A DNA stretch of 64,000 nucleotides from Candidatus Doudnabacteria bacterium. GTDB lineage: Bacteria; Patescibacteriota; Doudnabacteria; UBA920. Positions 1-64,000 of this stretch are shown piece after piece (position 1 is the first letter of the stretch; each line of letters opens with the position of its first letter). Made by a program: the position numbers and the translations under genes. Location of the stretch: positions 8,617 through 72,616 of the forward strand of contig JADZEH010000024.1 of the NCBI GenBank assembly GCA_020850635.1. Reading direction: 5' to 3'. A model generated the notes under the pieces. That model worked only from the letters and a program-made list of their open reading frames with translations. It was not told where the DNA came from and did no database searches.

Positions 1-1099
1 TAAAAGCTTTAATGGCGGCGATAGTGGTTTCGGGTACGGTTGAAAAAGAATCATCATAATATGCCACGCCGTTTAGTTTACCGACGAGTTGTAGTCGGTG
101 CTCAAGTCCGACAAATTTTTGAAGACTCTCATGAATAGCCTCAGGCTTAATCCCCATTTGAAGCGTGGTTAGAGTCGCAGCGCTGACATTTTGTAAGTTA
201 TGCAACCCTCGAAGCATTAAATCTTGTAATTTTACGAAGGGATTAGAAATTTCATCACCAAAACCAATAATAGTCACATTACCCTCATCGGAGATGAATG
301 CTCCTGGCACTAGTCGATTCTTTTGACTGACCCAGGCAATTTGAGCTGGGGTGAAAGTCTTAAATTCCTTGCTGGCTGGAAAATCAGCATTGATGACCGC
401 AAAGTCTTCTGTGGTTTGATGAGCCACAATGTTGCGTTTAGCTTCGTGGTATTCCCCGAGATTCTTATGATGATCTAAGTGATCTTGAGTGATCATTAAC
501 ACCACCGCAAACTTTGGACTTTTAGAAACATCTTGCAACTGAAAACTAGAAAGTTCAAAAACTACCACATCATTGTCAGTGAGGGTTTCTAAAATTTCGA
601 ATGGTTGAGTTTTACCAATGTTGCCAGTTAAATAAACCTTTGATTTTTCTGTAAGTTTGGACGAGTTATTAAAGGCTTTGATCTCGATTGCGTGCTTAAT
701 TATTTCATGAATCAAACTACTGGTTGTGCCTTTCCCTTTTGTCCCCGTAACTCCAATAACAACAGCTGGGGTATTTTCAAGAAACCATTTGGTTTGGCTG
801 GTAATTGTCGTACCATTTTTTTCAGCCTCAATGAGTTGAGAATTAAGACGGTGAATGCCCGGACTTCGAAAGACGACATTAAACTCGGCAATTTTGTTTA
901 AATAGTCAGCTCCGCTAATCACGCTTAGTTTATTTTCCGTTGCGAAATTGGCGTCTTTGTCAGCCCACTCATGAAAAGGTTTCTCATCTAAAATCACTGG
1001 CGCAAGATTTTGGGCCAGTAACCATCGAGTGGTAGCTTGTCCTTCTACACCGAATCCTAGAACAGCTATTTTTTTGTTTAATAGATCTTGCTTGGTCAT
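1..1099 (-). CDS. murD: UDP-N-acetylmuramoylalanine--D-glutamate ligase MurD (partial; C-terminus runs off window start)
   Basis: Reverse-complement of 1097-1099 is ATG, giving MTKQDLLNKKIAVLGFGVEGQ... with a Mur-ligase P-loop GVTGTKGKGTT and EHRLQLV motif. Not in the ORF track because it is truncated at the window edge. Its start overlaps the upstream gene stop (ATGA). Confidence 0.8.
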   Translation of the reverse strand, partial: MTKQDLLNKKIAVLGFGVEGQATTRWLLAQNLAPVILDEKPFHEWADKDANFATENKLSVISGADYLNKIAEFNVVFRSPGIHRLNSQLIEAEKNGTTITSQTKWFLENTPAVVIGVTGTKGKGTTSSLIHEIIKHAIEIKAFNNSSKLTEKSKVYLTGNIGKTQPFEILETLTDNDVVVFELSSFQLQDVSKSPKFAVVLMITQDHLDHHKNLGEYHEAKRNIVAHQTTEDFAVINADFPASKEFKTFTPAQIAWVSQKNRLVPGAFISDEGNVTIIGFGDEISNPFVKLQDLMLRGLHNLQNVSAATLTTLQMGIKPEAIHESLQKFVGLEHRLQLVGKLNGVAYYDDSFSTVPETTIAAIKAF

Positions 1100-2688
1100 G
1101 TCTGTCGTTTCCTTAGAACTTGGCCGCTTAGAGTCTTGAGTGTAATCCCAGACTTTACAGTGAGTTGGCCATTAATCAGAACATGTTCAATTCCTCGAGG
1201 AAAGCGATAGGGGCTTGTTAGGGTTGCTGTATCGACAATAGTAGAAGGGTTAAAAATAACGATATCGGCTTTTTTCCCAACAGCGAGTTCACCACGATCA
1301 GTAATACCCACGACTTGTGCAGCCGTACTTGTGAGTTTGCGAATCGCCTCGCTTAAAGAAATGGCATTAGTGTCTCGGACGTCAGCTAAAAATTTAGGGG
1401 CTGTGCCAAAACAACGAGGATGAACTAAGCGGTCGTTAACTACACCACTGGTGACGCCCTGTGGGTTGGGAAAGCCTGCTCCATCGGTAGCGACCAAAGA
1501 AAACGGATGCATTACCAAACTCTCAACAGTTTTAGAATCGAGGGTTTGATCAAAAACCATAATTTCTGTGCCACCGTGTTCAATGAGCAAGAGTAGAGCT
1601 TCTTCACTCGTTATTTCAAAATCCTTAGCAATGTGGGATAGTCTCTTGCCGATTACGTTAAGTTTGTTAGCCGTAGATACCACCAATAGTTCGGGTAAGG
1701 TCGAGTTAGTGTTATGCAAGTGTTCAATAACTTTTTTTCGTTTGGTTGGGTCTTTGAGTTCGCTTAAGATGTGATTTCTACCACCAATTCTAATCCATGA
1801 CGGTAAGTATCGAGTAATATTTTGCCAAACCGTATCGTATGGGTAAACATCAAACCAGACATCAACACCTTGATGGCGTGCGGTTTCAAGCCGGTCGATA
1901 ACATGTTCCAATACGTGCTTATCTTGTCCCCCACTTAATTTTAAGTGAGAGATTTTTAGTTTGACTCCAGTGTCCTTCGCGAGCTCCAAAACTTCATCAA
2001 GGCTTTCGATAATATTTTCATCTTCGTTGCGTAAATGCACCGAAAATAAACCTTTGGTTTTAGCGACGGCTTCAACAAAATCTTTTAGTTCAATCGGAGT
2101 GACTGATAGTTCATGTCCGTAACCTAGCCCATTAGATAAACCAAAGGCTCCTTGAGCTAAACTTTGTTCTAGAAAAGCGAGTAAGGTTTTAGATTCTTGA
2201 GTTTGAAGAGCGTTAGCGTTTCCTCCTACAAGCCCGCGACGAAGCGTGCTGTATCCGACAAGGCTAGCAACGTTACACCCAAGTTCACTCATCTGTAGTG
2301 TCTCTATAAATTCTGAAAAACTGCTCCAGTTAACGTTTGCCCCTTCTAGGGAATGCCATTTTTGCATAGCACTTAACGATTCTCTGGAAAGCAGTGGAGC
2401 TAGGCTTGCTCCACAGTGTCCAACCACAATAGTTGTAAAACCTTGAGCACGTAAACTATCTAAAGAGGGGTTATCAAAAAGTTGCCAGTAGCTGTCGCTA
2501 TGGTTTTGGACATCGATAAAACCTGGGCAGACCACAAGTCCTTGGGCATCGATGACTGTTTGTCCAGCTGTGTCGATGGAGTCGGCAATCCGAACGATTT
2601 GTTCGCCTTCAATCGCGATGTCACCGTGACGCGGTTGACTGCCGGTACCATCAATGATGCTGGCATTTTTAATAACAACTGAATACAT
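1096..2688 (-). CDS. Amidohydrolase of the D-aminoacylase / N-acyl-D-amino-acid deacylase family
   Basis: 530 aa. N-terminal IIDGTG...DIAIEGEQI...VCPGFIDVQNHSD metal-binding signature typical of the D-aminoacylase family. Confidence 0.7.
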   Translation of the reverse strand: MYSVVIKNASIIDGTGSQPRHGDIAIEGEQIVRIADSIDTAGQTVIDAQGLVVCPGFIDVQNHSDSYWQLFDNPSLDSLRAQGFTTIVVGHCGASLAPLLSRESLSAMQKWHSLEGANVNWSSFSEFIETLQMSELGCNVASLVGYSTLRRGLVGGNANALQTQESKTLLAFLEQSLAQGAFGLSNGLGYGHELSVTPIELKDFVEAVAKTKGLFSVHLRNEDENIIESLDEVLELAKDTGVKLKISHLKLSGGQDKHVLEHVIDRLETARHQGVDVWFDVYPYDTVWQNITRYLPSWIRIGGRNHILSELKDPTKRKKVIEHLHNTNSTLPELLVVSTANKLNVIGKRLSHIAKDFEITSEEALLLLIEHGGTEIMVFDQTLDSKTVESLVMHPFSLVATDGAGFPNPQGVTSGVVNDRLVHPRCFGTAPKFLADVRDTNAISLSEAIRKLTSTAAQVVGITDRGELAVGKKADIVIFNPSTIVDTATLTSPYRFPRGIEHVLINGQLTVKSGITLKTLSGQVLRKRQT

Positions 2689-2696
2689 AAATTTCT

Positions 2697-3743
2697 TTAG
2701 AGATATCGATCAAGGAAAAAAATTATAACTCCAATAATACTTGTGACTGCGGAAATAATCCAAAAACGCATGGTTACTTTAGTTTCGGGCCAGCCTAATG
2801 CTTCAAAGTGGTGATGTATCGGAGCTGATATAAATATTTTCCGTTTAAAGACTTTTTTAGAAAAGATTTGAATGATCGCGCTAAAAGCTTCGATTACAAA
2901 AATAAATCCAATCAAAGGCAGGAGTAAAACGGAGTTGGTTAAAAATGCGACAATAGCCAAAAGCACACCCAGACCCATAGAACCCGTATCGCCCATGATA
3001 AATCTCGCTGGGTATACGTTAAACCACAGGAAAGCTAGCAAGCCACCGATCGTGACTCCTAGAAACGCGGCTAAGTTTTCTCTTCCACTCATGTAAGAAA
3101 TCAAAGAGAAAGATAGAAAAGCAATTAACAGTGTGCCTCCAGCTAGCCCATCTAAGCCGTCGGTTTCATTCACAGCAAAACTAGTCCCAACCACGACTAA
3201 AATAAAGAATGGGATAAAGAGCCAGCCAATTTCTAAATTTCCATAAAAAGGAACATGCAAATAACTAAAATCTAATTTGAAATAAAACCACCACGCACCA
3301 ATTATGGCCACCAGTGTATACAAGAAAACTTTAAAGCGGAAAGGAAAACCCCGACCTTTATGGCCTAAGCGATTGATGTCTAGAAAATCGTCAGCGAGAC
3401 CAACGAGTGAGGCTCCAAGAAACGCACCAAGTGGCAGTAAGGTTTCGCGACGTGTCAAAAAGTTGAAACCATGTGCTCCGGGAATTTCAAAAATACGATC
3501 AGCAATCCAAAAAACCACAGCAATAATAACAACGGTACCCCAGACTAAAATTCCCCCCATGGTTGGGGTGCCTTTTTTATCTTTATGTAAGGCTGAGAAT
3601 ACTGGAGTACTCCCATCATCGCGAATATTTTTACCAAGTTTGTATTTATATAAAAAGTGGGTAAGCAGTGGAGTGGCTAGTAACGCAAAAACGAATCCAA
3701 TCGAGGTCAGAGTGAAAATTTTGGTCAAAATCAGTGAAGTCAT
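2697..3743 (-). CDS. mraY: Phospho-N-acetylmuramoyl-pentapeptide transferase MraY
   Basis: 348 aa polytopic membrane protein with NETDGLDGLAGG and PIHHHFE motifs. Confidence 0.95.
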   Translation of the reverse strand: MTSLILTKIFTLTSIGFVFALLATPLLTHFLYKYKLGKNIRDDGSTPVFSALHKDKKGTPTMGGILVWGTVVIIAVVFWIADRIFEIPGAHGFNFLTRRETLLPLGAFLGASLVGLADDFLDINRLGHKGRGFPFRFKVFLYTLVAIIGAWWFYFKLDFSYLHVPFYGNLEIGWLFIPFFILVVVGTSFAVNETDGLDGLAGGTLLIAFLSFSLISYMSGRENLAAFLGVTIGGLLAFLWFNVYPARFIMGDTGSMGLGVLLAIVAFLTNSVLLLPLIGFIFVIEAFSAIIQIFSKKVFKRKIFISAPIHHHFEALGWPETKVTMRFWIISAVTSIIGVIIFFLDRYL

Positions 3744-3768
3744 ATGTTTATATTATACCACAAAAGCC

Positions 3769-4746
3769 CTATTTTAAGGGCTCAGTAGTTTCTAATGAAT
3801 AACTTTCTTGCACTATAGTTTTTAAACGGGTGGTATCGCTGTCACGATAATCACTTCCCAAGACAATAACCGCGATCTCGTGACCTTGATGATCAAATTT
3901 TGTAACCATCGCACCTTGGGCACCTTCGGTGTATCCAGTTTTGATTCCGGTAATTGCTGAATCTTTTTGAATTAACTTATTTGTCGCTCTAACACGATAA
4001 GTGTTTCCAAAGCTTCCTGAAAAGCTATATTGAGATAGTCGACCAAGTTCAGAAAAGTTTTGATGTCTTAGGATTGCTTTGACTAAAATATGAACATCAT
4101 AAGCGGTTGAGAACTGTTTGGAGCTATCAAACCCAATCGGGTTTTCAAAACGAGTGTTTTGCATCCCAAGTGCTCCTGCTTTTTGGTTCATTAAATCAGC
4201 GATCTGAATTCCAGTTTTATCTGCGACAACTCTCCCTAAAAATACTGCGGCGTCATTTGCCGAACCAACGAGCATCGCATTGATAACGTCGTTAACTTTT
4301 ACCGATTCCCCAATTCGCAGTCTTAAAGATGGGGTTATGGTTAGACTATCTTTCGGGGTAACAACAATTTGTTCATCTAGTGCTAAGTATTCATAGGCCA
4401 ATAATGCCGTCATGAGTTTAGTTAGACTGGCGATTGAGGTTTTAGTGTCAGACTCCTTTTCAGTAAGAATTTGTCCTGTTTCAATATCAAACACAAAGAA
4501 ACTTCGGGCGGAAACACTGGTGGTATCAACAATCTTTTTAAGGACAAATTGTTGTGGTTTGAGTTCCGTGAAGCTCGGAAGAGCACTATCGGTAGCAGTC
4601 TCTGCCCCTAAGACTTTTGGTTCAGGCGAGCTTTTGGCGAGTTCTGTTGGCGCTGAGACAGTCGGGGTGAAGACTGCAAATAAAAAAAGCGCCAAAATTC
4701 CTGTGAGCATGCTAAAAACACTGATTTTTGTTTTGATTTCGTCCAT
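3769..4746 (-). CDS. D-alanyl-D-alanine carboxypeptidase (serine peptidase S11, PBP5-like)
   Basis: Signal peptide/TM at N-terminus. SLTK (SxxK), SAN (SxN) and KTG motifs. Confidence 0.85.
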   Translation of the reverse strand: MDEIKTKISVFSMLTGILALFLFAVFTPTVSAPTELAKSSPEPKVLGAETATDSALPSFTELKPQQFVLKKIVDTTSVSARSFFVFDIETGQILTEKESDTKTSIASLTKLMTALLAYEYLALDEQIVVTPKDSLTITPSLRLRIGESVKVNDVINAMLVGSANDAAVFLGRVVADKTGIQIADLMNQKAGALGMQNTRFENPIGFDSSKQFSTAYDVHILVKAILRHQNFSELGRLSQYSFSGSFGNTYRVRATNKLIQKDSAITGIKTGYTEGAQGAMVTKFDHQGHEIAVIVLGSDYRDSDTTRLKTIVQESYSLETTEPLK

Positions 4747-4844
4747 ATTTCTTTACTATAAGTATACACTAGATTCTTCGCATTTGTTGACAACGAAAAC
4801 CCTTTGTGGATAAGATACCTTGTAACCAAATTAACAAAAATATT

Positions 4845-5165
4845 ATGGATGAAGTAAACGTAACCGAAGAAACCTTTGACCAGGAAGTTCTTAAGTCAAA
4901 TGTCCCAGTGCTGGTCGACTTTTGGGCAGAATGGTGTGGGCCATGTAAAATTGTTCACCCTATTTTAGACGAAATTCGTCAAGAATATAGTGGTAAAATC
5001 AAGATCGCTAAAGTAAACGTGGATGAGCAAAATGCTCTCGCTGGACGATATAACGTGATGAGTATTCCGAATATGAAGATTTTCAAAGGTGGTCAACAAG
5101 TTGGTGAAATTGTTGGCGCCGCTCCTAAACAGTCTATCCTTGCCGAACTCTTGAAACACATGTAA
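4845..5165 (+). CDS. trxA: Thioredoxin
   Basis: WAEWCGPCK active site. The ORF opens at 4806 but the conserved start is the MDEVNVTEETF methionine at 4845. Confidence 0.9.
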   Translation: MDEVNVTEETFDQEVLKSNVPVLVDFWAEWCGPCKIVHPILDEIRQEYSGKIKIAKVNVDEQNALAGRYNVMSIPNMKIFKGGQQVGEIVGAAPKQSILAELLKHM

Positions 5166-5167
5166 AT

Positions 5168-5194
5168 AAAAACCCCGCTCACAAGCGGGGTTTT
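5168..5194. terminator. Bidirectional intrinsic terminator between convergent trxA and the ATPase gene
   Basis: A-run, ccccgc/gcgggg stem with 6-nt loop, then T-run. Confidence 0.6.
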
Positions 5195-5198
5195 AAAT

Positions 5199-7115
5199 TT
5201 AGAATTGGTGGACTTCACCGGGTTTTAAGACTTGAGGGCTTTCCTCAGCTGGTTTTGGTGGCTGTGGTACGGGCTGTGTGGCTGGTTCTGCTGGTTTATT
5301 GATTGCAACTTGAGACACAGCACTCTCCACTTTATTTAACAAATCGTCAGTCTTTGATTTATCAATTGTGTGTACGGTATCCCAAATAGGGTTTTCGTGT
5401 TTTTTGGGTTGTGGTTTTGGTTGACTTGGTCGGTCAGTACTTCGTCTTTGTGGTGGTCTATTTCGATCGCCGTGTCTTCGGTTATCATCAGAACGATGTT
5501 CTGAGCGTGGTTGATTATTACTACTACCACGATCTCTGCGTGAATCTCTGCCGCCAGATGAACGAGTGCGGTTCGGGTCTGAAGATTGCTCAACTTTAGG
5601 AATCAAAGGCTTCTCCTTGTATTCATCTTTCGGTTCAGCTGAAGGAACAGCTGAAGCCATGGCCTTGGGTTCGGTAGGACGTGGAGCGTCGGGAACTGTT
5701 TCCGAAGCTGTAAATGGTTTTTGTGGTGCTAAAATTTCTTGAATTTGACTTTTGCGTTCTGTGGTTGGGTTTTCATCAGCTCTTTCTTCGGTGCCAACTA
5801 ATACACCTGCTTGTTCATGGTATTCAGCGCCCATCCAACGACTAATTTTTTCTTCAACTTCTGCAACGTCATTACCATATCGTTCGCGGGAAACTTTAAT
5901 TACCTTCTCGGCATTTCCAGTTTTCCATAAGTCATTAACGGGCATCGTTACAGCAGAAAAAGGATCACTGGCTACACCATTGATCATCAATTTTAAAATA
6001 ATGTTGTACTTCGGTAAGTTCACAATATCGGTTGGAGTAAAGATTGGGTCGAATTCTGTTTCTAGGAATTCGGCATCGGCTGCGCCAACTCGGAATATTA
6101 CCATGGTACCAACGTTACCAAACACAGCATCGCGAACCTTCGTACTGTTGCGATCGGGAACTAACTGACCAATATACTGGTGACCCATTATCAAATTCAG
6201 TCGGTATTTACGAGCTTCGCTCAAAATTGTAGCGAAACTTTCGGTCACAAAGTTTTGAAACTCATCTACATATAAATAGAAATCTTTACGTTCTTCTTCG
6301 GGGATATCAACGCGAGACAAAGCCGCCAATTGAAGTTTGGTAATAATCATCGCACCAAGCAAAGCTGAGTTGTCTTCACCAACTTTACCTTTAGACAAAT
6401 CCAAGAGCATGATCTTTTGGTTATCCATCATACTACGTAGGTCTATAGTAGAGCGTGGTTGACCGATAATATTACGAATAATACCGGATGACAAGAACTG
6501 TCCAACTTTGTTTTGAATTGGGGCTACCGCTTCTGTTCGATACTTTTCAGCATAGTTGGCGTATTCATCAACCCAAAAAGCGCGGACCATAGGGTCTTTG
6601 ATGTTGTCGACAATCTTTTTACGATACTTTTTGTCGACGTACATGCGAACAATACCAAGCATGGTGTTACCCGGACTTTCGAGCAAAGCCAAAATGGTGT
6701 TGTTAAGAATGTATTCCATACGAGAGGACCAGGTGTTGGCCCAAATCTTGGTAAACACACCCATCAAACCAGAAGCAACTAAATGTTTGTACTTGGTATC
6801 AACGGCTTCAAGAATGTTAAACGCGATTGGGTGATCTAAATCAGCAGGGTTAAAGTAAATAACGTCGTTAACACGACTACTTGGAACATAATCGAGGATT
6901 TTAGCGACTGAATCACCATGTGGGTCGATAAAACACACACCGTGACCATTTCTGATGTCCTGGATGACCATATTTTCCATCAAAGTCGTCTTACCCATAC
7001 CGGTTTTACCGATAATGTACATGTGACGACGACGATCATCAGCTTTTATACCAAAAGGCACTTCTCGATTGCGGAAGTTGGTTTTAGCGAAAAAGTTAAT
7101 GTCAGTATTGGCCAT
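5199..7115 (-). CDS. VirD4/TraG/TraD-family coupling-protein-like P-loop ATPase with a long low-complexity basic C-terminal tail
   Basis: Walker A GKTGMGKT, CFIDPHGD, Walker B YLYVDEFQNF, and a SEARKYRLNLIMGHQYIGQL motif like the TraG-D_C domain. No N-terminal TM helices. The last ~170 aa are rich in R/S/D/P/Q. Confidence 0.6.
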   Translation of the reverse strand: MANTDINFFAKTNFRNREVPFGIKADDRRRHMYIIGKTGMGKTTLMENMVIQDIRNGHGVCFIDPHGDSVAKILDYVPSSRVNDVIYFNPADLDHPIAFNILEAVDTKYKHLVASGLMGVFTKIWANTWSSRMEYILNNTILALLESPGNTMLGIVRMYVDKKYRKKIVDNIKDPMVRAFWVDEYANYAEKYRTEAVAPIQNKVGQFLSSGIIRNIIGQPRSTIDLRSMMDNQKIMLLDLSKGKVGEDNSALLGAMIITKLQLAALSRVDIPEEERKDFYLYVDEFQNFVTESFATILSEARKYRLNLIMGHQYIGQLVPDRNSTKVRDAVFGNVGTMVIFRVGAADAEFLETEFDPIFTPTDIVNLPKYNIILKLMINGVASDPFSAVTMPVNDLWKTGNAEKVIKVSRERYGNDVAEVEEKISRWMGAEYHEQAGVLVGTEERADENPTTERKSQIQEILAPQKPFTASETVPDAPRPTEPKAMASAVPSAEPKDEYKEKPLIPKVEQSSDPNRTRSSGGRDSRRDRGSSNNQPRSEHRSDDNRRHGDRNRPPQRRSTDRPSQPKPQPKKHENPIWDTVHTIDKSKTDDLLNKVESAVSQVAINKPAEPATQPVPQPPKPAEESPQVLKPGEVHQF

Positions 7116-7156
7116 AGTTGTAGTATAAAGTTATTAGCTTAAAGTAGCTAATATTA

Positions 7157-8479
7157 TTAGTAGTCGCCAGTAGGCAAATCCACAGGAGGCTGAGCTTTTT
7201 TGCTTTCGACTGAGGCCACTGGTGGCTGAGTTGGGTTTAACGACAATGGTAAATGGAATATCGTTGCGATTTCTTCAGCATTTAAGACAGGCATAGGATT
7301 ACCAATAAAGATACTGCGCTCTTTATACCCAGTGAACATGTATTTCTTCAGGATTTTCTTTTGTCTATCTACGTAAGGTTTTTCAAGGGTTGGTGAAAGC
7401 TTGGCCTTAGGATCGGTCCAAGTTTTTTTAGTATCTGGTTTTAAAGCGTTTAAAGTCCCTGAACCGAGAACGCGCATCGCCCCAACCATTAATGCTTTCT
7501 TAGCTGGGTCAAATTTATCTTTAGGGGCAACGTACATGTGACGAACTTTAGTATAATAGCCAGCCTTAGAAGTTTTATTCTGCACAGCATTAACTGCGGT
7601 TTTTTCAACCTCAGTCATGTTGAGTAAGTTATTTTTCTGATCATTTTTTTGCTCAGGTTTGACCTCTGAAACAAGTAAACTAGAAAATTTAAAATCTGCG
7701 ACAAAGTCAAACGGTGTCATTAAGATATTCAAGAGGGAAACTTTTTTTGGTAATTTTTCGCCAAGAAGAAGTTTTGATTTTTTTAGGGCTTCTTCGCGCC
7801 AACCTTCAGCATCGCCCGCTGGTTGAATAATCACTTGCATACCATAAAATTCCCAAGGTTGCATTTTACCCATGGCTTCGAAAACTGGTGCTAAGGGGTC
7901 GATAATTTTTTGTTCGGCAGTTGGATGTTCAAATTCTTTCCAAGTTTTAATCGGAATCGACTGGTCGTTGACAAGAGTAAATTCTGTACCCCAAAGATCA
8001 AAATCACTGGTTTCAGGGTCATACTCGATGTTTTCCATGTAATCATTAACTTCCACAACTTCTGCTGCCGGATACTGACCATAAATAGCCGCTTCAACCA
8101 ACTCTTTGGTATCAATCGGCGCGCGAATAATGAAGTTAACCTTACCACCTAGGCTCACGACTTCTAAGGAATACCATAGCATCACCTTACCTTCAATATA
8201 CTTGTTGGCAAAAGTCAGGCTAGTAAATAAGGCGTGGAGTTGATTAAAGATTTGTTCAACTGCCAGAGTACTCGTAAGGTTTTCGCGAGGAACTTTAATA
8301 CTCAAAAACACCCATTTTTGACTAGCAATAAACTGGGTGACAATTTCAAAGTAATATAGTTTATAGAGAATATAGATGCCGACGCCAATAAAGGCGACCC
8401 AACCACCGTGCGCAATAATGTACCACAATGGTCCAAAAATATCCCCCAACCCTGCAAACGGATTTCCAAAAATTCCCAT
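7157..8479 (-). CDS. Hypothetical membrane protein (N-terminal TM segments), co-oriented 41 bp upstream of the ATPase
   Basis: 440 aa. Hydrophobic N-terminus (WYIIAHGGWVAFIGVGIYILY). No recognised motif. Confidence 0.5.
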   Translation of the reverse strand: MGIFGNPFAGLGDIFGPLWYIIAHGGWVAFIGVGIYILYKLYYFEIVTQFIASQKWVFLSIKVPRENLTSTLAVEQIFNQLHALFTSLTFANKYIEGKVMLWYSLEVVSLGGKVNFIIRAPIDTKELVEAAIYGQYPAAEVVEVNDYMENIEYDPETSDFDLWGTEFTLVNDQSIPIKTWKEFEHPTAEQKIIDPLAPVFEAMGKMQPWEFYGMQVIIQPAGDAEGWREEALKKSKLLLGEKLPKKVSLLNILMTPFDFVADFKFSSLLVSEVKPEQKNDQKNNLLNMTEVEKTAVNAVQNKTSKAGYYTKVRHMYVAPKDKFDPAKKALMVGAMRVLGSGTLNALKPDTKKTWTDPKAKLSPTLEKPYVDRQKKILKKYMFTGYKERSIFIGNPMPVLNAEEIATIFHLPLSLNPTQPPVASVESKKAQPPVDLPTGDY

Positions 8480-8514
8480 GTTTTTATTTCAAATAAAGTC
8501 CCAACAAACTAAAA

Positions 8515-9600
8515 CTAAACTAGAGCGTATAGATTCTTTGCAACCTTTTTAAATAGCTTCTTGTTTGATAGACCAACTAAGATAGTATTCTTTTTTACCA
8601 AACGACGTTCAAGTACAGCGTCTACTATTTCGTCTCGGGTCATTGGTTGACCTTTTTGCTCTAAGATCTCTTTAATCATATCAGAAACAACGCCAGGTTT
8701 ATATCCCCATTCAGCTAAAGCGTAAATTCCGCGACCAACAAGAACAAAACGAGTGTCTTTGATAAGTTTGTTATGAACAGTTTCTTTGTAAGCAGTACGG
8801 TTGTCGAGCTTATGTTTGTTAATAAGTTCAGTAATAGTAGCGTAATGTTCTGGTTTCTTGTGGTGACGCATGACCAAATAAGCTTTATCACCAACGTCTT
8901 TTGGATGAATTTCACTCCAATCGCTGAGACCAAACTCACCGAAGACATTTTGTTCAACTGGTTGGGCGGCGTGAAGGAAGTTAATTAAAACTCGGTCATG
9001 TAAATCTTGATGATGTTTGTTAAATAACTCAGTTTCCTTAACCTTTTCTAGGAAATGCTCAGTATGCATAGGCTTGCCATGCTTGTTGAACATAGACTTT
9101 ACTTCGGAAATAAAGTCTTTCAATAAATCTTTGTTAAAACTTGGCATTTTCCAAGATGGCTTGATGTGAGCCTCGTTATCAACAAGTTCTAATTCAGAAA
9201 TGAGGTGTAAAATAAAACGAATTGAGTTTTCTTGCTGAGGAGTTTGACTGTTAAGTAGTTCTAGTAAACGTTCTTCAGAGATAATTCCACCATGCTCTAA
9301 AACCATATTCACGATTAAATCACGAGCGAGTGAAAATACTTGTTCGTCATTGGCATTACGTTTTAAAGCTCCAAGAAGCTCCTTTTCAATTTGGCGAACG
9401 CGTTCACGGGTTAAGCCTTGTTCTTCACCAACAGTTTTCAGAGTGGCAACAGGACTACCGTTTAAACCATAACGCTTAATTAAGATGGTTTTTTCACGTT
9501 CTTTTAGAGGTTCTAAAAGCTTGGAGACAATCAAAGCATGCTCGAATTTCTCGAGGGTCTTTTGCTGTTGCGTATCAATAATTTGGTCTAAAATTCCCAT
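8515..9600 (-). CDS. DNA-binding protein with N-terminal sigma-70 region-4 HTH and C-terminal HARE-HTH-like domain
   Basis: LTRERVRQIEKEL matches sigma70 r4.2. The C-terminal ...RFVLVGRGIYALAEWGY resembles the HARE-HTH domain (RpoE delta N-terminal domain). Confidence 0.5.
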   Translation of the reverse strand: MGILDQIIDTQQQKTLEKFEHALIVSKLLEPLKEREKTILIKRYGLNGSPVATLKTVGEEQGLTRERVRQIEKELLGALKRNANDEQVFSLARDLIVNMVLEHGGIISEERLLELLNSQTPQQENSIRFILHLISELELVDNEAHIKPSWKMPSFNKDLLKDFISEVKSMFNKHGKPMHTEHFLEKVKETELFNKHHQDLHDRVLINFLHAAQPVEQNVFGEFGLSDWSEIHPKDVGDKAYLVMRHHKKPEHYATITELINKHKLDNRTAYKETVHNKLIKDTRFVLVGRGIYALAEWGYKPGVVSDMIKEILEQKGQPMTRDEIVDAVLERRLVKKNTILVGLSNKKLFKKVAKNLYALV

Positions 9601-9754
9601 ATATTTGTGATATTCTAAACAGATTTTTCAGATGTTCTAAAGTATAACATAAACTTTTATATAAGTCAAATAAACCATATAATACTGTTTTGGCCTGTGT
9701 ATAACCATTCACCCACCCTTAGAACCCTGTTATCGCCGGAAAATAGTATCGTTC

Positions 9755-9790
9755 AAAAAAACTGCCTCCATGGATGAAGACAGTTTTTTA
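9755..9790 (-). terminator. Intrinsic terminator downstream of secF
   Basis: 8-bp stem (ctgcctcc/gaagacag with GU wobbles), 6-nt loop, flanked by A-run and T-run. Confidence 0.4.
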
Positions 9791-9793
9791 AGC

Positions 9794-10687
9794 TTATGTT
9801 CGATTGGAGCGCCATCGTTGCCAGAGAACTAATAACGGTGAAGCTACGAAAATTGAGGAGTAAGTTCCAGCGATGATACCAATGAATAAGGCCAGGACGA
9901 AGTACTTAATTGTTTCGCCACCAAAGAGCAATAGAGCTAATAACACAAAGAGAACGGTTAAACTAGTGTTTAAGGAACGAACTATGGTCTGAGTAATGCT
10001 ATGGTTAACCACGAACTCAAAAGGCTGGCCAGCATAAACTTTTAAGTTTTCTCGAATTCTGTCGAAGACCACAATTGTGTCGTGAACACTAAACCCGAGA
10101 ACCGTAAGCATAGCGGTAACGAACAAGCTATCGATTTCAATGTCGTAATAATGGCCAAGGATTGAAAATATACCCAAGACAATTAATAAGTCGTGAAGTA
10201 AAGCGACAATAGCAGCTACACCAAATTGAAATGAGGTGATTGGTTTAGCAACTTTGCGAAACGCGTAAGAGATGTAGATAATGATACCAGCTGAAACGAG
10301 TAACAGCTGATAGATAGCCTTACGCTTAAGCTCGTCCCCTATTACTGGTCCGATAGATTCAAAGCGTTTTTCTTCAAATGCACCGACTTTAGTGCGAATG
10401 TCCTCGAGAAGCTTGTCATGCTGTTCTTTTTCAAGTGTCCCGGTGCGAATAATTACCCCGTTGTTGTCTGTTGACTGTAATTGAAACGAGCCAATGTTTT
10501 GTTCTTCGACTACGGTCTTTACGGTATTGATATCACGTGGTTCAGAAAATGACAGTTCAGAAACTGTACCACCTTTGAAGTCGATCCCAAGTCTCAACCC
10601 GAACACAGCTAACGAAATAACTCCAGCTATTAAAATAACCCCGGAAAAGACGAATAAGTATTTGTAGACAGAAAGTAGTTTAAACAT
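9794..10687 (-). CDS. secF: Protein translocase subunit SecF
   Basis: 297 aa. SecD/SecF family TM architecture, located immediately downstream of secD. Confidence 0.9.
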   Translation of the reverse strand: MFKLLSVYKYLFVFSGVILIAGVISLAVFGLRLGIDFKGGTVSELSFSEPRDINTVKTVVEEQNIGSFQLQSTDNNGVIIRTGTLEKEQHDKLLEDIRTKVGAFEEKRFESIGPVIGDELKRKAIYQLLLVSAGIIIYISYAFRKVAKPITSFQFGVAAIVALLHDLLIVLGIFSILGHYYDIEIDSLFVTAMLTVLGFSVHDTIVVFDRIRENLKVYAGQPFEFVVNHSITQTIVRSLNTSLTVLFVLLALLLFGGETIKYFVLALFIGIIAGTYSSIFVASPLLVLWQRWRSNRT

Positions 10688-10693
10688 AGTGGT

Positions 10694-12205
10694 TTATTGA
10701 TTGGCTCCAGCAGGTTCTGACTGGGTGGTTTTAATTTTCTTTGCTCCAAAGAGCCATGGATGTGACAGAATGCTCGCCCCTAAGAAAGTTTTAAGGAGCG
10801 TGCGGGTAATTGTAATCGCAGTAAACATTGAGATTAAAATACCAATTCCAAGTGTAATTGCGAAACCTTTAATCGACGGTGTACCAAACATGTACAGAAT
10901 GATTACCGTGATTAAGCTTGAAACGTTTGAATCGCGAATTGATGTCCAAGCACGAGCAAAACCATCCTGAACCGCTTTGTGAATATCTTTACCAGAATGA
11001 ATTTCTTCTTTCAAGCGTTCGAAAATTAAGATATTAGCATCAACCGCCATACCAATCGATAGGATAAACCCAGCAATACCAGCTAGAGTTAAAGTCACGG
11101 GAGCTAAACCACCTAAGAACAATAAAAGAATGTAACTAATTAGGGCTAGTGCTCCGAACCAGGCACTTACCGTAAGCCCAAGGAAGAAGAACAGACCCAC
11201 TAAGATAACAGCCGTAATTGAAATACCGATTTTAAAGACGGCAAATGAAATTAAGGCGTAGATAATTAAAGCAATAACAGCAAGTAGTCCTGGTAAGCGG
11301 TAGTTGTAAAGCATGAACACAATAATCAACAACATCCCGATAATACCAGCGATAATCGATTTTTGGATTGATTCTTGTCCAAGACTAGCCCCAACGTTTT
11401 GCTGGGATACTAAACTGATAGGAACAGGCAAAGCCCCACTGTTTAAATTCGTTGCTAAATCTTTAGCTGCTTTGATATCCCCAATACCTGTGATGTTAGC
11501 AATACCATCTGTGATTGGAGTTTGCACTGTCGGAGCGCTTAAAATTTGACCGTCGAGGAAAATCGCTACCCGTTTTCCTAAATTCTCCGAAGTAATTTTA
11601 GCGAATAAGTCTTTACCTTCGTCGTTAAATTCTAAACGGACCACGGCTTCGCTACCAATAGTACTGGTTCCCTGCTGAAGGATATCTGCAGTTGCTCGCT
11701 TCAGTTGCTTACCTGATAAACCAGTTGGCGCCCATAAATCTGCTGGATCAAGTACCATCTTACCAGTTGCATCAACACTGGCCTCTGGGTTAGCATTTGG
11801 ATTTTCTATGCGAAACTCCATAAATGGAGTTTGACCAATTTGTCGAATCGCTTCATTTACATCTTTAATTCCCGGGAGTTCAACTACAATTTTATCCTGA
11901 CCCTCAACTTGAACTAAGGGTTCAGCTACGCCGAAAGAGTTTACACGACGTTCAATAACCGTGCGAATCGAATTTAGGGCTTCTTCCCGATCTTCATCTG
12001 GAATATCTTTGAAGTCCGCTTGATAAACTAGGTGCGAGCCCCCTTGCAAATCTAATCCCAAATGAATACTAAATTGTTGTTCATAAGGAATCTTTAGTGG
12101 TTTTAAATTAATCTTACTACCTTGAGGATGCACGATCCATCCAGCTCCGGCGGCAACTATCAGTACAGCAAGTAAGGATAGTCCTAGACGTATTTTCTGT
12201 TTCAT
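10694..12205 (-). CDS. secD: Protein translocase subunit SecD
   Basis: 503 aa. N-terminal TM, periplasmic domain, C-terminal 6-TM SecD/F domain. Confidence 0.9.
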   Translation of the reverse strand: MKQKIRLGLSLLAVLIVAAGAGWIVHPQGSKINLKPLKIPYEQQFSIHLGLDLQGGSHLVYQADFKDIPDEDREEALNSIRTVIERRVNSFGVAEPLVQVEGQDKIVVELPGIKDVNEAIRQIGQTPFMEFRIENPNANPEASVDATGKMVLDPADLWAPTGLSGKQLKRATADILQQGTSTIGSEAVVRLEFNDEGKDLFAKITSENLGKRVAIFLDGQILSAPTVQTPITDGIANITGIGDIKAAKDLATNLNSGALPVPISLVSQQNVGASLGQESIQKSIIAGIIGMLLIIVFMLYNYRLPGLLAVIALIIYALISFAVFKIGISITAVILVGLFFFLGLTVSAWFGALALISYILLLFLGGLAPVTLTLAGIAGFILSIGMAVDANILIFERLKEEIHSGKDIHKAVQDGFARAWTSIRDSNVSSLITVIILYMFGTPSIKGFAITLGIGILISMFTAITITRTLLKTFLGASILSHPWLFGAKKIKTTQSEPAGANQ

Positions 12206-12295
12206 GAATTGATTAATTACTTAAAAATAGTTTAAACAAGCTTTAAAATCCTCACTAGTATAGCAAATTGTGAGGTTCTTTGGCAATTCTTGTTT

Positions 12296-13372
12296 TTAGA
12301 GGATTTTATGGAATGGCCAGGTTAAGACCTCAGCAATTTTTTGCCAAAGTTGACGGTGCCTCCACTGATGGCGTCGAATTTCTAATGAGCTCTCAATATC
12401 TTCGATAAATTGAGCCTTAACTTCTGCGGCAAATTTTTTGTCAGTACTGTTGATGTTCCCTTCGTAGTTGAAAAGTAAGCTTAAATTATCGAGATTTGAA
12501 CTTCCCACACTCGACCACTCATCATCAATTACTATAGTTTTGGCGTGCAGAACCGCATCGGCGTAAGTAAAAATTCTAATACCGGCTCTAAGCGCAATCC
12601 CAAAGTATGAGTACGTGGCAAGATCAACAATTGCGTGATCAGAAATTAAAGGCGTGATAATGCGAACATCTACCCCGCGTTTACTTGCCATGCGAAGAGC
12701 TCGGAAGATTGCAAGGTCAGGGATAAAGTAGGGCGAAGTGATAAATATATAATTTTCAGCTGATCGAATACTTGAAATTAGCTGTCTATATAGATAGCGT
12801 CTTTGGAAGTGGGGCGAGTTAGTAACATAATGAAAAGTTTCCGAGAAGTCTTTAGTTCGTGGATACCTCTGTGGTTTATTCGAAAGCTGTTTCGCTCTTA
12901 GATTGAAAAAAGCTTGTTCCATTTCCTTAACTACTAATCCTTTAATGCGCACGTGAGTGTCTCGCCAGTCTTTCATTCGTCCATTAATTCCGACTCCACC
13001 CGTATGACCGATCTCTGAATCGACCACTAGCAATTTTCGATGATCCCGGAAAAACCACGAAGTATAGTTATATGCTCGCCAAATGCTAATTGGTTTGAAA
13101 ATTAGTACTTCAACTCCCGCTTGCCTCATTTCAGCAATGAGATGTGAATATGTAAATAAATAACTACCAGCGCCGTCTAAAAGCAACTTAACTTTAATAC
13201 CTTCCTGCGCTTTCTTAATGAGCAGTTGCCCAAATTTATTCCCAATAACCGAATCATTGTTAAAAATATACTGCTCTAAACAAATAGAATGCTTGGCGGA
13301 CTCACAATCCTCATACATTGAATTCCAAGCGTCCTCAGCTTTAAGATAAAATTTCCATTCGGTGTTAGTCAT
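12296..13372 (-). CDS. Phospholipase D-family protein (cardiolipin synthase-like)
   Basis: Two HKD motifs: HRKLLVVDSEIGHTGGVGI and HAKTIVIDDEWSSVGSSNLD. Confidence 0.85.
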   Translation of the reverse strand: MTNTEWKFYLKAEDAWNSMYEDCESAKHSICLEQYIFNNDSVIGNKFGQLLIKKAQEGIKVKLLLDGAGSYLFTYSHLIAEMRQAGVEVLIFKPISIWRAYNYTSWFFRDHRKLLVVDSEIGHTGGVGINGRMKDWRDTHVRIKGLVVKEMEQAFFNLRAKQLSNKPQRYPRTKDFSETFHYVTNSPHFQRRYLYRQLISSIRSAENYIFITSPYFIPDLAIFRALRMASKRGVDVRIITPLISDHAIVDLATYSYFGIALRAGIRIFTYADAVLHAKTIVIDDEWSSVGSSNLDNLSLLFNYEGNINSTDKKFAAEVKAQFIEDIESSLEIRRHQWRHRQLWQKIAEVLTWPFHKIL

Positions 13373-14156
13373 GGAGTTTGTTCATCGTTGTTAAAAAAGC
13401 GTTTGCCCAGTTTTCGTAACCAATGTCTGACGGGTGAAATTGATCTTGAGCAAAAGTGATTTTTATATCTGGATATAGATGCCAGCCAAAATCATGGATT
13501 GGAACAACATGAACTCGATCGTTTTCTAGCTTGAGAAGTTCACGATTGACTACTTGGGCTTTGGCCTCAAGGACTTGTCTAAAAATCCATGGCAATAAAG
13601 GTGCGTCTTTTAAAATAGGAGTATTTGTTAGATAGATCTGAGCGTGAGTTTCAGCAAGTAATCTCTCAATAATAATTGAGTAATTTTCGACGATACTTGC
13701 GTTGCTTTTTAAATGGGTAATATCATTAGCCCCGATGGAGAGTGTGATGATGTCAGGATTCACCTCAATTATTTTGGGTAGTTGTTCTTCAATCACATTG
13801 TTTGTACGTGCTCCGCTTTTACCCACATGAACATATTTAACTTTATTTTGTTCAGACAGTCTTTGGAAAACTTTGTACGTATAAGTATGAGCAATGTCAC
13901 TGGCGCCTACACCAACAGAAGTACTATCACCAGCGGCAACATAAGTTAAGAGTTCGCCCGATCCCTGTTCACTATTTTGTTGAACGATTTCTGGCAATCG
14001 ATTACTTTTGAGTACATACAAGAATCGCCCATAAGAGACGGCGGCGTAAACAACAACAACGGCGAGAATTATGTACATTATTTTGAAGTTACGTTTTGAC
14101 AATTTGTTTGAGTTGTAAAAAGTCTTTGATAATTTCGGCTTTGACTTTTGGAGCAT
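13365..14156 (-). CDS. SGNH/GDSL hydrolase family protein
   Basis: GDS(T)S block VAAGDSTSVG, GAND block, DQFHPSD (DxxH). N-terminal TM. The likely start is the internal Met at 14078. Confidence 0.8.
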   Translation of the reverse strand: MLQKSKPKLSKTFYNSNKLSKRNFKIMYIILAVVVVYAAVSYGRFLYVLKSNRLPEIVQQNSEQGSGELLTYVAAGDSTSVGVGASDIAHTYTYKVFQRLSEQNKVKYVHVGKSGARTNNVIEEQLPKIIEVNPDIITLSIGANDITHLKSNASIVENYSIIIERLLAETHAQIYLTNTPILKDAPLLPWIFRQVLEAKAQVVNRELLKLENDRVHVVPIHDFGWHLYPDIKITFAQDQFHPSDIGYENWANAFLTTMNKLHD

Positions 14157-14661
14157 AAAGTGGAGCAGCAGGATGATAAGCTAACAAATATTTAATGCCA
14201 TCATTTTCGACAATAGTTCCGTGTTCTTTGGCAATAGAAATATTTTGCTTTAGTACAGCGAGTGCTGCAACTCGACCTAGTAAGACTACAACTTTAGGCT
14301 CAATGATAGCAAACTGCAGCAACAAGTGTTTGCGACCATGCGCAACTTCGGCTGGTGTTGGTGTAACGTGTTTCGGCAAGTACTTTACCGGACTTGTGAT
14401 GTAGACATCTTTTTCTTTTAAACCAACTTCATTGATTAAACCGCGAAGCAGCTTCCCTGCTCTACCGATAAATGGTCTGCCGGTTTTAGCTTCTTCTTTC
14501 CCAGGAGCTTCGCCAATAAAGACAATGTCAGCATCGGGATTGCCTTCACCGGGAACAGCAACCCCAATTTTATCCTTTTTACAAACACGGCACTGCGAAA
14601 TTTGCAGTGCGATAGTATCTAAGGCTTCTTGTTTTTGTTTCTTTGTCAGTTTCTTTGGCAT
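14089..14661 (-). CDS. Uracil-DNA glycosylase, family 4
   Basis: [25 protein letters not shown] motif plus Cys residues (CRVCKK). The ORF extends to 14772, but the Met at 14661 matches the conserved UDG4 N-terminus and avoids overlapping the neighbouring gene. Confidence 0.8.
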
Positions 14662-14719
14662 GTCTTGAGTATACGAAAAAAGCCCATCCTTGGGTAGGAG
14701 GAGCTTTTCCAAAATACTC

Positions 14720-15742
14720 TTATTGAATACAAATATAGTTCCAGGTTTCGGCTCCGCCAGTTGTAGAGGCAACGAAATTTAAGGTAAGAGCTGTGGTAGA
14801 CGAAGTTACATAAACCTTACCGGCATCTACTTGGCCAGTGTCCGTGGCTGGGCTTACAGTGCATACCGGAGCCGATGCGTAAGCGGTTTGGAAAGTAACA
14901 ACTAAAGTCCCTGCTCCAGCGCCGACAGTTGCTGAAATTTTTCCTTTAGTATCGCTACTTCCTGAACTCAAAGTGGCACCGCTATAACCAGCACCTGTAA
15001 CGCTGGGTGTTGGGGCTGTTGTCTGTGATGAAATCAAGTGAGAAGTCGCTGGTCCAAGTGTAACGTTAGTACCCACAGTTACACCACTTGCCGCGATAGT
15101 AACAACGGCCGTGGTTGGTCTAGCTGCAAAGCCACCCGTAAAACCAATTCCGATAGTACTAGCACTGTGTGGGTAAATTGCACCAACATTACCTGGGGTA
15201 TTCAGAGTATAACCAATTCCGGATCCTCCATAGAGAATAATTCCACCCGTACCTGCTCCATTTGCTTCTGACCCAATTGCCAGAGTACCATTACTACTCG
15301 CGCTTGCTACTGAACTTGCCGACAGTCGCATTATGGTGTCTGGGCTAACTGGATTTGCTCCTGGAGGTGACCACAGAAAATCGAATGATGGACTACCAGC
15401 AAAATCACCCATTGAAATATTAGTCCCTAACACACTCGTATCATCTAAATTGTACGAATTATAGGTAGCTGTTGGGGACATATTAAAAGTAAACTGTGAC
15501 AACCTTATCAAATCTGAAAGCACAGAAGAGGTGGCCATATGAGCATACATACCAGTTTCAGCAATTGGGATCCTTAAAGTTCCCGTTAAAGTAGTGTCCC
15601 CGGTGATTGCAACTGATGTCCCTTGCAAAGCAATTAAGCCGTCCGATGTTATCGTAGTCGAGCCAACTGTTAAAGCCGCTTGTGCGGATTTTGCACTAGT
15701 AAATAATAGTGCAATAAAAATTAAAAAATAGAGTTTTTTCAT
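14720..15742 (-). CDS. Secreted Gly/Thr/Ser-rich repeat protein (paralog 1; candidate surface/adhesin beta-solenoid)
   Basis: Signal peptide ...SAKSAQA. Conserved AALTVG...ITSDGL block shared with the 30749-31600 product. Low-complexity G/T/S/A repeats. C-terminal Cys pair (VCTVSP...NYICIQ). Confidence 0.6.
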   Translation of the reverse strand: MKKLYFLIFIALLFTSAKSAQAALTVGSTTITSDGLIALQGTSVAITGDTTLTGTLRIPIAETGMYAHMATSSVLSDLIRLSQFTFNMSPTATYNSYNLDDTSVLGTNISMGDFAGSPSFDFLWSPPGANPVSPDTIMRLSASSVASASSNGTLAIGSEANGAGTGGIILYGGSGIGYTLNTPGNVGAIYPHSASTIGIGFTGGFAARPTTAVVTIAASGVTVGTNVTLGPATSHLISSQTTAPTPSVTGAGYSGATLSSGSSDTKGKISATVGAGAGTLVVTFQTAYASAPVCTVSPATDTGQVDAGKVYVTSSTTALTLNFVASTTGGAETWNYICIQ

Positions 15743-15886
15743 TTATTTTTATTTAATTACGAGCTTTTATTAGGTATTGTATCAATACTCAATTGTAACA
15801 TATATGTGTGACATCGACTAAGTTAGAGCTACCCTAACTTTAATACAGAAGGCCACTTTTTAAATAGAAGCGAACTCGACAGTAAT

Positions 15887-18610
15887 TTATTTCTTAGCTA
15901 AGTTTTGTTGATGTTCAGGTGTGTTGAGTAATTCGCACTTCTTGTACTTCTTTCCGCTTCCACAAGGGCAAGGGTCATTACGGCCGACGTCGTTATTACT
16001 AGAAGCATCAGGGTCACCAGAAGCCGCTTGTGCGCCATCAGATGAGCTCAAAACGATGTTACCGGTCGCTTGTTGGACTTCTTGAGGGGCCTGCACCGTA
16101 ACTTTCAAAACCATCGACGCGATTTGCTTGTTTAATTCCTTTAGCAAGCCTTGGAACATAATAAAGCCTTCTTTTTTGTATTCAACTAACGGATCTCTTT
16201 GACCATAACCGCGTAAACGTACTGAGTCACGCAAGTGATCCATGGTATCTAAGTGTTCCATCCATAAGGTATCCAAAGTTTGCAACGCAATATAACGTAT
16301 GATTTGCTCATACTGCTTCTCGCCTAATTCTTGTTCTTTGATTGCAAAATAATCTTCAGCAGCCTTAGTTAAAGCATCAGTGATTGCAAACTCTTTGCTG
16401 GCAGCGTTTCTACTTGCTTCAACAACCTTTGCCTGTACTTCTGGCGTAACTGGTAAGATGGTGTTGGCTTGTTCGAAAATTGTTTTTAAGGCTTCCTGGG
16501 AATCTTCAATTGATTCTGTGTTGAAAGTGACTAACTCCGAAATTTCATTGCGAATAAATCCAAGAACCTCTTCCTTTACATCAAGAGCTTCTTCATTTTC
16601 GCCGATTACACCTAAGTAGCGCTTGCGACGTTTGTAAATTACGGTGCGTTGATGATTCAAGACATCATCAAATTCAAGAACATGTTTTCGAGTATCAAAG
16701 TTTAATCCTTCAATTTTTTTCTGAGCTTGTTCAATAGAACGAGATACGAGACTGGCTTCGATAGGCTGATCATCTTCAAGGCCTAAGCGAGTCATCATGT
16801 TTTTCATACGCTCGCCACCAAAGAGGCGCATGAGATCGTCTTCCATGCTGACAAAGAACTGACTGCGACCATTATCGCCTTGACGACCAGAACGTCCACG
16901 GAGCTGGTTATCAATACGACGAGATTCGTGTCGCTCTGTACCTAAAACGTATAAACCACCGGCGTCTTGAACACGCTTTGCTTCCTCAGGATCGATTGGA
17001 TTACCACCAAGCAGAATGTCGACACCACGACCAGCAATGTTTGTAGCGAGTGTTACCGCACCAAAACGACCAGCCTGAGCAATAATATTAGCTTCACGTT
17101 CATGGTTTTTAGCATTCAAGATTTCAAACTGAACCCCTGCTTTCTTTAGATGCTCAGCAAGAATTTCGTTTTTAGCAATACTAACCGTACCAATCAAAAT
17201 TGGTTGACCAACTTTATTACGCTCCTTAACTTCATTAGCAATGGCTTTAAACTTCGCTTCCTCAGTTTTGTACACTACATCTGGGGCGTCTTCACGAACC
17301 ATTGGTTTGTTGGTGGGAATTTGCTCAACGTGAAGTTTGTAGATTTTGAAAAATTCTTCTTCTTCGGTTTTAGCCGTACCGGTCATACCAGAAAGTCTGG
17401 AGTATAGGCGGAATAAGTTCTGGAACGTAATTGTGGCTAAAGTCTTGCTCTCTTGCTGAATTTTCACACCCTCTTTAGCTTCGATAGCTTGGTGGAGACC
17501 TTCGCTGTAACGACGACCAAACATCATGCGTCCAGTAAATTCATCAACGATAATAATTTCGTTGTCACGAACCACATAGTCTCGGTCGCGTTTAAACAAA
17601 GTTTTAGCACGAAGGGCTTGCTCAATATGATGTAAGGTTGTTACACCCTTACTGGTGTCGTAAATGTTTTCAACATTTAAAATCTTTTCAATTTTGTTGA
17701 TACCTTCATCGCTCAAGCTGGCTGACTTATGTTTTTCGTCAGTGGTATAGTCAGTGTCTTCTTGGAGACGATCAACGATTTTTGCAAACTCAATATATTT
17801 ATCGGTTGGATCGGTATCCGGCTGAGAAATGATTAAAGGAGTACGAGCTTCATCAATTAAAATGCTGTCGACTTCATCGACGATCACGAAAAACAAATCT
17901 CGCTGAACTAAACGCTCGGCGGATGGTACCATGTTATCGCGCAAATAATCGAAACCGTATTCATTGTTGGTACCGTAGGTAATGTCGGCGGCATAAGCTT
18001 CGCGACGAGTAATTGGTCGCATGTGCTTTACGTCCATAACCAAACCTTGAGTTTCGCTCTCTAAACGATCGATTTCTTCTTGTTCTGGTTGATAAGTTGG
18101 ATCGTAACGGAAAGACTGTTCGTGTTGAATAGAGGAGACAGAAAGACCAAGATAGTGGAAGATGGGACCCATTAAACTCGCATGCCAACGTGCCAAATAG
18201 TCGTTAACAGTAACCAAATGAGCACCACGTCCTGCTAAAGCGTGTAAAACTAAAGGTAAGGTTGCGGTTAAAGTTTTACCTTCACCAGTTTTCATTTCGG
18301 CAATCTTACCTTCTGACAAAACTAAACCACCAACGACTTGAACATCGTAGTGTGATTTGGCAATTGAACGATGTGAGGCTTCGCGAGTTAAAGCGAACAC
18401 ACGATTTCGAATCTCGGCAAGCTTTTTAAAAACTTTGTCTTCAGATTTTAGTTCCGCGAGTTCATCACGATATGTTTTAATCTCAGCCTGAATTTGTTCT
18501 TGGCTGAGATTTTTGATTTCATCAGCAAGTGCGTTAATCTCAGCAAGGTCCTTCTTATATGTGACTAGAGGATCTTTTTCAAAAGAGAATATCTTGGAAA
18601 TAAATGACAT
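15887..18610 (-). CDS. secA: Preprotein translocase ATPase SecA
   Basis: 907 aa. DEAD-like motor domains. C-terminal zinc-binding CPCGSGKKYKKC. Confidence 0.97.
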   Translation of the reverse strand: MSFISKIFSFEKDPLVTYKKDLAEINALADEIKNLSQEQIQAEIKTYRDELAELKSEDKVFKKLAEIRNRVFALTREASHRSIAKSHYDVQVVGGLVLSEGKIAEMKTGEGKTLTATLPLVLHALAGRGAHLVTVNDYLARWHASLMGPIFHYLGLSVSSIQHEQSFRYDPTYQPEQEEIDRLESETQGLVMDVKHMRPITRREAYAADITYGTNNEYGFDYLRDNMVPSAERLVQRDLFFVIVDEVDSILIDEARTPLIISQPDTDPTDKYIEFAKIVDRLQEDTDYTTDEKHKSASLSDEGINKIEKILNVENIYDTSKGVTTLHHIEQALRAKTLFKRDRDYVVRDNEIIIVDEFTGRMMFGRRYSEGLHQAIEAKEGVKIQQESKTLATITFQNLFRLYSRLSGMTGTAKTEEEEFFKIYKLHVEQIPTNKPMVREDAPDVVYKTEEAKFKAIANEVKERNKVGQPILIGTVSIAKNEILAEHLKKAGVQFEILNAKNHEREANIIAQAGRFGAVTLATNIAGRGVDILLGGNPIDPEEAKRVQDAGGLYVLGTERHESRRIDNQLRGRSGRQGDNGRSQFFVSMEDDLMRLFGGERMKNMMTRLGLEDDQPIEASLVSRSIEQAQKKIEGLNFDTRKHVLEFDDVLNHQRTVIYKRRKRYLGVIGENEEALDVKEEVLGFIRNEISELVTFNTESIEDSQEALKTIFEQANTILPVTPEVQAKVVEASRNAASKEFAITDALTKAAEDYFAIKEQELGEKQYEQIIRYIALQTLDTLWMEHLDTMDHLRDSVRLRGYGQRDPLVEYKKEGFIMFQGLLKELNKQIASMVLKVTVQAPQEVQQATGNIVLSSSDGAQAASGDPDASSNNDVGRNDPCPCGSGKKYKKCELLNTPEHQQNLAKK

Positions 18611-18760
18611 AATTTGTCTTATATATAAGCCTTTTCTGGCGTTAAGTTCTGTAAATACTAATATAGTATAGCTTAAAATGGCCTAAAAACCAATGGTTGT
18701 TCTTCTAAACTAAAGTACGTCACCACTTTATAGATGACGTACTAATTAAATCTTAAATTC

Positions 18761-19093
18761 TTATTTCGCTCGCTTGAACATCGCCCCAAGACGACGACGT
18801 AAACTTATTTTCTTATCTTTTTCTTTCGTCAGTTGTTCGCGAATTTTTGGAAGGACTAAATCTAAAGCGGCATAAAAATTATCAGAAGCAGCCTCGGCAT
18901 AATGACCATGTGGCTGGATACGAACTTCTACTCGCTGCACTTCTCCGCTTTGATGATGCTTATCAATCTCCAACTCTACGTGTACGGTCTCGTCTGGTTT
19001 TAAAAACTTCTCTAAAACAGAAAGTTTGTTTTCAATACCGGCACGTACAGAATCGGACACTGTAGTATTTGTCGCTTTTATATTGAGATTCAT
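18761..19093 (-). CDS. hpf: Ribosome hibernation promoting factor (HPF/RaiA/YfiA family)
   Basis: 110 aa. MNLNIKATNTTVSDSVRAGIENKL... is typical of the sigma-54 modulation / HPF fold. Confidence 0.85.
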   Translation of the reverse strand: MNLNIKATNTTVSDSVRAGIENKLSVLEKFLKPDETVHVELEIDKHHQSGEVQRVEVRIQPHGHYAEAASDNFYAALDLVLPKIREQLTKEKDKKISLRRRLGAMFKRAK

Positions 19094-19124
19094 AAGATCC
19101 TTTCACTTACTAATCTTACCTTAA

Positions 19125-20216
19125 TTATACCACGTTAAGCCTTCCTTCAAAACCAACAAACTCTGGTTCGTGCTCTAATTCAACCCCAGTTTTTGCTAGT
19201 ACCCCAGCTTTTACTTGATTATAGAGGGTGATTACGTCTTCTGCACTAGCTTTCCCTGTTTTATTCAAGATAATCGCTGGTTGAGCGGGATTAATTTGAG
19301 CTCCCCCAACCTCTAAACCCTTAAACCCACAAACATCAAGTAAAAATGCAGTAGGGGTTTTGTAGCCTTGAGGGACTTTAAGTCTATCTGCCATCGCTTC
19401 AAGGCGCTGAGCTTGTTCAGTTCCAAATAAATCTAGAACTTTCTTTTGCATGTCCGCAAACTCACTATCGCTTAATATTGGACCACGGAAAAATGAACCA
19501 GCATTACCGCGTTCGGGTGCATCTGGAAACGGAAACTTGGTATTTCTAATTTCAATAATCGCGCTTCTAATTTCGGCAAGGGTAATTGTTTGCGGATCAC
19601 GATCAGCAAACTTAATTTTCAAATCACCATAAGATAAATTTGGATTGGGTACTTTTGATAACACTAAGTTTGTATGTAATATAACGTAACGATTTTTTTC
19701 CGAGGTATTGAAGATACTTTTTCGATAACCAAACTCACACTCATCGCGAGAAATAATTTTTGTGTCATGTGTTTGTCGATCGAATACCAACACTGATTCT
19801 ACAACCTGACTGGCCTCTTGTCCGTAAGCCCCCACATTTTGAACTGTAAGTGCGCCAGTGTTGCCTGGGATGTGTGATAAGTTCTCAATGCCCCATAGCC
19901 CATGCTCAACGGCAAACGCCACCACAGAGTCCCAGTTTTGACCTGAGCCAATCGTCAGTCGAACCTGAGAATCTGAAATATCTTCTTGCTCAATACCTTC
20001 GTTAACCAGCTTTATAACTAGGCCATCAAAGCCTTTATCCGAAACGAGAACATTGCTACCACCACCCATAATCAAAACTTGGGCAGATTTTTGTTCTGCA
20101 AATTTTAAAGCCTCGTTAAGCTCATCGGTGGTTTTAGCTTCACAAAAATATTTAGCTAGACCGCCGATGTGAAAAGTGGTGTGCTCTGAAAGTAAAATGT
20201 TTTCTTGAATATCCAT
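19125..20216 (-). CDS. murB: UDP-N-acetylenolpyruvoylglucosamine reductase MurB
   Basis: LSEHTTFHIGG FAD-binding N-terminus. Sits in a mur gene context. Confidence 0.85.
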   Translation of the reverse strand: MDIQENILLSEHTTFHIGGLAKYFCEAKTTDELNEALKFAEQKSAQVLIMGGGSNVLVSDKGFDGLVIKLVNEGIEQEDISDSQVRLTIGSGQNWDSVVAFAVEHGLWGIENLSHIPGNTGALTVQNVGAYGQEASQVVESVLVFDRQTHDTKIISRDECEFGYRKSIFNTSEKNRYVILHTNLVLSKVPNPNLSYGDLKIKFADRDPQTITLAEIRSAIIEIRNTKFPFPDAPERGNAGSFFRGPILSDSEFADMQKKVLDLFGTEQAQRLEAMADRLKVPQGYKTPTAFLLDVCGFKGLEVGGAQINPAQPAIILNKTGKASAEDVITLYNQVKAGVLAKTGVELEHEPEFVGFEGRLNVV

Positions 20217-20228
20217 AAGTTAAATTGT

Positions 20229-20257
20229 TTGACTAACCTCTATTTTTATGATTAAAT
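20229..20257 (+). promoter_or_regulatory. Sigma70-like promoter TTGACT-17-TTAAAT for the high-GC ORF
   Basis: -35 at 20229-20234, -10 at 20252-20257. GAGGAGG Shine-Dalgarno at 20279-20288. Confidence 0.4.
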
Positions 20258-20294
20258 GTATAGCCGAGAGAACGACGAAGAGGAGGAGTTACCC

Positions 20295-20669
20295 ATGCCT
20301 GACGAAGCCCCGGACTTGTCGGTGATCAAGATGCCAACTGACGACGAGAAGAAGTACTTCCTGTACAGTAAGCTCAACACATACATGCGTCGCGGCGAGG
20401 AACAAGGTCTTGCTTACAGGGCTCCTGAGGCCATGAGCAGGGACGAGATCGACACTCACTACAAGACCTACATTCTCACTCACTTGATTGTGAATGATGA
20501 GATCCTCCCAGACCAAATGTCGGCCGCACTTGCAGGCCCTTATGGCTTGGAAACCGATATATTCTACAATGCCTGGATAGTCATCGATGACTATGCCACA
20601 ACAGGAGGTGAAAAGGCTCGCGCCGGCAAATCCTGGAATCTCCCGCCTGAGGAGGACCCCCCGAACTGA
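20295..20669 (+). CDS. Hypothetical acidic protein, compositionally foreign (~52% GC)
   Basis: ATG at 20295 is preceded by aagaggaggag (the ORF track starts earlier at 20256). 124 aa, MPDEAPDLSVIKMPTDDEKKYFLYSKL... Terminator immediately downstream. Antisense to murB/murC. Confidence 0.55.
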   Translation: MPDEAPDLSVIKMPTDDEKKYFLYSKLNTYMRRGEEQGLAYRAPEAMSRDEIDTHYKTYILTHLIVNDEILPDQMSAALAGPYGLETDIFYNAWIVIDDYATTGGEKARAGKSWNLPPEEDPPN

Positions 20670-20684
20670 TCGGGGGCTTTTTTA
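20657..20684 (+). terminator. Strong intrinsic terminator (cccccga/tcggggg stem, T6) for the high-GC ORF
   Basis: 7-bp GC stem with the TGA stop in the loop, followed by TTTTTT. The T-run overlaps the murC stop codon on the opposite strand. Confidence 0.7.
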
Positions 20685-22106
20685 TATACTCTCTATAAAC
20701 TCGTAAGCCAACTTATTGAAACTTCCCACAGCCATAACAATAATTACATCATCGTTTATTGCCTCGTCTTTCAAAATTTCTAATGCCGCGTCTTTGTTCG
20801 CCACCAACCTGACGTCCTTGTGATGCTTACTGATCGCTTTAACTACGTCCTGCCCGCTGATTGTGGCATCTTTAACATTTTCACGAGCCGGATAAATTTC
20901 AGCGATTAAAACATGATCAGCGGCATCAAAACTTTTTACCAGCTCTGGTAACGTTGCCGATGTACGACTAAAGGTATGTGGTTCAAAGATTGCCCAAATT
21001 CGTTTCTCACTGTATCGAGAACGAGCCGCTTCCAAAGTTTCGCGAACCGCTGTTGGATGATGAGCGTAATCGTCAATAACGGTAATTCCGTTTCGTTTGC
21101 CGAGTAATTCAAAGCGACGCTTAACTCCTTTGTATTCACTCAACGGGGCACTAAGTAACTCATGCGAAAAGCCCAAAGCTCTCACGGTTGCAATACAAGC
21201 TAAAGCGTTGTAAACGTTAATTTTCCCTGGCAAAGAGATTGCGTAACTTTCCAGCTTTTCGTTAGCTTCGTTTTTCTTGTCTCGAACTTGAAAAGTAGTT
21301 TGTTCTGGGCCAAAGAAAATATCACTCGCGGTATACTCGCTCATTTCCTTTAAGCTGTAACCGAAACTAGCTACGTTTGTTTCGAAAGCCAATTTGGCTG
21401 CGTTCACATCATCAGCGTTGTATATAAGTAGGCCATCGGCTGGCATGGCGTGAATCAGTAATTTAAATTCTTCCAAGATTTCTTCAATGCTACCGAACAT
21501 ATCGGGATGATCGAATTCAATGTTGTTAAGAATCACGATGTCTGGTCGATAATATTGGAACTTTGGAGTAGGGTCATCAAAAGTAGCTTTGTATTCATCA
21601 CCTTCGAATACGAAATAATGACCATCACCTTTGTGGAAATTGGTTTCAGAACCTTGCAAAACAGCCCCAACCACAAACGAACTATCATCCAGTTCCCTTA
21701 AAACACTCCCCAATAAACCAGCTGTGGTAGATTTGCCATGAGTTCCTGCCACCACAATGCGTAATTTGTCTTTAGAGAGCTCATATAACAATTCAGAAAA
21801 CGACACATAAGGTAAGTCGTTATCAACAATGTATTTGACTTCAGGATTATTTAAATCTTCCCCAGCACTAAGCACATACAGATCAGCTGGATTATTAATA
21901 ATATTTTGAGCGTCGTAACCAGTAAAATAGTCGATGCTGTATTTATCTAAAACATCTTTTGCAGGCGCGTAGACAGTTTTAGCATCACTGCCAAGGACCG
22001 TATAACCTTCGTCGCGGGCTATTCCTGCCGTGGCAGACATCGCAATACCGCCAATCCCAACAAAATAGATATTATGGATTTCACTTAGATTCATGAGTTT
22101 GTTCAT
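20682..22106 (-). CDS. murC: UDP-N-acetylmuramate--L-alanine ligase MurC
   Basis: NIYFVGIGGIAMSATAGI N-terminus, GTHGKSTT P-loop, Mur ligase C-domain. Probable start at the MNLSEIHN methionine. Confidence 0.9.
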   Translation of the reverse strand: MNKLMNLSEIHNIYFVGIGGIAMSATAGIARDEGYTVLGSDAKTVYAPAKDVLDKYSIDYFTGYDAQNIINNPADLYVLSAGEDLNNPEVKYIVDNDLPYVSFSELLYELSKDKLRIVVAGTHGKSTTAGLLGSVLRELDDSSFVVGAVLQGSETNFHKGDGHYFVFEGDEYKATFDDPTPKFQYYRPDIVILNNIEFDHPDMFGSIEEILEEFKLLIHAMPADGLLIYNADDVNAAKLAFETNVASFGYSLKEMSEYTASDIFFGPEQTTFQVRDKKNEANEKLESYAISLPGKINVYNALACIATVRALGFSHELLSAPLSEYKGVKRRFELLGKRNGITVIDDYAHHPTAVRETLEAARSRYSEKRIWAIFEPHTFSRTSATLPELVKSFDAADHVLIAEIYPARENVKDATISGQDVVKAISKHHKDVRLVANKDAALEILKDEAINDDVIIVMAVGSFNKLAYEFIESI

Positions 22107-23067
22107 AGTTAGTAATCAATTTTCTAATTTGTGGAATATTTTCTAAAGCTGCTTTGCGACCTTCTTCATAATTTTGCTGCATCTGTTCAACCGCATACGA
22201 CTGTCGTCCACGTTTCATCTCATGACGAATAAGCAAGTCTGAATCTTTGAAAACGTCGTACTTATCTTTTTTATTCTGTGCAGCAATAGCCAAATCTAAA
22301 GATTTTCCAAGGACACTAAATAACCCTTGTCGGTTAGAAAAATCGGACTCATTTAAATTAACATCAGCAAAAAAATCAAAGATATCCATTTGCTCAAATG
22401 ACTTAGCCATAGTACTCCACAACCGTTCGGCATAAGAAACTAGGAAAACTTTTTTCAAAGTTTTTAAAGCTCGGTGAATCCTGACTTGATATGGCAAAAA
22501 AATATGTTCCACCGCTCTAATGTTAACCCCAATAACAATATCCATACCAGCTTGCCTGACTACATCACACGGTACAATGCTCAACAAACCACCATCGACT
22601 AAAGTCCGATTCCCCCAAACAACTGGTTCAAAAACTCCAGGAACTGTGCAAGAAATACGAGCAGCGTGAGCAATATCACCCATCGATAACACGACTTGCT
22701 CACCCTTATCTATATCAACTGTAACAAAACCCATTAAAGGTCGAACTTCTTCAAATTTTTTATCTCCAGTAAATTTGCGTATTTGCTCTTCAACTTTATC
22801 AAGGTTATAAATTCCACCCTTCGTGCCATTGCGATTTAATAAACTAAATACCACGTCTTTATTTAGTTTAAATAAGTATTGTTTAAGCTCAGGAAGAGTA
22901 CCACACGCGTAACTCGCTGCTATAATAGTTCCACCCGAGCAAGCAGCAATATAATCAATGGGTATGTTGTGTTCATTTAGAACTTCTAAAAATCCAATAT
23001 GAAAACCGGAACGCGATGAAGCGCCACTTAAAGCCAGGCCAATTTTAGGAATTCGTTTCTCGTTCAT
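22081..23067 (-). CDS. Patatin-like phospholipase family protein
   Basis: GLALSGASSRSGFHIGFL oxyanion block, ACSGGT nucleophile region, LVDGGLLS (DGG). Confidence 0.75.
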   Translation of the reverse strand: MNEKRIPKIGLALSGASSRSGFHIGFLEVLNEHNIPIDYIAACSGGTIIAASYACGTLPELKQYLFKLNKDVVFSLLNRNGTKGGIYNLDKVEEQIRKFTGDKKFEEVRPLMGFVTVDIDKGEQVVLSMGDIAHAARISCTVPGVFEPVVWGNRTLVDGGLLSIVPCDVVRQAGMDIVIGVNIRAVEHIFLPYQVRIHRALKTLKKVFLVSYAERLWSTMAKSFEQMDIFDFFADVNLNESDFSNRQGLFSVLGKSLDLAIAAQNKKDKYDVFKDSDLLIRHEMKRGRQSYAVEQMQQNYEEGRKAALENIPQIRKLITNYEQTHESK

Positions 23068-23069
23068 AT

Positions 23070-24167
23070 CTACTGTGCTAGTGAATAAATAACCTTGGCG
23101 ATTCTTTGCTCAGCACCAGCGGGCATTATCTCAGCTAAATTAGAAGTTATACTTTTTTGTAAATTTCCATCAAGCAGTAGATTGCGGACACCCTTCAGAA
23201 GCTCATCAACTTCCGTGCCATCTTGATCAAAAACTATTGCAGCTTTTTTACTCCACAACATGGCCGCGTTAGATTCTTGGTGGGTTTTAGGCATCGGTAT
23301 AATAATCGCTGGTTTATGAAGAACGCTTAATTCACTTATCGCCGAGAGACCGGCGCGAGAAATCACCACATCAGCAGCGGCATAAGCCATGTCCATGCGT
23401 TCAATATATTTATAAGGGTGATAGTTCGGCAAAGATTTCTCACTTGGTTTACCGGTAGTGTGAATAATTTGAGCGAAACTTAAAAGTTTAGGCAAAGCTT
23501 TTTCAACTAACTTATTAAGACCTTCCGCACCTGAACTTCCACCGGTAATTAGAACCACTGGTAATTCTGAATGAAGTTTAAAAAACTTTAAGGCAGCTGA
23601 TTTAGCTGGTAATTCTTTGGTATTAAAGCGCACAGGATTTCCCGCCCATAACACCTTATTATTAGCTTCTGAAAACAAACCACTCCCCTGAGAAAAATCA
23701 CGGATGGAATGCTCAAAGGTCACAGTGATTTTTGTGGCAATTGGCGCACAGAGTGAATTTGATAAAGTACGCTCCACATCTTGTTGATGAATTAATATTG
23801 GAATTCTTAATACCCAAGCCGCGTACATTAATGGGACTTGAACAAATCCCCCAGCTCCCACAACTACGTTAGGTTTATACGAAACAATAATGAATAGTGA
23901 TTGTAAAAACCCAAGAAGAATCGCGAAAGGAGACCATAACGTCTGCAAGGAAAAATATCGTCGCAACTTACCCGAAAAAATCGCTTTAAAGTCTATCCCT
24001 AAGCCATGAGCGGCTTTTTTTTCTGGTCCATGATATGTTCCAACCAATAGAAACTTCGTCTCTGGTTTTTCATTATAGATATGGTCTGCGATGGCTAAGA
24101 GCGGAGACACTGGTCCCATAGTTCCGCCACCAACTAAAATAATTTTAAAAATAGAATGTTTTGTCAT
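23070..24167 (-). CDS. murG: MurG-type glycosyltransferase (GT28; undecaprenyl-PP-MurNAc-pentapeptide GlcNAc transferase)
   Basis: ILVGGGTMGPVSPLLAIA N-terminal motif and ITGGSSGAEGLN C-terminal UDP-sugar binding motif. Confidence 0.8.
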   Translation of the reverse strand: MTKHSIFKIILVGGGTMGPVSPLLAIADHIYNEKPETKFLLVGTYHGPEKKAAHGLGIDFKAIFSGKLRRYFSLQTLWSPFAILLGFLQSLFIIVSYKPNVVVGAGGFVQVPLMYAAWVLRIPILIHQQDVERTLSNSLCAPIATKITVTFEHSIRDFSQGSGLFSEANNKVLWAGNPVRFNTKELPAKSAALKFFKLHSELPVVLITGGSSGAEGLNKLVEKALPKLLSFAQIIHTTGKPSEKSLPNYHPYKYIERMDMAYAAADVVISRAGLSAISELSVLHKPAIIIPMPKTHQESNAAMLWSKKAAIVFDQDGTEVDELLKGVRNLLLDGNLQKSITSNLAEIMPAGAEQRIAKVIYSLAQ

Positions 24168-24170
24168 GAT

Positions 24171-25352
24171 TTATTGGTCATCTTCTGGTTCAGGTTCGTA
24201 AGTTTCGGGTTGAGGCTCAACTGGTTTGAGCTCTTTAGCTGTTTGTCGATAAATTTCTAAAGTTTGCTTGGCTGCAATATCCCAGTCAAAATACTGGGAA
24301 CGGACTAAGCTTTTTTGTTGCATCTGTTGATGAAACTGAGTATCTTTCGCTAACAAGTAAAACTTTTCAGCCATATCTTCTAAATTATAAGGATCAAAAT
24401 ATAAAGCTGCGTTATCATAAACCTCATTAAACACTTCTATATTAGACACGGCCAGAGGTAAACCAAAACGCATCGCTTCTACACCTGGTAAGCCAAAACC
24501 TTCGTGCAATGAAGCATTGGCATAAGCATAGGCGCCTTGATAGAGAGCAGATAAATCTGTATCAGAAATATAGTCAGTGAAGACTAAACGGTTTTTATGA
24601 ATAACATCCATCGCCTGAAATTTGATCTCCGGGTAATGCGGGTCTGGTTTACCTGCAATGACCAAATCCATATCCAAATTATACTTTGATAAAAACTCAT
24701 CGAAACCATGAGTTAACTGAACCACATTCTTTTTTCGTTCTAAAGTCCCAACAAATAAAAAGTATGGTCGAGACAGTAAATATGAGCGCTTTACATCTGC
24801 AATTTGTTTGTCCGACACTGGCTCTAAAGTGGTGCCTTCATAAACAACATCAATCTTATCTAAAGACACTTTCAAGGTTTTGGCAATATCCTTTTTTGAC
24901 GCTTCTGAGACCGTGATAATTCTAATGGCTTTTTTGGCTGCAGTCTCAATAATTTTCTTGTATGCCATGAATTTCCAATAACGCCCAATTTTGTGGCCAC
25001 TAATTTTATGGTGAACCACGTCATGGATAGTTACAACATAAGGTCTGTTATACCAAATGGGGACATTAAAATTTGGAAAATGAACGATGTCTAACTTAGC
25101 TTTGTTTAACTGTCGTAAAAAGATCAACTGTTCCGAAAACGAATAATGCCTGGCGTTAGTTGAGACTAAAGTTACTTGAGAAAACTTTTGTAAAGCTATT
25201 AAATCTTCGTCAGCAATGGCGTCGGGTTTGTAAAACACAATAAACTCGTTATCTCGATCGCGTTTTAACATGGCAATAAGCAACGCAAAAGAGTACCGAC
25301 CAATGCCGGCATGCATGCTCCCACCCATTCTTAAATCAAATCCGATGCGCAT
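24171..25352 (-). CDS. Glycosyltransferase family 4 (GT-B)
   Basis: EGFGLPGVEAMRFGLPLAVS E-x7-E-like donor-binding motif. Confidence 0.85.
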   Translation of the reverse strand: MRIGFDLRMGGSMHAGIGRYSFALLIAMLKRDRDNEFIVFYKPDAIADEDLIALQKFSQVTLVSTNARHYSFSEQLIFLRQLNKAKLDIVHFPNFNVPIWYNRPYVVTIHDVVHHKISGHKIGRYWKFMAYKKIIETAAKKAIRIITVSEASKKDIAKTLKVSLDKIDVVYEGTTLEPVSDKQIADVKRSYLLSRPYFLFVGTLERKKNVVQLTHGFDEFLSKYNLDMDLVIAGKPDPHYPEIKFQAMDVIHKNRLVFTDYISDTDLSALYQGAYAYANASLHEGFGLPGVEAMRFGLPLAVSNIEVFNEVYDNAALYFDPYNLEDMAEKFYLLAKDTQFHQQMQQKSLVRSQYFDWDIAAKQTLEIYRQTAKELKPVEPQPETYEPEPEDDQ

Positions 25353-25361
25353 ATGAGTATT

Positions 25362-26486
25362 TTATCTCAGGCTATTAAATACCGCGAGAGTTTGTTCTGC
25401 GGTTCGCTCCCAGCTAAATCGTTCGGCTCTAGCACTTCCTTTGGCAATTAATTGTGATCGAACGCTTTCATTTGTAAGTACTTCAGACAGTGCGAACGCT
25501 AAATCATCAATATTATAGGGATTAACGAGTAAGGCAGCGTCCCCGACAATTTCGGGGATAGCTGAAACCTGACTTGTGACTACGGGGACGCCTAGACTCA
25601 TCGCTTCTAGTGGTACGAAGCCAAACCCTTCGTAAAAGCTTGGGTAGACAACTGCTCGAGCAAGTTTCATAATCGCAGGTTTGTCTGTTTCATCAACATA
25701 GCCCAAGTATTTTATTGAGCGCTTTTTTTTGCTCTTTCCGAGCGCTTCTAAAATTTCACCGTACTTCCAACCAAGCTTACCAACAATCACTAAATGGGCA
25801 TCAGAGTCTGTAGCTTCAAAAGCTTTGATTAAACCAATCAAGTTTTTTCGTGGCTCGAGAGTACTAACAAACAATAAATATTTTCCTGGTAAGCCATAAA
25901 CATTTCTAGCATCACGAAGTCTATCTGCAGGAATGTGCGAATCAAAAGTTGAACGGTCAATTCCAGGATTAATCACAGAAATTTTTGATTCCTCGATACC
26001 TGTTAGCTTTATGAGATCGTGCTTGGTGTGTTCTGAAACGGCTATGAGTTGATCCGCTCGTTCATAGATTTTCTTTACGTTTAGAAACTTGTGCCATAAA
26101 CGACCTTTCATACTGTAATATTGCGGGGTGATTATTGGTGAGAGATCGTGAACCGTAATAACTAATTTTTTTCCACTACTAATTCCAAAACGGTTGGCGT
26201 TTGGTAAAAATAATATATCGAAGTCACCGATAAGTTGTTCAAAGTGAGGACGACTAAAAACTTTAAGTGAGAGGTTTAAAACTCGATTTGGAATGCGGGT
26301 TTGAACAATCTTTGAATTAACATATTGTAAATGCTCAAAACTCTCTGGTAATAATGAATTTGAAAAAAACACATACTGATTATCTTGGTCGATTGCCAGC
26401 AGGTGCTCCAAAAGATTGAGGATATAATTTTCAACCCCGCTGACCACGCCTGTTTGTAAGCTTCTTAAATCAACAGCTATTTTCAT
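25362..26486 (-). CDS. Glycosyltransferase family 4 (GT-B)
   Basis: EGFGFVPLEAMSLGVPVVTS motif. Confidence 0.85.
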   Translation of the reverse strand: MKIAVDLRSLQTGVVSGVENYILNLLEHLLAIDQDNQYVFFSNSLLPESFEHLQYVNSKIVQTRIPNRVLNLSLKVFSRPHFEQLIGDFDILFLPNANRFGISSGKKLVITVHDLSPIITPQYYSMKGRLWHKFLNVKKIYERADQLIAVSEHTKHDLIKLTGIEESKISVINPGIDRSTFDSHIPADRLRDARNVYGLPGKYLLFVSTLEPRKNLIGLIKAFEATDSDAHLVIVGKLGWKYGEILEALGKSKKKRSIKYLGYVDETDKPAIMKLARAVVYPSFYEGFGFVPLEAMSLGVPVVTSQVSAIPEIVGDAALLVNPYNIDDLAFALSEVLTNESVRSQLIAKGSARAERFSWERTAEQTLAVFNSLR

Positions 26487-27583
26487 AACGTTTCGGTTAT
26501 AGGCTTCATAAATTCAGTGAGCTTTCGTTTAAACGACTCTTTACTGAACTTGTTAGCATGGTTTTGTAAAGCTTGCAGGTTATATTTTAAATGATCCCAA
26601 GCTTGGATATACGTTTTGATGCTGTCTTTCGTAACGTCAGAAAATAGTTCGCCGCTAACCCCAGGTTCTATTGTCTCCAACGAGCCGCCTCTGGCCAAGC
26701 CAAGAGTTGCTGTACCACAAGCCGCAGCCTCAAGTGGCATCATCCCGAAGTCTTCAAATTGAGGGTAAATGTACCCTTTGGCCCCACTATATTCATCTCT
26801 AAGGACTTCGTCACTTACTCGACCCAGAAAAGTTATATTTGGCTTAGCGATGGACCTTAAATACTCTTCTTGTCTACCAGTGCCAACCACATGAAGCGGC
26901 CAACCAAGTTCATTGAAGATCTCAACAATCTTTTCATTGTTTTTGTGAGCGTGAAGACGACCAGCAATCAAAAAGTAATCTTGTTTACTACGTGTGGGTT
27001 TCCAAAAATTCACATCAACAAATGGATGAATTACCACACTGTCGCGGTTATAATATTTCTTTATACGGCTTTGAACTTCTGCGGAGTTCGCAATGAAGTG
27101 CGTAACTTTTTGAGCATGAGCATAATCCCACTTTTGCATCCATGACAAATACTTCATCAAAAGAGGATAAAGAGGTTTTAAAATTTTTGGTAATTCCTGG
27201 GCGGCATATTCTTGCTCACCCCATAAAAATCTTGCCGGTGTGTGACAATAATTTACGTGAATAGAATTTTTATCAACGTTAAGATTACGGATAAAGCTTG
27301 AGCTGGATGACAATACCACCTTAGCTTGGGGTTTCATAAACTTTAACGCTAACGGAATAAATATCAACCAGTACTGTAAATTCTTTTTGATTAAATAAAG
27401 ATGCTGAATAAAACTTGTACGTAAGTCCCAATCGTCAAACAAGTTTCGATATTTCTCATCCGCAACTAAAGTGTAAACTGGGGCGTCTGGGTAGAGTTCA
27501 TGAATACAATCAAAAACCCGCTCAGAGCCGCCGAGCTGGGTAAAAGAATCGTGAGCAAGGGCAATATTAATTTCAGGTTTCAT
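26483..27583 (-). CDS. Glycosyltransferase (GT4-like)
   Basis: FEDFGMMPLEAAACGTATLG motif. 4-nt overlap with the upstream GT. Confidence 0.75.
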   Translation of the reverse strand: MKPEINIALAHDSFTQLGGSERVFDCIHELYPDAPVYTLVADEKYRNLFDDWDLRTSFIQHLYLIKKNLQYWLIFIPLALKFMKPQAKVVLSSSSSFIRNLNVDKNSIHVNYCHTPARFLWGEQEYAAQELPKILKPLYPLLMKYLSWMQKWDYAHAQKVTHFIANSAEVQSRIKKYYNRDSVVIHPFVDVNFWKPTRSKQDYFLIAGRLHAHKNNEKIVEIFNELGWPLHVVGTGRQEEYLRSIAKPNITFLGRVSDEVLRDEYSGAKGYIYPQFEDFGMMPLEAAACGTATLGLARGGSLETIEPGVSGELFSDVTKDSIKTYIQAWDHLKYNLQALQNHANKFSKESFKRKLTEFMKPITETL

Positions 27584-27601
27584 TAATCTATATTTGATAA
27601 C

Positions 27602-29038
27602 TTAGAAGTCTTCTTTTGGCTTTTTCGCAAAAAACAACATCCAAAAACTGTTAGCTAAAACTTTAATGTCTAGCCATAAACTCCAATTTTCAATGTAAAA
27701 CATATTAAGACGCATTTCTTCTTCGAAAGGTAAGAGTGGGCGAGAAATAATTGCCAACTGTGATAGACCAAAAATTCCCGGCTTGATACTTAACACTCGT
27801 GGATAGATATGCTTGTAATTTTCAAGTTCAGGTAAAACGTGTGGTCTTGGACCAACCATACTGATATCACCTTTTAAAACGTTCACGAACTGAGGTAATT
27901 CATCTAACTTAGTCTTACGTAAAAACCGTCCAAAGCGGGTCACCCGTGGGTCATCTTTAAATTTAGAGACGGCACCGTCGCTCCCACCACGGGCATTGTT
28001 TTGGCGCATTTCCAACCATAATTTTTCAGCTTCTTCTCCGCCATAACCCTCACCTACGCTTAGATGAGCGTGCATACTACGAAATTTGTAAAACCAAAAA
28101 GCTTTGTTACGACTCCCTCTTTGCGCAGAGTAAATTACAGGACCACGACTATCAAGTTTGATTCCAATTGCGATTAATATAAACAGTGGACTGGTTATAA
28201 CAATACAAATAGTGCTAACAATAATATCGAAAATTCGTTTGACTACTTTCCCCCATCCATCTAATGGTGTGTTTTTTAAACTAATAATTGGGATACCTTT
28301 AACCGTACTTACCTCGACAACATTTCGTTGCACCTCAAAAAGATTTGGGACGAAACTAAATTGTAACCCGTGCTTACGAACAAACTCAACGATTTTAAAA
28401 TTAGCTGTGTCACTTAATGACGCATTGGTTTGCATAATTTCATCAAACCGATTTTCAGCATAAAGCTTCTCAAGCTCCGACATCGTATTGTTGTCATATG
28501 GTAACTCTGCAACCAAGCGATATCCCAGACTTTTGTTCTTATACACCGACTCAATTATCTTTGACTCTTGATTGTTACCATTGATAATAACCAACCGATG
28601 TAGTCCAAGTCCGCGTTTGAATAAAACTTTTTGAATATTTTTTAAAATCAGTCGTCCGAAAACAACCAAGATAATACTCAAAACCCAAGTAGCTAAAACA
28701 ATAAAGCGTGAGGGAAAGAGTTCGCGATTAAAGAAGAATAAAATTATAACCAAAAATAGACCAAGAGACACGCCCAAAACCACTCGCCAGAACTCCTGAC
28801 TAAATTTTCTCGTCCCCTTCAAATTATACAAACCAAGACTTCCAAAAATGAGCAACATAATTGGAATGACAAAAGTCAGAACTCCTAAAAATTCAGAAAG
28901 TTGCAAGTTGTAGATGACTGGGCCAACTAACTCTTCAAAACGAAGTCGACTGTAAAAAGAAAAAATCCCCGCCGCCACGAGCATCAAGGCATCTACTGGC
29001 ACAGAGACTATATTAAATACAAGTTCCGGTTTCTTCAT
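27602..29038 (-). CDS. Polyprenyl-phosphate glycosylphosphotransferase (bacterial sugar transferase, WbaP/CpsE-like initiating enzyme)
   Basis: N-terminal TM bundle. KRIFDIIVSTICIVITSPLFILIAIGIKLDSRGPVIY...KFRSM...GDISMVGPRP signature. Confidence 0.85.
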   Translation of the reverse strand: MKKPELVFNIVSVPVDALMLVAAGIFSFYSRLRFEELVGPVIYNLQLSEFLGVLTFVIPIMLLIFGSLGLYNLKGTRKFSQEFWRVVLGVSLGLFLVIILFFFNRELFPSRFIVLATWVLSIILVVFGRLILKNIQKVLFKRGLGLHRLVIINGNNQESKIIESVYKNKSLGYRLVAELPYDNNTMSELEKLYAENRFDEIMQTNASLSDTANFKIVEFVRKHGLQFSFVPNLFEVQRNVVEVSTVKGIPIISLKNTPLDGWGKVVKRIFDIIVSTICIVITSPLFILIAIGIKLDSRGPVIYSAQRGSRNKAFWFYKFRSMHAHLSVGEGYGGEEAEKLWLEMRQNNARGGSDGAVSKFKDDPRVTRFGRFLRKTKLDELPQFVNVLKGDISMVGPRPHVLPELENYKHIYPRVLSIKPGIFGLSQLAIISRPLLPFEEEMRLNMFYIENWSLWLDIKVLANSFWMLFFAKKPKEDF

Positions 29039-29191
29039 AAGACTTTTACTGGTCTATAACTAATCATTTTCAGATAGAATTGCCCCGTTATTATAGCATT
29101 TTCTAAGACATTTCTCAAAACTGCCCCAAAATCCTAGGTTTAACATAGTTTAGGCAGTATGATAGTATATTAGTACGTTTATTCAGAAATT

Positions 29192-30235
29192 ATGACAGAA
29201 ACTCTACATTACAAAACAGCTGTTCTGTTCGGTGGCGCAGGATTTATCGGGACTCATTTGGCAGCAAGCTTGCTTAAAAGTTCTACTGTTGAAGAAGTCT
29301 TTTTAGCTGACCTCGTCTCTACTCCAACCAACCTCTGGCCAAAAGAGCTTCAAGAATTTAGTACTCAGGGAAAAGTCCATTTTGTGGAGTTGGATGTGAG
29401 GAAGCCAATACAACATTCTGATCTCCCACAAAACGTTGACTTAATCGTAAACTTAGCTGCCATTCATAAACAACCTGGACACAACGAACAGGAGTACTTT
29501 GAAACGAACTTGGCCGGTGCAGAAAATGTATGCGCCTGGGCCATTCAAGTTAAGTGTAACAAAATGATTTTTACAAGTAGTATTGCCACGTTTGGCAAAG
29601 CCACTGAACCTAAAACAGAAGACTCACTACCAACCCCAAACACTCCTTACGGTATTTCCAAACTTGTCGCTGAAAAAATTCACTTAACCTGGCAAGCTGG
29701 TAACTCCTCACGACGTTTATTAATCGTTCGTCCTGGAGTTATTTTTGGTCATAACGAAAATGGCAACGTTACCCGCATGATTAAAGCAGTTTTGGGACGA
29801 TATTTCTTTTATACCGGGAATAAAAAAGTTCGCAAAGCTGGAGGATACGTAAAAGAACTTTGTAATTCAATGATGTGGATGCTTAGACATCAAAATATAA
29901 AAGATCAACCAGTTCTTTTATATAATTTCAGCATGGACCCAGCACCAACAGTAGAAGATTATGTTCATGCTATAAACAAAACCGTAAATCGAAGCAACTT
30001 CACTCCTAACGTTCCCCATACCCTACTCCTCACCGCTTCTTACTTTATCGAAGCCCTTGCCCGTGTCTTGAAAATCAAACAACCGATTAGCCCAGTAAGA
30101 ATGAAAAAGCTCGTGCATCAAAATTTGATTGTGCCAACTGTACTCAAAGATTCAGGCTACACTTACCAGTACACTTTAGAGTCAGCGATGGCTGATTGGA
30201 AACAGGAATGGCCGGAAGACTGGTCAAAGAAGTAA
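29192..30235 (+). CDS. NAD-dependent epimerase/dehydratase (SDR family)
   Basis: VLFGGAGFIGTHLAASLL Rossmann motif. Divergent from the sugar-transferase operon. Confidence 0.85.
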   Translation: MTETLHYKTAVLFGGAGFIGTHLAASLLKSSTVEEVFLADLVSTPTNLWPKELQEFSTQGKVHFVELDVRKPIQHSDLPQNVDLIVNLAAIHKQPGHNEQEYFETNLAGAENVCAWAIQVKCNKMIFTSSIATFGKATEPKTEDSLPTPNTPYGISKLVAEKIHLTWQAGNSSRRLLIVRPGVIFGHNENGNVTRMIKAVLGRYFFYTGNKKVRKAGGYVKELCNSMMWMLRHQNIKDQPVLLYNFSMDPAPTVEDYVHAINKTVNRSNFTPNVPHTLLLTASYFIEALARVLKIKQPISPVRMKKLVHQNLIVPTVLKDSGYTYQYTLESAMADWKQEWPEDWSKK

Positions 30236-30254
30236 TTCAAGCTCAAATAGATAA

Positions 30255-30292
30255 ATAAAAAATCCTTTCGAAATTAATCGAAAGGATTTTTT
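30255..30292. terminator. Bidirectional intrinsic terminator (aatcctttcg/cgaaaggatt) shared by the epimerase gene (+) and rnpB (-)
   Basis: 10-bp stem, 8-nt loop, flanked by A-run and T-run. Confidence 0.6.
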
Positions 30293-30295
30293 ATA

Positions 30296-30621
30296 CTTTT
30301 AGCAAACTCGTAAGCCGAATTCTGTTTCTAAATAATCATCTATCTTGTCCTGCTGTTACCACCAGGATCATGCTGCCTACCAAATTTGGCATTGCACTCA
30401 GGTAAGGATTTGGCCGTTTCACCCTCTACATTACTGCAAAGGTTCACCCCGAAGGGTGCTCTTGGCTTGCGCCGCCAGCGTCACTGTTCGCACCTCTAAA
30501 ATTACTTTCGACGGGAATTACCCGCTACCCTTGTTAATGACTCTATAGTGGCCATCAACTAAGTGTTCGGACTTTCCTCTCTTAGCCTTGCGGTAAGAGC
30601 GATTATTCGATTTGCTAAAAG
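30296..30621 (-). ncRNA. rnpB: RNase P RNA (bacterial type; M1-like ribozyme)
   Basis: The minus strand carries GAGGAAAGUCCGAACAC (P4 5-prime strand), GGGUGAAACGG, ACAGAAUUCGGCUUAC (P4 3-prime strand). Terminal P1 pairing is CUUUUAGCAAAU / GUUUGCUAAAAG. No ORF. About 326 nt. Confidence 0.8.
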
Positions 30622-30628
30622 CCCCAAA

Positions 30629-30657
30629 ATAATATCATATTTGGGGGCTTTTGTCAA
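30629..30657 (-). promoter_or_regulatory. Sigma70-like promoter TTGACA-17-TATTAT upstream of rnpB
   Basis: Reverse complement of tgtcaa (30652-30657) and ataata (30629-30634), with a 17-bp spacer. Confidence 0.45.
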
Positions 30658-30689
30658 ACAAATCGCTACTGTTTAATTTCTGGAATACG

Positions 30690-30713
30690 AAAAACCCCTC
30701 CATGCGGAGGGGC
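30690..30713 (-). terminator. Intrinsic terminator after the secreted repeat protein gene (cccctcc/ggagggg)
   Basis: 7-bp GC stem with a tetraloop, then T-run on the minus strand. Confidence 0.55.
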
Positions 30714-30748
30714 TTTAAATTGATATTTGCTACTAAGCAAACTCATGA

Positions 30749-31600
30749 TTAAGGACTGGCATCAGCCCAAGCTGCGCCGGTACAAATCCACAAAATAGCG
30801 GCATCAGTCTCAACGTAAATTCTTCCAGCTTCTCCAGCTGCGTCACAATCGGTACCGGTAGGGGTAGCTGTTCCTGAAGGGATTTCTAGTAAACCAGCAA
30901 TGTTTGTAGTAGAGGTTGCGTGACCTATGTTAACTACATCTGTGGAAGGAACACCCTGAGTAGCAACAATGTTAACGGTTCTTGTACCAGCTAAAGCAGC
31001 TGCATTAGAAATGTTAACAGTTGTATTTCCACTACCCAGTGTATTGTTTGCAATGTTAAGAGTAGTTGTTGTGCCAGCGGCATTTACACCATTGGCAATA
31101 TTTACGGTTTGAATGTTTGTGCCACTTAAGTTAGCAGAACCAATATTAATAATATTTGAAGTACCGTTTGATTGACCAATAGTAATGGTACCTGTCTGAG
31201 CTGTTCCACCGATAGTGATTGTACCAGTAGTCATCGCGGCACCAATAGCAACGGATCCAGCGGTTTGAGTATTACCGATAGCGATAACGTTAGCTCCGGT
31301 TCCACCAACGCTAATGGTTTTAACCACAGCGGCACCAGTACCAATGTTAATTGTCTGTGCGGCTGTTCCAGTTCCCAAGCCAATGGTACCAGTTTGTCCC
31401 GTACCACCTAAAGTCAAAGTTCCAGCAACTGCAGCAGAACCAAGAACGATATCAGAACCTGCAGCAGCTTCCATTGATAAAGCACCATCGCTAGTAACAG
31501 CTAGGGCACCTACAGTCAAAGCTGCTCCGGCAGAACCCGGAACCATCAACGCGATAATTGCCAAACTCGCGGTGGCAATTTGCATTCCTTTTAGTTTCAT
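30749..31600 (-). CDS. Secreted Gly/Thr-rich beta-solenoid-like repeat protein (paralog 2)
   Basis: Signal peptide ...GSAGA. AALTVGALAVTSDGAL block shared with paralog 1. About 14-aa periodic T-x-T-I-x-I-G / N-I-x-N repeats. C-terminal CD...GEAGRIYVETD...LWICTGAAW. Confidence 0.6.
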   Translation of the reverse strand: MKLKGMQIATASLAIIALMVPGSAGAALTVGALAVTSDGALSMEAAAGSDIVLGSAAVAGTLTLGGTGQTGTIGLGTGTAAQTINIGTGAAVVKTISVGGTGANVIAIGNTQTAGSVAIGAAMTTGTITIGGTAQTGTITIGQSNGTSNIINIGSANLSGTNIQTVNIANGVNAAGTTTTLNIANNTLGSGNTTVNISNAAALAGTRTVNIVATQGVPSTDVVNIGHATSTTNIAGLLEIPSGTATPTGTDCDAAGEAGRIYVETDAAILWICTGAAWADASP

Positions 31601-31695
31601 TTTATCTTTCCTTTATTTCAAATATTTTCTATTTGAACAAGTTATTTTATGCATTAATTATACCACACTTTTAATACGCAAGGTGGATAACCTCG

Positions 31696-33012
<1,317 letters not shown>

Positions 33013-33065
33013 TTATTATACAAAGGATTGAGAGAAATAAAAAGAGCCGCAACATGCGGCACTAG

Positions 33066-33608
33066 TTAAACGATAAACTCGTGAATCGTTTCGTTATCAA
33101 GATCTCTTTCTTTAACATCACTAAATAAATGGTACATCAAGCGAATAATTCCAGCATGGGTGATAGCTAATATCACTTTATCATCTGTATGAGTTTGTCT
33201 GAGAAAATCAAGAAAAGTAGTTACACGTTTTTTTACATCGTTAAAATCTTCGCCACCAAACTCATGGTAGTCATATTCCTGTCTGAAATCTTTGTGTCGA
33301 TAGTCTGGCCCAAACTCTTCCAGAATATCTTTCCATGATCGGCCATTTAGAGAGCCGAAGTCGCGTTCAATTAATTCATCCCTATAGACAACAGGTAATT
33401 TAAGCTTTGTCGAAACAACTTCTGCCGTCTGATGCGTCCGCATTAAAGGCGAGGCGTAAATGGCATCAATATGATGTTCGGTGAGCTGGTCGGCCATTAC
33501 TGCAACTTGTTTCTCACCCACTTCGTTAATTGGCAAGTCCAAGTGACCATAGACTATCTCATTTTTATTACCATCTGTTTGCCCATGACGGATCATCAGT
33601 AATTTCAT
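33066..33608 (-). CDS. Histidine phosphatase family protein (phosphoglycerate mutase-like)
   Basis: LMIRHGQTDGN catalytic RHG motif. 180 aa. Confidence 0.8.
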   Translation of the reverse strand: MKLLMIRHGQTDGNKNEIVYGHLDLPINEVGEKQVAVMADQLTEHHIDAIYASPLMRTHQTAEVVSTKLKLPVVYRDELIERDFGSLNGRSWKDILEEFGPDYRHKDFRQEYDYHEFGGEDFNDVKKRVTTFLDFLRQTHTDDKVILAITHAGIIRLMYHLFSDVKERDLDNETIHEFIV

Positions 33609-34331
33609 CTATTTTCCCATTCTTCGTTCACGCTTGGCAAAATCTGCGAGCGCAAGTTCTAATTGATCAACGTTAAAAGCGGGCCACAACGTTTCGGTAA
33701 AATAAAATTGGCTGTTAGCTGTATGCCACATCATAAATCCTGCTGACCAGTGTGGTTCACCGCCAGTACGTACTACTAAATCGACTTCTGGTAGAAACCC
33801 AGTAGACAATGATTGTTTGACGTCTTCATAGGAAAGTTTTTGGTCAGTGGGGTTTAACTTTGGGATCGCATCAAGCATTTCTTCAATTCCACTGTATCCA
33901 AATAACACAGTGATAGTACGTTTTGTAAAATGGGCTGTTTTGCTTTCTAAGTCAGTAATAGATTTTGCTAAATCGGTATCGTTTAAAATCTCATTCCATT
34001 TCCCAACCACCCGAACTTTAATTTCATTTTTAATTAACTCTTCAAGCAATTTTGAATCAGATGATTTGCTTTTTGCTATAAAAGCAAGGAATTGAACTTC
34101 AAAGGGGGTTCTTTTTCGTAAGTTATCACCGGATGCTCCCCAAAAAGTAACGTAGTTTACGCCTTTCTTAAACAAGGCTTCACTGAGTTCCCAGAAACGT
34201 TTAATCCCTTCTTCATGCCCTGCAGTGGGCACAAGCCCTTGGCTCTTAGCCCAACGACGATTTCCGTCTGGAATAAGCGCTACGTGATTCGGTATATTTT
34301 CATCAGTCATACAACTGATTGTATCATACAA
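33609..34331 (-). CDS. uppS: Isoprenyl transferase (undecaprenyl-diphosphate synthase)
   Basis: HVALIPDGNRRWAK signature. Abuts the downstream gene with no spacer. Confidence 0.9.
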   Translation of the reverse strand: MYDTISCMTDENIPNHVALIPDGNRRWAKSQGLVPTAGHEEGIKRFWELSEALFKKGVNYVTFWGASGDNLRKRTPFEVQFLAFIAKSKSSDSKLLEELIKNEIKVRVVGKWNEILNDTDLAKSITDLESKTAHFTKRTITVLFGYSGIEEMLDAIPKLNPTDQKLSYEDVKQSLSTGFLPEVDLVVRTGGEPHWSAGFMMWHTANSQFYFTETLWPAFNVDQLELALADFAKRERRMGK

Positions 34332-34361
34332 AAACGCCCCAGAATAGGGACGTTTTGAAGT

Positions 34362-35852
34362 TTAATCTTTAGGAACAGTATGCCAGTAAATCTTGCTTGG
34401 ATCAGGGCGATTATTGCGTCTGTTAGGCTTACTACCAAACGGAGATTTGGCTGCACTTGGGCCTGTAGGACGCTGTGGTCGACCAGACTGAGAACTTGGA
34501 CCGCTGGGACGAGTAGTCCCCGCGCTTGGCCCTGAAGGACGAACTGGTCTGTCTGATTGAGCTGAATGAGCTCGTGGGCCACTAGGGCGAGCTGAGGAAC
34601 GAGGAGAACTGGAGACTGATCGAGTACTTCCGTAACTTGGACGAGTATTTGGTCTTGAACCAAACGAACGAGGAGGTCGGCTTGAACGCTCTGGTCGTTC
34701 TGGTCCTTCTAAAACAACGGCTTGTAAATTTTTGGGAGTTTCTTTAACAGGCAACGGCATTTTGATAACGCGTTCAATACTGCGAACATCAAATTTTTGA
34801 TCTGGCGTGACGAAAGAAATGGCTTTACCGATTTTTCCCGCACGAGCAGTACGACCAATTCGATGGACATAATCTTCAGCGTGTTCTGGTAAATCGTAGT
34901 TAACGACTAAGTTAATCCCGGAAACATCAATCCCGCGAGCCGCAATATCTGTTGCGACTAAAACGCGGTACTTTCCACTTTTGAAACCAGCCAAAGCTTC
35001 TTTGCGTTGAGACAAAGAACGATTGGAGTGAATTTCGGCAGCAGTGCTACCAAGTTTATTAATATGATGAGTAACTTTCTTGGCTCCGTACTTGGTACGA
35101 GTGAACACTAAAATAGTTTGATGACTTTCTTCAAGCAATTGCTGAAGTAAAGCCGGCTTTTCTTTGGGATGAACGAAAATGATTTCTTGAGTAACTTTTT
35201 CTGCAGTAGAACCAGCTGGCGCAACTTCCACACGAACAGGTAACTGCATGTAAGAGGTAGCTAAGGCAACAATTTCATTAGGCATGGTTGCAGAAAACAA
35301 CATGGTCTGACGATTGGTTGGCATCTTTTTGAAAACTTCTTTAATCTGAGGCGCAAAACCCATATCGAGCATACGATCAGCTTCATCTAAAACGACAACG
35401 CGAACTTTGTCGAGTTTAACTGTGCCTTGCTTTAAATGATCATTCAAACGACCAGGAGTCGCAATGAAAACATGAGGCTGCAGGCGCAAGCTACGAATTT
35501 GTTTAGAGATAGGCTCACCACCAATAAGCACGGTGGTCTTGAGACCGAGATCTCTACCGATGACGTGAAGTGATTCCTCAACTTGCAAAGCCAGTTCGCG
35601 AGTTGGAACAACAACTAAACCGTTGTTACCTTTGTGCTCACTTAAACGCTGAAGCATCGGAATACCGAAAGCTAAAGTTTTTCCGGTACCAGTTTGAGCA
35701 ATACCAATGACATCTGTACCAGTAATAGCCACAGGAATGGCCTGAGCCTGGATAGGAGTTGGTGTTGTGTACTTATTTTTTTCGAGTATCGTGAGAAACT
35801 TCTGATCAATGCCTAAAGAGGCAAAACCTTGTTCTGAGTGTGTAGTATCCAT
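34362..35852 (-). CDS. DEAD-box ATP-dependent RNA helicase with R/S/P-rich C-terminal tail
   Basis: Q-motif, AQTGTGKT, DEAD (VLDEADRMLD), SAT, ARGIDV. The last ~100 aa are low-complexity. Confidence 0.9.
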   Translation of the reverse strand: MDTTHSEQGFASLGIDQKFLTILEKNKYTTPTPIQAQAIPVAITGTDVIGIAQTGTGKTLAFGIPMLQRLSEHKGNNGLVVVPTRELALQVEESLHVIGRDLGLKTTVLIGGEPISKQIRSLRLQPHVFIATPGRLNDHLKQGTVKLDKVRVVVLDEADRMLDMGFAPQIKEVFKKMPTNRQTMLFSATMPNEIVALATSYMQLPVRVEVAPAGSTAEKVTQEIIFVHPKEKPALLQQLLEESHQTILVFTRTKYGAKKVTHHINKLGSTAAEIHSNRSLSQRKEALAGFKSGKYRVLVATDIAARGIDVSGINLVVNYDLPEHAEDYVHRIGRTARAGKIGKAISFVTPDQKFDVRSIERVIKMPLPVKETPKNLQAVVLEGPERPERSSRPPRSFGSRPNTRPSYGSTRSVSSSPRSSARPSGPRAHSAQSDRPVRPSGPSAGTTRPSGPSSQSGRPQRPTGPSAAKSPFGSKPNRRNNRPDPSKIYWHTVPKD

Positions 35853-35966
35853 AAAAAAATTCTGACCCCATTCCTTGGGCCAGAAAAATTCAGAGCATTA
35901 AGGTCAGAGTCTATTAATATCAATGATTATAACATAGAACTATTCATTTGTCAAAAGAATACCCTT

Positions 35967-37397
35967 TTATTTTATCTCTACGGTATAACCTTTTTCCGGC
36001 ATAGTTACGCTAACATTTGGATGACTGGCCTGAAGAGCCTCAACGAATGCCGTTCCTTGATCAACTTCAGTATGAACTACGAAAATCGATTTCAAACCCT
36101 TTAACTGCTTAATATAGTTCAATAAACCATTTTGATCAGCGTGAGCACTCAATTCATTGATCTTGCGAATCTGAGCTTTAACATGAAATTGCTTCCCAAA
36201 AATTCTCACCGGGCTTATTCCTTCAATAATTTTTCGACCAAGGGTATGCTGGGCTTGATACCCGGTAAACATAATAATACTGTTGGGATCTTCAATATTG
36301 TGCTTGAGGTGATGAAGAATACGGCCACCTTCAGCCATACCCGAAGCTGAAATAATCATCATCGGACCTTTCATATCGTTAATCGCTTTAGATTCTTCGA
36401 CGGAATGAGTGTAAATTAAATTTCGAAAAGCCAAAGGAGCCTCCCCTTTTGAACCAAACGCCACCCATGATTCATGGTCGAAGTCTTCTGCGTGCGCCAT
36501 GAAAACATCAGTGAGATGACCAGCTAGTGGACTATCTATATATATCGGCAAACGAGGGATTTCACCATCGTCAGTTAACTCATGAAGTAAATACACTAAC
36601 TCTTGAGTGCGACCAAGTGAAAAGGCTGGAACAATAATTTTGCTTTTGTGCTTGTAAGCATATTCAATCAGCTCACGCAATTCTTTTTTCGCATCATTAA
36701 TCGGACGATGATTACGAAAACCATAAGTCGCCTCAGTTAGAAATGTTTCAACAGGTTCCTGAATAACTTCGGGTGCGTGTAAAATTGGCGCAGGTGCTCG
36801 TCCTAAGTCTCCTGTAAATCCTAGGCTGTGAGTTTTCCCATTCTCGACACACTCTAAATAGATAACACTCGAACCTAAAATGTGACCGGCATCATAAAGC
36901 TTGAAGCGAATCCGCTCATTGAGAATTGTCCATTGTGGTCGAATTCTAAAGTATGGAATGGGCCGAACCTGTTTCATCATTATCTCTACGTCTTCAGTTG
37001 TATAAAGGGGTGAGATTGGGTCTTCGCCCTCTGGTAAACGATTATTATAGTACTCGGCATCTTGTTCTTGAATCTTGGCCGAATCGAGAAGAATCCAGCG
37101 CATCACTTCGGCTGTGGCGTTGGTACAATAGATATGACCAGTAAAACCTTGCTTGACGAGCAGGGGCAACATCCCGCAGTGATCTGCATGTCCATGAGAG
37201 ACAATCACCGCATTTATAGAACGAGCTTCGAATGGTAATTCACTATTTTGCTCACGGGCTTCACTACGACGTCCTTGAAACAAACCGCAATCTAAAAGCA
37301 CTCGATACCCTTGGGATTGAATCAAGTGTTTAGAACCAGTAACGTTTTGTGCGGCACCATAAAAAGTAATTTGCATTTTTGTTTTTGCAAGACCCAA
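35967..37397 (-). CDS. MBL-fold beta-CASP ribonuclease (CPSF-73/RNase J-like)
   Basis: VSHGHADHCGMLP metallo-beta-lactamase motif. About 476 aa with a beta-CASP-like C-terminal region. Confidence 0.7.
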   Translation of the reverse strand: MGLAKTKMQITFYGAAQNVTGSKHLIQSQGYRVLLDCGLFQGRRSEAREQNSELPFEARSINAVIVSHGHADHCGMLPLLVKQGFTGHIYCTNATAEVMRWILLDSAKIQEQDAEYYNNRLPEGEDPISPLYTTEDVEIMMKQVRPIPYFRIRPQWTILNERIRFKLYDAGHILGSSVIYLECVENGKTHSLGFTGDLGRAPAPILHAPEVIQEPVETFLTEATYGFRNHRPINDAKKELRELIEYAYKHKSKIIVPAFSLGRTQELVYLLHELTDDGEIPRLPIYIDSPLAGHLTDVFMAHAEDFDHESWVAFGSKGEAPLAFRNLIYTHSVEESKAINDMKGPMMIISASGMAEGGRILHHLKHNIEDPNSIIMFTGYQAQHTLGRKIIEGISPVRIFGKQFHVKAQIRKINELSAHADQNGLLNYIKQLKGLKSIFVVHTEVDQGTAFVEALQASHPNVSVTMPEKGYTVEIK

Positions 37398-37399
37398 TT

Positions 37400-38461
37400 T
37401 TATTTCTTAGGATTTTTGTCGGCGATTTGCTTCTGTCTATTGTGTTCAATAATTTTAAGGTAAACTTTCTCGTAACCAGTCACCATTTTTTCAACACTGA
37501 AATATTTTAAGGCACGCTTACGAGTCGCTTCCCGACTGATTTTATCAATAGATTTTATAGCTCGAACCATTTCCCCAACTGAATTAACCACATAACCACT
37601 TTCTTTATGTTGAACGACTTCTGGCACCGAACCCTTGTTCCAACCAATAACCGGGGTACCGCAAGACATCGCTTCGATCATAACCAAACCAAACACTTCA
37701 TCATACTGAGTTGGAAACAACAAACCTTTCGCGTTCTGTAAATATTTTACTTTCTCAGTTACACCAACATGGCCGATAAACTTGATTGTTTTTCCATTAA
37801 TAAATGGCTCGATCTTGCTTTGCCAGTATTTTTCATCAGGGTAACTATTGCCAGCAATTATTAAATTTACACCAGCAGTAATCGCCGCTTCAATAGCCAA
37901 GTGAACTCCTTTTTCATCTGTAATACGACCGATATAAAAGAAGTAGTCTTCTGGGTGAGGGTTAAAGCTAAACAAAGACGTATCAATCCCGTGGTAAATA
38001 TTAGCTGCCCAGTTTAGCTCTGGCATCTGTTTGCGTTGAGCTAAAGAAAAAGAAACGTAATAATTTTTAGGAAAAAATTGTAAAACTTTTTTAATATGCT
38101 CATCGAGCGGACTATGAACTGACTGTAGGGTTGGCGTTTTGACTAACCCGCTATAATATGAACTTAACAACGAAAAGTGTGAATGAATAATATCAAACTC
38201 ACTAGCTTTTTCGTAACACTTTGAAATAAGAACGTGTAAGTACTGCTTACGTAAATACTCCGCTAACCCAGCTTCACGAGTTGCAATTGGTGATACCGCT
38301 TGAAGAGTTGCATTTGTAACCGAATCCCCACTGCCAAAAAGCGTAACATCGTTACCACGTGACACAAGGCCATTAGTTAACCAGGCAGCTTGGGAATAGA
38401 TTCCCATACCGCTATGTGGATTAACCGCATATTCGTTTGAGACAAGCTGAGCTATTCTCAT
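37400..38461 (-). CDS. Glycosyltransferase family 4
   Basis: EVFGLVMIEAMSCGTPVIGW motif. Confidence 0.8.
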   Translation of the reverse strand: MRIAQLVSNEYAVNPHSGMGIYSQAAWLTNGLVSRGNDVTLFGSGDSVTNATLQAVSPIATREAGLAEYLRKQYLHVLISKCYEKASEFDIIHSHFSLLSSYYSGLVKTPTLQSVHSPLDEHIKKVLQFFPKNYYVSFSLAQRKQMPELNWAANIYHGIDTSLFSFNPHPEDYFFYIGRITDEKGVHLAIEAAITAGVNLIIAGNSYPDEKYWQSKIEPFINGKTIKFIGHVGVTEKVKYLQNAKGLLFPTQYDEVFGLVMIEAMSCGTPVIGWNKGSVPEVVQHKESGYVVNSVGEMVRAIKSIDKISREATRKRALKYFSVEKMVTGYEKVYLKIIEHNRQKQIADKNPKK

Positions 38462-39663
38462 TTCTTTGATATTACTTTTTTAAATAGACTCTCATACTGT
38501 TTAAAGATTGCCTCTGGATGATTATGGCTTATAATATAATTGACCAACTTCTTTGGTGGGGATGTTTTTGCTATCTTTTTGATTTTTCCGATGACCGTCT
38601 TAGGATTGTTAAATTGAGTAATCCAAGCGTTAAGTCCGAATTGTTTAAGCATATCCCCTGTGCCAACAGTTGGAGAAACTATAACTGGGCGGCCTTGCAA
38701 CAAAGCTTCGATAACTACACCGCAGAAAGTTTCAAAATATGATGGTACAACAATTAAATCCATTTCCTGATAAAACTTTTTGAGTTTCTCAGGTGGCATC
38801 GGATCAATTTGAGTTATGTAATTATTAAAAGATTTTACATGAGCATCAAGCCACGAATTCGGCACTGGATTTGTGACTGCGTAAAATTCCCAGGCCAAGC
38901 CCTGCTTTCTGGCTTCTTTTGCAATCGCGATGTATGCTGGAAAATTCTTAACTGCATCCCATCTTGCAACTATCCCAATCTTGATGACTTTCTTATCTTT
39001 GGTAAATGGTTTTGCTTTTACTTTGCTGACAAAAACTGGATTGTATGGCAACGCAATGTACTCAACTTGAGACTTAGGAACTTTCAATAAACGTTTAGAA
39101 TACTCTCGCTGACTCAAGGGCGTTAAGAAGATATTCTTTTTCGAATACCTCGCTAAATCTGATTCAACTTTACGACGAAACTCTAAATCATTTTTACTAA
39201 AAATTTTCTTAACTCTCTGAACGGCTTCTGTTTCTTTAATCCATAAGCCATGGTGAGTAGCCACAATAGGAATGCCAGCACGGTGAGCCGCAATAAAAAG
39301 CAAATAAGCCAAGGCTGAAAAACCGTTCATAAAGAACAAGTCCGGTTTCTGCGCGTTGATTATGCTCGCGAGTTTATCTAAAACCTTTCTTACGTCCTTA
39401 CTTTCTTTCCCAGAGTGAATTTTCAAAATTTCAGCGGTAGGAATCCAAAGTTTTACCACAATCCACTGATGCTTACCCCGCTTAAAAGTTTTGTAACTGA
39501 TTCCTAGCTTTTTGTCTTTAGGTCGTTCAAACACAAACGCAATATAACTATGCTTGGTTTTATCCCAATACATAGCAAACATGTTGGTAAAGTGCTGTGC
39601 CCCAACATAACCACTACCTAAGTTCTTTAAAAACTCGCGGTGACTGTTAAATAAAATTTTCAT
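38458..39663 (-). CDS. Glycosyltransferase (GT-B, GT4-like)
   Basis: ETFCGVVIEALLQGRPVIVSP motif. 4-nt overlap with the downstream GT. Confidence 0.75.
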   Translation of the reverse strand: MKILFNSHREFLKNLGSGYVGAQHFTNMFAMYWDKTKHSYIAFVFERPKDKKLGISYKTFKRGKHQWIVVKLWIPTAEILKIHSGKESKDVRKVLDKLASIINAQKPDLFFMNGFSALAYLLFIAAHRAGIPIVATHHGLWIKETEAVQRVKKIFSKNDLEFRRKVESDLARYSKKNIFLTPLSQREYSKRLLKVPKSQVEYIALPYNPVFVSKVKAKPFTKDKKVIKIGIVARWDAVKNFPAYIAIAKEARKQGLAWEFYAVTNPVPNSWLDAHVKSFNNYITQIDPMPPEKLKKFYQEMDLIVVPSYFETFCGVVIEALLQGRPVIVSPTVGTGDMLKQFGLNAWITQFNNPKTVIGKIKKIAKTSPPKKLVNYIISHNHPEAIFKQYESLFKKVISKK

Positions 39664-39687
39664 TTGCTGTTTTGATTTTTATATCAA

Positions 39688-40050
39688 CTACCTTACTGCT
39701 TTGCGATAACGCAACGGTCGAAGTGTAAACTTGGCGTCAGCAGCTAACTGGGAAATTTCTAACAACTGTTTTATCTTTTGGGTGAACAATTCTTTTTCTT
39801 TTTTTTGTGTCGCATCTTTACCCGTGAGAGCTTTGACTTCTTTTTCAAATTTGATTAGTTCTGGAGAGTAGTCATTATATTCAACTTTGCCATTAATCAG
39901 ACCGAGAAGCATGGCAATAATCTCATCTTCAATTACAGCAAACTTCACTCGAAGCATATTCGCAGCTTCTGAAGAGAGCTTGTCAGCAAAAGGAGTCGTA
40001 TGGTAGTTGCGCATTTCTACCAAGATTTTTTCTTTATTCGGTGAGGCCAT
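39688..40050 (-). CDS. Hypothetical protein
   Basis: 120-aa ORF in operon-like spacing after the GT pair. No recognised motif. Confidence 0.4.
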   Translation of the reverse strand: MASPNKEKILVEMRNYHTTPFADKLSSEAANMLRVKFAVIEDEIIAMLLGLINGKVEYNDYSPELIKFEKEVKALTGKDATQKKEKELFTQKIKQLLEISQLAADAKFTLRPLRYRKAVR

Positions 40051-40162
40051 ACGAGTGATTAATTAAGGCTATATCTCTATATTACTCCTATTTTGGGAAT
40101 AAAGATAGGGGTAAAGGATACTAAAAACACCGCGAGAGGCGGTGCTTTGAGAAAAACCCTAC

Positions 40163-40717
40163 TTATTTGAACTCGGCATAACTAAACAAAACAGAGAATG
40201 CTTTACACCAAATAAGGACTTTGTTGTACTTGCTGATATCGGTTCCTTCGGGAACTGTGTAATTTACATTTCCTTGTGTCGCTTTTAAATCACCCAAACT
40301 TACATAGTCGGCATCACCTAATTCGGATGATAAGTAAACATCGACATCTGGTCCATTGATAGTTTCAAAATTCTCGAATCGGACTACATGCTTACCATTC
40401 TGTTCAATGAGTATGGCCTTTCCAGAAACAGCGTGCGCCCGAGGTTTAAACTCAGCTGAGGCGACTATCTTAGCTTGATTTGATGGTACAGAATCAGACA
40501 TAACCATGACTTTATCTTTCATAGCCAAGGTCTCTTGTTCAAATCGCTCTTTGGTTTCAGGACTCATATTATCCAGATCATCCTTAACTACTTGAGAACC
40601 TACGGTGAGTGGTGATTCTTCATTCAACTCTTTGTTATTCCAAAACGGGGATATCAAATAATATGCAATCCCTAAAACCACTATTATCCCAACACTTAGT
40701 AAAACTTTTTTATTCAT
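40163..40717 (-). CDS. Secreted/membrane-anchored DM13-like domain protein
   Basis: N-terminal TM/signal. HAVSGKAILIEQNGKHVVRFENFETINGPDVDVYL resembles the DM13 domain consensus. Confidence 0.5.
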   Translation of the reverse strand: MNKKVLLSVGIIVVLGIAYYLISPFWNNKELNEESPLTVGSQVVKDDLDNMSPETKERFEQETLAMKDKVMVMSDSVPSNQAKIVASAEFKPRAHAVSGKAILIEQNGKHVVRFENFETINGPDVDVYLSSELGDADYVSLGDLKATQGNVNYTVPEGTDISKYNKVLIWCKAFSVLFSYAEFK

Positions 40718-40786
40718 ATGCTTGCATTAAAAATTTAACTACTTCTAACTTACTTGTTTAAAAGTATAACAAAAATCGCCACCTTG

Positions 40787-40860
40787 TGGCAGGGGCTGTA
40801 GGAATCGAACCTACGCAAATGGTTTTGGAGACCATTGTACTACCATTATACGAAGCCCCC
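40787..40860 (-). tRNA. tRNA-Trp (anticodon CCA)
   Basis: Reverse complement GGGGGCUUCGUAUAAUGGUAGUAC...CUCCAAA...GGUUCGAUUCC...CCA. Cloverleaf folds with anticodon CCA. CCA is encoded. Confidence 0.9.
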
Positions 40861-40930
40861 ATCAAAAGATGGTGATTATGTGCTAACCCAGTAAGTATAG
40901 CAAACCCCGAGGCTGTCCCCGGGGTAAATA

Positions 40931-41086
40931 CTACTTGGTTTCTTTGTGAACAGACATTTTCTTGCAGTGCTTACAAAACTTCTTGATTTCCAAGCGAGCT
41001 GGGGTGTTTTTCTTGTTCTTGCTCGTCATGTAATTCAAGTTTTTGCAAACCGTACATTCCAAATCGATTCGGTTATCTTGAGACAT
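40931..41086 (-). CDS. rpmG: 50S ribosomal protein L33
   Basis: 51-aa product [51 protein letters not shown] with two CxxC pairs. Below the ORF-track size cutoff. Confidence 0.85.
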
Positions 41087-41159
41087 AAAAAATGTTTTAA
41101 GTTGTTACAATTGTTTCAGCTATTGCAGCCAGGATCCGTTGGATACTTTTCTGAAACTA

Positions 41160-41235
41160 TGGAGCCGGCTGTCGGACTCGAACCGACCACCTACGGTTTA
41201 CAAAACCGTTGCTCTACCAGATGAGCTAAGCCGGC
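41160..41235 (-). tRNA. tRNA-Thr (anticodon UGU)
   Basis: Reverse complement GCCGGCUUAGCUCAUCUGGUAGAGCAACGGUUUUGUAAACCGU...GGUUCGAGUCC...GCCGGCUCCA. Confidence 0.9.
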
Positions 41236-41320
41236 ATCTAAAACTGACTTTTATTGCGTAGATAAAAGCCAAAATATTGTACCATAAACCCTGGAAAAAA
41301 TCCAGTCTTAATATAGTCGA

Positions 41321-41349
41321 TTGACATCAGCAGAAATTTATAGCATAAT
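41321..41349 (+). promoter_or_regulatory. Consensus-like sigma70 promoter TTGACA-17-CATAAT for the high-GC ORF
   Basis: -35 at 41321-41326, -10 at 41344-41349. AAGGAGGAG Shine-Dalgarno at 41386-41394. Confidence 0.5.
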
Positions 41350-41398
41350 ACTCAATCGACAGACACCAAATTCTGACGAGCTTCTAAGGAGGAGACCG

Positions 41399-41932
41399 AT
41401 GACTTTTGACCGCAGAGATAACGAACCATATCTCAAGCTCAACGACCAACTATACCAACGAACGTTAAGCGGAAGTATGGCAACAAACCATGCCCTGTTT
41501 CACTCCATCGTCATAGAGGCGATGAAGATGTTCGCAGACGTGCCCGGATGGGAGGAAAGAACTGGAGCGTACTGGGCAATTGCGGGCATCTACACCGAAG
41601 AGTCTTACGCTGCGGGCTACGCGGGTAACAACGGTTACTCAGCAGGTGAACAATTTCGATTGCGATGCAAAGAAAAGCTGGCACGTTTGGCGTCGCACCG
41701 ACATCACTTGAGCAGTGCCGAAAGCCGGAACCCTGATCGGCTCCAATTCGGAGGAGCGATCCGTACCAACTGGTACATGCTCTCGATGTCGGGACTACCC
41801 GAAGACGGCGACGAAATCTGCGTGCTCAAATTCGCTGTGGAGCGCTCCTGGCTCACCGACGACCAGGCAAAGCAGATCGCCGAGATCAGCGACAACTGGC
41901 TTTGGAAAGAGTTCTCTGAATTGCTCTTCTAG
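41399..41932 (+). CDS. Hypothetical protein, compositionally foreign (~53% GC), inserted within a tRNA cluster
   Basis: ATG at 41399 after a strong SD. The ORF-track start at 41321 is a TTG that coincides with the -35 box. 177 aa, MTFDRRDNEPYLKLNDQLYQRTLSGS... No recognised domain. Confidence 0.55.
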   Translation: MTFDRRDNEPYLKLNDQLYQRTLSGSMATNHALFHSIVIEAMKMFADVPGWEERTGAYWAIAGIYTEESYAAGYAGNNGYSAGEQFRLRCKEKLARLASHRHHLSSAESRNPDRLQFGGAIRTNWYMLSMSGLPEDGDEICVLKFAVERSWLTDDQAKQIAEISDNWLWKEFSELLF

Positions 41933-41962
41933 CAGACTGCGCCACAACGGCGCGACGTTCCA

Positions 41963-42001
41963 CCCTGCCCCTCCATCTCGGAGCGGCAGGGGATTTTTTT
42001 A
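41963..42001 (+). terminator. Intrinsic terminator (ccctgcc...ggcaggg, T7) for the high-GC ORF
   Basis: GC-rich stem with a nested ctcc/ggag inner stem, followed by seven Ts. Confidence 0.7.
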
Positions 42002-42012
42002 TCCAATAACAA

Positions 42013-42038
42013 AAGACACCTCATTTGAGGTGTCTTTT
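42013..42038. terminator. Bidirectional hairpin terminator (aagacacctc/gaggtgtctt) that also ends the tRNA-Thr/tRNA-Tyr transcript on the minus strand
   Basis: 10-bp stem, 4-nt loop, with A-run and T-run flanks. Directly abuts the tRNA-Tyr 3-prime end. Confidence 0.6.
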
Positions 42039-42039
42039 G

Positions 42040-42125
42040 TGGTGGGCCGAGAAGGATTCGAACCTTCGAAGGCAAAAGCCAGCAGATTTACAGTCTGCCC
42101 CCGTTGACCGCTTGGGTATCGACCC
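42040..42125 (-). tRNA. tRNA-Tyr (anticodon GUA), class II with long variable arm
   Basis: Reverse complement GGGUCGAUACCCAAGCGGUCAACGGGGGCAGACUGUAAAUCUGC...GGUUCGAAUCC...CCCACCA. 86 nt. Confidence 0.9.
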
Positions 42126-42201
42126 TGGAGCCGTTTTGCGGGATCGAACCGCAGACCTTCTCCTTACCATGGAGATGCTCTACCAACTGAGCTAAAACGG
42201 C
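42126..42201 (-). tRNA. tRNA-Thr (anticodon GGU)
   Basis: Reverse complement GCCGUUUUAGCUCAGUUGGUAGAGCAUCUCCAUGGUAAGGAGA...GGUUCGAUCCC...AAACGGCUCCA. Immediately adjacent to tRNA-Tyr. Confidence 0.9.
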
Positions 42202-42233
42202 ACACTATACTATCAAAATACCAAAAAACTATA

Positions 42234-42983
42234 TCATCGTTTCCGCTTCTTGTCTAGATCGGCATGCAGGTGTTGATACTTTTTATTCAGCGGTTCAAGC
42301 GCTAAAGCTTTCTCCGCGGTCTCAACGGCTAAGTCTAACTCCCCTGCACCCTCGTATGCCAAAGCAAGATTGTAAAAACGATTGGGATGAGTCGCATCTA
42401 ACGCTACAGACTTTTCATAAAGACGAGTAGCTTCAACCGCAAACCCTAAACGTAACTTACAGTAGCCGAACTTAGCATAGTAACTGCTATTGGCTGTATC
42501 ATGGTTTACTAGATACTCATAAACATTTGAAGCTTCACTATAGTTACGCAAATCTAAATAGTACTCACCAAGATTTTTGTAGTGCTCAAGATTATGCGGA
42601 TCTTTTTTGATGAGCATGAGAAAATAGTTCTCATCACGAATCATCTGAGGTTCAGGTCGGGCTGACAGTCCATCGATACCGTTACGTTTTGGTTTAGGTT
42701 TAAAGATTTGTTTGATCTTGTAACCGACCACAGCCTGATGACGCATTCCTTTTGCTTCCAAAACAAAATTCCATAAACGTTTAAGCCAATATGAAAACTT
42801 AGCTTTAATCACCCCAACCCAACGACGAAAGTCATCACGGGTTAAGAACCCTAAACGTTCACCACGCTTTTCTTCTTCCTCTTCTGTTAGCGCAGCCGCT
42901 TCCGGCAATCGTCGAACTATCAGCATAATAATGCCGACAATCCCGATGAGTAAAATTATGTTTGGAAATATTTGGTAAGCCAC
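42234..42983 (-). CDS. Membrane-anchored TPR-repeat protein
   Basis: N-terminal TM helix followed by tetratricopeptide-like repeats (YYLDLRNYSEASNVYEYL, YNLALAYEGAGELDLAVETAEKAL). Confidence 0.65.
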   Translation of the reverse strand: MAYQIFPNIILLIGIVGIIMLIVRRLPEAAALTEEEEEKRGERLGFLTRDDFRRWVGVIKAKFSYWLKRLWNFVLEAKGMRHQAVVGYKIKQIFKPKPKRNGIDGLSARPEPQMIRDENYFLMLIKKDPHNLEHYKNLGEYYLDLRNYSEASNVYEYLVNHDTANSSYYAKFGYCKLRLGFAVEATRLYEKSVALDATHPNRFYNLALAYEGAGELDLAVETAEKALALEPLNKKYQHLHADLDKKRKR

Positions 42984-43038
42984 TGTTACGAAACGTGGGC
43001 GCAGGAAAGTTTTGTCCTACACCCACGAGAGTTTAATT

Positions 43039-43629
43039 TTAACTACCTAAAACGTAACGAGCAAAACGACGAACCTGAACGTTCTCACCCATCTTGGCCA
43101 CACCATTACTAATGAGCTGGCTGATTTTCACATTTGGGTCTTTAACAAAAGGTTGTTCAAGTAAACAGACTTCTTCAAAGAATTTCTCAAGCTTGCCTTC
43201 AATCATCTTCGCGACGACATCATCTGGTTTACCTTGGCCAGCAGACTGCTCCTTGTAAATTTCACGTTCTTTCTCAATAACTTCGGCAGGAACTTCTTCA
43301 CGACTGACATACAATGGATTTGCTGCTGCAATATGAAGAGAGAGTTCTTTAGCTAAATTTTTGAAGTCATCAGTGCGAGCAACGAAGTCAGTTTCGCAGT
43401 TGAGTTCAACTAGAACACCGACGCGACCACCAGCATGAATGTAACTTTCAACGATACCTTCACGAGCTTCACGGTCGGCTTTCTTAGCGAGTTTAGTTAC
43501 GCCCTTTTTGCGAAGGAGTTCCATCGCCTTTTCTTTATCACCACCGGCTTCAGAAAGTGCGCTTTGCACATCAAGAATACCAGCACCAGTTATTTCACGG
43601 ATTTCTTTAATGAGATTATTATCTGCCAT
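43039..43629 (-). CDS. tsf: Elongation factor Ts (short form)
   Basis: [44 protein letters not shown]-terminal UBA-like domain. 196 aa. Confidence 0.95.
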
Positions 43630-43657
43630 GATTTATCTTTTAGTTTATTGTGAGAGA

Positions 43658-44395
43658 TTAAGCTGCAGCTGGTACAGAGTCTGTAGGCTTGGCTTCAATT
43701 TTAGAAGCGCCAGCTACTTTACCAGTATTGATCGCATCAGCAACGGACGCCGCAACTAATTCAATTGCTTGAGTCGCATCATCGTTTGCAGGAATTGGAT
43801 AGTCAGCTAATTCTGGGTTACTGTTGGTATCTACAACACCAACAATTTTGATTTTCATCTTACGAGCTTCTTTCAACGCAATTTCATCGTGATCGATAGA
43901 AGCGATGAACACTGCTTCTGGCATACGATGTAAGTCTTTGATACCAGCGAACAACTTCTGAAGTTTTTCAACTTCACGTTCAATAAGTAAACGTTCTTTC
44001 TTCGTGTAGCGCTGAGTGTAGGAATCGCTCTGTTGCTGTTCCATCAACTTTTCCATTTTGCGAATAGTTTTTTGGATAGTTCGGAAGTTAGTAAAAGTTC
44101 CACCTAACCAACGAACGTTAACGTAGGGCATGCCACAGCTTTCTGCGGCTTTCTTAACGATGTCGCGAGACTGACGTTTGGTGGCAATGAACAATACAGT
44201 ACCGCCACGGCTAGCTACATCGTGAACAAAACTAGTTGCTTTAAGCAATGCTTTCTTAGTTTTTTCGAGATCCAAAATATGGATATCATTACGAACCGTA
44301 TAAATATACGGTTTCATCTTCGCGTTCCATCTTGATGTTTTATGACCAAAATGAGCTCCGCTTTTAAGCAGATCTAACAAACTTACTTCTTTCAT
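43658..44395 (-). CDS. rpsB: 30S ribosomal protein S2
   Basis: LLKSGAHFGHKTSRWNAKMKPYIY signature. Upstream of tsf as in most bacteria. Confidence 0.95.
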   Translation of the reverse strand: MKEVSLLDLLKSGAHFGHKTSRWNAKMKPYIYTVRNDIHILDLEKTKKALLKATSFVHDVASRGGTVLFIATKRQSRDIVKKAAESCGMPYVNVRWLGGTFTNFRTIQKTIRKMEKLMEQQQSDSYTQRYTKKERLLIEREVEKLQKLFAGIKDLHRMPEAVFIASIDHDEIALKEARKMKIKIVGVVDTNSNPELADYPIPANDDATQAIELVAASVADAINTGKVAGASKIEAKPTDSVPAAA

Positions 44396-44508
44396 ACTAT
44401 ATCCTTATGCGTCCACCTCGCTACCGATAGTTCAGCCCGCAAGCGTTCCTAAAGGAGGATAAATGTGAGGTGTGCGTGATTAATAATGCCGCATTATTGT
44501 ACCATGCC

Positions 44509-44537
44509 TTGACGAAAATGGCAAATCCCGGTATACT
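44509..44537 (+). promoter_or_regulatory. Sigma70-like promoter TTGACG-17-TATACT upstream of rpmE
   Basis: -35 at 44509-44514, -10 at 44532-44537. Confidence 0.4.
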
Positions 44538-44560
44538 GATGTAACTTAACTCAAATCCCC

Positions 44561-44842
44561 ATGAAAAACGGAATTCACCCAGAATATAATACTGACACTG
44601 TTGTAAAATGCGCTTGTGGCAACACTTTCACTACCGGTTCTGTAGTCAAAGAAATCACTACTGAAATCTGCAGTAACTGCCACCCTTTTTACACTGGTAA
44701 GCAGAAACTCATCGATACTACTGGTACCGTTGATCGTTTCCGCAAAAAGCTCGAAGCAGCAACTAAACTTAAAGCTGTTAAAGCTGAGAAGAAACCTCGC
44801 AAAACTCGCGAGACCAAAGTTACCAAAACTGTCACCAAGTAA
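44561..44842 (+). CDS. rpmE: 50S ribosomal protein L31 with K-rich C-terminal extension
   Basis: [27 protein letters not shown]...[13 protein letters not shown]. Confidence 0.9.
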
Positions 44843-44909
44843 CTATTATATCTTACATTCAAAACCGTCCCTGACTTTGGGGATGGTTTTATGTTAGACT
44901 AAGACTATT

Positions 44910-45974
44910 ATGAACCAAGCATTTACTGAAATTCTCAAAGAATATAACGGAATCACCGAACAATTAAGTTCTGGTGCAAGTGTTGATATGGCCGCGTTAG
45001 GGAAACGTCAATCTGAACTTTTACCCACTGTTGAGAAAATCCAACATTTAGAAAAGCTGGAGGCGGAACGAGCTGGTAATGAAAACTTACTTGAAAGCAC
45101 TGATCCTGAAATCAAAAGCATGGCTTTTGAAGAAGCTAAGATGCTTGAACAACAAATTCTCGAAATTACTGAGGCCATTGAAACCGATTTAATTCCCAAA
45201 GATGAGTATGATGACAAAAATGTCATCATTGAAATGCGCGCTGGGGCGGGTGGGGATGAATCCACTTTATTTGCTGCCGAAATGTTTCGAGCTTACAGCA
45301 AGTATGCCGAAAAACAAAAGTGGTCTATTCACATTGTCTCGTCTTCCAAAAGCGAAGTTGGTGGCTTTAAAGAAATTATTTTTGAAGTTAATGGCCGTGG
45401 TAACCCTGGACCTTACAGTAAGTTTAAATATGAATCTGGCGTACATCGTGTACAGCGTGTGCCAGAAACTGAAAAAGCGGGGCGAGTTCATACTTCTACG
45501 ATTACTATCGCTGTAATCCCCCAACTTGAAGAAAAAGACTTTTCGATTGAACTCAAGGACTTAAAGATTGAAGCCACAACTTCATCCGGTGCTGGTGGTC
45601 AGAGTGTTAACACAACTTACTCCGCGATTCGTATTGTCCACATTCCAACTGGCATCGTGGCCACTTGTCAGGACGAACGCTCGCAGTCTCAGAACAAAGA
45701 AAAGGCTATGGAAGTTATTCGTTCACGTGTTGCTGCGTATTATAGAGAGATTGAAGAGAAGAAAGCGACTGATGCCCGTCGTAGCCAAATTGGTACCGGC
45801 GATCGCAGTGAAAAAATTCGTACTTATAACTTCCCTCAAGATCGCATTACCGATCATCGTATTAACGAAAACTTCAACCAGATAAGCTTGGTTTTAGAAG
45901 GTCAGCTTGAAGATATTTTTGATGCTCTTGAAAAAGCTGACTTGCGTATGAAAAAAGAAAGCTTGCAGAAATAA
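44910..45974 (+). CDS. prfA: Peptide chain release factor 1
   Basis: GGQ motif ([11 protein letters not shown]) and PET (PxT-type) tripeptide [17 protein letters not shown]. Confidence 0.95.
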
Positions 45975-45975
45975 A

Positions 45976-46341
45976 ATGGCCGAAAAACTTTCACTTGAAC
46001 AGCACGAGCAAAACGACGAAGAGTTCCAAGAGTGGTACAACGCGGCTAAGGACACCTTAGCTGACCATTACGGTGTGACAGACCTTACCCCGATAGAAGC
46101 AACTCGACTGCAGCAGATTCTTCGAGAGGTGCTGGAGGATAATGCTTACTATATACGGAAGCGTGACTCAGAAAGTGAAAAAAGAGCTGATCATAATATT
46201 GTCATGCCTAATTCTGAAGCTATTGCGCGATGGTTTCTGGATTACAACATTAACATAAAAACTGATCCCGACGTAGAAAATAACATGGGGCGGTTCAAAG
46301 AAAATCTACGCTTTCTCCGCGAACAAGCACATAACCCATGA
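45976..46341 (+). CDS. Hypothetical protein wedged between prfA and prmC
   Basis: 121 aa. Starts 2 nt after the prfA stop, and its stop overlaps the prmC start (ATGA). Acidic, no recognised motif. Confidence 0.45.
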   Translation: MAEKLSLEQHEQNDEEFQEWYNAAKDTLADHYGVTDLTPIEATRLQQILREVLEDNAYYIRKRDSESEKRADHNIVMPNSEAIARWFLDYNINIKTDPDVENNMGRFKENLRFLREQAHNP

Positions 46342-47150
46342 CCATACAGGAGACCTTAAGTCTTTATTCAGATGCTGAATCTGATTTATTACTCTCTTTC
46401 GTACTAAAAAAGTCGAGAGATTTTTTGTATATCCATCCAGAAAAAAAGCTTACAACAAAACAACTAAAAGCTTTTAAGTCTCTAGTTGCACGACGCAAAA
46501 AAGGTGAGCCTGTAGCTTACCTATTGAGATATAAAGATTTCTTTGGATTGAAATTCAAAGTTACCAAAGATACGTTAGTTCCTCGTCCTGAAACCGAATG
46601 GGTTGTGGATCATATCCTCAATCAAAAACTTTCAAACAACACTTCAATTCTCGATTTAGGAACCGGCTCTGGATGTATCGCGATCAGCATAAAAAAGAAC
46701 ACTCCTAAACTTTCTGTAACTGCAAGCGATGTTTCGAAAAAAGCTTTACTTGTAGCAAAACAAAACGCCCGATCCCACAAAACTAAAATTAACTTTGTTC
46801 ACTCAAACTTACTTAGTAACTTATCAAACAAACATTTTGATATTATTATCGCTAACCTTCCTTACGGCTGGAATGTTTGGAAAAATAATAGCTCTATCGA
46901 AGCAAAAAGTTTAAAGTTTGAACCACAATTAGCACTATTTACCAAAGAAAACGGCTTATACCTCTATCGCCTTTTACTGCAACAAGTTTCAAAACTCAAA
47001 AAACAACCTAGCGTAATCTATTTAGAATTCGATCCACGACAAAAAACTAAACTCGCTAAACTTATAAAAACAATACTACCTAAAGCCAAAACTATTTTTC
47101 ATAAAGATTTAGCTGGGTTGTGGCGATACGTAGAAATAAAACGAGGCTAG
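46338..47150 (+). CDS. prmC: Release factor glutamine methyltransferase PrmC (HemK)
   Basis: SAM-binding LDLGTGSGCIAISI and IANLPYGW (NPPY-type) motif. Confidence 0.85.
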   Translation: MTIQETLSLYSDAESDLLLSFVLKKSRDFLYIHPEKKLTTKQLKAFKSLVARRKKGEPVAYLLRYKDFFGLKFKVTKDTLVPRPETEWVVDHILNQKLSNNTSILDLGTGSGCIAISIKKNTPKLSVTASDVSKKALLVAKQNARSHKTKINFVHSNLLSNLSNKHFDIIIANLPYGWNVWKNNSSIEAKSLKFEPQLALFTKENGLYLYRLLLQQVSKLKKQPSVIYLEFDPRQKTKLAKLIKTILPKAKTIFHKDLAGLWRYVEIKRG

Positions 47151-47602
47151 CCAAAATGCGCTAACCTCATGCTCTGACCCGGGTAACACTCGTCAAGTCC
47201 CCGAAGCATGAGCCCAGTCCTTGGATGAGCGGGGTCCATTGAGATTCTATGACGGACCACAGCCGCCTTTTTCTCGTCCTGTCCAAGATAGTGATACATC
47301 ACGTTCGATACCTGAATGATCATCTTAACTATTTCTCGCTTCCCTTCTTGGGGAAAGCGCGAGATAACAGCCTTAATGCTTCGCTCGCTCGGTATCATCT
47401 TCAACGCAAAAGCTGCATAGGTAATCGGCGCGGTCCTCCCTTCGCTCCCGATCACATAGTACGCTTTGTTCCGCCCTCGCAAGGTTATCTGATATTCGAA
47501 CCTCACGGACACGCCAGACCTGACAAACTCCGAAAAACCATGCAGGTCTCCAGACTCCTTCTGACACAGCTGAGAAAACACCGAGACCACCCTTCTTGCC
47601 AT
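47147..47602 (-). CDS. Hypothetical protein, compositionally foreign (~52% GC)
   Basis: ATG at 47600-47602 (minus) preceded by GGTAGGAGGT SD. The ORF track extends to 47635. 151 aa, MARRVVSVFSQLCQKESGDL... Putative promoter on minus at 47630-47658 (TTGACA, then TATGCT-like -10). Its stop overlaps the convergent prmC stop within GCTAGC. Confidence 0.5.
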   Translation of the reverse strand: MARRVVSVFSQLCQKESGDLHGFSEFVRSGVSVRFEYQITLRGRNKAYYVIGSEGRTAPITYAAFALKMIPSERSIKAVISRFPQEGKREIVKMIIQVSNVMYHYLGQDEKKAAVVRHRISMDPAHPRTGLMLRGLDECYPGQSMRLAHFG

Positions 47603-47670
47603 CACACACCTCCTACCCATTGATGACATTAGCATACTCGAACATCAAAGTTTGTCAAAATCTACACAAC

Positions 47671-47696
47671 AAAAAACCCGCCACATCGGCGGGTTT
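47671..47696 (-). terminator. Intrinsic terminator after rplY (cccgcc/ggcggg)
   Basis: On the minus strand, hairpin followed by T6. Confidence 0.6.
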
Positions 47697-47702
47697 AAAA
47701 TG

Positions 47703-48377
47703 TTATTCTTTTTTCTCAGCGTCTTTATTTTCAGCACCTTCTTCAGCTGGCTTGTCTTCAGCCGCGCCTTCAACAGCACTAATATCTTCAACAACAGGTT
47801 CAGCGAGTTCAGCTTCGATATCACGAGGAGCTTGTGTGTTAGCCACAGTTTCTTCGGGATCAGATGTTACAACAACACCCTTTGGAAGCTTGATGTCCTT
47901 AACCAAAATAGAATCATCAAAAGTTTTCAATACCGAAATATCAATTTCAAGACTGTGAGGCAAATCGCCTGGCAAACATTCAACTTCAATTTCGTCGATA
48001 ACCTTAAGTAAAGTTCCACCTAAGATCTTGACTGCATCAGACTCACCTACGAATTCCAAAGGAACTGTAGCGGTAAGTTTTTCAGTCATACTAACTTCGT
48101 AGAAATCAACGTGAGTAATGGTACCAGTTAAGTAATGCTTCTGAATGGCTTGGATCAAAACGTTATGGGTTTTGCCATCATCTGTTTTAAGTTCAACAAT
48201 CGTACTTTCACCAGCTTTGCGGAAAAGTTTTTCAAACTCACCCTGAGCGACAGTTACGTGTACGTTGGGAATGTTATGTCCATACAAAACCGCTGGAATA
48301 GAACCCTGACCGCGCACGTTGTTTGCGGTAGCAGCCTGAACCTCTCGCGCTTTTGCTTGTAATTGCAGTTTTTCCAT
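47703..48377 (-). CDS. rplY: 50S ribosomal protein L25 / general stress protein Ctc
   Basis: 224 aa. L25 beta-barrel N-domain plus acidic C-terminal extension typical of Ctc forms. Confidence 0.9.
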   Translation of the reverse strand: MEKLQLQAKAREVQAATANNVRGQGSIPAVLYGHNIPNVHVTVAQGEFEKLFRKAGESTIVELKTDDGKTHNVLIQAIQKHYLTGTITHVDFYEVSMTEKLTATVPLEFVGESDAVKILGGTLLKVIDEIEVECLPGDLPHSLEIDISVLKTFDDSILVKDIKLPKGVVVTSDPEETVANTQAPRDIEAELAEPVVEDISAVEGAAEDKPAEEGAENKDAEKKE

Positions 48378-48446
48378 TGCTATCTGAGTAAATAATATCT
48401 GCTAAAGTATACCAAATACTGATGTTTTTGGCAAGTCCTATATCCA

Positions 48447-48476
48447 AAAAGCCCCCGCATCTGCGGGGGCTTTTAA
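48447..48476. terminator. Bidirectional hairpin terminator (agcccccgca/gcgggggctt)
   Basis: 9-bp GC stem with A-run and T-run flanks, located after the 120-aa gene on the minus strand. Confidence 0.55.
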
Positions 48477-48484
48477 AAGTTTAT

Positions 48485-48847
48485 CTATATCTTCCCTATG
48501 GCTTTAACTAAGTTGCCATCGAACTTCTTGAGAGTTTTGTGAATATTGATAATGTCGTCAGTATTAATTGGGTTGTATTTGCGGAACTTTATTGTGTCTT
48601 TACTGGTGAGATCGGTGATCATTCCAACACTAACAATATCAGGGCCAGTAATATCAATATTACACATCACCGAACTTTTACACTTTTCACAGTCGGCGTG
48701 AATCATAACGCGAGCGTCATTGGTCTGTTCATCATAAATAGTTTCGATCACTTGGATCCGTTCAAAATTATATTTAAACTGACAAATCTGACAGCGTAAA
48801 ACCACGCCGAGCCACGCAATCACTTTTTTAAAATCAATGTTTTTCAT
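48485..48847 (-). CDS. Hypothetical zinc-ribbon-like protein
   Basis: 120 aa with CQICQ...CEKCK (two CxxC pairs). Confidence 0.45.
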   Translation of the reverse strand: MKNIDFKKVIAWLGVVLRCQICQFKYNFERIQVIETIYDEQTNDARVMIHADCEKCKSSVMCNIDITGPDIVSVGMITDLTSKDTIKFRKYNPINTDDIINIHKTLKKFDGNLVKAIGKI

Positions 48848-48904
48848 AATGGGCAGTTCAATTCTTTACAGCAATTACATTAATATCAGTATATCAACGC
48901 CTTT

Positions 48905-50005
48905 TTAAAAACGCAATGTTTTTGATTGTCTGGCGATATTCTGCACAATTCCCAGCGCAATTAAGACAGTTAACAGCGAACTCCCACCATAACTTAAGAA
49001 TGGAAGCGGAATTCCTGTGACAGGCATCAAACCAATATTCATACCAATGTTAATCGAAATTTGACCAAATAACATAAATAAAACTCCACCGACAATATAA
49101 TAAGCTAAGTCATCTTTAGTGTTACGCATTATATAGAGGAGTCGGTTAAGCAACAAAAAGTATAGAATTAACAAAGCTGAAACACCAACGAATCCAATTT
49201 CTTCACTTGCGGATGCGAAAATGAAATCCGTTTGGCGTTCTGGTAAAAAGTTTAACTGCCCTTGCAGTCCCTGGCCCAAACCCCGCCCAAAAATTTGACC
49301 ACTCCCAACGGCAATCGTCGCCTGCCGAACATTATAACCTTGACCGCGCGGATCAAGCTCCGGATTAATAAATACTTCGATGCGCCGTTTCTGATAATCA
49401 TGCAAGACAAACTTCCAAGATATACCAGAAACTATCAAAGCTAAAATAATCAAAGCGGCTAAATATTTTTTGTGCATGGGACTAATTAAAATCAACCCAG
49501 CCCACACCCCGATCAAAATAATACTGGAGCCAAGATCGGGTTCGCGCATAATTAAAATTGCTGGAATACCAGTGTATAACAGAGTTATAGCAATACTTTT
49601 CCAAGTGTTAATTTGGCCACGCTTCAAATATAGCCAGCGTGATAACCCAACAATAACTACAATCTTTGCAAACTCAGCTGGTTGCAATTGGAAAAACCCA
49701 AGATCAATCCAACGAGTACTTCCTTTAATCTCACGACCAAAAACCAAAACGAAAATCAATAACAATAAAATTGCGATATAACCGTACTTACTGACTTTGG
49801 ACAGACTTTGGTAATCATAAAATGAAAAAAAGAAATAAACTGCTAAGCCAATTCCAGCAAATAAGAGTTGACGCCAAAAAATTTCCATGTTCGCCCCCGA
49901 TACCGAAGTCCCATAAAGAATAACTAGTCCTATTAAAAGCAAAAGGCCGCAGATTATCTGCAGCGGAACATCAAAAGATTTAAATTTGCTAAAAAAATTA
50001 AACAT
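48905..50005 (-). CDS. SEDS-family cell cycle protein (FtsW/RodA)
   Basis: 10-TM architecture with FIFASASEEIGFVGV and SYGGSSLL motifs. Confidence 0.9.
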   Translation of the reverse strand: MFNFFSKFKSFDVPLQIICGLLLLIGLVILYGTSVSGANMEIFWRQLLFAGIGLAVYFFFSFYDYQSLSKVSKYGYIAILLLLIFVLVFGREIKGSTRWIDLGFFQLQPAEFAKIVVIVGLSRWLYLKRGQINTWKSIAITLLYTGIPAILIMREPDLGSSIILIGVWAGLILISPMHKKYLAALIILALIVSGISWKFVLHDYQKRRIEVFINPELDPRGQGYNVRQATIAVGSGQIFGRGLGQGLQGQLNFLPERQTDFIFASASEEIGFVGVSALLILYFLLLNRLLYIMRNTKDDLAYYIVGGVLFMLFGQISINIGMNIGLMPVTGIPLPFLSYGGSSLLTVLIALGIVQNIARQSKTLRF

Positions 50006-50010
50006 GTGTT

Positions 50011-50934
50011 TTAGTAGAAATCAGTGTCTGGCCTGTCTAGACTTGAGCCTCCAACTGAGGGCAAATCTTCTAAAATTAAATTATTACCATTTAAAGAATT
50101 GGTTTCAGCAAACACTTCAACTCGAGCCACTTCGGACTCATACAAACCTGGCCATCGTTGAACGTAAGCTCGTCTTTCGCTCGAACGAACACTAAACTCA
50201 CTGCGTTCACTTATTCCTATAATCTCACCGCTGGCATCATACAACACAAAAGTGATACGAACTGTACCCAAACGATACGGACTTTCGTTGACAATAACTC
50301 CCTCCGCAACAAATTGGAGCGGATTTACTTCTTCGTATGTGGTTGGGGCAGGGGTCCGAATAACGATTTTAGGGATTGCAGCTTTCTTTTGCCAATTTAC
50401 TTGAGACAGAACAACTTTTGCCGAAGTTATCACTTCAGTTGAAACAACGTTTGAAACAACAATGTACTTTTCTTGATCGGGCAACAAAAACAAACCACCC
50501 TGCTGAGTTTTAACGACATCACCACTGTTATTAAAGAACGTGAATTCGTAACGCGCATCTTGCAAAGCTAAATCCAAATTTCTATTTTTGATTTTGGTAT
50601 AAACCGAGTATAGGTTATCACCACTGCGAATAACTTTAGCAGTCCCAACTTCAACATCTTGACTTGATTGGAATGCGGGCGCAGCCACAACTCTTAAATC
50701 TTTGTACTGCCAGTTCCAAAATGCGAAAGACCCATACTTCGCAATAAAAAATGCGGGGATCATGGCCACCAGACAGACAATTAAAACCAATCGCTTACCT
50801 CTTGGAAGTTCTTGAAAACTTCGCAAAACCACGAGAATGATTTCTTGAATTTTTAGCCACAGATCTTGAAGCATTTTAAAGTTTTTTCGAGTTTTTGTTT
50901 TAACTTTAGGTTCTATTAATAGTATAACAAACAA
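50011..50934 (-). CDS. Hypothetical single-pass membrane protein upstream of the SEDS gene
   Basis: 307-aa ORF with one TM helix near the N-terminus. Probable start at the internal MLQDLWLK. No recognised domain. Confidence 0.45.
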   Translation of the reverse strand: MFVILLIEPKVKTKTRKNFKMLQDLWLKIQEIILVVLRSFQELPRGKRLVLIVCLVAMIPAFFIAKYGSFAFWNWQYKDLRVVAAPAFQSSQDVEVGTAKVIRSGDNLYSVYTKIKNRNLDLALQDARYEFTFFNNSGDVVKTQQGGLFLLPDQEKYIVVSNVVSTEVITSAKVVLSQVNWQKKAAIPKIVIRTPAPTTYEEVNPLQFVAEGVIVNESPYRLGTVRITFVLYDASGEIIGISERSEFSVRSSERRAYVQRWPGLYESEVARVEVFAETNSLNGNNLILEDLPSVGGSSLDRPDTDFY

Positions 50935-51001
50935 GTGCGATTTTTGATATACTATAATGGTTATATCTCTCCATTGTGCGCACGCAATTTTACTATAAAA
51001 A

Positions 51002-54000
51002 ATGACTTTTACCCACCTCCATTGCCATACGCACTACTCCCTCCTCGACGGATTATCTAAAATTGGTCCGTTAGTTGATGAAGCCAAAAAGCTGGGAATG
51101 ACTAGCTTGGCTATGACCGATCATGGAGTGATGTATGGAGCTATTGAGTTTTACAACACCTGTCTTGAAGCTGGCATCAAACCAATTATCGGGATGGAAA
51201 GTTACGTCGCCCCTCGAACTAGATTTGATAAAGAAGGAAAAACCGACGCCGACTATTTTCACATCACCTTACTAGCCAAAAACGATACTGGCTACAAAAA
51301 TTTAATCCAACTTACTACCAAAGCCCATACTGAAGGGTTTTACTATAAACCCCGAGTCGACAAAGAACTACTAACACTTCATGCTGAAGGGTTAATCGCG
51401 CTGTCGGGATGCCAACGTGGGGAAGTTGCTCGAGCTGTAATGGAAAGTGAAACCAAAGGCAAAGAAATACTTGAGCTCTATATTAAGATTTTTGGGACAA
51501 ACAACTTCTTTATAGAAATTCAACGAAACGCTGAAGATCCCAACGACCAAAAACGCGAAACCGAACTCAATCGTCGCCTAATGGCTCTTGCAAAAGAGTA
51601 CAAGCTCTCACTGGTAGCCACAGGTGACTGTCATTATATTCACCCTGAAGACAAAGAAGCTCAAGATGTTTTGGTATGTATTGGCACTGGTCGAACTGTG
51701 CAAGACGAAAATCGCTTAGACATGCGCAGTCATGGTTTATGGCTGAGATCGAGCGTGGAAATGGCCGAACTGTTTAAAGATGTTCCGGAAGCAATAACCA
51801 ACACCCAAAAAGTCGCGGACCTCTGTCAGCTCGATATTCCGATTAATCAAAGATATTTCGCCAACGTTAAACTTCCGTCGAACACTAATGCAGAAGAGTT
51901 TCTCACCGTTGAAGTCGAAACTCAAGTTCATAAAATGTACGCTGACAAAAACGGCGTACTCCCCGATGAAATTCGTGAACGTGTTGATTACGAATTAGGA
52001 ATTATCAAACCCAAAGGTTTTGCCCCATATTTTATTATGGTGGCAGATATTGTAAAAGGGGCACACTCAATTGGTGCGATTACTAACACTCGTGGTTCAG
52101 CTGCGGGTAGTATTGTCGGACATGTTTTAGGGATCAGCGCAATTGACCCAATCTATTATCAGTTGCCTTTTGAACGTTTTTTAACGGCCTCTCGTCCAAC
52201 CCCACCTGATGTTGATTTGGACATTTCCGATACACGTCGTGATGAAACTATTGAATGGATTACGGAACAGTATGGGCGTGATAAAGTCGCGCAGATTATT
52301 ACTTTTGGAACAATGATGGCGCGCGCCGCCGTCCGCGATGTCGGTCGGGCTCTAGCCGTCCCTTATGGTAAATGTGATCGCATCGCCAAGATGATCCCTA
52401 TTGGTAAACAAGGTTTTCAAATGACGCTGAGCAAGGCTTTAGAAATGAACCCTGAGCTCAAGCAGGTCTACAACACCGATGCCGAAACCAAAAAAGTTGT
52501 CGACGTCGCCCGAAAACTAGAAGGTGGCGCACGCCACGCTTCCATTCACGCCGCGGCTCTAGCCATCACCCCAACTCCCCTCACCGACTATACCCCACTT
52601 CAAAAAGAACCTGATGGCGAACGCATGATTACGCAATACGACATGTACTCTCTTGATGTTGGTGCCGACAGTCACGCTATTGGTGTAATCAAAATGGACT
52701 TACTCGGAATACGCAACTTGAGTATTTTGGAAGAAGCCTTGAAGTTAGTGAAAGACAGGCACGGTGTTACGATTGATATTAACAAGCTTCCTCAACCCGA
52801 TCCCAAAACCATGAAACTCTTGTCCGATGGTCACACCTTTGGCGTGTTTCAACTTGGCTCATCGGGTATGACTCGTTATCTCAAAGAGCTAAAGCCACAA
52901 AACATTTTTGATATCATGGCCATGATCGCTCTGTATCGTCCGGGGCCAATGGGAATTATTCCAGAATATATTTCGCGCAGGCATAATCCACGAGCCATTC
53001 AATTTTTTGATCCGCGGATGAAAGATTACCTCGAACGCTCTTTGGGACTATTGGTCTACCAAGAAGATGTTTTACTCACAGCAATTAACATCGCTGGCTA
53101 CTCATGGGAAGAAGCGGACAAACTCCGCAAAGCTATGGGTAAAAAAATCCCTGAAGAAATGACTAAGCAAAAAGTGAAGTTCACCGAAGGCTGTGTTAAC
53201 GGTGGGATGCGCCCCGATCGTGCTGAGGAGTTGTTTAAACTCATCGAACCGTTTGCCGCGTATGGGTTTGGTAAAGCCCATGCCGCCAGTTACGCCCAAG
53301 TCTCCTATCAAACCGCCTATATGAAAGCCAATTATCCCGTGGAGTTCATGGCTGCGGTTATGACCGCCGAAAGCGGTAACGAAGACAAGATCTACGCTGC
53401 AGTAGAAGAATGTAAAGCTCTGGGTATAAAAGTTTTACCGCCAGATGTGAACGAATCACAAGGCGACTTTACCGTGGTTGATGATCATACAATTCGTTTT
53501 GGCATGAACGCCATCAAAAATTTAGGAACAGACGTTGTCGCTAAGATTATCGAATGCAACGAGGGCGGTAAAAAACATTTCGAATCAATAGAAGACTTTT
53601 TAGTGCGCTGTCATGCCAAAAACTTTAACAAGCGTTCATGGGAAGCCTTAGTTAAAGCTGGGGCGTTAGACAAGTTCGACGAACGAGGTAAACTCCTCGC
53701 CAACACCGATTACGTTTTAGATTTTGTGCGTGACCATTTTAAATCTGAGAACTCTGGACAAAATTCCCTGTTTGGCGCATCGCTGAAAATTGGCAAACTT
53801 CGCTTACAAGATGCACCACCGGCTACTCAAGAAGAGATGTTGTTATGGGAAAAGGAACATCTTAATTTTTATATCTCCGCGCACCCACTCGATAACTACA
53901 AATCTGTACTCAAAACTTTCCCCACCATCCGCGAAGTTCAAGCGCTGGAAGGAGAACAACTTGTGACTATCGGTGGAATTATTTCCAAAATGAAACGAAC

Positions 54001-54466
54001 TTTAACCAAGAAGAATGAGCCGATGGCGTTCTTCACTTTAGAAGACTCGACTGGATCACTCGAAGTACTAGTCTTTCCTAAAGTTATGCCAATCGCTTTA
54101 CCGTTCTTAGAACTGGATAAAATTGTTCAAGTTACGGGACGACTGTCAGACAAAGACGGCGAAGCCAAAGTTATCGCCAATGAACTCCAACAAATGCCCA
54201 ACGATGAACTTTATTTCATGGCATTATCTGAAATGGAAAAAAATAAGCAAGTTGTGATTCACATGATCAACGCCAATAACCCTGAAGTCTTAAACAAAAT
54301 CAAAGATGTGATTGTGATGTATCCTGGTAATGCCCAAGTTTATCTTAGTGTAGGAAACGGCAACAACTCCAAGAAGATCAAGACAAAATCACAGGTTCGC
54401 ATTAGCCTCGACCTTATCACTGCGCTCAAAGAAATTCCAGAAATAACCATGGTTAGCCAAAACTAG
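51002..54466 (+). CDS. dnaE: DNA polymerase III alpha subunit (DnaE-type)
   Basis: 1154 aa. PHP domain HLHCHTHYSLLDG at the N-terminus, polymerase core, OB fold. Confidence 0.97.
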   Translation: MTFTHLHCHTHYSLLDGLSKIGPLVDEAKKLGMTSLAMTDHGVMYGAIEFYNTCLEAGIKPIIGMESYVAPRTRFDKEGKTDADYFHITLLAKNDTGYKNLIQLTTKAHTEGFYYKPRVDKELLTLHAEGLIALSGCQRGEVARAVMESETKGKEILELYIKIFGTNNFFIEIQRNAEDPNDQKRETELNRRLMALAKEYKLSLVATGDCHYIHPEDKEAQDVLVCIGTGRTVQDENRLDMRSHGLWLRSSVEMAELFKDVPEAITNTQKVADLCQLDIPINQRYFANVKLPSNTNAEEFLTVEVETQVHKMYADKNGVLPDEIRERVDYELGIIKPKGFAPYFIMVADIVKGAHSIGAITNTRGSAAGSIVGHVLGISAIDPIYYQLPFERFLTASRPTPPDVDLDISDTRRDETIEWITEQYGRDKVAQIITFGTMMARAAVRDVGRALAVPYGKCDRIAKMIPIGKQGFQMTLSKALEMNPELKQVYNTDAETKKVVDVARKLEGGARHASIHAAALAITPTPLTDYTPLQKEPDGERMITQYDMYSLDVGADSHAIGVIKMDLLGIRNLSILEEALKLVKDRHGVTIDINKLPQPDPKTMKLLSDGHTFGVFQLGSSGMTRYLKELKPQNIFDIMAMIALYRPGPMGIIPEYISRRHNPRAIQFFDPRMKDYLERSLGLLVYQEDVLLTAINIAGYSWEEADKLRKAMGKKIPEEMTKQKVKFTEGCVNGGMRPDRAEELFKLIEPFAAYGFGKAHAASYAQVSYQTAYMKANYPVEFMAAVMTAESGNEDKIYAAVEECKALGIKVLPPDVNESQGDFTVVDDHTIRFGMNAIKNLGTDVVAKIIECNEGGKKHFESIEDFLVRCHAKNFNKRSWEALVKAGALDKFDERGKLLANTDYVLDFVRDHFKSENSGQNSLFGASLKIGKLRLQDAPPATQEEMLLWEKEHLNFYISAHPLDNYKSVLKTFPTIREVQALEGEQLVTIGGIISKMKRTLTKKNEPMAFFTLEDSTGSLEVLVFPKVMPIALPFLELDKIVQVTGRLSDKDGEAKVIANELQQMPNDELYFMALSEMEKNKQVVIHMINANNPEVLNKIKDVIVMYPGNAQVYLSVGNGNNSKKIKTKSQVRISLDLITALKEIPEITMVSQN

Positions 54467-54487
54467 AGCTTGTGGTATACTGAAGGC

Positions 54488-54742
54488 AATTTGCACTAAA
54501 GAGAATTGGCTTTCCCCTGGTCCAGCTAGTTACCCTCGCCTTTAGGAACATGTTTGAGACAATCGGCCCCACATACTGGAGAGTAGTTACTCCAGACATT
54601 CCCCACCTAAGAGCCAATTCTCACAATCGGTCAGTAGTGAATACCAGTCCAACAAGGAGGACTATCAAGCGCCTAGGCGCTTACCCCAAGTAGCACACCC
54701 AGTCACAGCGTTCCCGCGCAATGGTGTTGCTTGGGTTTTTTT
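54488..54742 (+). ncRNA. Candidate structured small RNA (~255 nt) with extended -10 promoter and intrinsic terminator; family unknown
   Basis: TGgTATACT extended -10 at 54473-54481. No ORF of 60 aa or more on this strand. Long-range stem GAGAAUUGGCU (54502-54512) pairs with AGCCAAUUCUC (54610-54620). Internal hairpins (cuggag/cuccag; GCGCCUAGGCGC). Terminal stem cccaag/cttggg followed by T7. Confidence 0.35.
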
Positions 54743-54744
54743 AT

Positions 54745-54773
54745 TTGACAAAAAGGGGTAATAGTCCTAGAAT
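54745..54773 (+). promoter_or_regulatory. Consensus-like sigma70 promoter TTGACA-17-TAGAAT
   Basis: -35 at 54745-54750, -10 at 54768-54773. GGAGAAAG Shine-Dalgarno before the ATG at 54855. Confidence 0.45.
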
Positions 54774-54854
54774 GAGCAAAGTTTCAACTAGAAGCACGGC
54801 TCATACAGCGTGTTTATCACCCAACGCCCAGCCGAAGCGAATTGGAGAAAGCTC

Positions 54855-55346
54855 ATGAAGAGTCTCCTTTCGATGCTGTCCGTTGCAATCGTCTTCGCTT
54901 TCGTGTCACCTCTGGTGGCCGACCTCGAGGCGAAAGCGAGTTCGACCAACAAATCGCCGCCGAGCATTACCATCACGGGTCAGCGCATCCATTACGGATC
55001 TGACGATGTGAACACGATGCCGATGGCCGACCAAACGCCGCTCGAGACGATCACCACGTCCGCCAGCATGGACAAGGTTTTCGCTCCACCGGCGATCAAC
55101 AGTTCGAAGATGACCGGGTCCACCGACGGGAAATCGGTGAACGATCCGGCCGCCACGCTCGCGGGAACCGACCCGTACATTGTTCTGTACATCAACGTCG
55201 CCATTCAACGGACGATGATACCGGCAATGGCAGGATGCAACGAGGCGATTTTGCGCGCACCCCGCAAGTCGGCACGTTCGGGTCCCGAGATCCAACGAGC
55301 CTGGCGCCCGTTCGCCGGCCTCGATCTCAACTCCTCGAAGCCCTGA
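54855..55346 (+). CDS. Small secreted hypothetical protein, high GC (~58%)
   Basis: ATG at 54855 (the ORF track opens at 54810). Signal peptide MKSLLSMLSVAIVFAFVSPLVADLEAKA. 163 aa. The antisense ORFs here are high-GC artefacts. Confidence 0.5.
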   Translation: MKSLLSMLSVAIVFAFVSPLVADLEAKASSTNKSPPSITITGQRIHYGSDDVNTMPMADQTPLETITTSASMDKVFAPPAINSSKMTGSTDGKSVNDPAATLAGTDPYIVLYINVAIQRTMIPAMAGCNEAILRAPRKSARSGPEIQRAWRPFAGLDLNSSKP

Positions 55347-55393
55347 AACTTGTTCGCAAAAGCGAACACTCACGACCTCCTCACGGAGGGACC

Positions 55394-55433
55394 CCGCTCT
55401 CGACATCTACGGATGTCGGAGCGGTCTTTTTTT
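55394..55433 (+). terminator. Intrinsic terminator (ccgctc-t-cgacatc / gatgtcggagcgg, T7)
   Basis: About 13-bp stem with one bulge and a tetraloop, followed by seven Ts. Confidence 0.65.
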
Positions 55434-55442
55434 ATTTAAAGA

Positions 55443-55471
55443 TTGACATTTAGCATTATTTTCTGTAGATT
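55443..55471 (+). promoter_or_regulatory. Sigma70-like promoter TTGACA-17-TAGATT
   Basis: -35 at 55443-55448 (the ORF-track TTG start is this box), -10 at 55466-55471. AAGGAGGA Shine-Dalgarno at 55482-55489. Confidence 0.45.
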
Positions 55472-55496
55472 GATATATCGCAAGGAGGAACGCGAC

Positions 55497-56012
55497 ATGA
55501 ACTCACTCCGCCATGTTTTGCTTTATGCAATTGTCATCCTGTTCATCTCGGTTATTGCCGCTATCCTGTACTGGCTATTCGGCATTCAACCGATCAACAC
55601 AGTCTACGGAACTATTGTAGTTTTCGTAGTTTGTTTTCTCTGGCTCTCTTGGGAAAATTTTGTGATTTCACCAAGAAGAATTCAAATAATCCTGCAAATC
55701 TTAGCCATGGATGGCGGAGAAATGACAACCTTAGAAATCATCGAGCAGGGCAAGGGCGAACTAAGCAGGGCTGCTATCCACTCCGAGTTAAATTACCTGA
55801 TTGAGAAAGATCTTGTGAGTAAACGTATCGAGGAACGAACCACACCATATATTCCGCTCAGCTACTTCAAGATCACACCCAACGGAAGACGAGAACAACA
55901 CGCCAAGATTACTTCGAAGTTGAGACTTAGCTGGCAACGTACGTGGAGCCAGTCCGGACAGACAATGTCCGGTCTTTTTTTATCCTCAAGATTTTTGACA
56001 CAAACAGTTTGA
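55497..56012 (+). CDS. Membrane-anchored winged-helix (PadR/MarR-like) protein
   Basis: ATG at 55497. Two N-terminal TM helices, then ILQILAMDGGEMTTLEIIE...SELNYLIEKDLVSKRIEE...YFKITPNGRRE resembling PadR-type wHTH. An intrinsic terminator lies inside the last ~20 codons. Confidence 0.5.
   Translation: MNSLRHVLLYAIVILFISVIAAILYWLFGIQPINTVYGTIVVFVVCFLWLSWENFVISPRRIQIILQILAMDGGEMTTLEIIEQGKGELSRAAIHSELNYLIEKDLVSKRIEERTTPYIPLSYFKITPNGRREQHAKITSKLRLSWQRTWSQSGQTMSGLFLSSRFLTQTV
55954..55981 (+). terminator. Intrinsic terminator (ccggaca/tgtccgg, T7) embedded in the 3-prime end of the wHTH ORF
   Basis: 7-bp stem, 5-nt loop, TTTTTTT. Confidence 0.6.
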
Positions 56013-56023
56013 GCATCTATAAT
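55995..56023 (+). promoter_or_regulatory. Perfect consensus sigma70 promoter TTGACA-17-TATAAT
   Basis: -35 at 55995-56000, -10 at 56018-56023. Overlaps the stop codon (56010-56012) of the upstream ORF. Confidence 0.5.
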
Positions 56024-56029
56024 GGTCGC

Positions 56030-56378
56030 GGTTGTGAACTCGGAAGACAAGCACGTCCGGGCACTTACAATCATGCATTAAAGGAACCGATGCAAGGGAA
56101 TCAGAACTGGCTGAATACGCTTTCACCGCTTCAGCAATTTCTGGTCCGAGTTGCCCCTTACGTTGGGAAGTTCCACACTTTAAAAATCCCAAGATGCACC
56201 CACCCAAATCGGTAGAGCCGTGATGGGCAATGACCACCGGTTTTCCCTAGGAAGATAAGGTAGCTCTAAATCAGCGCCAATCGTGACCATGAAACTTTTG
56301 ACCTAGGCACAACAACAAGGAGAATACGAGACAGAAAACCCACCGTTCAGATTCAGAGCTTCTGAACGGTCTTTTTTA
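56030..56378 (+). ncRNA. About 350-nt transcription unit: either a non-coding RNA or mRNA for a 41-aa peptide (MQGNQNWLNTLSPLQQFLVRVAPYVGKFHTLKIPRCTHPNR, 56090-56215) with a 125-nt 3-prime UTR
   Basis: Defined by the perfect promoter upstream and the 10-bp-stem terminator at 56342-56377. Only a weak SD (AAAGGA) before the ATG at 56090. Confidence 0.3.
56342..56377 (+). terminator. Intrinsic terminator (accgttcaga/tctgaacggt, T6)
   Basis: Perfect 10-bp stem, 9-nt loop, TTTTTT. Confidence 0.7.
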
Positions 56379-56385
56379 TCCCCGG

Positions 56386-56414
56386 TTGATTTTCAAAAGC
56401 TTATTTACTATACT
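56386..56414 (+). promoter_or_regulatory. Sigma70-like promoter TTGATT-17-TATACT
   Basis: -35 at 56386-56391, -10 at 56409-56414. Confidence 0.4.
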
Positions 56415-56420
56415 ATTAAT

Positions 56421-56578
56421 AGATTCTGCAAGCGCTGATCCGACTACCACTCGGGAAGTTTGCCCAAATTAAATACAAAAGGTCGCACCATAAGATGCGA
56501 CGAACTGGGACGGAAACGTCTATAAAAAGACCCCAGCATATTGTTCTGAACAAGTTCAGAGCAGCATGCTGGGTTTTT
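56421..56578 (+). ncRNA. Candidate small RNA (~158 nt) between promoter and bidirectional terminator
   Basis: No ORF. Internal hairpin gucgca/ugcgac. Ends in a compound hairpin cccagcat...atgctggg followed by T5. Confidence 0.3.
56532..56578. terminator. Bidirectional compound hairpin terminator (cccagcat...ctgaac/gttcag...atgctggg)
   Basis: 8-bp outer stem plus 6-bp inner stem. T-run on plus and on minus (ctttttat). Confidence 0.55.
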
Positions 56579-56584
56579 GAGAGA

Positions 56585-56854
56585 TCATTTGCACAAAAAG
56601 TAAATGAAGAGGATGGCAACTGAGGCTATGAGAATCAACAGGTTTTCTTTTTGGAAGAGCCACCGGAATGCCCCAAGGCTCATAACGCCAAAGCCAGTAA
56701 GCAAATAAACGCCACCTTCGTGTAACTCGCGATTGAAATCGCAAATCACTCTTCCTTCTGGAAGTAGTCCATACCCATGTATGGCAATACAACATCCGAT
56801 AAGAAAAAGTGAGACGAACACAACTTTCTTTGCACAGATCCACACAAACTTCAT
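56585..56854 (-). CDS. Small hypothetical membrane protein (2 TM), divergent from thrS
   Basis: 89 aa, MKFVWICAKKVVFVSLFLIGCCIAIHGYGLL... GGGGGA SD 6 nt upstream. The larger overlapping ORF (56556-56888) is in another frame. Confidence 0.4.
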   Translation of the reverse strand: MKFVWICAKKVVFVSLFLIGCCIAIHGYGLLPEGRVICDFNRELHEGGVYLLTGFGVMSLGAFRWLFQKENLLILIASVAILFIYFLCK

Positions 56855-56916
56855 GACAAATCCCCCTTTGTCGAAAGTCTATAAGCATATCATTACGAAA
56901 TTAAATTAGCAAAATT

Positions 56917-58731
56917 ATGAACCAAGACGAACAACTTTCAAATATTCGCCACTCATTGGCTCACTTACTTGCATCAAGCGTGCTTGAAGTTTTCCCTGAC
57001 GCCAAACTTGGTGTTGGTCCAGTAATAGACAATGGCTTTTATTACGATTTTCAATTACCACGTCCTTTAACTCCCGATGACCTCAAAGACATTGAGAAAA
57101 AGATGAAAAAGCTCGTGGGTAAAAAATTAGCGTTTGAACGCCAAGAACTTTCTACCACTGAGGCCACAAAGTTTTTTAAAGACGCTGATCAACCTTTCAA
57201 GCTCGATCTAATTAGCGCCTTAGAAAAATTTGGAACGACTAGTGCTGATGAAATTCTTAACGCTGAGCAAGCAACTTCAAGTGAGCAAAGTGGTGGAGTT
57301 GATACAGTCTCACTTTACAAAACGGGTGAATTTACAGACCTTTGCCGTGGCGGTCACGTGGAGAACACATCGGAAATTGATGCAGATAGTTTTAAGCTTG
57401 ATAAGATTGCTGGAGCCTACTGGCGTGGTGATGAAAAAAATCCTCAACTCACTCGTATTTACGGACTAGCTTTTGAAAACAAAGAAGCGCTTGATGAATA
57501 CTTGCACATGCGCGAAGAAGCTGAAAAGCGCGACCACAAAAAACTTGGACGTGAATTAAAACTCTTTACCATTTCTGACTTAGTCGGTGCTGGCCTGCCT
57601 TTGATTCAACCAAAAGGTATGGTTATCCGCAAAACGATTGAAGATTATTTATGGTCACTCCACGCTGATAAAGGTTACTCACGAGTCTGGACACCTCATA
57701 TTGCGAAAGAGGCTTTATACGAAACTTCTGGTCACGCCGCTAAATTCGGTGATGAACTTTTCCGTGTACAAGGAAAAGAGGACAAATTCATCATGAAGCC
57801 CATGAACTGCCCACATCACATGCAACTCTACGCGGATAATCAATTCTCGTATCGTGATATGCCTGTTCGTTACTTTGAACCCGCTACAGTCTATCGTGAT
57901 GAAAAATCAGGACAACTTGGTGGATTGACTCGCGTTCGAAGCATTACGCAAGACGATGGTCATTTATTCTGTCGCGTCTCACAAATCGAACAAGAAGTTA
58001 GTATGATCGTTTCTGTCATCACCGAATTTTATAGCTCCGTAGGAATGTTAGATAGCTATTGGGTAAGTCTTTCGGTTCGTGGTGAAGATAAATCTAAATA
58101 CTTGGGTGAGGATAGTGTCTGGGAAATGGCTGAAAGTAGCCTCGAACAAGCTGCCAAAGCGAATAATTTGCCTTACAAACGAATGGTCGGTGAAGCCGCG
58201 TTCTATGGACCAAAGCTCGACTTTATGTTTAAAGATTCGATTGGCCGTGAGTGGCAATTAGCTACCATTCAATGTGACTTTAACCTACCCGCACGGTTTG
58301 AATTAGCTTACAAAAATGAAAAAGGCGAAGATGAACAACCAGTTGTTATTCACCGTGCTATTTCAGGCTCACTCGAGCGCTTTATGGGAATTCTAATCGA
58401 ACATTATGCTGGAGCGTTCCCAGTGTGGTTAGCACCTGTCCAAGCTTCTGTCTTACCAATCTCAGACAAACATTTAGATTACGCTCAAGACGTAAAACAA
58501 CAACTTCACGAAGCTGGTATCCGAGTTGAACTCGATGACCGTAGTGAATCAATCGGGAAGAAAATTCGTGAAGCCACCAAGCAAAAAGTTCCTTACATGC
58601 TCGTTGTTGGTGACAAAGAAGTCGAAGCTGGTAAAGTCGCCATTCGAAATTTGGCCGGTGATGATCTTGGCACAATGACAATCCCAGACTTGATCAACAA
58701 ACTCCAACAAGAAATTACAACTAAAGCCTAA
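56917..58731 (+). CDS. thrS: Threonine--tRNA ligase
   Basis: 604 aa. Class II aaRS motifs and a ThrRS catalytic core (HRAISGSLERFMGILIEHYAG), C-terminal anticodon-binding domain. Confidence 0.97.
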   Translation: MNQDEQLSNIRHSLAHLLASSVLEVFPDAKLGVGPVIDNGFYYDFQLPRPLTPDDLKDIEKKMKKLVGKKLAFERQELSTTEATKFFKDADQPFKLDLISALEKFGTTSADEILNAEQATSSEQSGGVDTVSLYKTGEFTDLCRGGHVENTSEIDADSFKLDKIAGAYWRGDEKNPQLTRIYGLAFENKEALDEYLHMREEAEKRDHKKLGRELKLFTISDLVGAGLPLIQPKGMVIRKTIEDYLWSLHADKGYSRVWTPHIAKEALYETSGHAAKFGDELFRVQGKEDKFIMKPMNCPHHMQLYADNQFSYRDMPVRYFEPATVYRDEKSGQLGGLTRVRSITQDDGHLFCRVSQIEQEVSMIVSVITEFYSSVGMLDSYWVSLSVRGEDKSKYLGEDSVWEMAESSLEQAAKANNLPYKRMVGEAAFYGPKLDFMFKDSIGREWQLATIQCDFNLPARFELAYKNEKGEDEQPVVIHRAISGSLERFMGILIEHYAGAFPVWLAPVQASVLPISDKHLDYAQDVKQQLHEAGIRVELDDRSESIGKKIREATKQKVPYMLVVGDKEVEAGKVAIRNLAGDDLGTMTIPDLINKLQQEITTKA

Positions 58732-58737
58732 CATAAA

Positions 58738-58770
58738 AAAAACAGCATCTCTCACTCGATGCTGTTTTTT
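58738..58770. terminator. Bidirectional terminator between convergent thrS and map (aacagcatc/gatgctgtt)
   Basis: 9-bp stem, 9-nt loop, A7 and T6 flanks. Confidence 0.65.
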
Positions 58771-58777
58771 ATTTACT

Positions 58778-59539
58778 TTAAGTTAATATTCGAGAACCTT
58801 TGTCTGTAATGGCAATAGTGTGTTCGAAGTGAGCGGCAAGTCCACCATCTTGAGTACGAATTGTCCAACCATCTTCATCAAAATAAATTTCAGGGTGCTT
58901 TTCTGTGAACATTGGTTCAATAGCAATAACTAAACCTGGCTCGAGTTTTAAACCTTTCCCGCGCTTACCATACCCAGGAACGTTCGGCTCTTCATGCACC
59001 GCATAACCCACGCCATGGCCAACCAAGTCTCGAACCGTGGACACACCATTACTTTCTGCAATTTCTTGGATAACTGCACCAATGTCACCTATCGTGTTTC
59101 CAGGTTTGGCTTCGGCAATCGCCGCATCTAAAGCTTGCTTGGTAAGCTTCATTAACTTTTCTGCTACAAAACTAACTTTCCCTACAGGTACCGTAATAGC
59201 CGTATCTGTGTATAAGCCTTTGTAAATCATGCCAATATCAAGGCCAATAATGTCCCCTTCTTGAAGAAAATCACGAGCAGAAGGAACTCCATGAACAATC
59301 ACGTCATTGATAGATGTACATAGTCCGGCCGGGAAAGGATTTTTCTTTGTGCCATAACCAATAAAGCTTGGTTTACCACCAACTTTTAGCATTTCTCGTT
59401 CAGCAAAACTATTTAACTCAGCGGTTGTAATCCCCGGCTTCACCAGCTCAGCTGTGCGCAATAAAATATCACGAAGGAGTTTACCGCCTTCGTTGATAGT
59501 TTCTATCTCTGCTTGAGTTTTAATCATTCGTGACTTCAT
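58778..59539 (-). CDS. map: Methionine aminopeptidase type I
   Basis: 253 aa with metal-ligand pattern (D...D...H...E...E) in pita-bread fold regions. Sits at the typical adk-map locus. Confidence 0.95.
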   Translation of the reverse strand: MKSRMIKTQAEIETINEGGKLLRDILLRTAELVKPGITTAELNSFAEREMLKVGGKPSFIGYGTKKNPFPAGLCTSINDVIVHGVPSARDFLQEGDIIGLDIGMIYKGLYTDTAITVPVGKVSFVAEKLMKLTKQALDAAIAEAKPGNTIGDIGAVIQEIAESNGVSTVRDLVGHGVGYAVHEEPNVPGYGKRGKGLKLEPGLVIAIEPMFTEKHPEIYFDEDGWTIRTQDGGLAAHFEHTIAITDKGSRILT

Positions 59540-59541
59540 GT

Positions 59542-60207
59542 CTAATTGGAACGCTGTCGGGCTTTTCTGGCGCTAGGATGATGTTGTGCTACCAACTTTC
59601 GTTCGTGCTTAGTAATCACCGCTTGCATTCGTTTTTGCACATCTGCTACAGTACCGATCCCGCTCACTTCAATAAATGTATATTCTTTTTTAAAAAACTT
59701 AATAACTTCGGCGACATTTTTGCGATAATAGCTTTGGCGGTTCTTTAAAGCCGCAACTGTATCGTCGGGACGCTTCCCATATTTCCCAGCAAAGTAACCC
59801 AAACGACCTGACATTCGTTTTACCGTTTCAGAAACTGGAACTTTCAAATATATAACCAGTGGTTTGACGCGATAAGTTTCGCGAAGCCATTTTCTGACTA
59901 AACGAGCTTCACCAACCATTTTGGGATGACCATCAAACAAAATCCCTTTAGAGACTGGTGTGGCATGAATTACTTCGTCTAAAATTTCTCGTACAATTTT
60001 TGTTGGTGTGAGTTTGCCTTCGTCATTAAAGACTCGCAGCATCTTATCCAACGCTTTATCTTTCTTACGGCGACGCATCAACTCTGCTCCCATGTCAAAA
60101 TCATATAACTTGTATTTTTTGACGAGCAACTTTGCTTGAGTGGCCTTACCTGCAGCAGGGTCACCAAGTAAAATTATATTTAATGGATGCGTAGACTTTT
60201 TAGACAT
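59542..60207 (-). CDS. Adenylate kinase family protein (NMP kinase paralog 2)
   Basis: P-loop GDPAAGKATQA and ILFDGHPK (DGFPR-like) motif. Short form without zinc lid. Confidence 0.75.
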   Translation of the reverse strand: MSKKSTHPLNIILLGDPAAGKATQAKLLVKKYKLYDFDMGAELMRRRKKDKALDKMLRVFNDEGKLTPTKIVREILDEVIHATPVSKGILFDGHPKMVGEARLVRKWLRETYRVKPLVIYLKVPVSETVKRMSGRLGYFAGKYGKRPDDTVAALKNRQSYYRKNVAEVIKFFKKEYTFIEVSGIGTVADVQKRMQAVITKHERKLVAQHHPSARKARQRSN

Positions 60208-60838
60208 AGTCGAGATGAAGCGCGGTGTTAATTGCCACTCTCACTTCTGGGATAGAAGGAGTTCCATTGATTTCGATATGAGTAGTTTCCTTACGAAGTA
60301 AATCTATCACTGGTAAAGTTTCTTTGTCATACATCTGGAGTCGATACTCAATAGCTTCCCTGGTGTCATCTTTGCGAAATTCATGATGAGCTCGTTCCAA
60401 AAGTCTGGCTACAGAAATATCGTGGGGAATATCGAGGAAGATAGTAACAAAGTTCGTTCGGCCATGTTCTCGTAAATAGCTCAACAAAAACTGAGCTTGG
60501 CCAACGCGTCTGGGTACTCCATCGAAAATAATCCCTCTATCAGTTGGTAACTCCTTTAACTTCTCAACCATAACTTTGTAAAGATCTTCATCGTCTAACA
60601 AATGACCGTTATTGATGAGTTCAGCGATATGCTTTCCTAAAGGTGTGTCTTTCTGAGCTTCTTCACGTAAGATTGCCCCCATTTCAAAGTGATAAAAACC
60701 AAGTTGTTCTGCGAGCTGACGTGCCTGAGTCCCTTTGCCTGAGCCTTGGGGGCCAATGAAGAAAATTATATCAAGATCCATGAAGTGTGTTTCTATGTGA
60801 ATTGCTTTTACTATAGAGGATTTTGAGAAGATTATCAA
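60200..60838 (-). CDS. adk: Adenylate kinase
   Basis: GPQGSGKGTQA P-loop, IIFDGVPRRVGQA NMP-binding motif. Probable start at the internal MDLDIIFFIG. Confidence 0.85.
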   Translation of the reverse strand: MIIFSKSSIVKAIHIETHFMDLDIIFFIGPQGSGKGTQARQLAEQLGFYHFEMGAILREEAQKDTPLGKHIAELINNGHLLDDEDLYKVMVEKLKELPTDRGIIFDGVPRRVGQAQFLLSYLREHGRTNFVTIFLDIPHDISVARLLERAHHEFRKDDTREAIEYRLQMYDKETLPVIDLLRKETTHIEINGTPSIPEVRVAINTALHLDYV

Positions 60839-60882
60839 CTTTTTCTAAAGTTTTTTGATGATAACAGCAAAAATATGGTATA

Positions 60883-62604
60883 GTGAAGAAAACATTTCGT
60901 CCGAAACTAAAATCAAACGTGCACTCAATTTTCTTTGATCTTACAATAATTTTCCTGCTGGCCGGAACCGCTGCGTTCATTGTCAGCTTTTTCAAACAAC
61001 CTAGTTTAATCGCTTACATTGCTACAGGGGTTATCATTGGCCCACTGGGTTATTATCGTTTAAGCGAAGGCGATATTCTCAAAGGTTTGTCTGAGCTGGG
61101 GATTACTTTACTACTGTTTATGGTCGGACTCGATCTCGATTTTTCGGGTCTGAAAAAAATGGGTCGAGTTGCGCTAACAGCCGGTCTGGCCCAAATTGTT
61201 TTTACTAGTGCTGCTGGATTTGGTGTAGCTCGTTTGATTGGTTTTGATGTTGTGCCTGCCGCTTACATTGCGCTTGCTTTAACTTTTTCCTCAGGTATCA
61301 TCGCGGTTAAACTTTTGAACGAGAAAAAGGATTTGCACAGTTTGTATGGAAAGTTAGCTGTCGGAATTTTATTGATCCAAGATTTAGCCATCATGCTAAC
61401 TTTGATTTTACTAACTGGGACATCAATCAATGACGGCAGTGTCCCCTTGTGGGAAAACATTTTCTTTACACTAGTTAAAACTGGAGTAATCGCCGTTATA
61501 ATTATTTGGCTCAGTACCAAAGTTTTCCCGATAATTTTACGTCATGCGGGAAAATCTGATGAACTCTTGCTGGTCTGTAGTTTAGCTTGGGCTTTAGGCT
61601 TCTCGGCGTTTGTGTCGTTACCGTTTATTGGTTTGAATCTGGAGATCGGTGGATTTTTAGCTGGACTGGCTTTAGCTAATACTGCTTCGCATTATCAAAT
61701 TGGTGCGCGTATAAAATCGTTACGCGATTTCTTTTTAATTTTGTTTTTGATCTCCTTAGGCTCACAACTCGTTTTCACCAGGATGGATGAACTGTTTTCA
61801 CCAATAATTATTCTGTCGCTGTTTGTTCTAATCGCTAATCCGTTAATTATTTTGTTCATTCTTGGTGTCTTGGGTTACAAACCTCGCACAGGATTACTGA
61901 CCGGTTTAACCTTGGCACAAGTCTCAGAATTTAGTTTGATCATTATCGGTCTTGGTTACAAACTCGAACACATTAGCCAAGGAGTGGCCAGCCTCGTCAC
62001 TATCGTCACAGTTATTACAATGATCGTTTCATCATATTTAGTCACTCACGCCAACGCCATTTACCGCATCACTCAACCGTTTATAAAGCGCTTTGATTTC
62101 CGCAAAGGAAAAGCCGAAAAAAGTTTACAAGAAATTACTTTCAAAAATCACATTGTTTTAGTTGGGGCACATCGACTGGGCTCGCACTTGATTCATTCTT
62201 TGCAAAAACAGCAACAAGACTTTATTATCATCGACCATGATCCCCAGATTGTTGAAAATTATCAAAAAGATGGCCTGGTCTGTATTTGTGGAGATGTCGC
62301 CGATCCTTACATTCAAGAACTTGGTAATTTAGACAAAGCGAGCTTGATTATTTCTACTGTTCCCGACTTTCATGATAACTTAGCGTTGATTGAAAGCATT
62401 AAAACCAAGAACCCGCGCATCAAAATGATTTTTGCTGCTCATGATGAAGCCGAAGCTCTAGAACTCTACGACAAGAAAGTTGATTACGCGTTGCTTCCCC
62501 ACTTTATTGGTGGCGAACACTTAGCGCAGATCTTCGAAGACAAAAAAGGTTTGGCTGGTCTGAAAAAACTTAAAGACAATCATCTCAAAACCCTTCGTTC
62601 TTAA
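60883..62604 (+). CDS. CPA2-family cation:proton antiporter with C-terminal RCK/TrkA-N domain (Kef-type)
   Basis: 12-13 TM Na+/H+ exchanger core, then HIVLVGAHRLG Rossmann RCK domain. Confidence 0.85.
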   Translation: MKKTFRPKLKSNVHSIFFDLTIIFLLAGTAAFIVSFFKQPSLIAYIATGVIIGPLGYYRLSEGDILKGLSELGITLLLFMVGLDLDFSGLKKMGRVALTAGLAQIVFTSAAGFGVARLIGFDVVPAAYIALALTFSSGIIAVKLLNEKKDLHSLYGKLAVGILLIQDLAIMLTLILLTGTSINDGSVPLWENIFFTLVKTGVIAVIIIWLSTKVFPIILRHAGKSDELLLVCSLAWALGFSAFVSLPFIGLNLEIGGFLAGLALANTASHYQIGARIKSLRDFFLILFLISLGSQLVFTRMDELFSPIIILSLFVLIANPLIILFILGVLGYKPRTGLLTGLTLAQVSEFSLIIIGLGYKLEHISQGVASLVTIVTVITMIVSSYLVTHANAIYRITQPFIKRFDFRKGKAEKSLQEITFKNHIVLVGAHRLGSHLIHSLQKQQQDFIIIDHDPQIVENYQKDGLVCICGDVADPYIQELGNLDKASLIISTVPDFHDNLALIESIKTKNPRIKMIFAAHDEAEALELYDKKVDYALLPHFIGGEHLAQIFEDKKGLAGLKKLKDNHLKTLRS

Positions 62605-62664
62605 ACCTTAGGCGCCAAAAATGGGCGTCTTTCTTGAAGTAACTAAAAATGATACTATGTAGCT

Positions 62665-64000
62665 ATGCTTACACTCTTTGATACCCTATCTAAATCTAAA
62701 AAGGATATAAATATTTCTAGTAGACCAGTCCGACTTTATTCTTGTGGCCCCACTGTTTACGACCACGCTCACATCGGCAACCTCCGCAGTTTTATCTTTG
62801 CTGACACAATTGCTCGGACTCTTGAGTACAACGGACAGGAAGTTGACTGGGTAATGAACATCACTGATGTTGATGACAAGACGATCAAAAAAACTATTGA
62901 AGAGTTTGGAGAGAACGCCACCCCAAACGAATTAAAACAGCTAACTACTCGTCACGCAAAAACTTTCTTAGCTGACTTAGAAGCCCTGAATATAGACACA
63001 AAACGAATTCGCTTCATTAATGTAAGTGATGTCATCCCCCAGATTCAAGAATTTATCTTAGGGCTTCTCGATAAAGGATATGCTTACACCGCCGATGATG
63101 GCAGTGTTTACTTTAATATCGAAAAGTATCAAGCTGACTTTAAAGATTACGGCGAGCTAGTTGGTGCTGGATTTATAGAAGGCAAAAAAGTTGGGGCACG
63201 AGTTGCCGTAGATGAATACGAGAAAGATAACCTCAGCGACTTTGCGTTATGGAAAGCTCGTCACACTGACGATGGCCAAATTTTTTGGACTCACGACAAA
63301 TTAGCGGATGGTCGTCCAGGATGGCACATTGAATGTTCGGTGATCAACAACATTGCTTTTGATGGCCAACCAACGGATATCCACACTGGCGGCATTGATT
63401 TGATCTTCCCTCATCACACCAATGAAATTGCTCAGAGCCAACCGTTTTACAAACCTTTCTCCGCACATTGGACACACAGCGGCCACTTGTTAGTTGATAA
63501 TAAGAAGATGGCCAAGAGCGCTGGGAGCTACCTTACATTGTCTAATTTGCAAAAGAAAACCGCTTTAGCTGGTCCGACATTGCGCTATCTATGTTTACAA
63601 AATGACATGCGTAATCAACAAAACTTTACAGATGAAGCATTTGAAGCAGCACGCAATGGACTACAACGCTTATATGGTACTTACGAAAGCGCATCAAGTG
63701 ATGATAAAGCGGAAGTTCTTGAAAAATTCAGCTCTAGTTTGAATAATGATCTAAACACAGCTGAGGCTGTGGCTGTAATGCATGCATCTGGGCTCTCAAA
63801 AGCCAGCATGGACACAATGGATAAAGTATTTGGGCTTGGTCTTGGACAAACAGCAGCAGAACTTCCTAGTGAAGTTGCCGAGCTCGCAAAGTCTCGCCAG
63901 GACGCACGCGACAGTAAAGACTTTGCAAAATCAGATGAACTCCGCACACAAATAGAAACACTAGGATACGAAGTCAAAGACACTAACGACGGACAAAAAG
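62665..64000 (+). CDS. cysS: Cysteine--tRNA ligase (partial; continues beyond window end)
   Basis: ATG at 62665. CGPTVYDHAHIGN (HIGH) and KMAKSAGS (KMSKS) class I motifs. No stop reached by 64000. Confidence 0.9.
   Translation, partial: MLTLFDTLSKSKKDINISSRPVRLYSCGPTVYDHAHIGNLRSFIFADTIARTLEYNGQEVDWVMNITDVDDKTIKKTIEEFGENATPNELKQLTTRHAKTFLADLEALNIDTKRIRFINVSDVIPQIQEFILGLLDKGYAYTADDGSVYFNIEKYQADFKDYGELVGAGFIEGKKVGARVAVDEYEKDNLSDFALWKARHTDDGQIFWTHDKLADGRPGWHIECSVINNIAFDGQPTDIHTGGIDLIFPHHTNEIAQSQPFYKPFSAHWTHSGHLLVDNKKMAKSAGSYLTLSNLQKKTALAGPTLRYLCLQNDMRNQQNFTDEAFEAARNGLQRLYGTYESASSDDKAEVLEKFSSSLNNDLNTAEAVAVMHASGLSKASMDTMDKVFGLGLGQTAAELPSEVAELAKSRQDARDSKDFAKSDELRTQIETLGYEVKDTNDGQK

Follow-up and report, generated by a model that had tools for sequence, protein, structure and literature searches.

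Sequence comparison suggests that a DUF8128-class type IV coupling protein (T4CP), which is a single protein elsewhere, is here divided between the two adjacent genes at positions 5199–8479 of the window, the 64-kb stretch of DNA under analysis. The true unit of this family would be DUF8128 plus ATPase, apparently made as two proteins in many CPR classes and as one in Saccharibacteria and Actinobacteria. The family is known, and its architecture is newly resolved. The pair is a very strongly conserved chromosomal operon across Patescibacteria (CPR).

ORF calling and translation gave two co-oriented reading frames on the minus strand, 5199–7115 (638 aa) and 7157–8479 (440 aa), with a 41-bp gap at 7116–7156, in agreement with the initial annotation. 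Both are real genes, as full-length homologues of each exist in thousands. The features of the locus are as follows.

5164–5194, no strand assigned: hairpin AAAACCCCGC-TTGTGA-GCGGGGTTTTTATTT, from direct reading of the sequence
5199–7115, minus strand: T4CP-type ATPase gene (638 aa), the putative soluble TrwB/VirD4-like motor half, from Pfam, PDB profile search and Foldseek
5202–5804, minus strand: disordered C-terminal tail of the ATPase (residues 438–638), from composition
5805–7115, minus strand: conserved ATPase core (residues 1–437), with Walker A, CFIDPHGD and Walker B inside
7116–7156, minus strand: intergenic spacer of 41 bp between the halves, in which no recognisable Shine-Dalgarno sequence was read
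7157–8479, minus strand: putative DUF8128 (PF26449) protein gene (440 aa), from PF26449 in homologues, AF2 model, Foldseek, hydropathy and hhalign
8515–9600, minus strand: sigma-region-4/HARE-HTH gene (361 aa), the first of the conserved block, from Pfam PF04545 and PF05066
9641–9669, minus strand: promoter-like site TTGACT-17-TATACT (with TG), a pattern match alone from a consensus scan

The promoter-like site is located in the 193-bp gap after secF and is a candidate for the operon promoter, and the hairpin, between the stop codon of the ATPase gene and a convergent thioredoxin gene, is likely a bidirectional terminator that ends the operon. Among 71 related loci, the gap between the two genes is often 1–20 bp, or they overlap by 1–8 bp. 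In the 361-aa protein, Pfam places sigma-70 region 4 at 9361–9516 and HARE-HTH at 8707–8886; a functional tie of this protein to the gene pair is unproven. The neighbours of the pair are housekeeping genes, and its GC content is similar to that of the surroundings.

The ATPase bears Walker A GKTGMGKT (residues 36–43, 6987–7010), a CFIDPHGD block (residues 61–68, 6912–6935) and Walker B YLYVDEF (residues 280–286, 6261–6281), and more than 200 columns of its core, including K42, D284 and E285, are invariant among 30–35 CPR sequences; both Walker motifs of the TrwB-like P-loop domain are intact and invariant. The Pfam scan matched TrwB_AAD_bind (PF10412) at 52.2 bits against a cut-off of 20.5 (residues 25–345), DUF87 (PF01935) at 38 bits, TraG-D_C (PF12696) at 22.8 bits against a cut-off of 22 (residues 280–351) and T4SS-DNA_transf (PF02534) at 20.4 bits, above its cut-off; the motifs listed in the initial annotation, including the TraG-D_C-like one, were thus recovered. 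In a profile search of PDB sequences, TrwB and DotL were the only matches, and in a Foldseek search with the predicted model, ranks 1–19 were occupied by Cag-beta, TrwB and DotL, with HerA first appearing at rank 20. This check of the proposed VirD4/TrwB-like rather than HerA/FtsK-like character came out in its favour, and the ATPase is, as judged from profiles and predicted fold, a T4CP of the TrwB/VirD4 type.

The AlphaFold model of the ATPase core is of low confidence (pLDDT 62.8), probably because the alignment is too uniform, and it served for fold ranking alone; its TM-score to TrwB in Foldseek is about 0.5, over TrwB alignments of approximately 410–420 columns. A helical block at residues 107–217 lies between the Walker motifs, with a pLDDT below 55. 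At least 8000 homologues of the ATPase were counted. No transmembrane segment was found in the ATPase, where Kyte-Doolittle means over 19 residues reach at most 1.45; the polypeptide does not carry the N-terminal anchor of a T4CP, as had been claimed.

Pro, Ser, Arg, Lys, Glu and Asp are abundant in the C-terminal tail; 33% of its residues are charged, and its centre, at residues 513–562, is Arg-rich. The description of the tail as highly charged and disordered holds, and its length has to be corrected from approximately 170 to about 200 residues. Two short conserved motifs are found in the tail, ENPIW (5382–5396) and the terminal VLKPGEVHQF (5202–5231), and P576, I577, W578, P632 and G633 are nearly invariant in close relatives. 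The terminus follows xPG(E/Q/D)xxx(F/I/L) in 36 of 71 orthologues, and an APKKF motif takes its place in 22 of the 71.

The 440-aa protein has a single N-terminal transmembrane helix at residues ~18–39 (8363–8428; hydropathy mean 1.73) and, near its C-terminus, a conserved EE(I/L)ATxxH(F/L)P motif (7247–7276) followed by QPPxxLP (7172–7192). A scan against Pfam and NCBIfam, in which the Pfam set did not include PF26449, gave no match even at E values up to 10, no PF26449 hit is precomputed for the identical database entry P0121, and a search of PDB sequences with the protein's profile gave no match. Nearly all its homologues from 73% identity downwards bear PF26449. No mention of DUF8128 was found in the literature searched.

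The AF2 model of the DUF8128 protein has a pLDDT of 77, and its 13 significant Foldseek matches are all TrwK/VirB4 (E = 2.5e-5 to 4.4e-4, probability 1.0). The TM-scores of these matches are low, 0.34–0.39, and the output does not give the aligned region of VirB4; the fact that TrwK/VirB4 chains and no other P-loop protein were matched suggests that the resemblance lies outside the ATPase part of VirB4. DUF8128 is thus predicted to have a VirB4-like fold, as a cytoplasmic alpha/beta domain. When the CPR families were compared by hhalign with single sequences of pSK41 TrsD, TrsE and TrsK, no usable N-domain signal was obtained, and the ATPase gave P-loop or Walker-B-region matches only.

The relation between the two proteins is indicated by homologues in Actinobacteria, found by plasmid tblastn, in which PF26449 at the N-terminus is fused to the ATPase domains PF10412, PF01935, PF12696 and PF19044; UniRef names these fusion proteins DUF8128. 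The CPR DUF8128 family aligned along its full length with the actinobacterial N-domains at a probability of 82% (E = 1e-5, 360 columns), and the concatenated CPR pair aligned with an 812-aa protein of Embleya sp. NBC_00896 (WP_331738717.1, plasmid NZ_CP108778) at a probability of 100% (E = 1e-48) over 695 colinear columns, with the split point at a natural linker. Because the concatenated pair is colinear with one fused protein, the pair is interpreted as a split T4CP, and the earlier suggestion that the upstream membrane protein supplies the anchor of the ATPase gains support from homologues that unite both in one polypeptide. The Embleya protein shares both domains, including PF26449, and their order, and the motifs in common include ELAxLxHLP...PPxxxP ahead of the ATPase. 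It differs in being one polypeptide with ~29% identity in the ATPase, encoded in a conjugative cluster with the gene order TrbL_4, PrgI, VirB4-like, DUF8128-T4CP, Replic_Relax, NlpC/P60. Association with T4SS and relaxase genes was therefore found for the actinobacterial fusions and not for the CPR pair within the examined DNA. Among the best 150 matches of the DUF8128 family, with lengths of 208–656 aa, no ATPase fusion was found.

About 70 of 80 CPR loci, and also Southlakia epibionticum, keep the order sigma-region-4/HARE-HTH, DUF8128, ATPase, and this three-gene block spans Saccharibacteria, Parcubacteria and ABY1-type lineages. The two halves are adjacent in 75–76 of the 77 loci with enough upstream DNA to test, and the sigma-region-4/HARE-HTH gene lies upstream of DUF8128 in 69 of 80. 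The genome scan matched at least 597 species. The median identity of the ATPase is about 66% (65.5% for the core, 80 loci), and at the 38 loci where all five genes are present it is 66%, compared with 56% for SecF and 55.5% for SecD. Homology, split and fused architecture, conservation and operon context are all shown by these comparisons.

A Pfam scan of the 64-kb window, applied to ORFs of 100 aa or longer, detected no VirB4, no relaxase, no pilin and no further T4SS family, as the initial annotation had stated for the first three; about a dozen small ORFs of the window have no Pfam match. No T4SS gene lies within 10 kb of the pair at the 80 related loci. SecDF adjoins the pair in 40 of the 80 loci and not in S. 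epibionticum, and this adjacency was deemed incidental rather than a functional link. A viral or mobile reading was rejected, as the family is rare on IMG/VR viral contigs (3 matches in 2.9 million).

In S. epibionticum ML1, SEML1_0293 is a protein of 921 aa with its ATPase domain at residues 402–719 (Wang et al. 2023, PMC10633639), which indicates a fused form; its orthology and the Saccharibacteria fusion are based on published tables, which flag it as a core and Patescibacteria-enriched family. It shares with the present pair the same Pfam triplet on the ATPase, and SEML1_0294, a sigma-region-4/HARE-HTH gene on the same strand, lies directly upstream (PMC10633639). It differs in being fused rather than split, in having Cas9 and GNAT genes downstream and in lacking SecDF. 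In Tn-seq, SEML1_0293 is called non-essential, and the T4SS genes and SEML1_0294 are essential (PMC10633639 Table S1); the T4SS cluster was described there as having no recognisable coupling protein or relaxase (PMC10633639).

It is already known that T4CP homologues occur in 96% of Patescibacteria assemblies and almost never beside virB4 (148 of 5,713 only), for which exaptation was raised as a possibility, that VirB4 occurs in 2,417 of 3,035 assemblies (80%) and that the VirB4 proteins of Patescibacteria form a clade of their own (PMC12102498). T4CP homologues are thus present in more assemblies than VirB4, which counts against a T4SS partnership.

As a whole, the data are best explained by a split DUF8128-class T4CP, most likely partnering a T4SS, a reading that we hold to be reasonably probable. 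The DUF8128 protein would be anchored in the cytoplasmic membrane via its single N-terminal helix and would expose a cytoplasmic domain of predicted VirB4-N-terminal-like fold. The EELATxxHFP...PPxNLP segment, the point at which fused homologues run straight into the ATPase, would dock the soluble TrwB/VirD4-like ATPase, which, by analogy with the TrwB hexamer, may form a membrane-proximal ring. TraD and DotL have long C-terminal tails with a conserved terminal motif, which recruit an adaptor or substrate; the disordered tail and terminal motif of the present ATPase may act likewise. The pair would be co-transcribed with the upstream sigma-region-4/HARE-HTH gene from the promoter after secF to the terminator shared with trx. 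The most likely partner would be a monoderm-type (MPF-FATA-like) T4SS elsewhere on the chromosome, as most Patescibacteria encode, whose channel the pair would use; the role is presumably accessory or conditional, not indispensable. Membership of such a dispersed T4SS is plausible, and it is weakened because the Saccharibacterial orthologue is non-essential (PMC10633639).

An unlikely reading, though one with an appreciable share of probability, is that the pair is an exapted, T4SS-independent machine, in which a ring ATPase tethered to the membrane works on nucleic acid, moving or remodelling it alone or with another channel, for example in DNA or RNA uptake or export at the host interface or in the handling of its own chromosome, and acts with the co-transcribed sigma-region-4/HARE-HTH DNA-binding protein. 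The retention of the three-gene block across Saccharibacteria, Parcubacteria and ABY1-type lineages, never beside T4SS genes within 10 kb at 80 loci, is in line with this, as are the Arg-rich centre of the tail, the conservation of the core above SecD and SecF and the wider distribution of the T4CP family than of VirB4, with the exaptation suggested earlier (PMC12102498). However, in S. epibionticum the HARE-HTH/sigma gene is essential and the T4CP gene is not, so that there is no single indispensable function common to both. Moreover, the actinobacterial fusions are located in classical conjugative clusters, and no gene for an alternative channel is conserved beside the pair, SecDF being present in half of the loci and not in S. 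epibionticum.

The pair could also be a second VirB4 divided into N-domain and ATPase on two polypeptides and serving T4SS or pilus assembly instead of substrate recruitment, which we regard as improbable. The DUF8128 model matches TrwK/VirB4 chains only, the ATPase has weak NCBIfam matches to VirB4 models, and the order of transmembrane helix, N-domain and P-loop resembles that of VirB3-VirB4 fusions, which have this architecture. However, T4CPs are the leading matches of the ATPase in Pfam, among PDB sequences and by fold, and the ATPase model retrieved no VirB4 chain at E < 1e-3 in Foldseek. A VirB4-type C-terminal ATPase was not recognised at family thresholds, TIGR00929 scoring 16.5 bits against a cut-off of 643 and neither AAA_10 nor P-loop_TraG being matched in Pfam. 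In addition, a distinct VirB4-like gene adjoins DUF8128-T4CP in the Embleya cluster, and Patescibacteria possess a VirB4 clade of their own (PMC12102498).

That the ATPase is a helicase of the HerA/FtsK type or serves anti-phage defence, as in MADS (mad8) or HerA-containing systems, is very improbable. The DUF87 match, a PADLOC match to mad8 (E = 1.4e-15), weak HerA matches and the HerA defence complexes from Foldseek rank 20 onwards point that way; yet T4CP models and structures score higher throughout, DUF87 is a generic P-loop region and no FtsK_SpoIIIE (PF01580) match was found on the ATPase by Pfam. PADLOC also gave a MzaA region-4 match on the sigma-like 361-aa protein. The defence reading was rejected because no other MADS, Sir2-HerA or similar component was detected nearby by PADLOC or Pfam, and the universal, syntenic, chromosomal distribution is unlike that of a defence island.

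Scarcely credible, finally, is the "orphan" or decaying remnant of an integrated conjugative element entertained in the initial annotation, since, despite the absence of relaxase, VirB4 and pilin genes from the window, the ORFs are intact with invariant catalytic residues, the synteny is fixed across many CPR classes with neither patchy distribution nor relaxed selection seen, the core exceeds SecD and SecF in conservation, viral contigs seldom carry the family, the GC content is like that of the surroundings, and the neighbours are housekeeping genes.

The split DUF8128-class T4CP has in TrwB (R388), VirD4, Cag-beta and DotL the best sequence and fold matches of its ATPase, with which it shares a P-loop domain, with a putative helical insertion, a TraG-D_C region and, as in TraD and DotL, a long tail that ends in a conserved motif. 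In contrast to the TrwB/VirD4 class, the CPR ATPase polypeptide has no transmembrane helices and a separate protein serves as the anchor; that protein bears a predicted VirB4-like domain of ~380 aa, which classical T4CPs do not have, and the pair is chromosomal, lies among housekeeping genes and has neither relaxase nor T4SS genes nearby. VirB4 (TrwK of R388) provides the only significant structural matches of the DUF8128 model, but at the low TM-scores given above, and the attached CPR ATPase is T4CP-like rather than VirB4-like. TrsD of pGO1/pSK41, which is VirB4-N-terminal-like, differs in that no sequence signal was obtained from pSK41 TrsD or TrsE.

The new elements are the anatomy of the family as DUF8128 plus ATPase, the predicted VirB4-like fold of DUF8128 and a deeply conserved operon behind a sigma-like/HARE-HTH gene that is essential in S. 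epibionticum, and labelling the pair an "orphan remnant" would be a mis-annotation. A bolder proposal, which we rate as distinctly unlikely, is that the operon is a Patescibacteria-wide nucleic-acid translocase that is no longer conjugative and might move host or environmental DNA or RNA in or out of the auxotrophic epibionts, via the T4SS or independently, and that DUF8128-type T4CPs may keep an ancestral VirB4-like N-domain as a living intermediate from VirB4 to classical VirD4. In S. epibionticum, the one genetically tractable system, the segment proposed for docking, the motif at the end of the tail and the Walker residues offer handles for experiments, and the link of DUF8128 to VirB4 and T4CPs may help annotators and students of T4SS evolution.

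The two same-strand ORFs are separated by 41 bp, and the gene of the sigma/HARE-HTH protein lies ahead of them. The features of this locus are listed below by window position or by ATPase residue.

5164-5194: hairpin with a perfect GC-rich stem (CCCCGC/GCGGGG), an A-run on one side and a T-run on the other, separating the stop codon of the ATPase from the convergent thioredoxin gene
5199-7115, minus strand: ATPase ORF, 638 aa
ATPase residues 36-43: Walker A, GKTGMGKT
ATPase residues 61-68: CFIDPHGD block
ATPase residues 282-286: Walker B, ...YVDEF
7157-8479, minus strand: DUF8128 ORF, 440 aa
8515-9600, minus strand: sigma/HARE-HTH protein, 361 aa, with sigma-70 region 4 N-terminal and HARE-HTH/winged-helix domains C-terminal

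As shown by translation and Pfam, the Walker A/B motifs, the CFIDPHGD block and the TraG-D_C-like motif named in the initial annotation are all present in the ATPase, where the Pfam matches are TrwB_AAD_bind (52 bits), DUF87, T4SS-DNA_transf and TraG-D_C (22.8 bits, barely over the family cut-off). No stretch of the ATPase is hydrophobic enough for a transmembrane (TM) segment, the 19-residue Kyte-Doolittle mean peaking at 1.45, and the co-oriented 440-aa protein encoded 41 bp upstream has one TM segment at residues ~18-39 (mean 1.73); both the missing N-terminal anchor and the membrane-anchored upstream product had been correctly described. The charged tail is also present, and its length, put at ~170 aa, was measured as ~200 aa (residues 438-638; rich in Pro, Ser, Arg, Lys, Glu and Asp, with an Arg-rich centre).

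When a profile of 30 ATPase homologues was compared with all PDB sequences, the only meaningful matches were TrwB (6e-5) and DotL/IcmO (1e-3). HerA and FtsK, the families that the initial annotation had set against a VirD4/TraG assignment, were absent from this search. For the ATPase core, AlphaFold gave a model of modest quality (pLDDT 63, pTM 0.65); in its Foldseek list, ranks 1-19 are all type IV coupling proteins (T4CPs; Cag-beta, TrwB, DotL), with a TM-score of about 0.5 to TrwB for this weak model. The best partial NCBIfam matches, to TraD and VirD4-like models, all score far under the family cut-offs, and the ATPase family has more than 200 invariant columns. Sequence and model comparisons indicate that the 638-aa protein is a coupling-protein-type motor.

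The 440-aa protein gave no match in local Pfam, NCBIfam or PDB sequence searches; its homologues bear a precomputed match to PF26449, the family that UniRef names DUF8128. In the CPR family the mean column identity is 62%, the N-terminal helix is common to the members, and a C-terminal segment is near-invariant (N-x-E-E-(L/I)-A-T-x-x-H-(F/L)-P ... P-P-x-x-L-P). The AlphaFold model (pLDDT 77, pTM 0.73) has 13 significant PDB Foldseek matches, all of them TrwK/VirB4 chains of the R388 T4SS (E 2.5e-5 to 4.4e-4, probability 1.0), followed by ferredoxin-like alpha+beta proteins; besides TrwK/VirB4, no P-loop ATPase is among these matches. The predicted fold is VirB4-like, with low TM-scores (0.34-0.39). 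Because the DUF8128 protein has no P-loop, we infer that the match falls on the N-terminal part of VirB4, outside the ATPase.

The relation between the two genes is indicated by homologues outside the CPR. As shown by tblastn, 492 plasmid records carry a relative of the ATPase core. In plasmid NZ_CP108778 of Embleya sp. NBC_00896, the ATPase core matches the C-terminal half of an 812-aa protein annotated as 'type IV secretory system conjugative DNA transfer family protein', the N-terminal half of which has one TM segment and shares its series of motifs with the 440-aa protein of the window, closing ...SVPELAALAHLPLD...VVPPARIP right before the ATPase. Searching with this N-terminal half gave 83 actinobacterial proteins, most of which bear PF26449 and many of which are fused to PF10412, PF01935, PF12696, PF19044 or PF01580. 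In profile-profile comparison, the CPR DUF8128 family aligned end to end with the actinobacterial N-domains over 360 columns (probability 82%, E 1e-5). When 16 CPR pairs were artificially concatenated and made into a profile, this aligned with the single Embleya protein over 695 colinear columns (probability 100%, E 1e-48), with the artificial linker coinciding with the natural one. These alignments indicate that the two genes of the window correspond to one protein in other organisms, a "Rosetta stone" fusion. The Embleya gene order is TrbL_4, PrgI, XF1762, VirB4-like (bearing P-loop_TraG, AAA_10 and TraC_F_IV), DUF8128-T4CP, Replic_Relax and NlpC/P60, which puts the fused protein where a monoderm conjugative cluster has its coupling protein.

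The closest plasmid relative of the ATPase core (L081:7992-9179; 39% identity, E 9e-95) is a solitary 395-aa gene on the alphaproteobacterial, non-mobilizable Sulfitobacter mediterraneus plasmid NZ_CP081110, between a DUF3768 gene and transposases and with no DUF8128 partner. Among the 492 plasmid records, 417 were typed as non-mobilizable.

With one genome scanned per species, ATPase relatives turned up in at least 597 species, and the best 80 loci, i.e. the most query-like, were analyzed; they come from MAGs of Doudna-, Moran-, Kerfeld-, Magasanik-, Buchanan-, Nealson- and Parcubacteria. Of the 77 loci with sufficient upstream DNA, 75-76 have DUF8128 as the gene directly upstream of the ATPase, often with gaps of 1-20 bp or with overlaps of 1-8 bp. 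The sigma/HARE-HTH gene precedes the pair in 69/80 loci, and SecD-SecF precedes that gene in 40/80. Over the 38 loci with all five genes, identity to the window proteins has a median of 66% for the ATPase, 56% for SecF, 55.5% for SecD, 45% for the sigma/HARE-HTH protein and 35% for DUF8128. The ATPase, labelled an orphan in the initial annotation, and its DUF8128 partner are part of a conserved CPR operon. The hairpin after the ATPase, which is missing from the consensus-scan output, is likely a bidirectional terminator judging by its sequence; together with a promoter-like site after secF (pattern match), it is consistent with a three-gene transcript.

The sole real exception among the 77 testable loci is L077:9995-11908, an ATPase of 637 aa (58% identity) with unrelated 252- and 693-aa ORFs upstream in place of DUF8128 and the sigma/HARE-HTH gene. 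Both genes are also missing upstream of a tail-less 432-aa core copy (L084:5956-7254, IMGVR_UViG_3300015370_000561; 59% identity), whose contig is phage-like (holin, M23 peptidase, PLD-family and PD-(D/E)XK nucleases), suggesting a rare acquisition of the motor by a presumed CPR phage.

The window otherwise contains housekeeping genes (mraY, dacA-like, trx, secDF, secA, cls, mur genes, enolase, rpsB-tsf, prfA, dnaE, thrS, RNase P RNA and tRNAs). In none of the 80 loci is there a VirB4-, PrgI-, TrsD- or relaxase-like ORF in the 10 kb around the pair. Three minus-strand ORFs of 283-340 aa (14720-15742, 30749-31600, 50011-50934) have no Pfam match at E up to 1e-4. Further features are as follows.

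30295-30618, minus strand: bacterial RNase P class A RNA, 324 nt against a 367-position model (Rfam 108.6, gathering threshold 100)
59542-60207 and 60200-60838, minus strand: two tandem, adjacent and overlapping adenylate-kinase-family genes

The family to which the window proteins belong is already known and widely annotated but uncharacterized. VirB4 is present in 2,417 of 3,035 Patescibacteria assemblies, and 2,918 assemblies contain a total of 5,713 VirD4-type T4CP homologues, of which just 148 lie close to virB4 (Quinonero-Coronel et al. 2025, PMC12102498). In the saccharibacterial Southlakia epibionticum, the T4SS cluster SEML1_0006-0019, with SEML1_0008 as its VirB4, is essential and has no recognizable coupling protein or relaxase (Wang et al. 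2023, PMC10633639). SEML1_0293 is read as the fused form because it has 921 aa with PF10412 at 402-719; it is flagged as core and Patescibacteria-enriched and was called non-essential at all three time points, although its normalized reads dropped about four-fold across the passages (5817, 2940 and 1372; PMC10633639). Directly upstream on the same strand, according to the published tables, is SEML1_0294 (Sigma70_r4 and HARE-HTH), which is essential and Patescibacteria-enriched (PMC10633639); the sigma/HARE-HTH protein may be a CPR-specific RNAP-associated factor. A second T4CP/FtsK-like 'TraM recognition domain' protein, SEML1_0142 (1019 aa, adjoining gyrBA), is essential in Tn-seq (PMC10633639) and has no paralogue in the window; proteins of this type may account for the approximately two T4CP homologues per Patescibacteria genome in the literature.

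Since fused homologues show the two parts as one protein, the DUF8128 protein and the ATPase would act as one unit, with the former as membrane anchor and N-domain and the latter as motor. TrwB forms a ring at the membrane, and by homology the motor would do the same. Because a single N-terminal TM segment is followed by DUF8128 and then the ATPase, the DUF8128 domain would be placed on the cytoplasmic side, in agreement with the Lys/Arg residues after the TM helix of the window protein. The docking surfaces are likely the conserved DUF8128 C-terminal segment and, on the ATPase, the invariant strands at its N-terminus (residues 6-31), both of which border the natural linker of the fused homologues. 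The disordered tail is universal in the orthologues (median 185 aa past the core) and ends in xPG(E/Q/D)xxx(F/I/L) in 36/71, including the window's VLKPGEVHQF, and in an APKKF-type motif in 22/71. This conserved terminal motif recalls TraD and DotL, which have partner-binding C-termini.

The strongest competing explanation is that the pair was exapted as a nucleic-acid translocase which works independently of the T4SS and is linked to the sigma/HARE-HTH protein. The published non-essentiality of the S. epibionticum T4CP homologue led to the statement that exaptation 'cannot be ruled out' (PMC12102498), and the operon agrees with the proposed link; the conjugative position of the Embleya protein favors a coupling role. 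A split second VirB4, for which the fold of the DUF8128 model speaks, is less likely: the ATPase core model has no VirB4 or FtsK chain with E below 1e-3 in Foldseek. A conjugative remnant is also less likely, given the conserved synteny, an ATPase identity above that of SecD and SecF, and the rarity of relatives on viral contigs (3 in 2.9 million). A HerA or defence ATPase is likewise less likely, as HerA defence ATPases enter the Foldseek list of the core model only at rank 20.

PADLOC matches the ATPase (5199-7115) to mad8 of the MADS defence system (E 1.4e-15) and the sigma-like protein (8515-9600) to MzaA, in region 4 only. Both matches were judged to be generic domain homology, and the former suggests that mad8 is a T4CP-like ATPase.

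DUF8128 is mentioned nowhere in the searchable literature library. As far as we found, the split-versus-fused DUF8128 architecture, its predicted VirB4-like fold and the finding of how deeply the three-gene block is conserved are new. The most economical partner of the split coupling protein would be a Patescibacterial MPF-FATA-like T4SS encoded elsewhere, in which case the non-essentiality in Tn-seq would imply a conditional role.

Follow-up and report, generated by a model that had tools for sequence, protein, structure and literature searches.

The two proteins analysed here, Prot1 and Prot2, are best explained as Sec-exported surface fibres resembling phage tail fibres, with a constant base, swappable tips and a probably trimeric build, a reading in which our confidence is slightly better than even. 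Both are encoded on the minus strand of a window of 64,000 nucleotides from Candidatus Doudnabacteria, an ultra-small CPR/Patescibacteria bacterium. The Prot1 gene (14720..15742; 340 aa plus stop) comprises a signal peptide, an N-module, a unique middle region and a C-terminal tip domain, and the Prot2 gene (30749..31600; 283 aa plus stop) a signal peptide, an N-module, repeats and a C-terminal cap. Prot1 is identical to P0001, a "hypothetical protein [Candidatus Doudnabacteria bacterium]". Since parts of phage tail fibres are combined here with an export signal in place of the virus-attachment domain, thin cell-binding surface fibres are likelier than a surface-layer coat. Of the roles considered in an earlier note on this DNA, it is the surface adhesin that fits best.

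Both proteins start with a basic n-region, a hydrophobic core of 12–15 residues, which AlphaFold2 (AF2) models as a helix (residues 2–13 in Prot1, 6–18 in Prot2), and an A-x-A motif (SAQA and SAGA, respectively, followed by A). As read from the sequence, the Sec signal peptide of Prot1 spans residues 1–22 (15677..15742, minus strand; MKKLYFLIFIALLFTSAKSAQA, then A) and that of Prot2 residues 1–26 (31523..31600, minus strand; MKLKGMQIATASLAIIALMVPGSAGA, then A). An A at position -1, directly ahead of the conserved [AT]LT motif, recurs in 20 of the 20 family members listed, in line with the secretion proposed earlier, and export via Sec and signal peptidase I is predicted for both proteins. CPR bacteria are presumed to have a Gram-positive-like envelope, and sortase genes are present in related loci. 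In Prot1 and Prot2 themselves, we found no LPXTG motif, lipobox, SLH, LysM or PG-binding domain, and the features of a sortase substrate or lipoprotein were absent: the C-termini read ...WNYICIQ and ...AAWADASP, and neither signal peptide contains a Cys. Lacking a known wall-anchoring device, the two proteins could simply be released; a PG_binding_1 partner gene for wall binding was sought in the window and not found. Scans of Pfam and NCBIfam at E<=1 gave no relevant match, the sole hit of any kind being CTXphi_pIII-N1 (E 0.1) over the signal-peptide region, and Pfam, NCBIfam and PHROGs scans of Prot1, Prot2 and the phage homologues yielded nothing useful.

Immediately behind the signal peptide, at position +1 of both proteins, begins the motif ALTVG-x3-[IV]TSDG; when all six frames of the window were scanned for it by regex, the Prot1 and Prot2 ORFs were the only ones to contain it. 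The N-module covers residues 23–54 of Prot1 (15581..15676, minus strand; ALTVGSTTITSDGLIALQG..TGDTTLTG; by BLASTP and family profile) and residues 27–50 of Prot2 (31451..31522, minus strand; ALTVGALAVTSDGALSMEAAAGSD; by family profile). In pairwise BLASTP, the N-terminal 34 aa of the two proteins were 47% identical (E 3e-4). A family profile built from 16 other members, with Prot1, Prot2 and their orthologues excluded, matched Prot2 at E 1.1e-11 and Prot1 end to end (columns 1–34 on residues 23–54, starting exactly at +1), the latter with a domain E of 9.6e-7 uncorrected and 0.0098, hence modest, once corrected for composition. These matches confirm the common AALTVG/TSDG motif described in the earlier note, whereas the paralogy claimed there narrows to about 30 residues past the signal peptide; the rest is not homologous, and the two are therefore not full-length paralogues.

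Both proteins belong to an unnamed modular family, named SP-ALT in this analysis and defined by an [AT]LT[VIFLM]-x(4-6)-[ST][DN]G module immediately after a signal peptide. Its consensus module of about 30 residues ([AT]LT[VIF]G..[ST]DGA..L.G..GS) is followed by interchangeable shafts and C-terminal tips. One member, P0005, consists of a Prot2-like N-terminus and shaft joined to a Prot1-type tip, and the sequences suggest that tips are swapped upon a constant base. The family occurs in Doudnabacteria, Saccharibacteria and other CPR lineages; its taxonomic range is under-sampled, since the genome scan used a narrower alignment and returned 5 GTDB loci only.

A second shared block had been claimed at the C-terminus (C...DAGKVYV...ICIQ), which did not hold up: BLASTP gave E 0.75 over 7 residues, and the profile-profile comparison (hhalign) of Prot2 with the Prot1-type tip domain reached a probability of 2.2% over 12 columns. 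The two C-termini thus belong to different families. In Prot1, residues 226–340 (14723..15067, minus strand) form a tip domain, a beta-sandwich of ~105 aa with the conserved pair C294/C338, for which AF2 predicts 8 strands at pLDDT 82–88. The domain is unnamed; its signature, which Prot1 carries, reads H..SSQ, S.D..G, F..AY..AP.C, W.Y.C, and an exhaustive profile search collected 1243 representatives at E<=1e-3, with the match extending to the C-terminus among the matches listed. Its Cys residues co-vary (both in 90 members, neither in 45, the first only in 0), as expected for a disulfide, which counts towards extracytoplasmic folding. Against BFVD, the Prot1 tip matched models of phage and "putative tail fiber" proteins (E 5.5e-8, 3e-4 and 7.5e-3), and tips of this type terminate tail-fibre-like ORFs on the high-GC viral contigs L016 and L018.

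The stretch between N-module and tip in Prot1 (residues 55–225; 15068..15580, minus strand) is G/T/S/A-rich, non-periodic and lineage-specific; it is matched by P0002 alone (54% identity), its AF2 pLDDT lies below 50, and the Prot1 shaft had no match to the fibres of the ~33–41 kb phages discussed below. Prot1 as a whole, previously described as a Gly/Thr-rich repeat protein, does have the composition (52% G+T+S+A) and lacks the repeats, its periodicity not exceeding that of shuffled sequences.

Prot2, with 76 homologues found, is built differently. Its shaft (residues 51–150; 31151..31450, minus strand) consists of about ten 11-residue repeats of the form [IVL]-x-[IVL]-G-x5-[GT]-T, the lag-11 autocorrelation of Prot2 being attained by 0 of 300 shuffles, and is mostly 60–75% identical over ~80 aa to 64 proteins, most of them phage fibres. 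A lineage-specific second repeat block (residues 151–235; 30896..31150, minus strand), made of five 14–15 residue 'VNI..' units and a linker, is matched by P0007, P0008, P0011 and P0023 alone. The C-terminal cap (residues 236–283; 30752..30895, minus strand; LEIPSG..C250..GEAGRIYVETD..LWIC273TG..W) has three short strands, modelled within residues 261–280 at pLDDT 81–91. In the AF2 monomer, residues 20–240 are extended (pLDDT ~80) with no intrachain strands or other secondary structure, as expected of a chain that forms sheets only in an intertwined oligomer; a beta-helix, as raised earlier, would be plausible for Prot2. Tandem repeats were not found in the DNA of the Prot2 gene, which accordingly gives no sign of slippage-type phase variation. 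Foldseek against the PDB returned no significant match for the Prot1 or the Prot2 model, and sequence-profile searches against the PDB no match. As candidate relatives of the cap, the T4 fibritin foldon (hhalign probability 0.8%) was dropped as a homology claim, and the collagen XV/XVIII trimerisation domains were not significant (Foldseek E at least 1.7).

The relation of Prot2 to phage fibres extends over several modules. Residues 26–218 align with residues 75–254 of the phage-type fibre P0016 (48% identity, E 2e-31), the N-module from residue 75 of P0016 onward, and the cap aligns with C-termini of phage-type fibres ('LPGP..G.G.P..G..YINTT..R.YIAT..W'), some of which contain it. N-module, 11-residue-repeat shaft and cap are collinear with the phage fibres, a signal peptide replacing the ~74-residue phage N-terminal domain, and by its shaft and cap Prot2 is essentially a phage fibre protein of the type found in ~33–41 kb tailed phages (L001, L003, L022 and 77 IMG/VR contigs encoding Prot2 relatives). 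The phage homologues sit on ~36–38 kb genomes with SSB, ERF, RusA, HNH and C1q- and S74-fibre genes, and GC contents are 32–39% for phage loci and 38–47% for CPR loci. The phage fibres are longer (330–960 aa) and have phage-specific N-terminal domains and no signal peptide, whereas Prot1 and Prot2 carry a Sec signal and lie in the core chromosome; neither the phage N-terminal domain nor a phage genomic context was found for either of them. Among roughly 73 ORFs on IMG/VR contigs that were not cut by the locus end, 0 combined a signal peptide with an ALT start, and the viral homologue N-termini examined carry phage-type motifs. A tblastn search of GenBank phages gave no match to Prot1 or Prot2, to which the low-complexity filter may have contributed.

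This homology could also mean that the genes are inert prophage tail-fibre remnants or tailocin parts with no cellular role. We consider this extremely improbable, as the ORFs scanned in the 64-kb window, a piece of core chromosome, include no phage genes besides Prot1 and Prot2, both ORFs are intact, the Cys pair is conserved, and conserved signal peptides would be needless for a tail assembled in the cytoplasm. Synteny of the orthologues is moreover kept in another Doudnabacteria genome, and P0008, the Prot2 orthologue, adjoins enolase as Prot2 does. For the favoured reading as cellular fibres, it counts that all versions with a signal peptide that were examined are encoded on cellular contigs, beside housekeeping or envelope genes. 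A secreted fibre copy might instead serve as an anti-phage decoy or receptor mask, occupying the receptor or poisoning fibre assembly and thereby blocking adsorption of the related ~36–40 kb phages. The collinearity of Prot2 with phage fibres up to the cap, together with the loss of the phage N-terminal domain and the gain of an export signal, would suit such a role; it is nevertheless very unlikely, because identities of 40–75% do not make a near-identical mimic, the family has diversified with many tips for which no phage counterpart was found, and no defence genes adjoin Prot1 or Prot2.

Between the two genes lie those for SecA, HPF, MurB, a Mur ligase, a patatin, MurG, three GT4 proteins, a WbaP-type transferase and an epimerase. 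The envelope and glycan locus that the pair had been said to bracket is hence real, although the arrangement is not conserved in related loci. Upstream of Prot2, an extended -10 promoter-like element (TGgTATAAT; 31657..31665, minus strand; a consensus match only) and a Shine-Dalgarno-like AAAGGAAAG (31605-31613; read from the sequence) were located, and the stem of an intrinsic terminator hairpin was detected 37 nt past its stop (30695..30712, minus strand; GCCCCTCCGCATGGAGGGG plus TTTTT on the minus strand). Given the promoter-like element and the terminator, Prot2 probably forms its own transcription unit.

A monocistronic gene of this kind, signal peptides, a position among envelope genes and a Ser/Thr-rich composition would also befit an S-layer or another abundant envelope coat that self-assembles into a lattice and may receive glycans from the GT cluster next to it. 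Such a coat is nonetheless distinctly unlikely, and the S-layer-like label of the earlier note is not retained: neither protein contains an SLH domain or any other domain of S-layer proteins, both have only 283–340 aa made of phage-fibre shaft repeats and tip domains, and tips are swapped among paralogues, which is typical of receptor-binding fibres and not of lattice proteins. In addition, the related locus L024 encodes a separate SLH protein of 1492 aa. As for glycosylation, the ORFs scanned in the window did not include an oligosaccharyltransferase (Wzy_C/PglL- or STT3-type); the only hint in that direction is a Wzy_C / GT / WbaP-like set in L005, located upstream of the cluster of pilin and fibre genes.

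The related CPR loci further illustrate the modular nature of the family. Tandem SP-ALT paralogues, three in L008 and two in L005, share near-identical N-termini and bear three different tips, so that the suspected expansion of the family in related genomes was indeed found. In both loci, these genes lie directly downstream, on the same strand, of genes for a prepilin peptidase and four minor-pilin-like proteins, and L008 additionally has PilB and PilC. The proteins could therefore be Sec-exported accessory or tip adhesins of a type IV pilus, riding on or acting together with a minor-pilin complex and functionally like PilY1, the more so as type IV pili are reported to mediate host binding in cultivated Saccharibacteria (PMC11623550). 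We regard this option as unlikely, however, since the synteny was seen in two related genomes only, no pilus gene lies near Prot1 or Prot2 within the window, the neighbours at other SP-ALT loci differ (enolase, a PG-binding protein or an SLH protein), and similarity to PilY1 or PilC adhesins is lacking.

In the favoured reading as phage-fibre-like surface fibres, the chains would assemble once they are exported and freed of the signal peptide, probably into intertwined homotrimers of the kind that phage fibres form. The constant N-module could then represent the cell-proximal end, docking on a wall component or a partner protein, while the variable C-terminal tip would face outward and bind its ligand on a different cell or surface, in the case of an episymbiotic CPR bacterium most plausibly the envelope of the host. 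A wider and considerably more speculative idea, which we put forward as doubtful, is that CPR/Patescibacteria have domesticated receptor-binding fibres of phages, or exchange them with phages, a Sec signal and a docking module of ~30 aa replacing the virion-attachment domain, so that mini-fibres with cassette-like tips serve host-envelope recognition. If this were true, tip domains common to CPR and phage fibres could render CPR-host pairings predictable from sequence.

The mechanisms by which CPR episymbionts recognize and attach to their hosts are largely unexplained, type IV pili being the only structures tested, in a few cultivated Saccharibacteria, and SP-ALT fibres are concrete candidates for host-recognition molecules. 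The analysis furthermore links a large, uncharacterised group of ~33–41 kb phages to CPR surface proteins, which could help to assign phage hosts or CPR partners. If Prot1 and Prot2 proved to be nothing more than ordinary secreted proteins, what would remain is the naming of two modules, widespread yet unannotated: the ALT module at the N-terminus and the tip with the Cys pair.

Among known systems, the heads of trimeric autotransporter adhesins (TAAs; YadA/Hia 'SVAIG' left-handed beta-roll) embody a comparable concept of a fibre-like adhesin, and we take them to resemble the short G/A/T-rich [IV]-x-[IV]-G repeats seen here, e.g., NVIAIGNTQTAGSVAIG. The repeat period of a TAA head is, however, about 14 residues versus 11 in Prot2, the C-terminal membrane-anchor barrel is missing in Prot1 and Prot2, and no Pfam match to a YadA head, stalk or anchor was obtained at E<=1. 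With PilY1-type adhesins, the L005 and L008 proteins have in common a Sec-type signal peptide and a gene position right after a minor-pilin cluster, but sequence or domain similarity is absent and the window genes are not pilus-linked.

The mosaic adhesive trimer (MAT) fibres of Bdellovibrio bacteriovorus offer a further comparison. By sequence, Prot1 and Prot2 were not placed in the MAT superfamily (no PDB sequence match; Foldseek 8ond_B only at E 1.7), and they differ in several respects. Bdellovibrio is a diderm, as opposed to the Gram-positive-like envelope assumed for CPR bacteria; the MAT N-terminal domain has ~130 aa versus ~30 aa in the N-module, and many MATs contain an S74 chaperone-protease domain, whereas Prot1 and Prot2 have no Peptidase_S74 match. 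Solved MAT constructs, moreover, reach ~900–1150 residues (PMC10769870), compared to the 283–340 aa of the proteins described here. In MAT fibres, a signal peptide and a conserved N-terminal domain are followed by a phage-like, trimeric shaft that ends in variable tips (Caulton et al., 2024, PMC10769870); they are located at the surface, and surface-exposed recognition of prey has been shown for them (PMC10769870). The likeness includes chromosomally encoded, phage-tail-fibre-like proteins in a bacterium living on other bacteria, with multiple paralogues per genome, as well as the succession of signal peptide, conserved N-terminal region, beta-rich shaft and diverse, swappable C-terminal tips. 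By analogy, the architecture and logic of Prot1 and Prot2 would thus parallel those of the MAT fibres, outside the MAT family in terms of sequence.

The window belongs to the core chromosome of a CPR bacterium, with genes for SecDF, SecA, Mur enzymes, enolase, ribosomal proteins, DnaE and the like. Two of its proteins, Prot1 (14720-15742, reverse strand, 340 aa) and Prot2 (30749-31600, reverse strand, 283 aa), matched no family in Pfam, NCBIfam or PHROGs; the sequence of Prot1 is the same as that of a "hypothetical protein" from a Candidatus Doudnabacteria MAG. The genes between them agree in content with the earlier note. At the 3' end of Prot1, a mechanically called UDG-family ORF with a TTG start (14089-14772, reverse strand) overlaps by 53 nt. 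Its first in-frame ATG (MPKKLTKKQ...) lies at about 14661 and, since it would remove the overlap with Prot1, is probably the real start (stretch between the two starts 14661-14772, reverse strand). Further observations in the window are a cluster of four tRNA genes (40790-42201, reverse strand; Rfam RF00005) upstream of the rpsB-tsf operon region, and a VirD4/TrwB-like coupling ATPase (5199-8479, reverse strand; TrwB_AAD_bind, DUF87, TraG-D_C) adjoining a 440-aa protein without family and with an apparent N-terminal hydrophobic segment. The two may belong to the monoderm-type type IV secretion system that a preprint reports for Patescibacteria (bioRxiv 10.1101/2025.01.22.634366).

Prot1 and Prot2 both start with a classical Sec signal (residues 1-22 and 1-26, respectively), with a Lys-rich n-region, then a hydrophobic core and finally A-x-A, and in both the motif ALTVG-x3-[IV]TSDG follows directly at +1; a six-frame translation of the window held no third occurrence. 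In BLASTP, the two proteins were significantly similar at this N-terminus only (34 aa, 47% identity, E 3e-4). A profile of the first 34 mature residues, made from 16 other family members with Prot1, Prot2 and their orthologues excluded, was then run against all 355 six-frame segments of the window. Prot2 matched at E 1.1e-11, and Prot1 aligned end to end, starting exactly at the predicted +1 residue, with a domain E of 0.0098 with the HMMER composition correction and 9.6e-7 without it. The N-terminal similarity claimed earlier was thus borne out, and these results argue that the N-module common to both proteins (residues 23-54 of Prot1, 27-50 of Prot2) is real, though short and of biased composition. 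The C-terminal similarity claimed alongside it ("C...DAGKVYV...ICIQ") is not real: BLASTP gave E 0.75 over 7 residues, and when the two C-terminal families were compared profile to profile, the probability was 2.2%.

Prot2 is strongly periodic, with a period of 11 residues. Its N-module is followed by a shaft of about ten 11-residue units ([IVL]-x-[IVL]-G-x5-[GT]-T; residues 51-150), five "VNI.." units of 14-15 residues (residues 151-222) and a 48-residue C-terminal cap that contains two Cys and forms three short strands. In the AF2 monomer model (pLDDT about 78), intrachain secondary structure is absent over residues 20-240, which would fit, as a hint and not as proof, a chain whose sheets arise only on intertwining into an oligomer, as in phage fibres; Foldseek found nothing significant for this model in the PDB. 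The gene has its own extended –10-like element, Shine-Dalgarno sequence and hairpin terminator, and enolase adjoins it as it does the orthologue P0008. The "empty" stretch of about 510 bp downstream contains the RNase P RNA gene (30295-30618, reverse strand; RF00010, 108.6 bits), which has a strong promoter-like site of its own (TTGACA-17-TATTAT with TG, 30657-30629) and, as terminator, a 17-bp hairpin (30294-30255).

The 76 homologues of Prot2 fall into two kinds. Those with a signal peptide share the N-module and diverge strongly in their C-termini. Those without start with a conserved domain ("...YGLSQ..P.PI..R.PT..D...G..W"), and every contig of theirs that was looked up is a phage genome of about 36-38 kb carrying SSB, ERF, RusA, HNH, DUF551 and C1q-tipped and S74-tipped fibre genes, with several fibre paralogues per genome. 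Residues 26-218 of Prot2, including the N-module, are collinear with residues 75-254 of the phage-type fibre P0016 (48% identity, E 2e-31), and the cap can be aligned to the C-terminal ends of some of these phage fibres. An IMG/VR scan found shaft relatives encoded on 77 viral contigs, mostly of 33-41 kb; these ORFs are 330-960 aa long, the N-termini examined bear phage-type motifs, and none of the approximately 73 not cut by the locus end combines a signal peptide with an ALT start. Collinearity, cap alignment and these N-termini together argue that Prot2 is a phage-fibre body with an export signal in place of the N-terminal phage domain. Such homology could also suggest a prophage remnant; the setting, however, is cellular, with no phage genes in the window. 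An anti-phage decoy, an unlikely reading, would likewise draw on this homology.

The phages of about 33-41 kb (L001, L003, L022, L025-L101; the 77 IMG/VR contigs) are a large, apparently uncharacterised group of tailed phages, each encoding multiple G/T-rich fibre paralogues (C1q-tipped, S74-tipped and others), of which just one among those tested matched PHROGs, in a family of unknown function. Shaft and cap are common to these fibres and the CPR-encoded secreted proteins. The cap motif of Prot2 (G-x-[IVL]-Y-[IVF]-[DN]-...-[YW]-[IVY]-x-x-G-x-x-W; residues 250-280, window 30761-30853) also caps some phage fibres, and a similar motif, GQxYFDxSTSPPxEYxYNGxxW, stands at the N-terminus of others in the same group (L043, L045, L058, L064, L076, L080, L085, L092); the two may represent a single mobile beta-hairpin module. 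Homology of the cap motif to the T4 foldon was considered and rejected.

Prot1 had been described as a low-complexity repeat protein; its composition is indeed 52% G+T+S+A, but it shows no periodicity above shuffles. The non-periodic middle region (residues 55-225), which AF2 does not model, has a counterpart in one orthologue only (60% identical). The C-terminal tip (residues 226-340) is a confidently modelled beta-sandwich (pLDDT 82-88). A word-indexed search gave few relatives, and an exhaustive profile search 1243 representatives at E<=1e-3 (196 at <=1e-10); among the matches listed the domain is C-terminal, in proteins that are 67-1615 aa long and highly varied at the N-terminus. Both Cys of its pair occur in 90 members and neither in 45, the first never without the second, as a disulfide in an exported domain would predict. 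The tip has no significant counterpart in the PDB; in BFVD it matches models for an uncultured Caudovirales protein (E 5.5e-8) and for a "putative tail fiber protein" (102-107 columns, rmsd 2.7-3.7 Å). The same domain stands at the end of tail-fibre-like ORFs from IMG/VR contigs, making it a tail-fibre-type tip. In GTDB it occurs in another Doudnabacteria MAG, in a 508-aa protein of the SP-ALT family (signal peptide followed by the ALT-type N-module; 74% identity in the tip), two Saccharibacteria and two Acidobacteriota.

Tips are swapped among paralogues. P0005 joins a Prot2-like N-terminus and shaft to a Prot1-type tip, and P0070, P0072 and P0087 join the ALT module to such tips. Locus L008 (6838-9887) encodes three tandem paralogues that hardly differ in signal peptide and N-module and are tipped by a novel domain, a Prot1-type tip and a Prot2-type Cys cap, and L005 (8001-9758) two with near-identical N-termini and differing tips. 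The proposed paralogy and family expansion therefore hold in a modular sense, as tandem members with a constant base and exchangeable tips.

Both arrays, which come from two related CPR genomes, directly follow a prepilin peptidase and four minor-pilin-like genes, with PilB and PilC additionally present in L008, as would suit the less likely reading as pilus accessory proteins; Wzy_C, GT2, methyltransferase and WbaP-like genes lie just upstream of the L005 cluster. A recurrent neighbour, encoded next after the fibre gene in L007, L010, L015 and L023 (at 8999-9832, 1223-2323, 6339-7205 and 11285-12412, respectively), is a secreted protein in which a P/T-rich linker leads to a terminal peptidoglycan-binding domain (PF01471 on record in L007 and L010, a sequence reading in L015 and L023). 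In L024, a similar protein without this domain lies upstream (6616-7617), and a separate 1492-aa SLH protein is encoded, which speaks against an S-layer reading of Prot1 and Prot2. The mature N-terminus of the linker proteins reads "A[AD]LT[WF].AD.T[VI].L..", and those binding peptidoglycan are candidate wall anchors for the fibres. The window holds none of these partners (pilus genes, peptidoglycan-binding protein, SLH protein); thus, the bracketing of Mur/GT/WbaP genes by Prot1 and Prot2 is not a conserved feature.

While this architecture is well supported, the function is what we infer from it: the fibres would assemble as trimers outside the membrane, with the N-module docking them at the cell-proximal end, possibly to a peptidoglycan-binding protein or pilus machinery in other lineages, and the C-terminal tip binding ligands on host or partner cell surfaces. 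We came across no description of phage-fibre-like secreted proteins from CPR bacteria in the literature searched. Phage-fibre-derived bacterial surface fibres are already known as a kind; new here are the very small size, the N-module of about 30 aa directly after the signal peptide, the occurrence in CPR and the collinearity with fibres of an uncharacterised phage group. In function, the nearest precedent is the repertoire of mosaic adhesive trimer (MAT) fibres of Bdellovibrio bacteriovorus (PMC10769870), although Prot1 and Prot2 lie outside the MAT family both by sequence and by domain content.

Follow-up and report, generated by a model that had tools for sequence, protein, structure and literature searches.

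A moron-like single-gene islet, probably acquired horizontally, at the murC-murB junction of a group of Doudnabacteria

A self-contained gene unit was added at the murC-murB junction in one genus-level group of Doudnabacteria, which comprises the metagenome-assembled genome (MAG) studied here and two other metagenomic lineages. We analysed this cassette within a 64-kb stretch of DNA from the MAG, referred to below as the window. Taken as a whole, the cassette is probably a horizontally acquired, moron-like single-gene islet whose alleles were later exchanged. In kind, it is an ordinary horizontally acquired islet with an uncharacterised Patescibacteria protein. Its clean anatomy, the essential and coupled gene pair that it targets, its persistent third-position GC content (GC3) and its decoupled divergence go beyond what an ordinary islet would present.

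The inserted segment (20217-20681, 465 bp) lies between the start codon of murB and the stop codon of murC, in a minus-strand cluster with the gene order murG, patatin-like gene, murC, murB, hpf, secA. The patatin-like gene, hpf, murB and murC were named by Pfam in the window, and murG and secA from the Pfam annotation of orthologous loci in relatives. A prior reading of this DNA from its sequence alone (the sequence-only reading) had placed an opposite-strand unit between murB and murC, and the Pfam assignments and the orientation of the ORF bear this out (Table 1). The cassette is monocistronic and runs against the co-oriented murC and murB. Its 124-aa gene (137 aa if read from an upstream ATG) is the sole sense-strand ORF of at least 50 aa in the 465 bp, and the product is identical to the NCBI hypothetical protein IT410_02700. 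No second copy of the cassette occurs in the 64-kb window, and its boundaries carry no terminal inverted or direct repeats, only short repeats at chance level. An assembly chimera was ruled out, as the identical architecture is found in independent assemblies from more than eight samples.

Table 1. Positions of the cassette features and of the flanking genes in the window
Feature	Position	Strand	Basis or detail
hpf	18761-19093	-	Pfam
murB (UDP-N-acetylenolpyruvoylglucosamine reductase), downstream flank of the cassette	19125-20216	-	Pfam FAD_binding_4 and MurB_C
Sigma-70-type promoter (predicted)	20229-20257	+	sequence, motif count, conservation in three alleles
-35 element, TTGACT	20229-20234	+	
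Spacer of 17 nt, holding the extended -10 TG	TG at 20249-20250	+	
-10 element, TTAAAT	20252-20257	+	
Shine-Dalgarno sequence, GAGGAGG	20280-20286	+	8 nt before ATG; conserved in all three alleles
CDS, 124 aa, acidic, mainly alpha-helical	20295-20669	+	ORF, selection, homologues, AlphaFold2 model
Intrinsic terminator (predicted)	20658-20683	+	stem 20658-20676, T6 20678-20683
murC (Mur ligase), upstream flank of the cassette	20682-22106	-	Pfam Mur_ligase, Mur_ligase_M and Mur_ligase_C

That the segment is an addition follows from the same junction in relatives. A MurC scan of the GTDB species representatives yielded 38 loci, and tblastn found a homologue of the ORF in none of the 38. L016 (CAYOVR010000076.1; MurC 90% and MurB 85% identical) is the closest genome without the cassette, and its junction runs murC ...GGT TTG TAA TT ATG GAT ATC... 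murB, with a spacer of 2 nt. Gaps of ~0-20 nt separate murC from murB in relatives with MurC identities of 50-62% as well (L017, 18, 19, 23, 25, 28, 31, 40, 51), so that, L016 included, at least 10 Doudnabacteria-like relatives have such a gap. In L020, L022, L034 and L036 the gap holds other genes, which are co-directional and of normal composition. The tight junctions of the relatives indicate that a tight junction is ancestral and that the 465 bp are added DNA. The precise insertion into a mur spacer that had been proposed from the sequence is thereby borne out by the 2-nt spacer of L016 and by the ORF-free gaps of the other relatives.

Two orthologues of the 124-aa protein occupy the same junction in the same orientation. 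One (P0002, 75% identity) is found on contigs L001-L005, from 4-5 samples, and the other (P0003, 69% identity) on contigs L006-L010 and eight similar contigs. The insertion is thus older than the window strain, or it has spread within one genus-level group. The sequence-only reading had held that an orthologue of similar composition at the same place across relatives would tell against an insertion; such orthologues do exist, but in two close lineages only and not beyond them, and this does not show an ancestral gene. A quartet of MurC+MurB placed L016 outside the window and L006 with 46% bootstrap (4 informative sites) and together with L006 with 54% (6 informative sites), and with this placement a single gain, a gain with a loss and a gain with a spread are not told apart. 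Contigs with an identical HPF protein were too short to reach the cassette.

The cassette appears to bring its own expression signals. The motif class of its predicted promoter, TTGACW-N17-TWWAAT, is found three times in the window against 0.26 expected. Both promoter hexamers and the TG are invariant in the three alleles, with 4-6 differences in the 17-nt spacer, and they are unchanged despite a divergence of 19.5% in the promoter/UTR region. A generic promoter scan omitted this promoter because TTAAAT lacks an A at position 2. The TTGACT-17-TTAAAT promoter and GAGGAGG Shine-Dalgarno sequence predicted in the sequence-only reading are thus in place and conserved in the three alleles. A native neighbouring gene carries TTGACA-17-TAGATT plus AAGGAGG, so the promoter and Shine-Dalgarno sequence of the cassette are in the style of the host and would not in themselves look foreign.

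At the other end of the unit, the stop codon of the ORF sits within the stem of the predicted terminator, which has 7 bp (6 of them GC) and a 5-nt loop. The fold of -16.1 kcal/mol (z = -2.6), together with the T6, is in line with the strong terminator that had been suggested. The stop codon of murC is the complement of 20682-20684, and the overlap of this codon with the T-run, as earlier described, is real. Read on the minus strand, the hairpin comes after an A-run and is followed by GUCCUCCU, with no U-tract, and efficient termination of murC transcripts is therefore not expected; the earlier view of a unidirectional hairpin is consistent with this and with the fold. Within the insert, the generic promoter scan listed nothing promoter-like on the minus strand. 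The predicted promoter of the cassette is close to consensus, and its -35 element is 12 nt from the murB start codon.

With these signals in mind, one may propose how the locus is transcribed. Transcription of the cassette would start at its own extended -10 promoter and proceed in the direction of murC, leaving murB behind, and the unidirectional terminator at the murC stop would end this transcription, so that no antisense RNA would enter murC. Through the cassette, murB would have lost its tight coupling to murC. Because of this loss, and since the insert has no recognisable murB promoter, murB would depend on murC transcripts that read through the antisense strand of the cassette, head-on with cassette transcription.

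The ORF encodes a genuine protein under purifying selection. The three alleles, 18-20% apart in nucleotides, align over 375 nt (124 codons) without an indel, and their pairwise dN/dS is 0.25-0.34. The alternative 137-aa reading starts at an ATG at 20256, inside the -10 element; in L002 this ATG falls outside the reading frame, which leaves the 124-aa start as the correct one. The product has a pI of 4.45 and a net charge of -11. When 1.84 billion representatives were searched exhaustively with phmmer, 23 proteins came back at E<=1e-3, of which 22 were non-orthologous representatives with E values from 3.8e-16 to 1e-3, the best being 35% identical. By sequence, then, the protein is a member of a small uncharacterised Patescibacteria family of proteins of roughly 110-130 aa, and the protein search proposed in the sequence-only reading has thus found homologues, in a family that has no Pfam or PDB match. 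Most of the proteins found measure 106-161 aa; duplicated and C-terminally extended forms occur among them. The family consensus (alignment A1) runs I-x-L-P-x-D ... K-L-x-E-Y-x-x-R ... Y-x-A-P-E in the N-terminal part, D-T-x-Y-K-I-x-V-L-E-x-L-L-x-x-G-x-V-x-T in the middle and N-A-C-x-V-I-x-D-Y-x-x-T-G-G-x4-G-G-T-G-L in the C-terminal part. The cassette protein aligns to the family over its full length and has the invariant K26, Y30, R33, V96, Y100, G104, G105 and G111. Invariant and nearly invariant family columns are retained in the three alleles, except for the terminal GGTG[LF], which is replaced in all three by AGKSW and a proline-rich acidic tail.

AlphaFold2 with the family alignment gave a model with a pLDDT of 81.8 and a pTM of 0.76, in which a short N-terminal strand is followed by helices at 17-36 (the long one), 49-67, 72-79 and 87-103; small strands lie between the helices, and the tail is disordered. 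A Foldseek search of this model against PDB and BFVD gave no match. No recognised match for the protein or its family was found in Pfam, NCBIfam, PHROGs or PADLOC, and no genuine one in PDB by sequence; an antibody Fab in the PDB sequence search (E = 0.0056) had no passing stretch and was rejected as spurious. The only matches in Pfam and NCBIfam were sub-threshold ones to the winged-helix domains PheRS_DBD1, TFIIE-alpha and TFE, and they fall on the V-L-E-x-L-L...G-x-V-x-T...L-S-x-E-L stretch. A winged-helix-like protein is a lead only. Most of the family is acidic to neutral, and this favours a protein over DNA as the partner. We may therefore picture the product as a cytoplasmic, acidic, helical and possibly winged-helix-like protein, more likely to bind a protein than DNA. 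Elsewhere, family members are stand-alone genes in unrelated contexts: in L011 between a sigma-70-like gene and topA, in L012 near murA/murB, and in L013-L015 among small hypotheticals. No conserved neighbour of the distant family members emerged from the gene contexts of L011-L015.

The cassette and its flanks have diverged to different degrees. Between the window and L001/L002, murC differs at 1.2-1.8% of nucleotides (dS 0.07-0.17) and murB at 4-12%, in mosaic blocks. The ORF differs at 18.1% of nucleotides (dS 0.46, dN 0.154) and 25% of amino acids and the promoter/UTR at 19.5%, before identity returns to 100% at the terminator (no difference in 15 positions between the window and L001-L005). 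In the comparison of the window with L006, the flanks have a dS of 0.9-2.5, which is saturated, and the ORF a dS of only 0.66. L001-L005 share one and the same cassette sequence but are 8-10% apart in murB and in the 5' part of murC, a mosaic that points to frequent homologous recombination in the populations. By these comparisons the divergence of the cassette is decoupled from that of its murB and murC flanks. We suggest that cassette alleles move between lineages by homologous recombination via the conserved murB/murC flanks; exchange of this kind would leave the divergence of the cassette unrelated to that of the flanks. Within the ORF, pN/pS is 0.1-0.2 in codons 21-60 but reaches ~0.8-1 in codons 61-100, and the fast-evolving codons may reflect an interaction under changing selection.

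Could selection be the main cause of this divergence? The cassette may be a hypervariable arms-race locus, such as an immunity, anti-phage or host-interaction factor of an episymbiont, that is under diversifying or frequency-dependent selection. This view would accommodate 18% nucleotide and 25% amino acid divergence between strains whose murC genes are 1-2% apart, the contrast in pN/pS between the two blocks of codons, and a single allele without any difference in 4-5 samples on differing flank backgrounds; a second GC-rich island of the window (described below) shows the same local hyper-divergence. However, the promoter/UTR is as diverged as the ORF, so that the excess is not confined to amino-acid substitutions, dN/dS stays below 1 overall, PADLOC, PHROG and Pfam gave no match, and the argument draws on three alleles. 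We regard an arms race as a serious though doubtful alternative to the exchange of alleles of an acquired islet.

The composition of the cassette is atypical. The sequence-only reading had described an acidic 124-aa gene of ~52% GC, and this was accurate: GC is 0.528 and GC3 0.648 in the ORF, against a GC of 0.41 and a GC3 of 0.32-0.38 in murB and murC. The GC statistics that it had asked for set the ORF apart, at a GC3 3.5 sd above the other window ORFs taken as genes (mean ~0.37), and comparable GC3 values occur in the window only in ORFs of three other islands. All three alleles share this property (GC3 0.648, 0.664 and 0.688), with murB, murC, hpf and the patatin gene at 0.28-0.38 in all genomes compared. 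In the family members of L011-L013, GC3 is equal to or below that of their neighbours, so the high GC belongs to the Doudnabacteria cassette copy and not to the family. Codon adaptation for high expression was rejected as a cause, as L25 and HPF have a GC3 of only 0.31-0.32. Polarised by majority rule among the three alleles, third-position changes comprise 23 from S to W and 14 from W to S, which imply an equilibrium GC3 of ~0.53 against 0.36 in the flanks (binomial P = 0.037, 37 changes). It is suggestive, not decisive, of a substitution spectrum in the ORF that differs from that of the flanks. Under vertical inheritance since the split of the window and L006 (flank dS >=1), GC3 is expected to have decayed well below 0.65, and no decay is seen. 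In these three alleles, the persistent GC3 would thus reflect either recent lateral spread, or upkeep by selection or biased gene conversion.

The second of these options leads to the view that the gene is native, its GC-rich synonymous sites being kept by selection or, at a recombination hot spot, by GC-biased gene conversion. Selection might act on mRNA stability, on a sense/antisense duplex with murC-murB read-through, or through a special translation regime, and the elevated GC would in that case follow from the behaviour of the locus and would not mark its origin. A GC3 of 0.65-0.69 in three alleles despite saturated synonymous sites in the flanks of the window and L006 fits this view, as do the equilibrium GC3 of the ORF, the recombination mosaics at the locus and the host's own style of promoter and Shine-Dalgarno sequence. 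The island at 41399-41932 and its GC-rich homologue in L055 behave alike. We nevertheless consider a native gene unlikely. L016 and all more distant relatives lack the locus, so that it was added at some point, other family members are not GC-enriched in their genomes, and P = 0.037 from 37 parsimony-polarised changes is weak. A GC3 excess of 0.3, moreover, to our knowledge far exceeds the effects of biased conversion reported in bacteria.

It is very improbable that the ORF is ancestral to the group and that the murC-murB junction of the relatives arose by deletion. Three lineages share the identical junction, and the 54/46 bootstrap would allow for a loss in L016, but the at least ten Doudnabacteria-like genomes with ~0-20 nt gaps are increasingly distant, a deletion would need to recreate exactly the 2-nt spacer of the nearest relative, and the composition of the ORF is atypical. 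A non-coding segment (a GC-rich insert, either an sRNA or a structured spacer, with an ORF by chance) can be dismissed almost entirely. In its favour, the antisense frame that aligns with the codons has no stop in the window allele, as expected for any GC3-rich stretch, but it is stop-broken in the other two alleles, and full-length homologues in other Patescibacteria (E down to 3.8e-16), dN/dS of 0.25-0.34 without indels, the conserved Shine-Dalgarno sequence and start codon, the confident AlphaFold2 model and the absence of any Rfam match at E<=1 all speak against it. A conserved overlapping antisense gene was rejected as well, the 75-aa frame that is open in the window allele having a stop in both others.

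Against these alternatives, we favour the acquisition of the cassette as an islet. The donor would have been GC-richer and probably another Patescibacterium; family members elsewhere match the composition of their own genomes. Entry would have taken place near the base of the one genus-level Doudnabacteria group. To be set against this account, no donor was found. The cassette bears no signature of mobility in the form of terminal inverted repeats or target site duplications (TIR/TSD), an integrase, a transposase, a phage link or a tRNA target. Searches with a protein pattern and a 29-base degenerate DNA pattern gave no cassette match in IMG/VR, and searches with a protein and a DNA pattern gave no further alleles in JGI metagenomes. 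Nothing pertinent was found in the literature on GC-rich islands in Doudnabacteria.

The window holds at least three further GC3-rich (0.60-0.75) orphan units. All three have a TTGACA -35 element and a Shine-Dalgarno sequence, and two of them a recognisable -10 element and a strong terminator too. One of them, island 2 (41399-41932), lies between tRNA genes on the opposite strand. It shows the same local hyper-divergence as the cassette in a near-identical strain (L054), and a distant homologue is GC-rich in another low-GC genome (L055: GC3 0.76, flanks ~0.4). Sister strain(s) carry a GC-rich opposite-strand formyltransferase gene between hpf and secA, which the window lacks.

One may speculate, and we hold this improbable, that such units form a new class of Patescibacteria loci: small, self-promoted, GC3-rich orphans in tight junctions, whose GC is maintained and whose alleles circulate independently of the flanks. 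Four units in the 64-kb window and a fifth, the strain-specific formyltransferase gene near hpf, argue for this idea, as do the hyper-divergence of island 2 and its GC-rich L055 homologue. According to this speculation, the units would often run against the local gene direction and would provide a pool of plug-in, fast-evolving accessory genes, possibly tied to an episymbiotic lifestyle.

The tightly coupled murC-murB pair is an unusual place for an acquired opposing gene to survive. In these reduced genomes the expression of murB potentially depends on, or is antagonised by, a foreign promoter, and the locus thus lends itself naturally to tests of transcriptional interference within an essential pathway. 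The accessory genes of Candidate Phyla Radiation bacteria are almost entirely uncharacterised, and among these organisms the cassette is a compact case of horizontal gene gain that can be dated. If the persistence of GC3 and the flank-independent history hold in more genomes, they would bear both on whether GC-biased conversion or selection on synonymous sites acts in such tiny genomes and on how strain-level variable genes are exchanged.

Several known systems invite comparison with the cassette. It resembles an integron cassette as a compact single-ORF unit at a fixed junction, with alternative alleles. Integron cassettes, however, are normally promoterless, whereas this one has a promoter of its own and no attC-like imperfect palindrome beyond the 19-nt terminator stem. 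No integrase was found in its neighbourhood among the scanned ORFs (mur, hpf and patatin, with secA by the annotation of a relative). A passenger of an IS, MITE or transposon was rejected, as there are no boundary repeats, no other sense-strand ORF of at least 50 aa in the 465 bp and no further copy in the window. The target of a diversity-generating retroelement (DGR) was rejected too: the 64-kb window holds no template repeat, and the differences are spread over promoter and ORF. With the Patescibacteria family of alignment A1, the cassette shares the full-length alignment, the invariant residues, the size and the stand-alone gene; it differs in the AGKSW that stands for GGTG[LF] and in being GC-rich for its genome.

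Closer parallels are found in genomic islets, or transferred ORFans, and in phage morons. Like the former, the cassette is short, lineage-restricted and compositionally atypical in an otherwise syntenic region. Unlike them, it does not lie beside a variable region, an IS element or a tRNA but splits a tightly coupled essential pair, neither an integrase nor IS remnants accompany it, and its GC3 is not ameliorated though the synonymous sites of the flanks are saturated. Morons were defined for the phages HK97 and HK022 as extra DNA between adjacent genes, with their own promoter and terminator and a deviant GC content (PMC3594210). The cassette, too, is extra DNA between genes that are adjacent in relatives (465 bp against ~0-20 nt), a single ORF with what appear to be its own promoter and factor-independent terminator, and deviant in both GC and GC3. 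In contrast to morons, it lies in a chromosomal mur cluster with no PHROG hit and no match to viral contigs, it points against the surrounding operon, and its GC excess and divergence persist across lineages. Since it does not reside in a phage, we call the cassette moron-like rather than a moron.

At least three further GC-rich units occur in the window, and sister strains bear a GC-rich gene between hpf and secA. The second unit, flanked by tRNA-Thr and tRNA-Tyr genes that are both on the opposite strand, carries a promoter-like TTGACA-17-CATAAT followed by AAGGAGG, an orphan ORF (41399-41932, 177 aa, GC3 0.635) and, 3' of it, a strong terminator. Between the window and the near-identical strain L054 the flanks of this ORF are 98-100% identical, whereas the ORF itself is only 68-95% identical. 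A homologue with 34% identity is encoded in L055, another low-GC genome, with GC3 of 0.76 versus about 0.4. The third ORF is preceded by TTGACA, a -35-like hexamer, and by the SD AGGAGG, both located immediately past the L25 terminator. It overlaps the end of the convergent prmC, and its product has no match in Pfam. In the fourth unit, a promoter-like TTGACA-17-TAGAAT and, at the other end, the terminator enclose an ORF (54855-55346, 163 aa, GC3 0.75) with a signal-peptide-like N-terminal segment, also without a Pfam match. The GC-rich stretch near this unit lies directly 3' of an ORF (51002-54466, 1154 aa) that appears to encode DNA polymerase III alpha. It ends in a hairpin and a T-run and may therefore be a small RNA, with no match in Rfam at the gathering threshold. 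In the sister strains, the gene between hpf and secA matches Formyl_trans_N (Pfam, E 3e-11), has a GC of 0.57 and a GC3 of 0.67, lies on the opposite strand and has a terminator. It is missing at this position in the window, and the HPF protein is identical between the window and the strains that bear it.

GC-rich features and genes near murC
Feature	Location	Strand	Description
Second GC-rich unit	window 41321-42000	+	promoter-like motif, SD, orphan ORF, strong terminator
Third GC-rich orphan ORF	window 47147-47650	-	151 aa counted from 47602, GC3 0.605
GC-rich stretch	window 54480-54740	+	~260 nt, no convincing ORF
Fourth GC-rich unit	window 54746-55435	+	promoter-like motif, ORF, strong terminator
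GC-rich formyltransferase gene	L002 3-620	+	between hpf and secA
	L058 1379-2074	-	
	L060		
Patatin-like phospholipase gene	window 22081-23067	-	between murG and murC
murC-murB gap gene	L020 5634-5807		57 aa
murC-murB gap gene	L022 5467-5748		93 aa, membrane-like
murC-murB gap gene	L034 5471-7402		643 aa
murC-murB gap genes	L036 5524-6771		pair, 162 aa + 178 aa

Upstream of murC, the patatin-like gene extends 26 nt past the murC start into murC and is kept in its place in all three cassette-bearing lineages. L001 and L002, two contigs bearing the 75%-identical cassette orthologue, form a sharp mosaic in murB and 5' murC (window equivalents 19100-20100 and 21700-22160), where blocks of 0% divergence adjoin blocks of 8-10%; this pattern indicates that lineages in this CPR population frequently recombine homologously. 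Four Doudnabacteria-like relatives without a cassette ORF homologue have other genes in the murC-murB gap, all co-directional and of normal GC, from which it follows that this junction took in insertions more than once.
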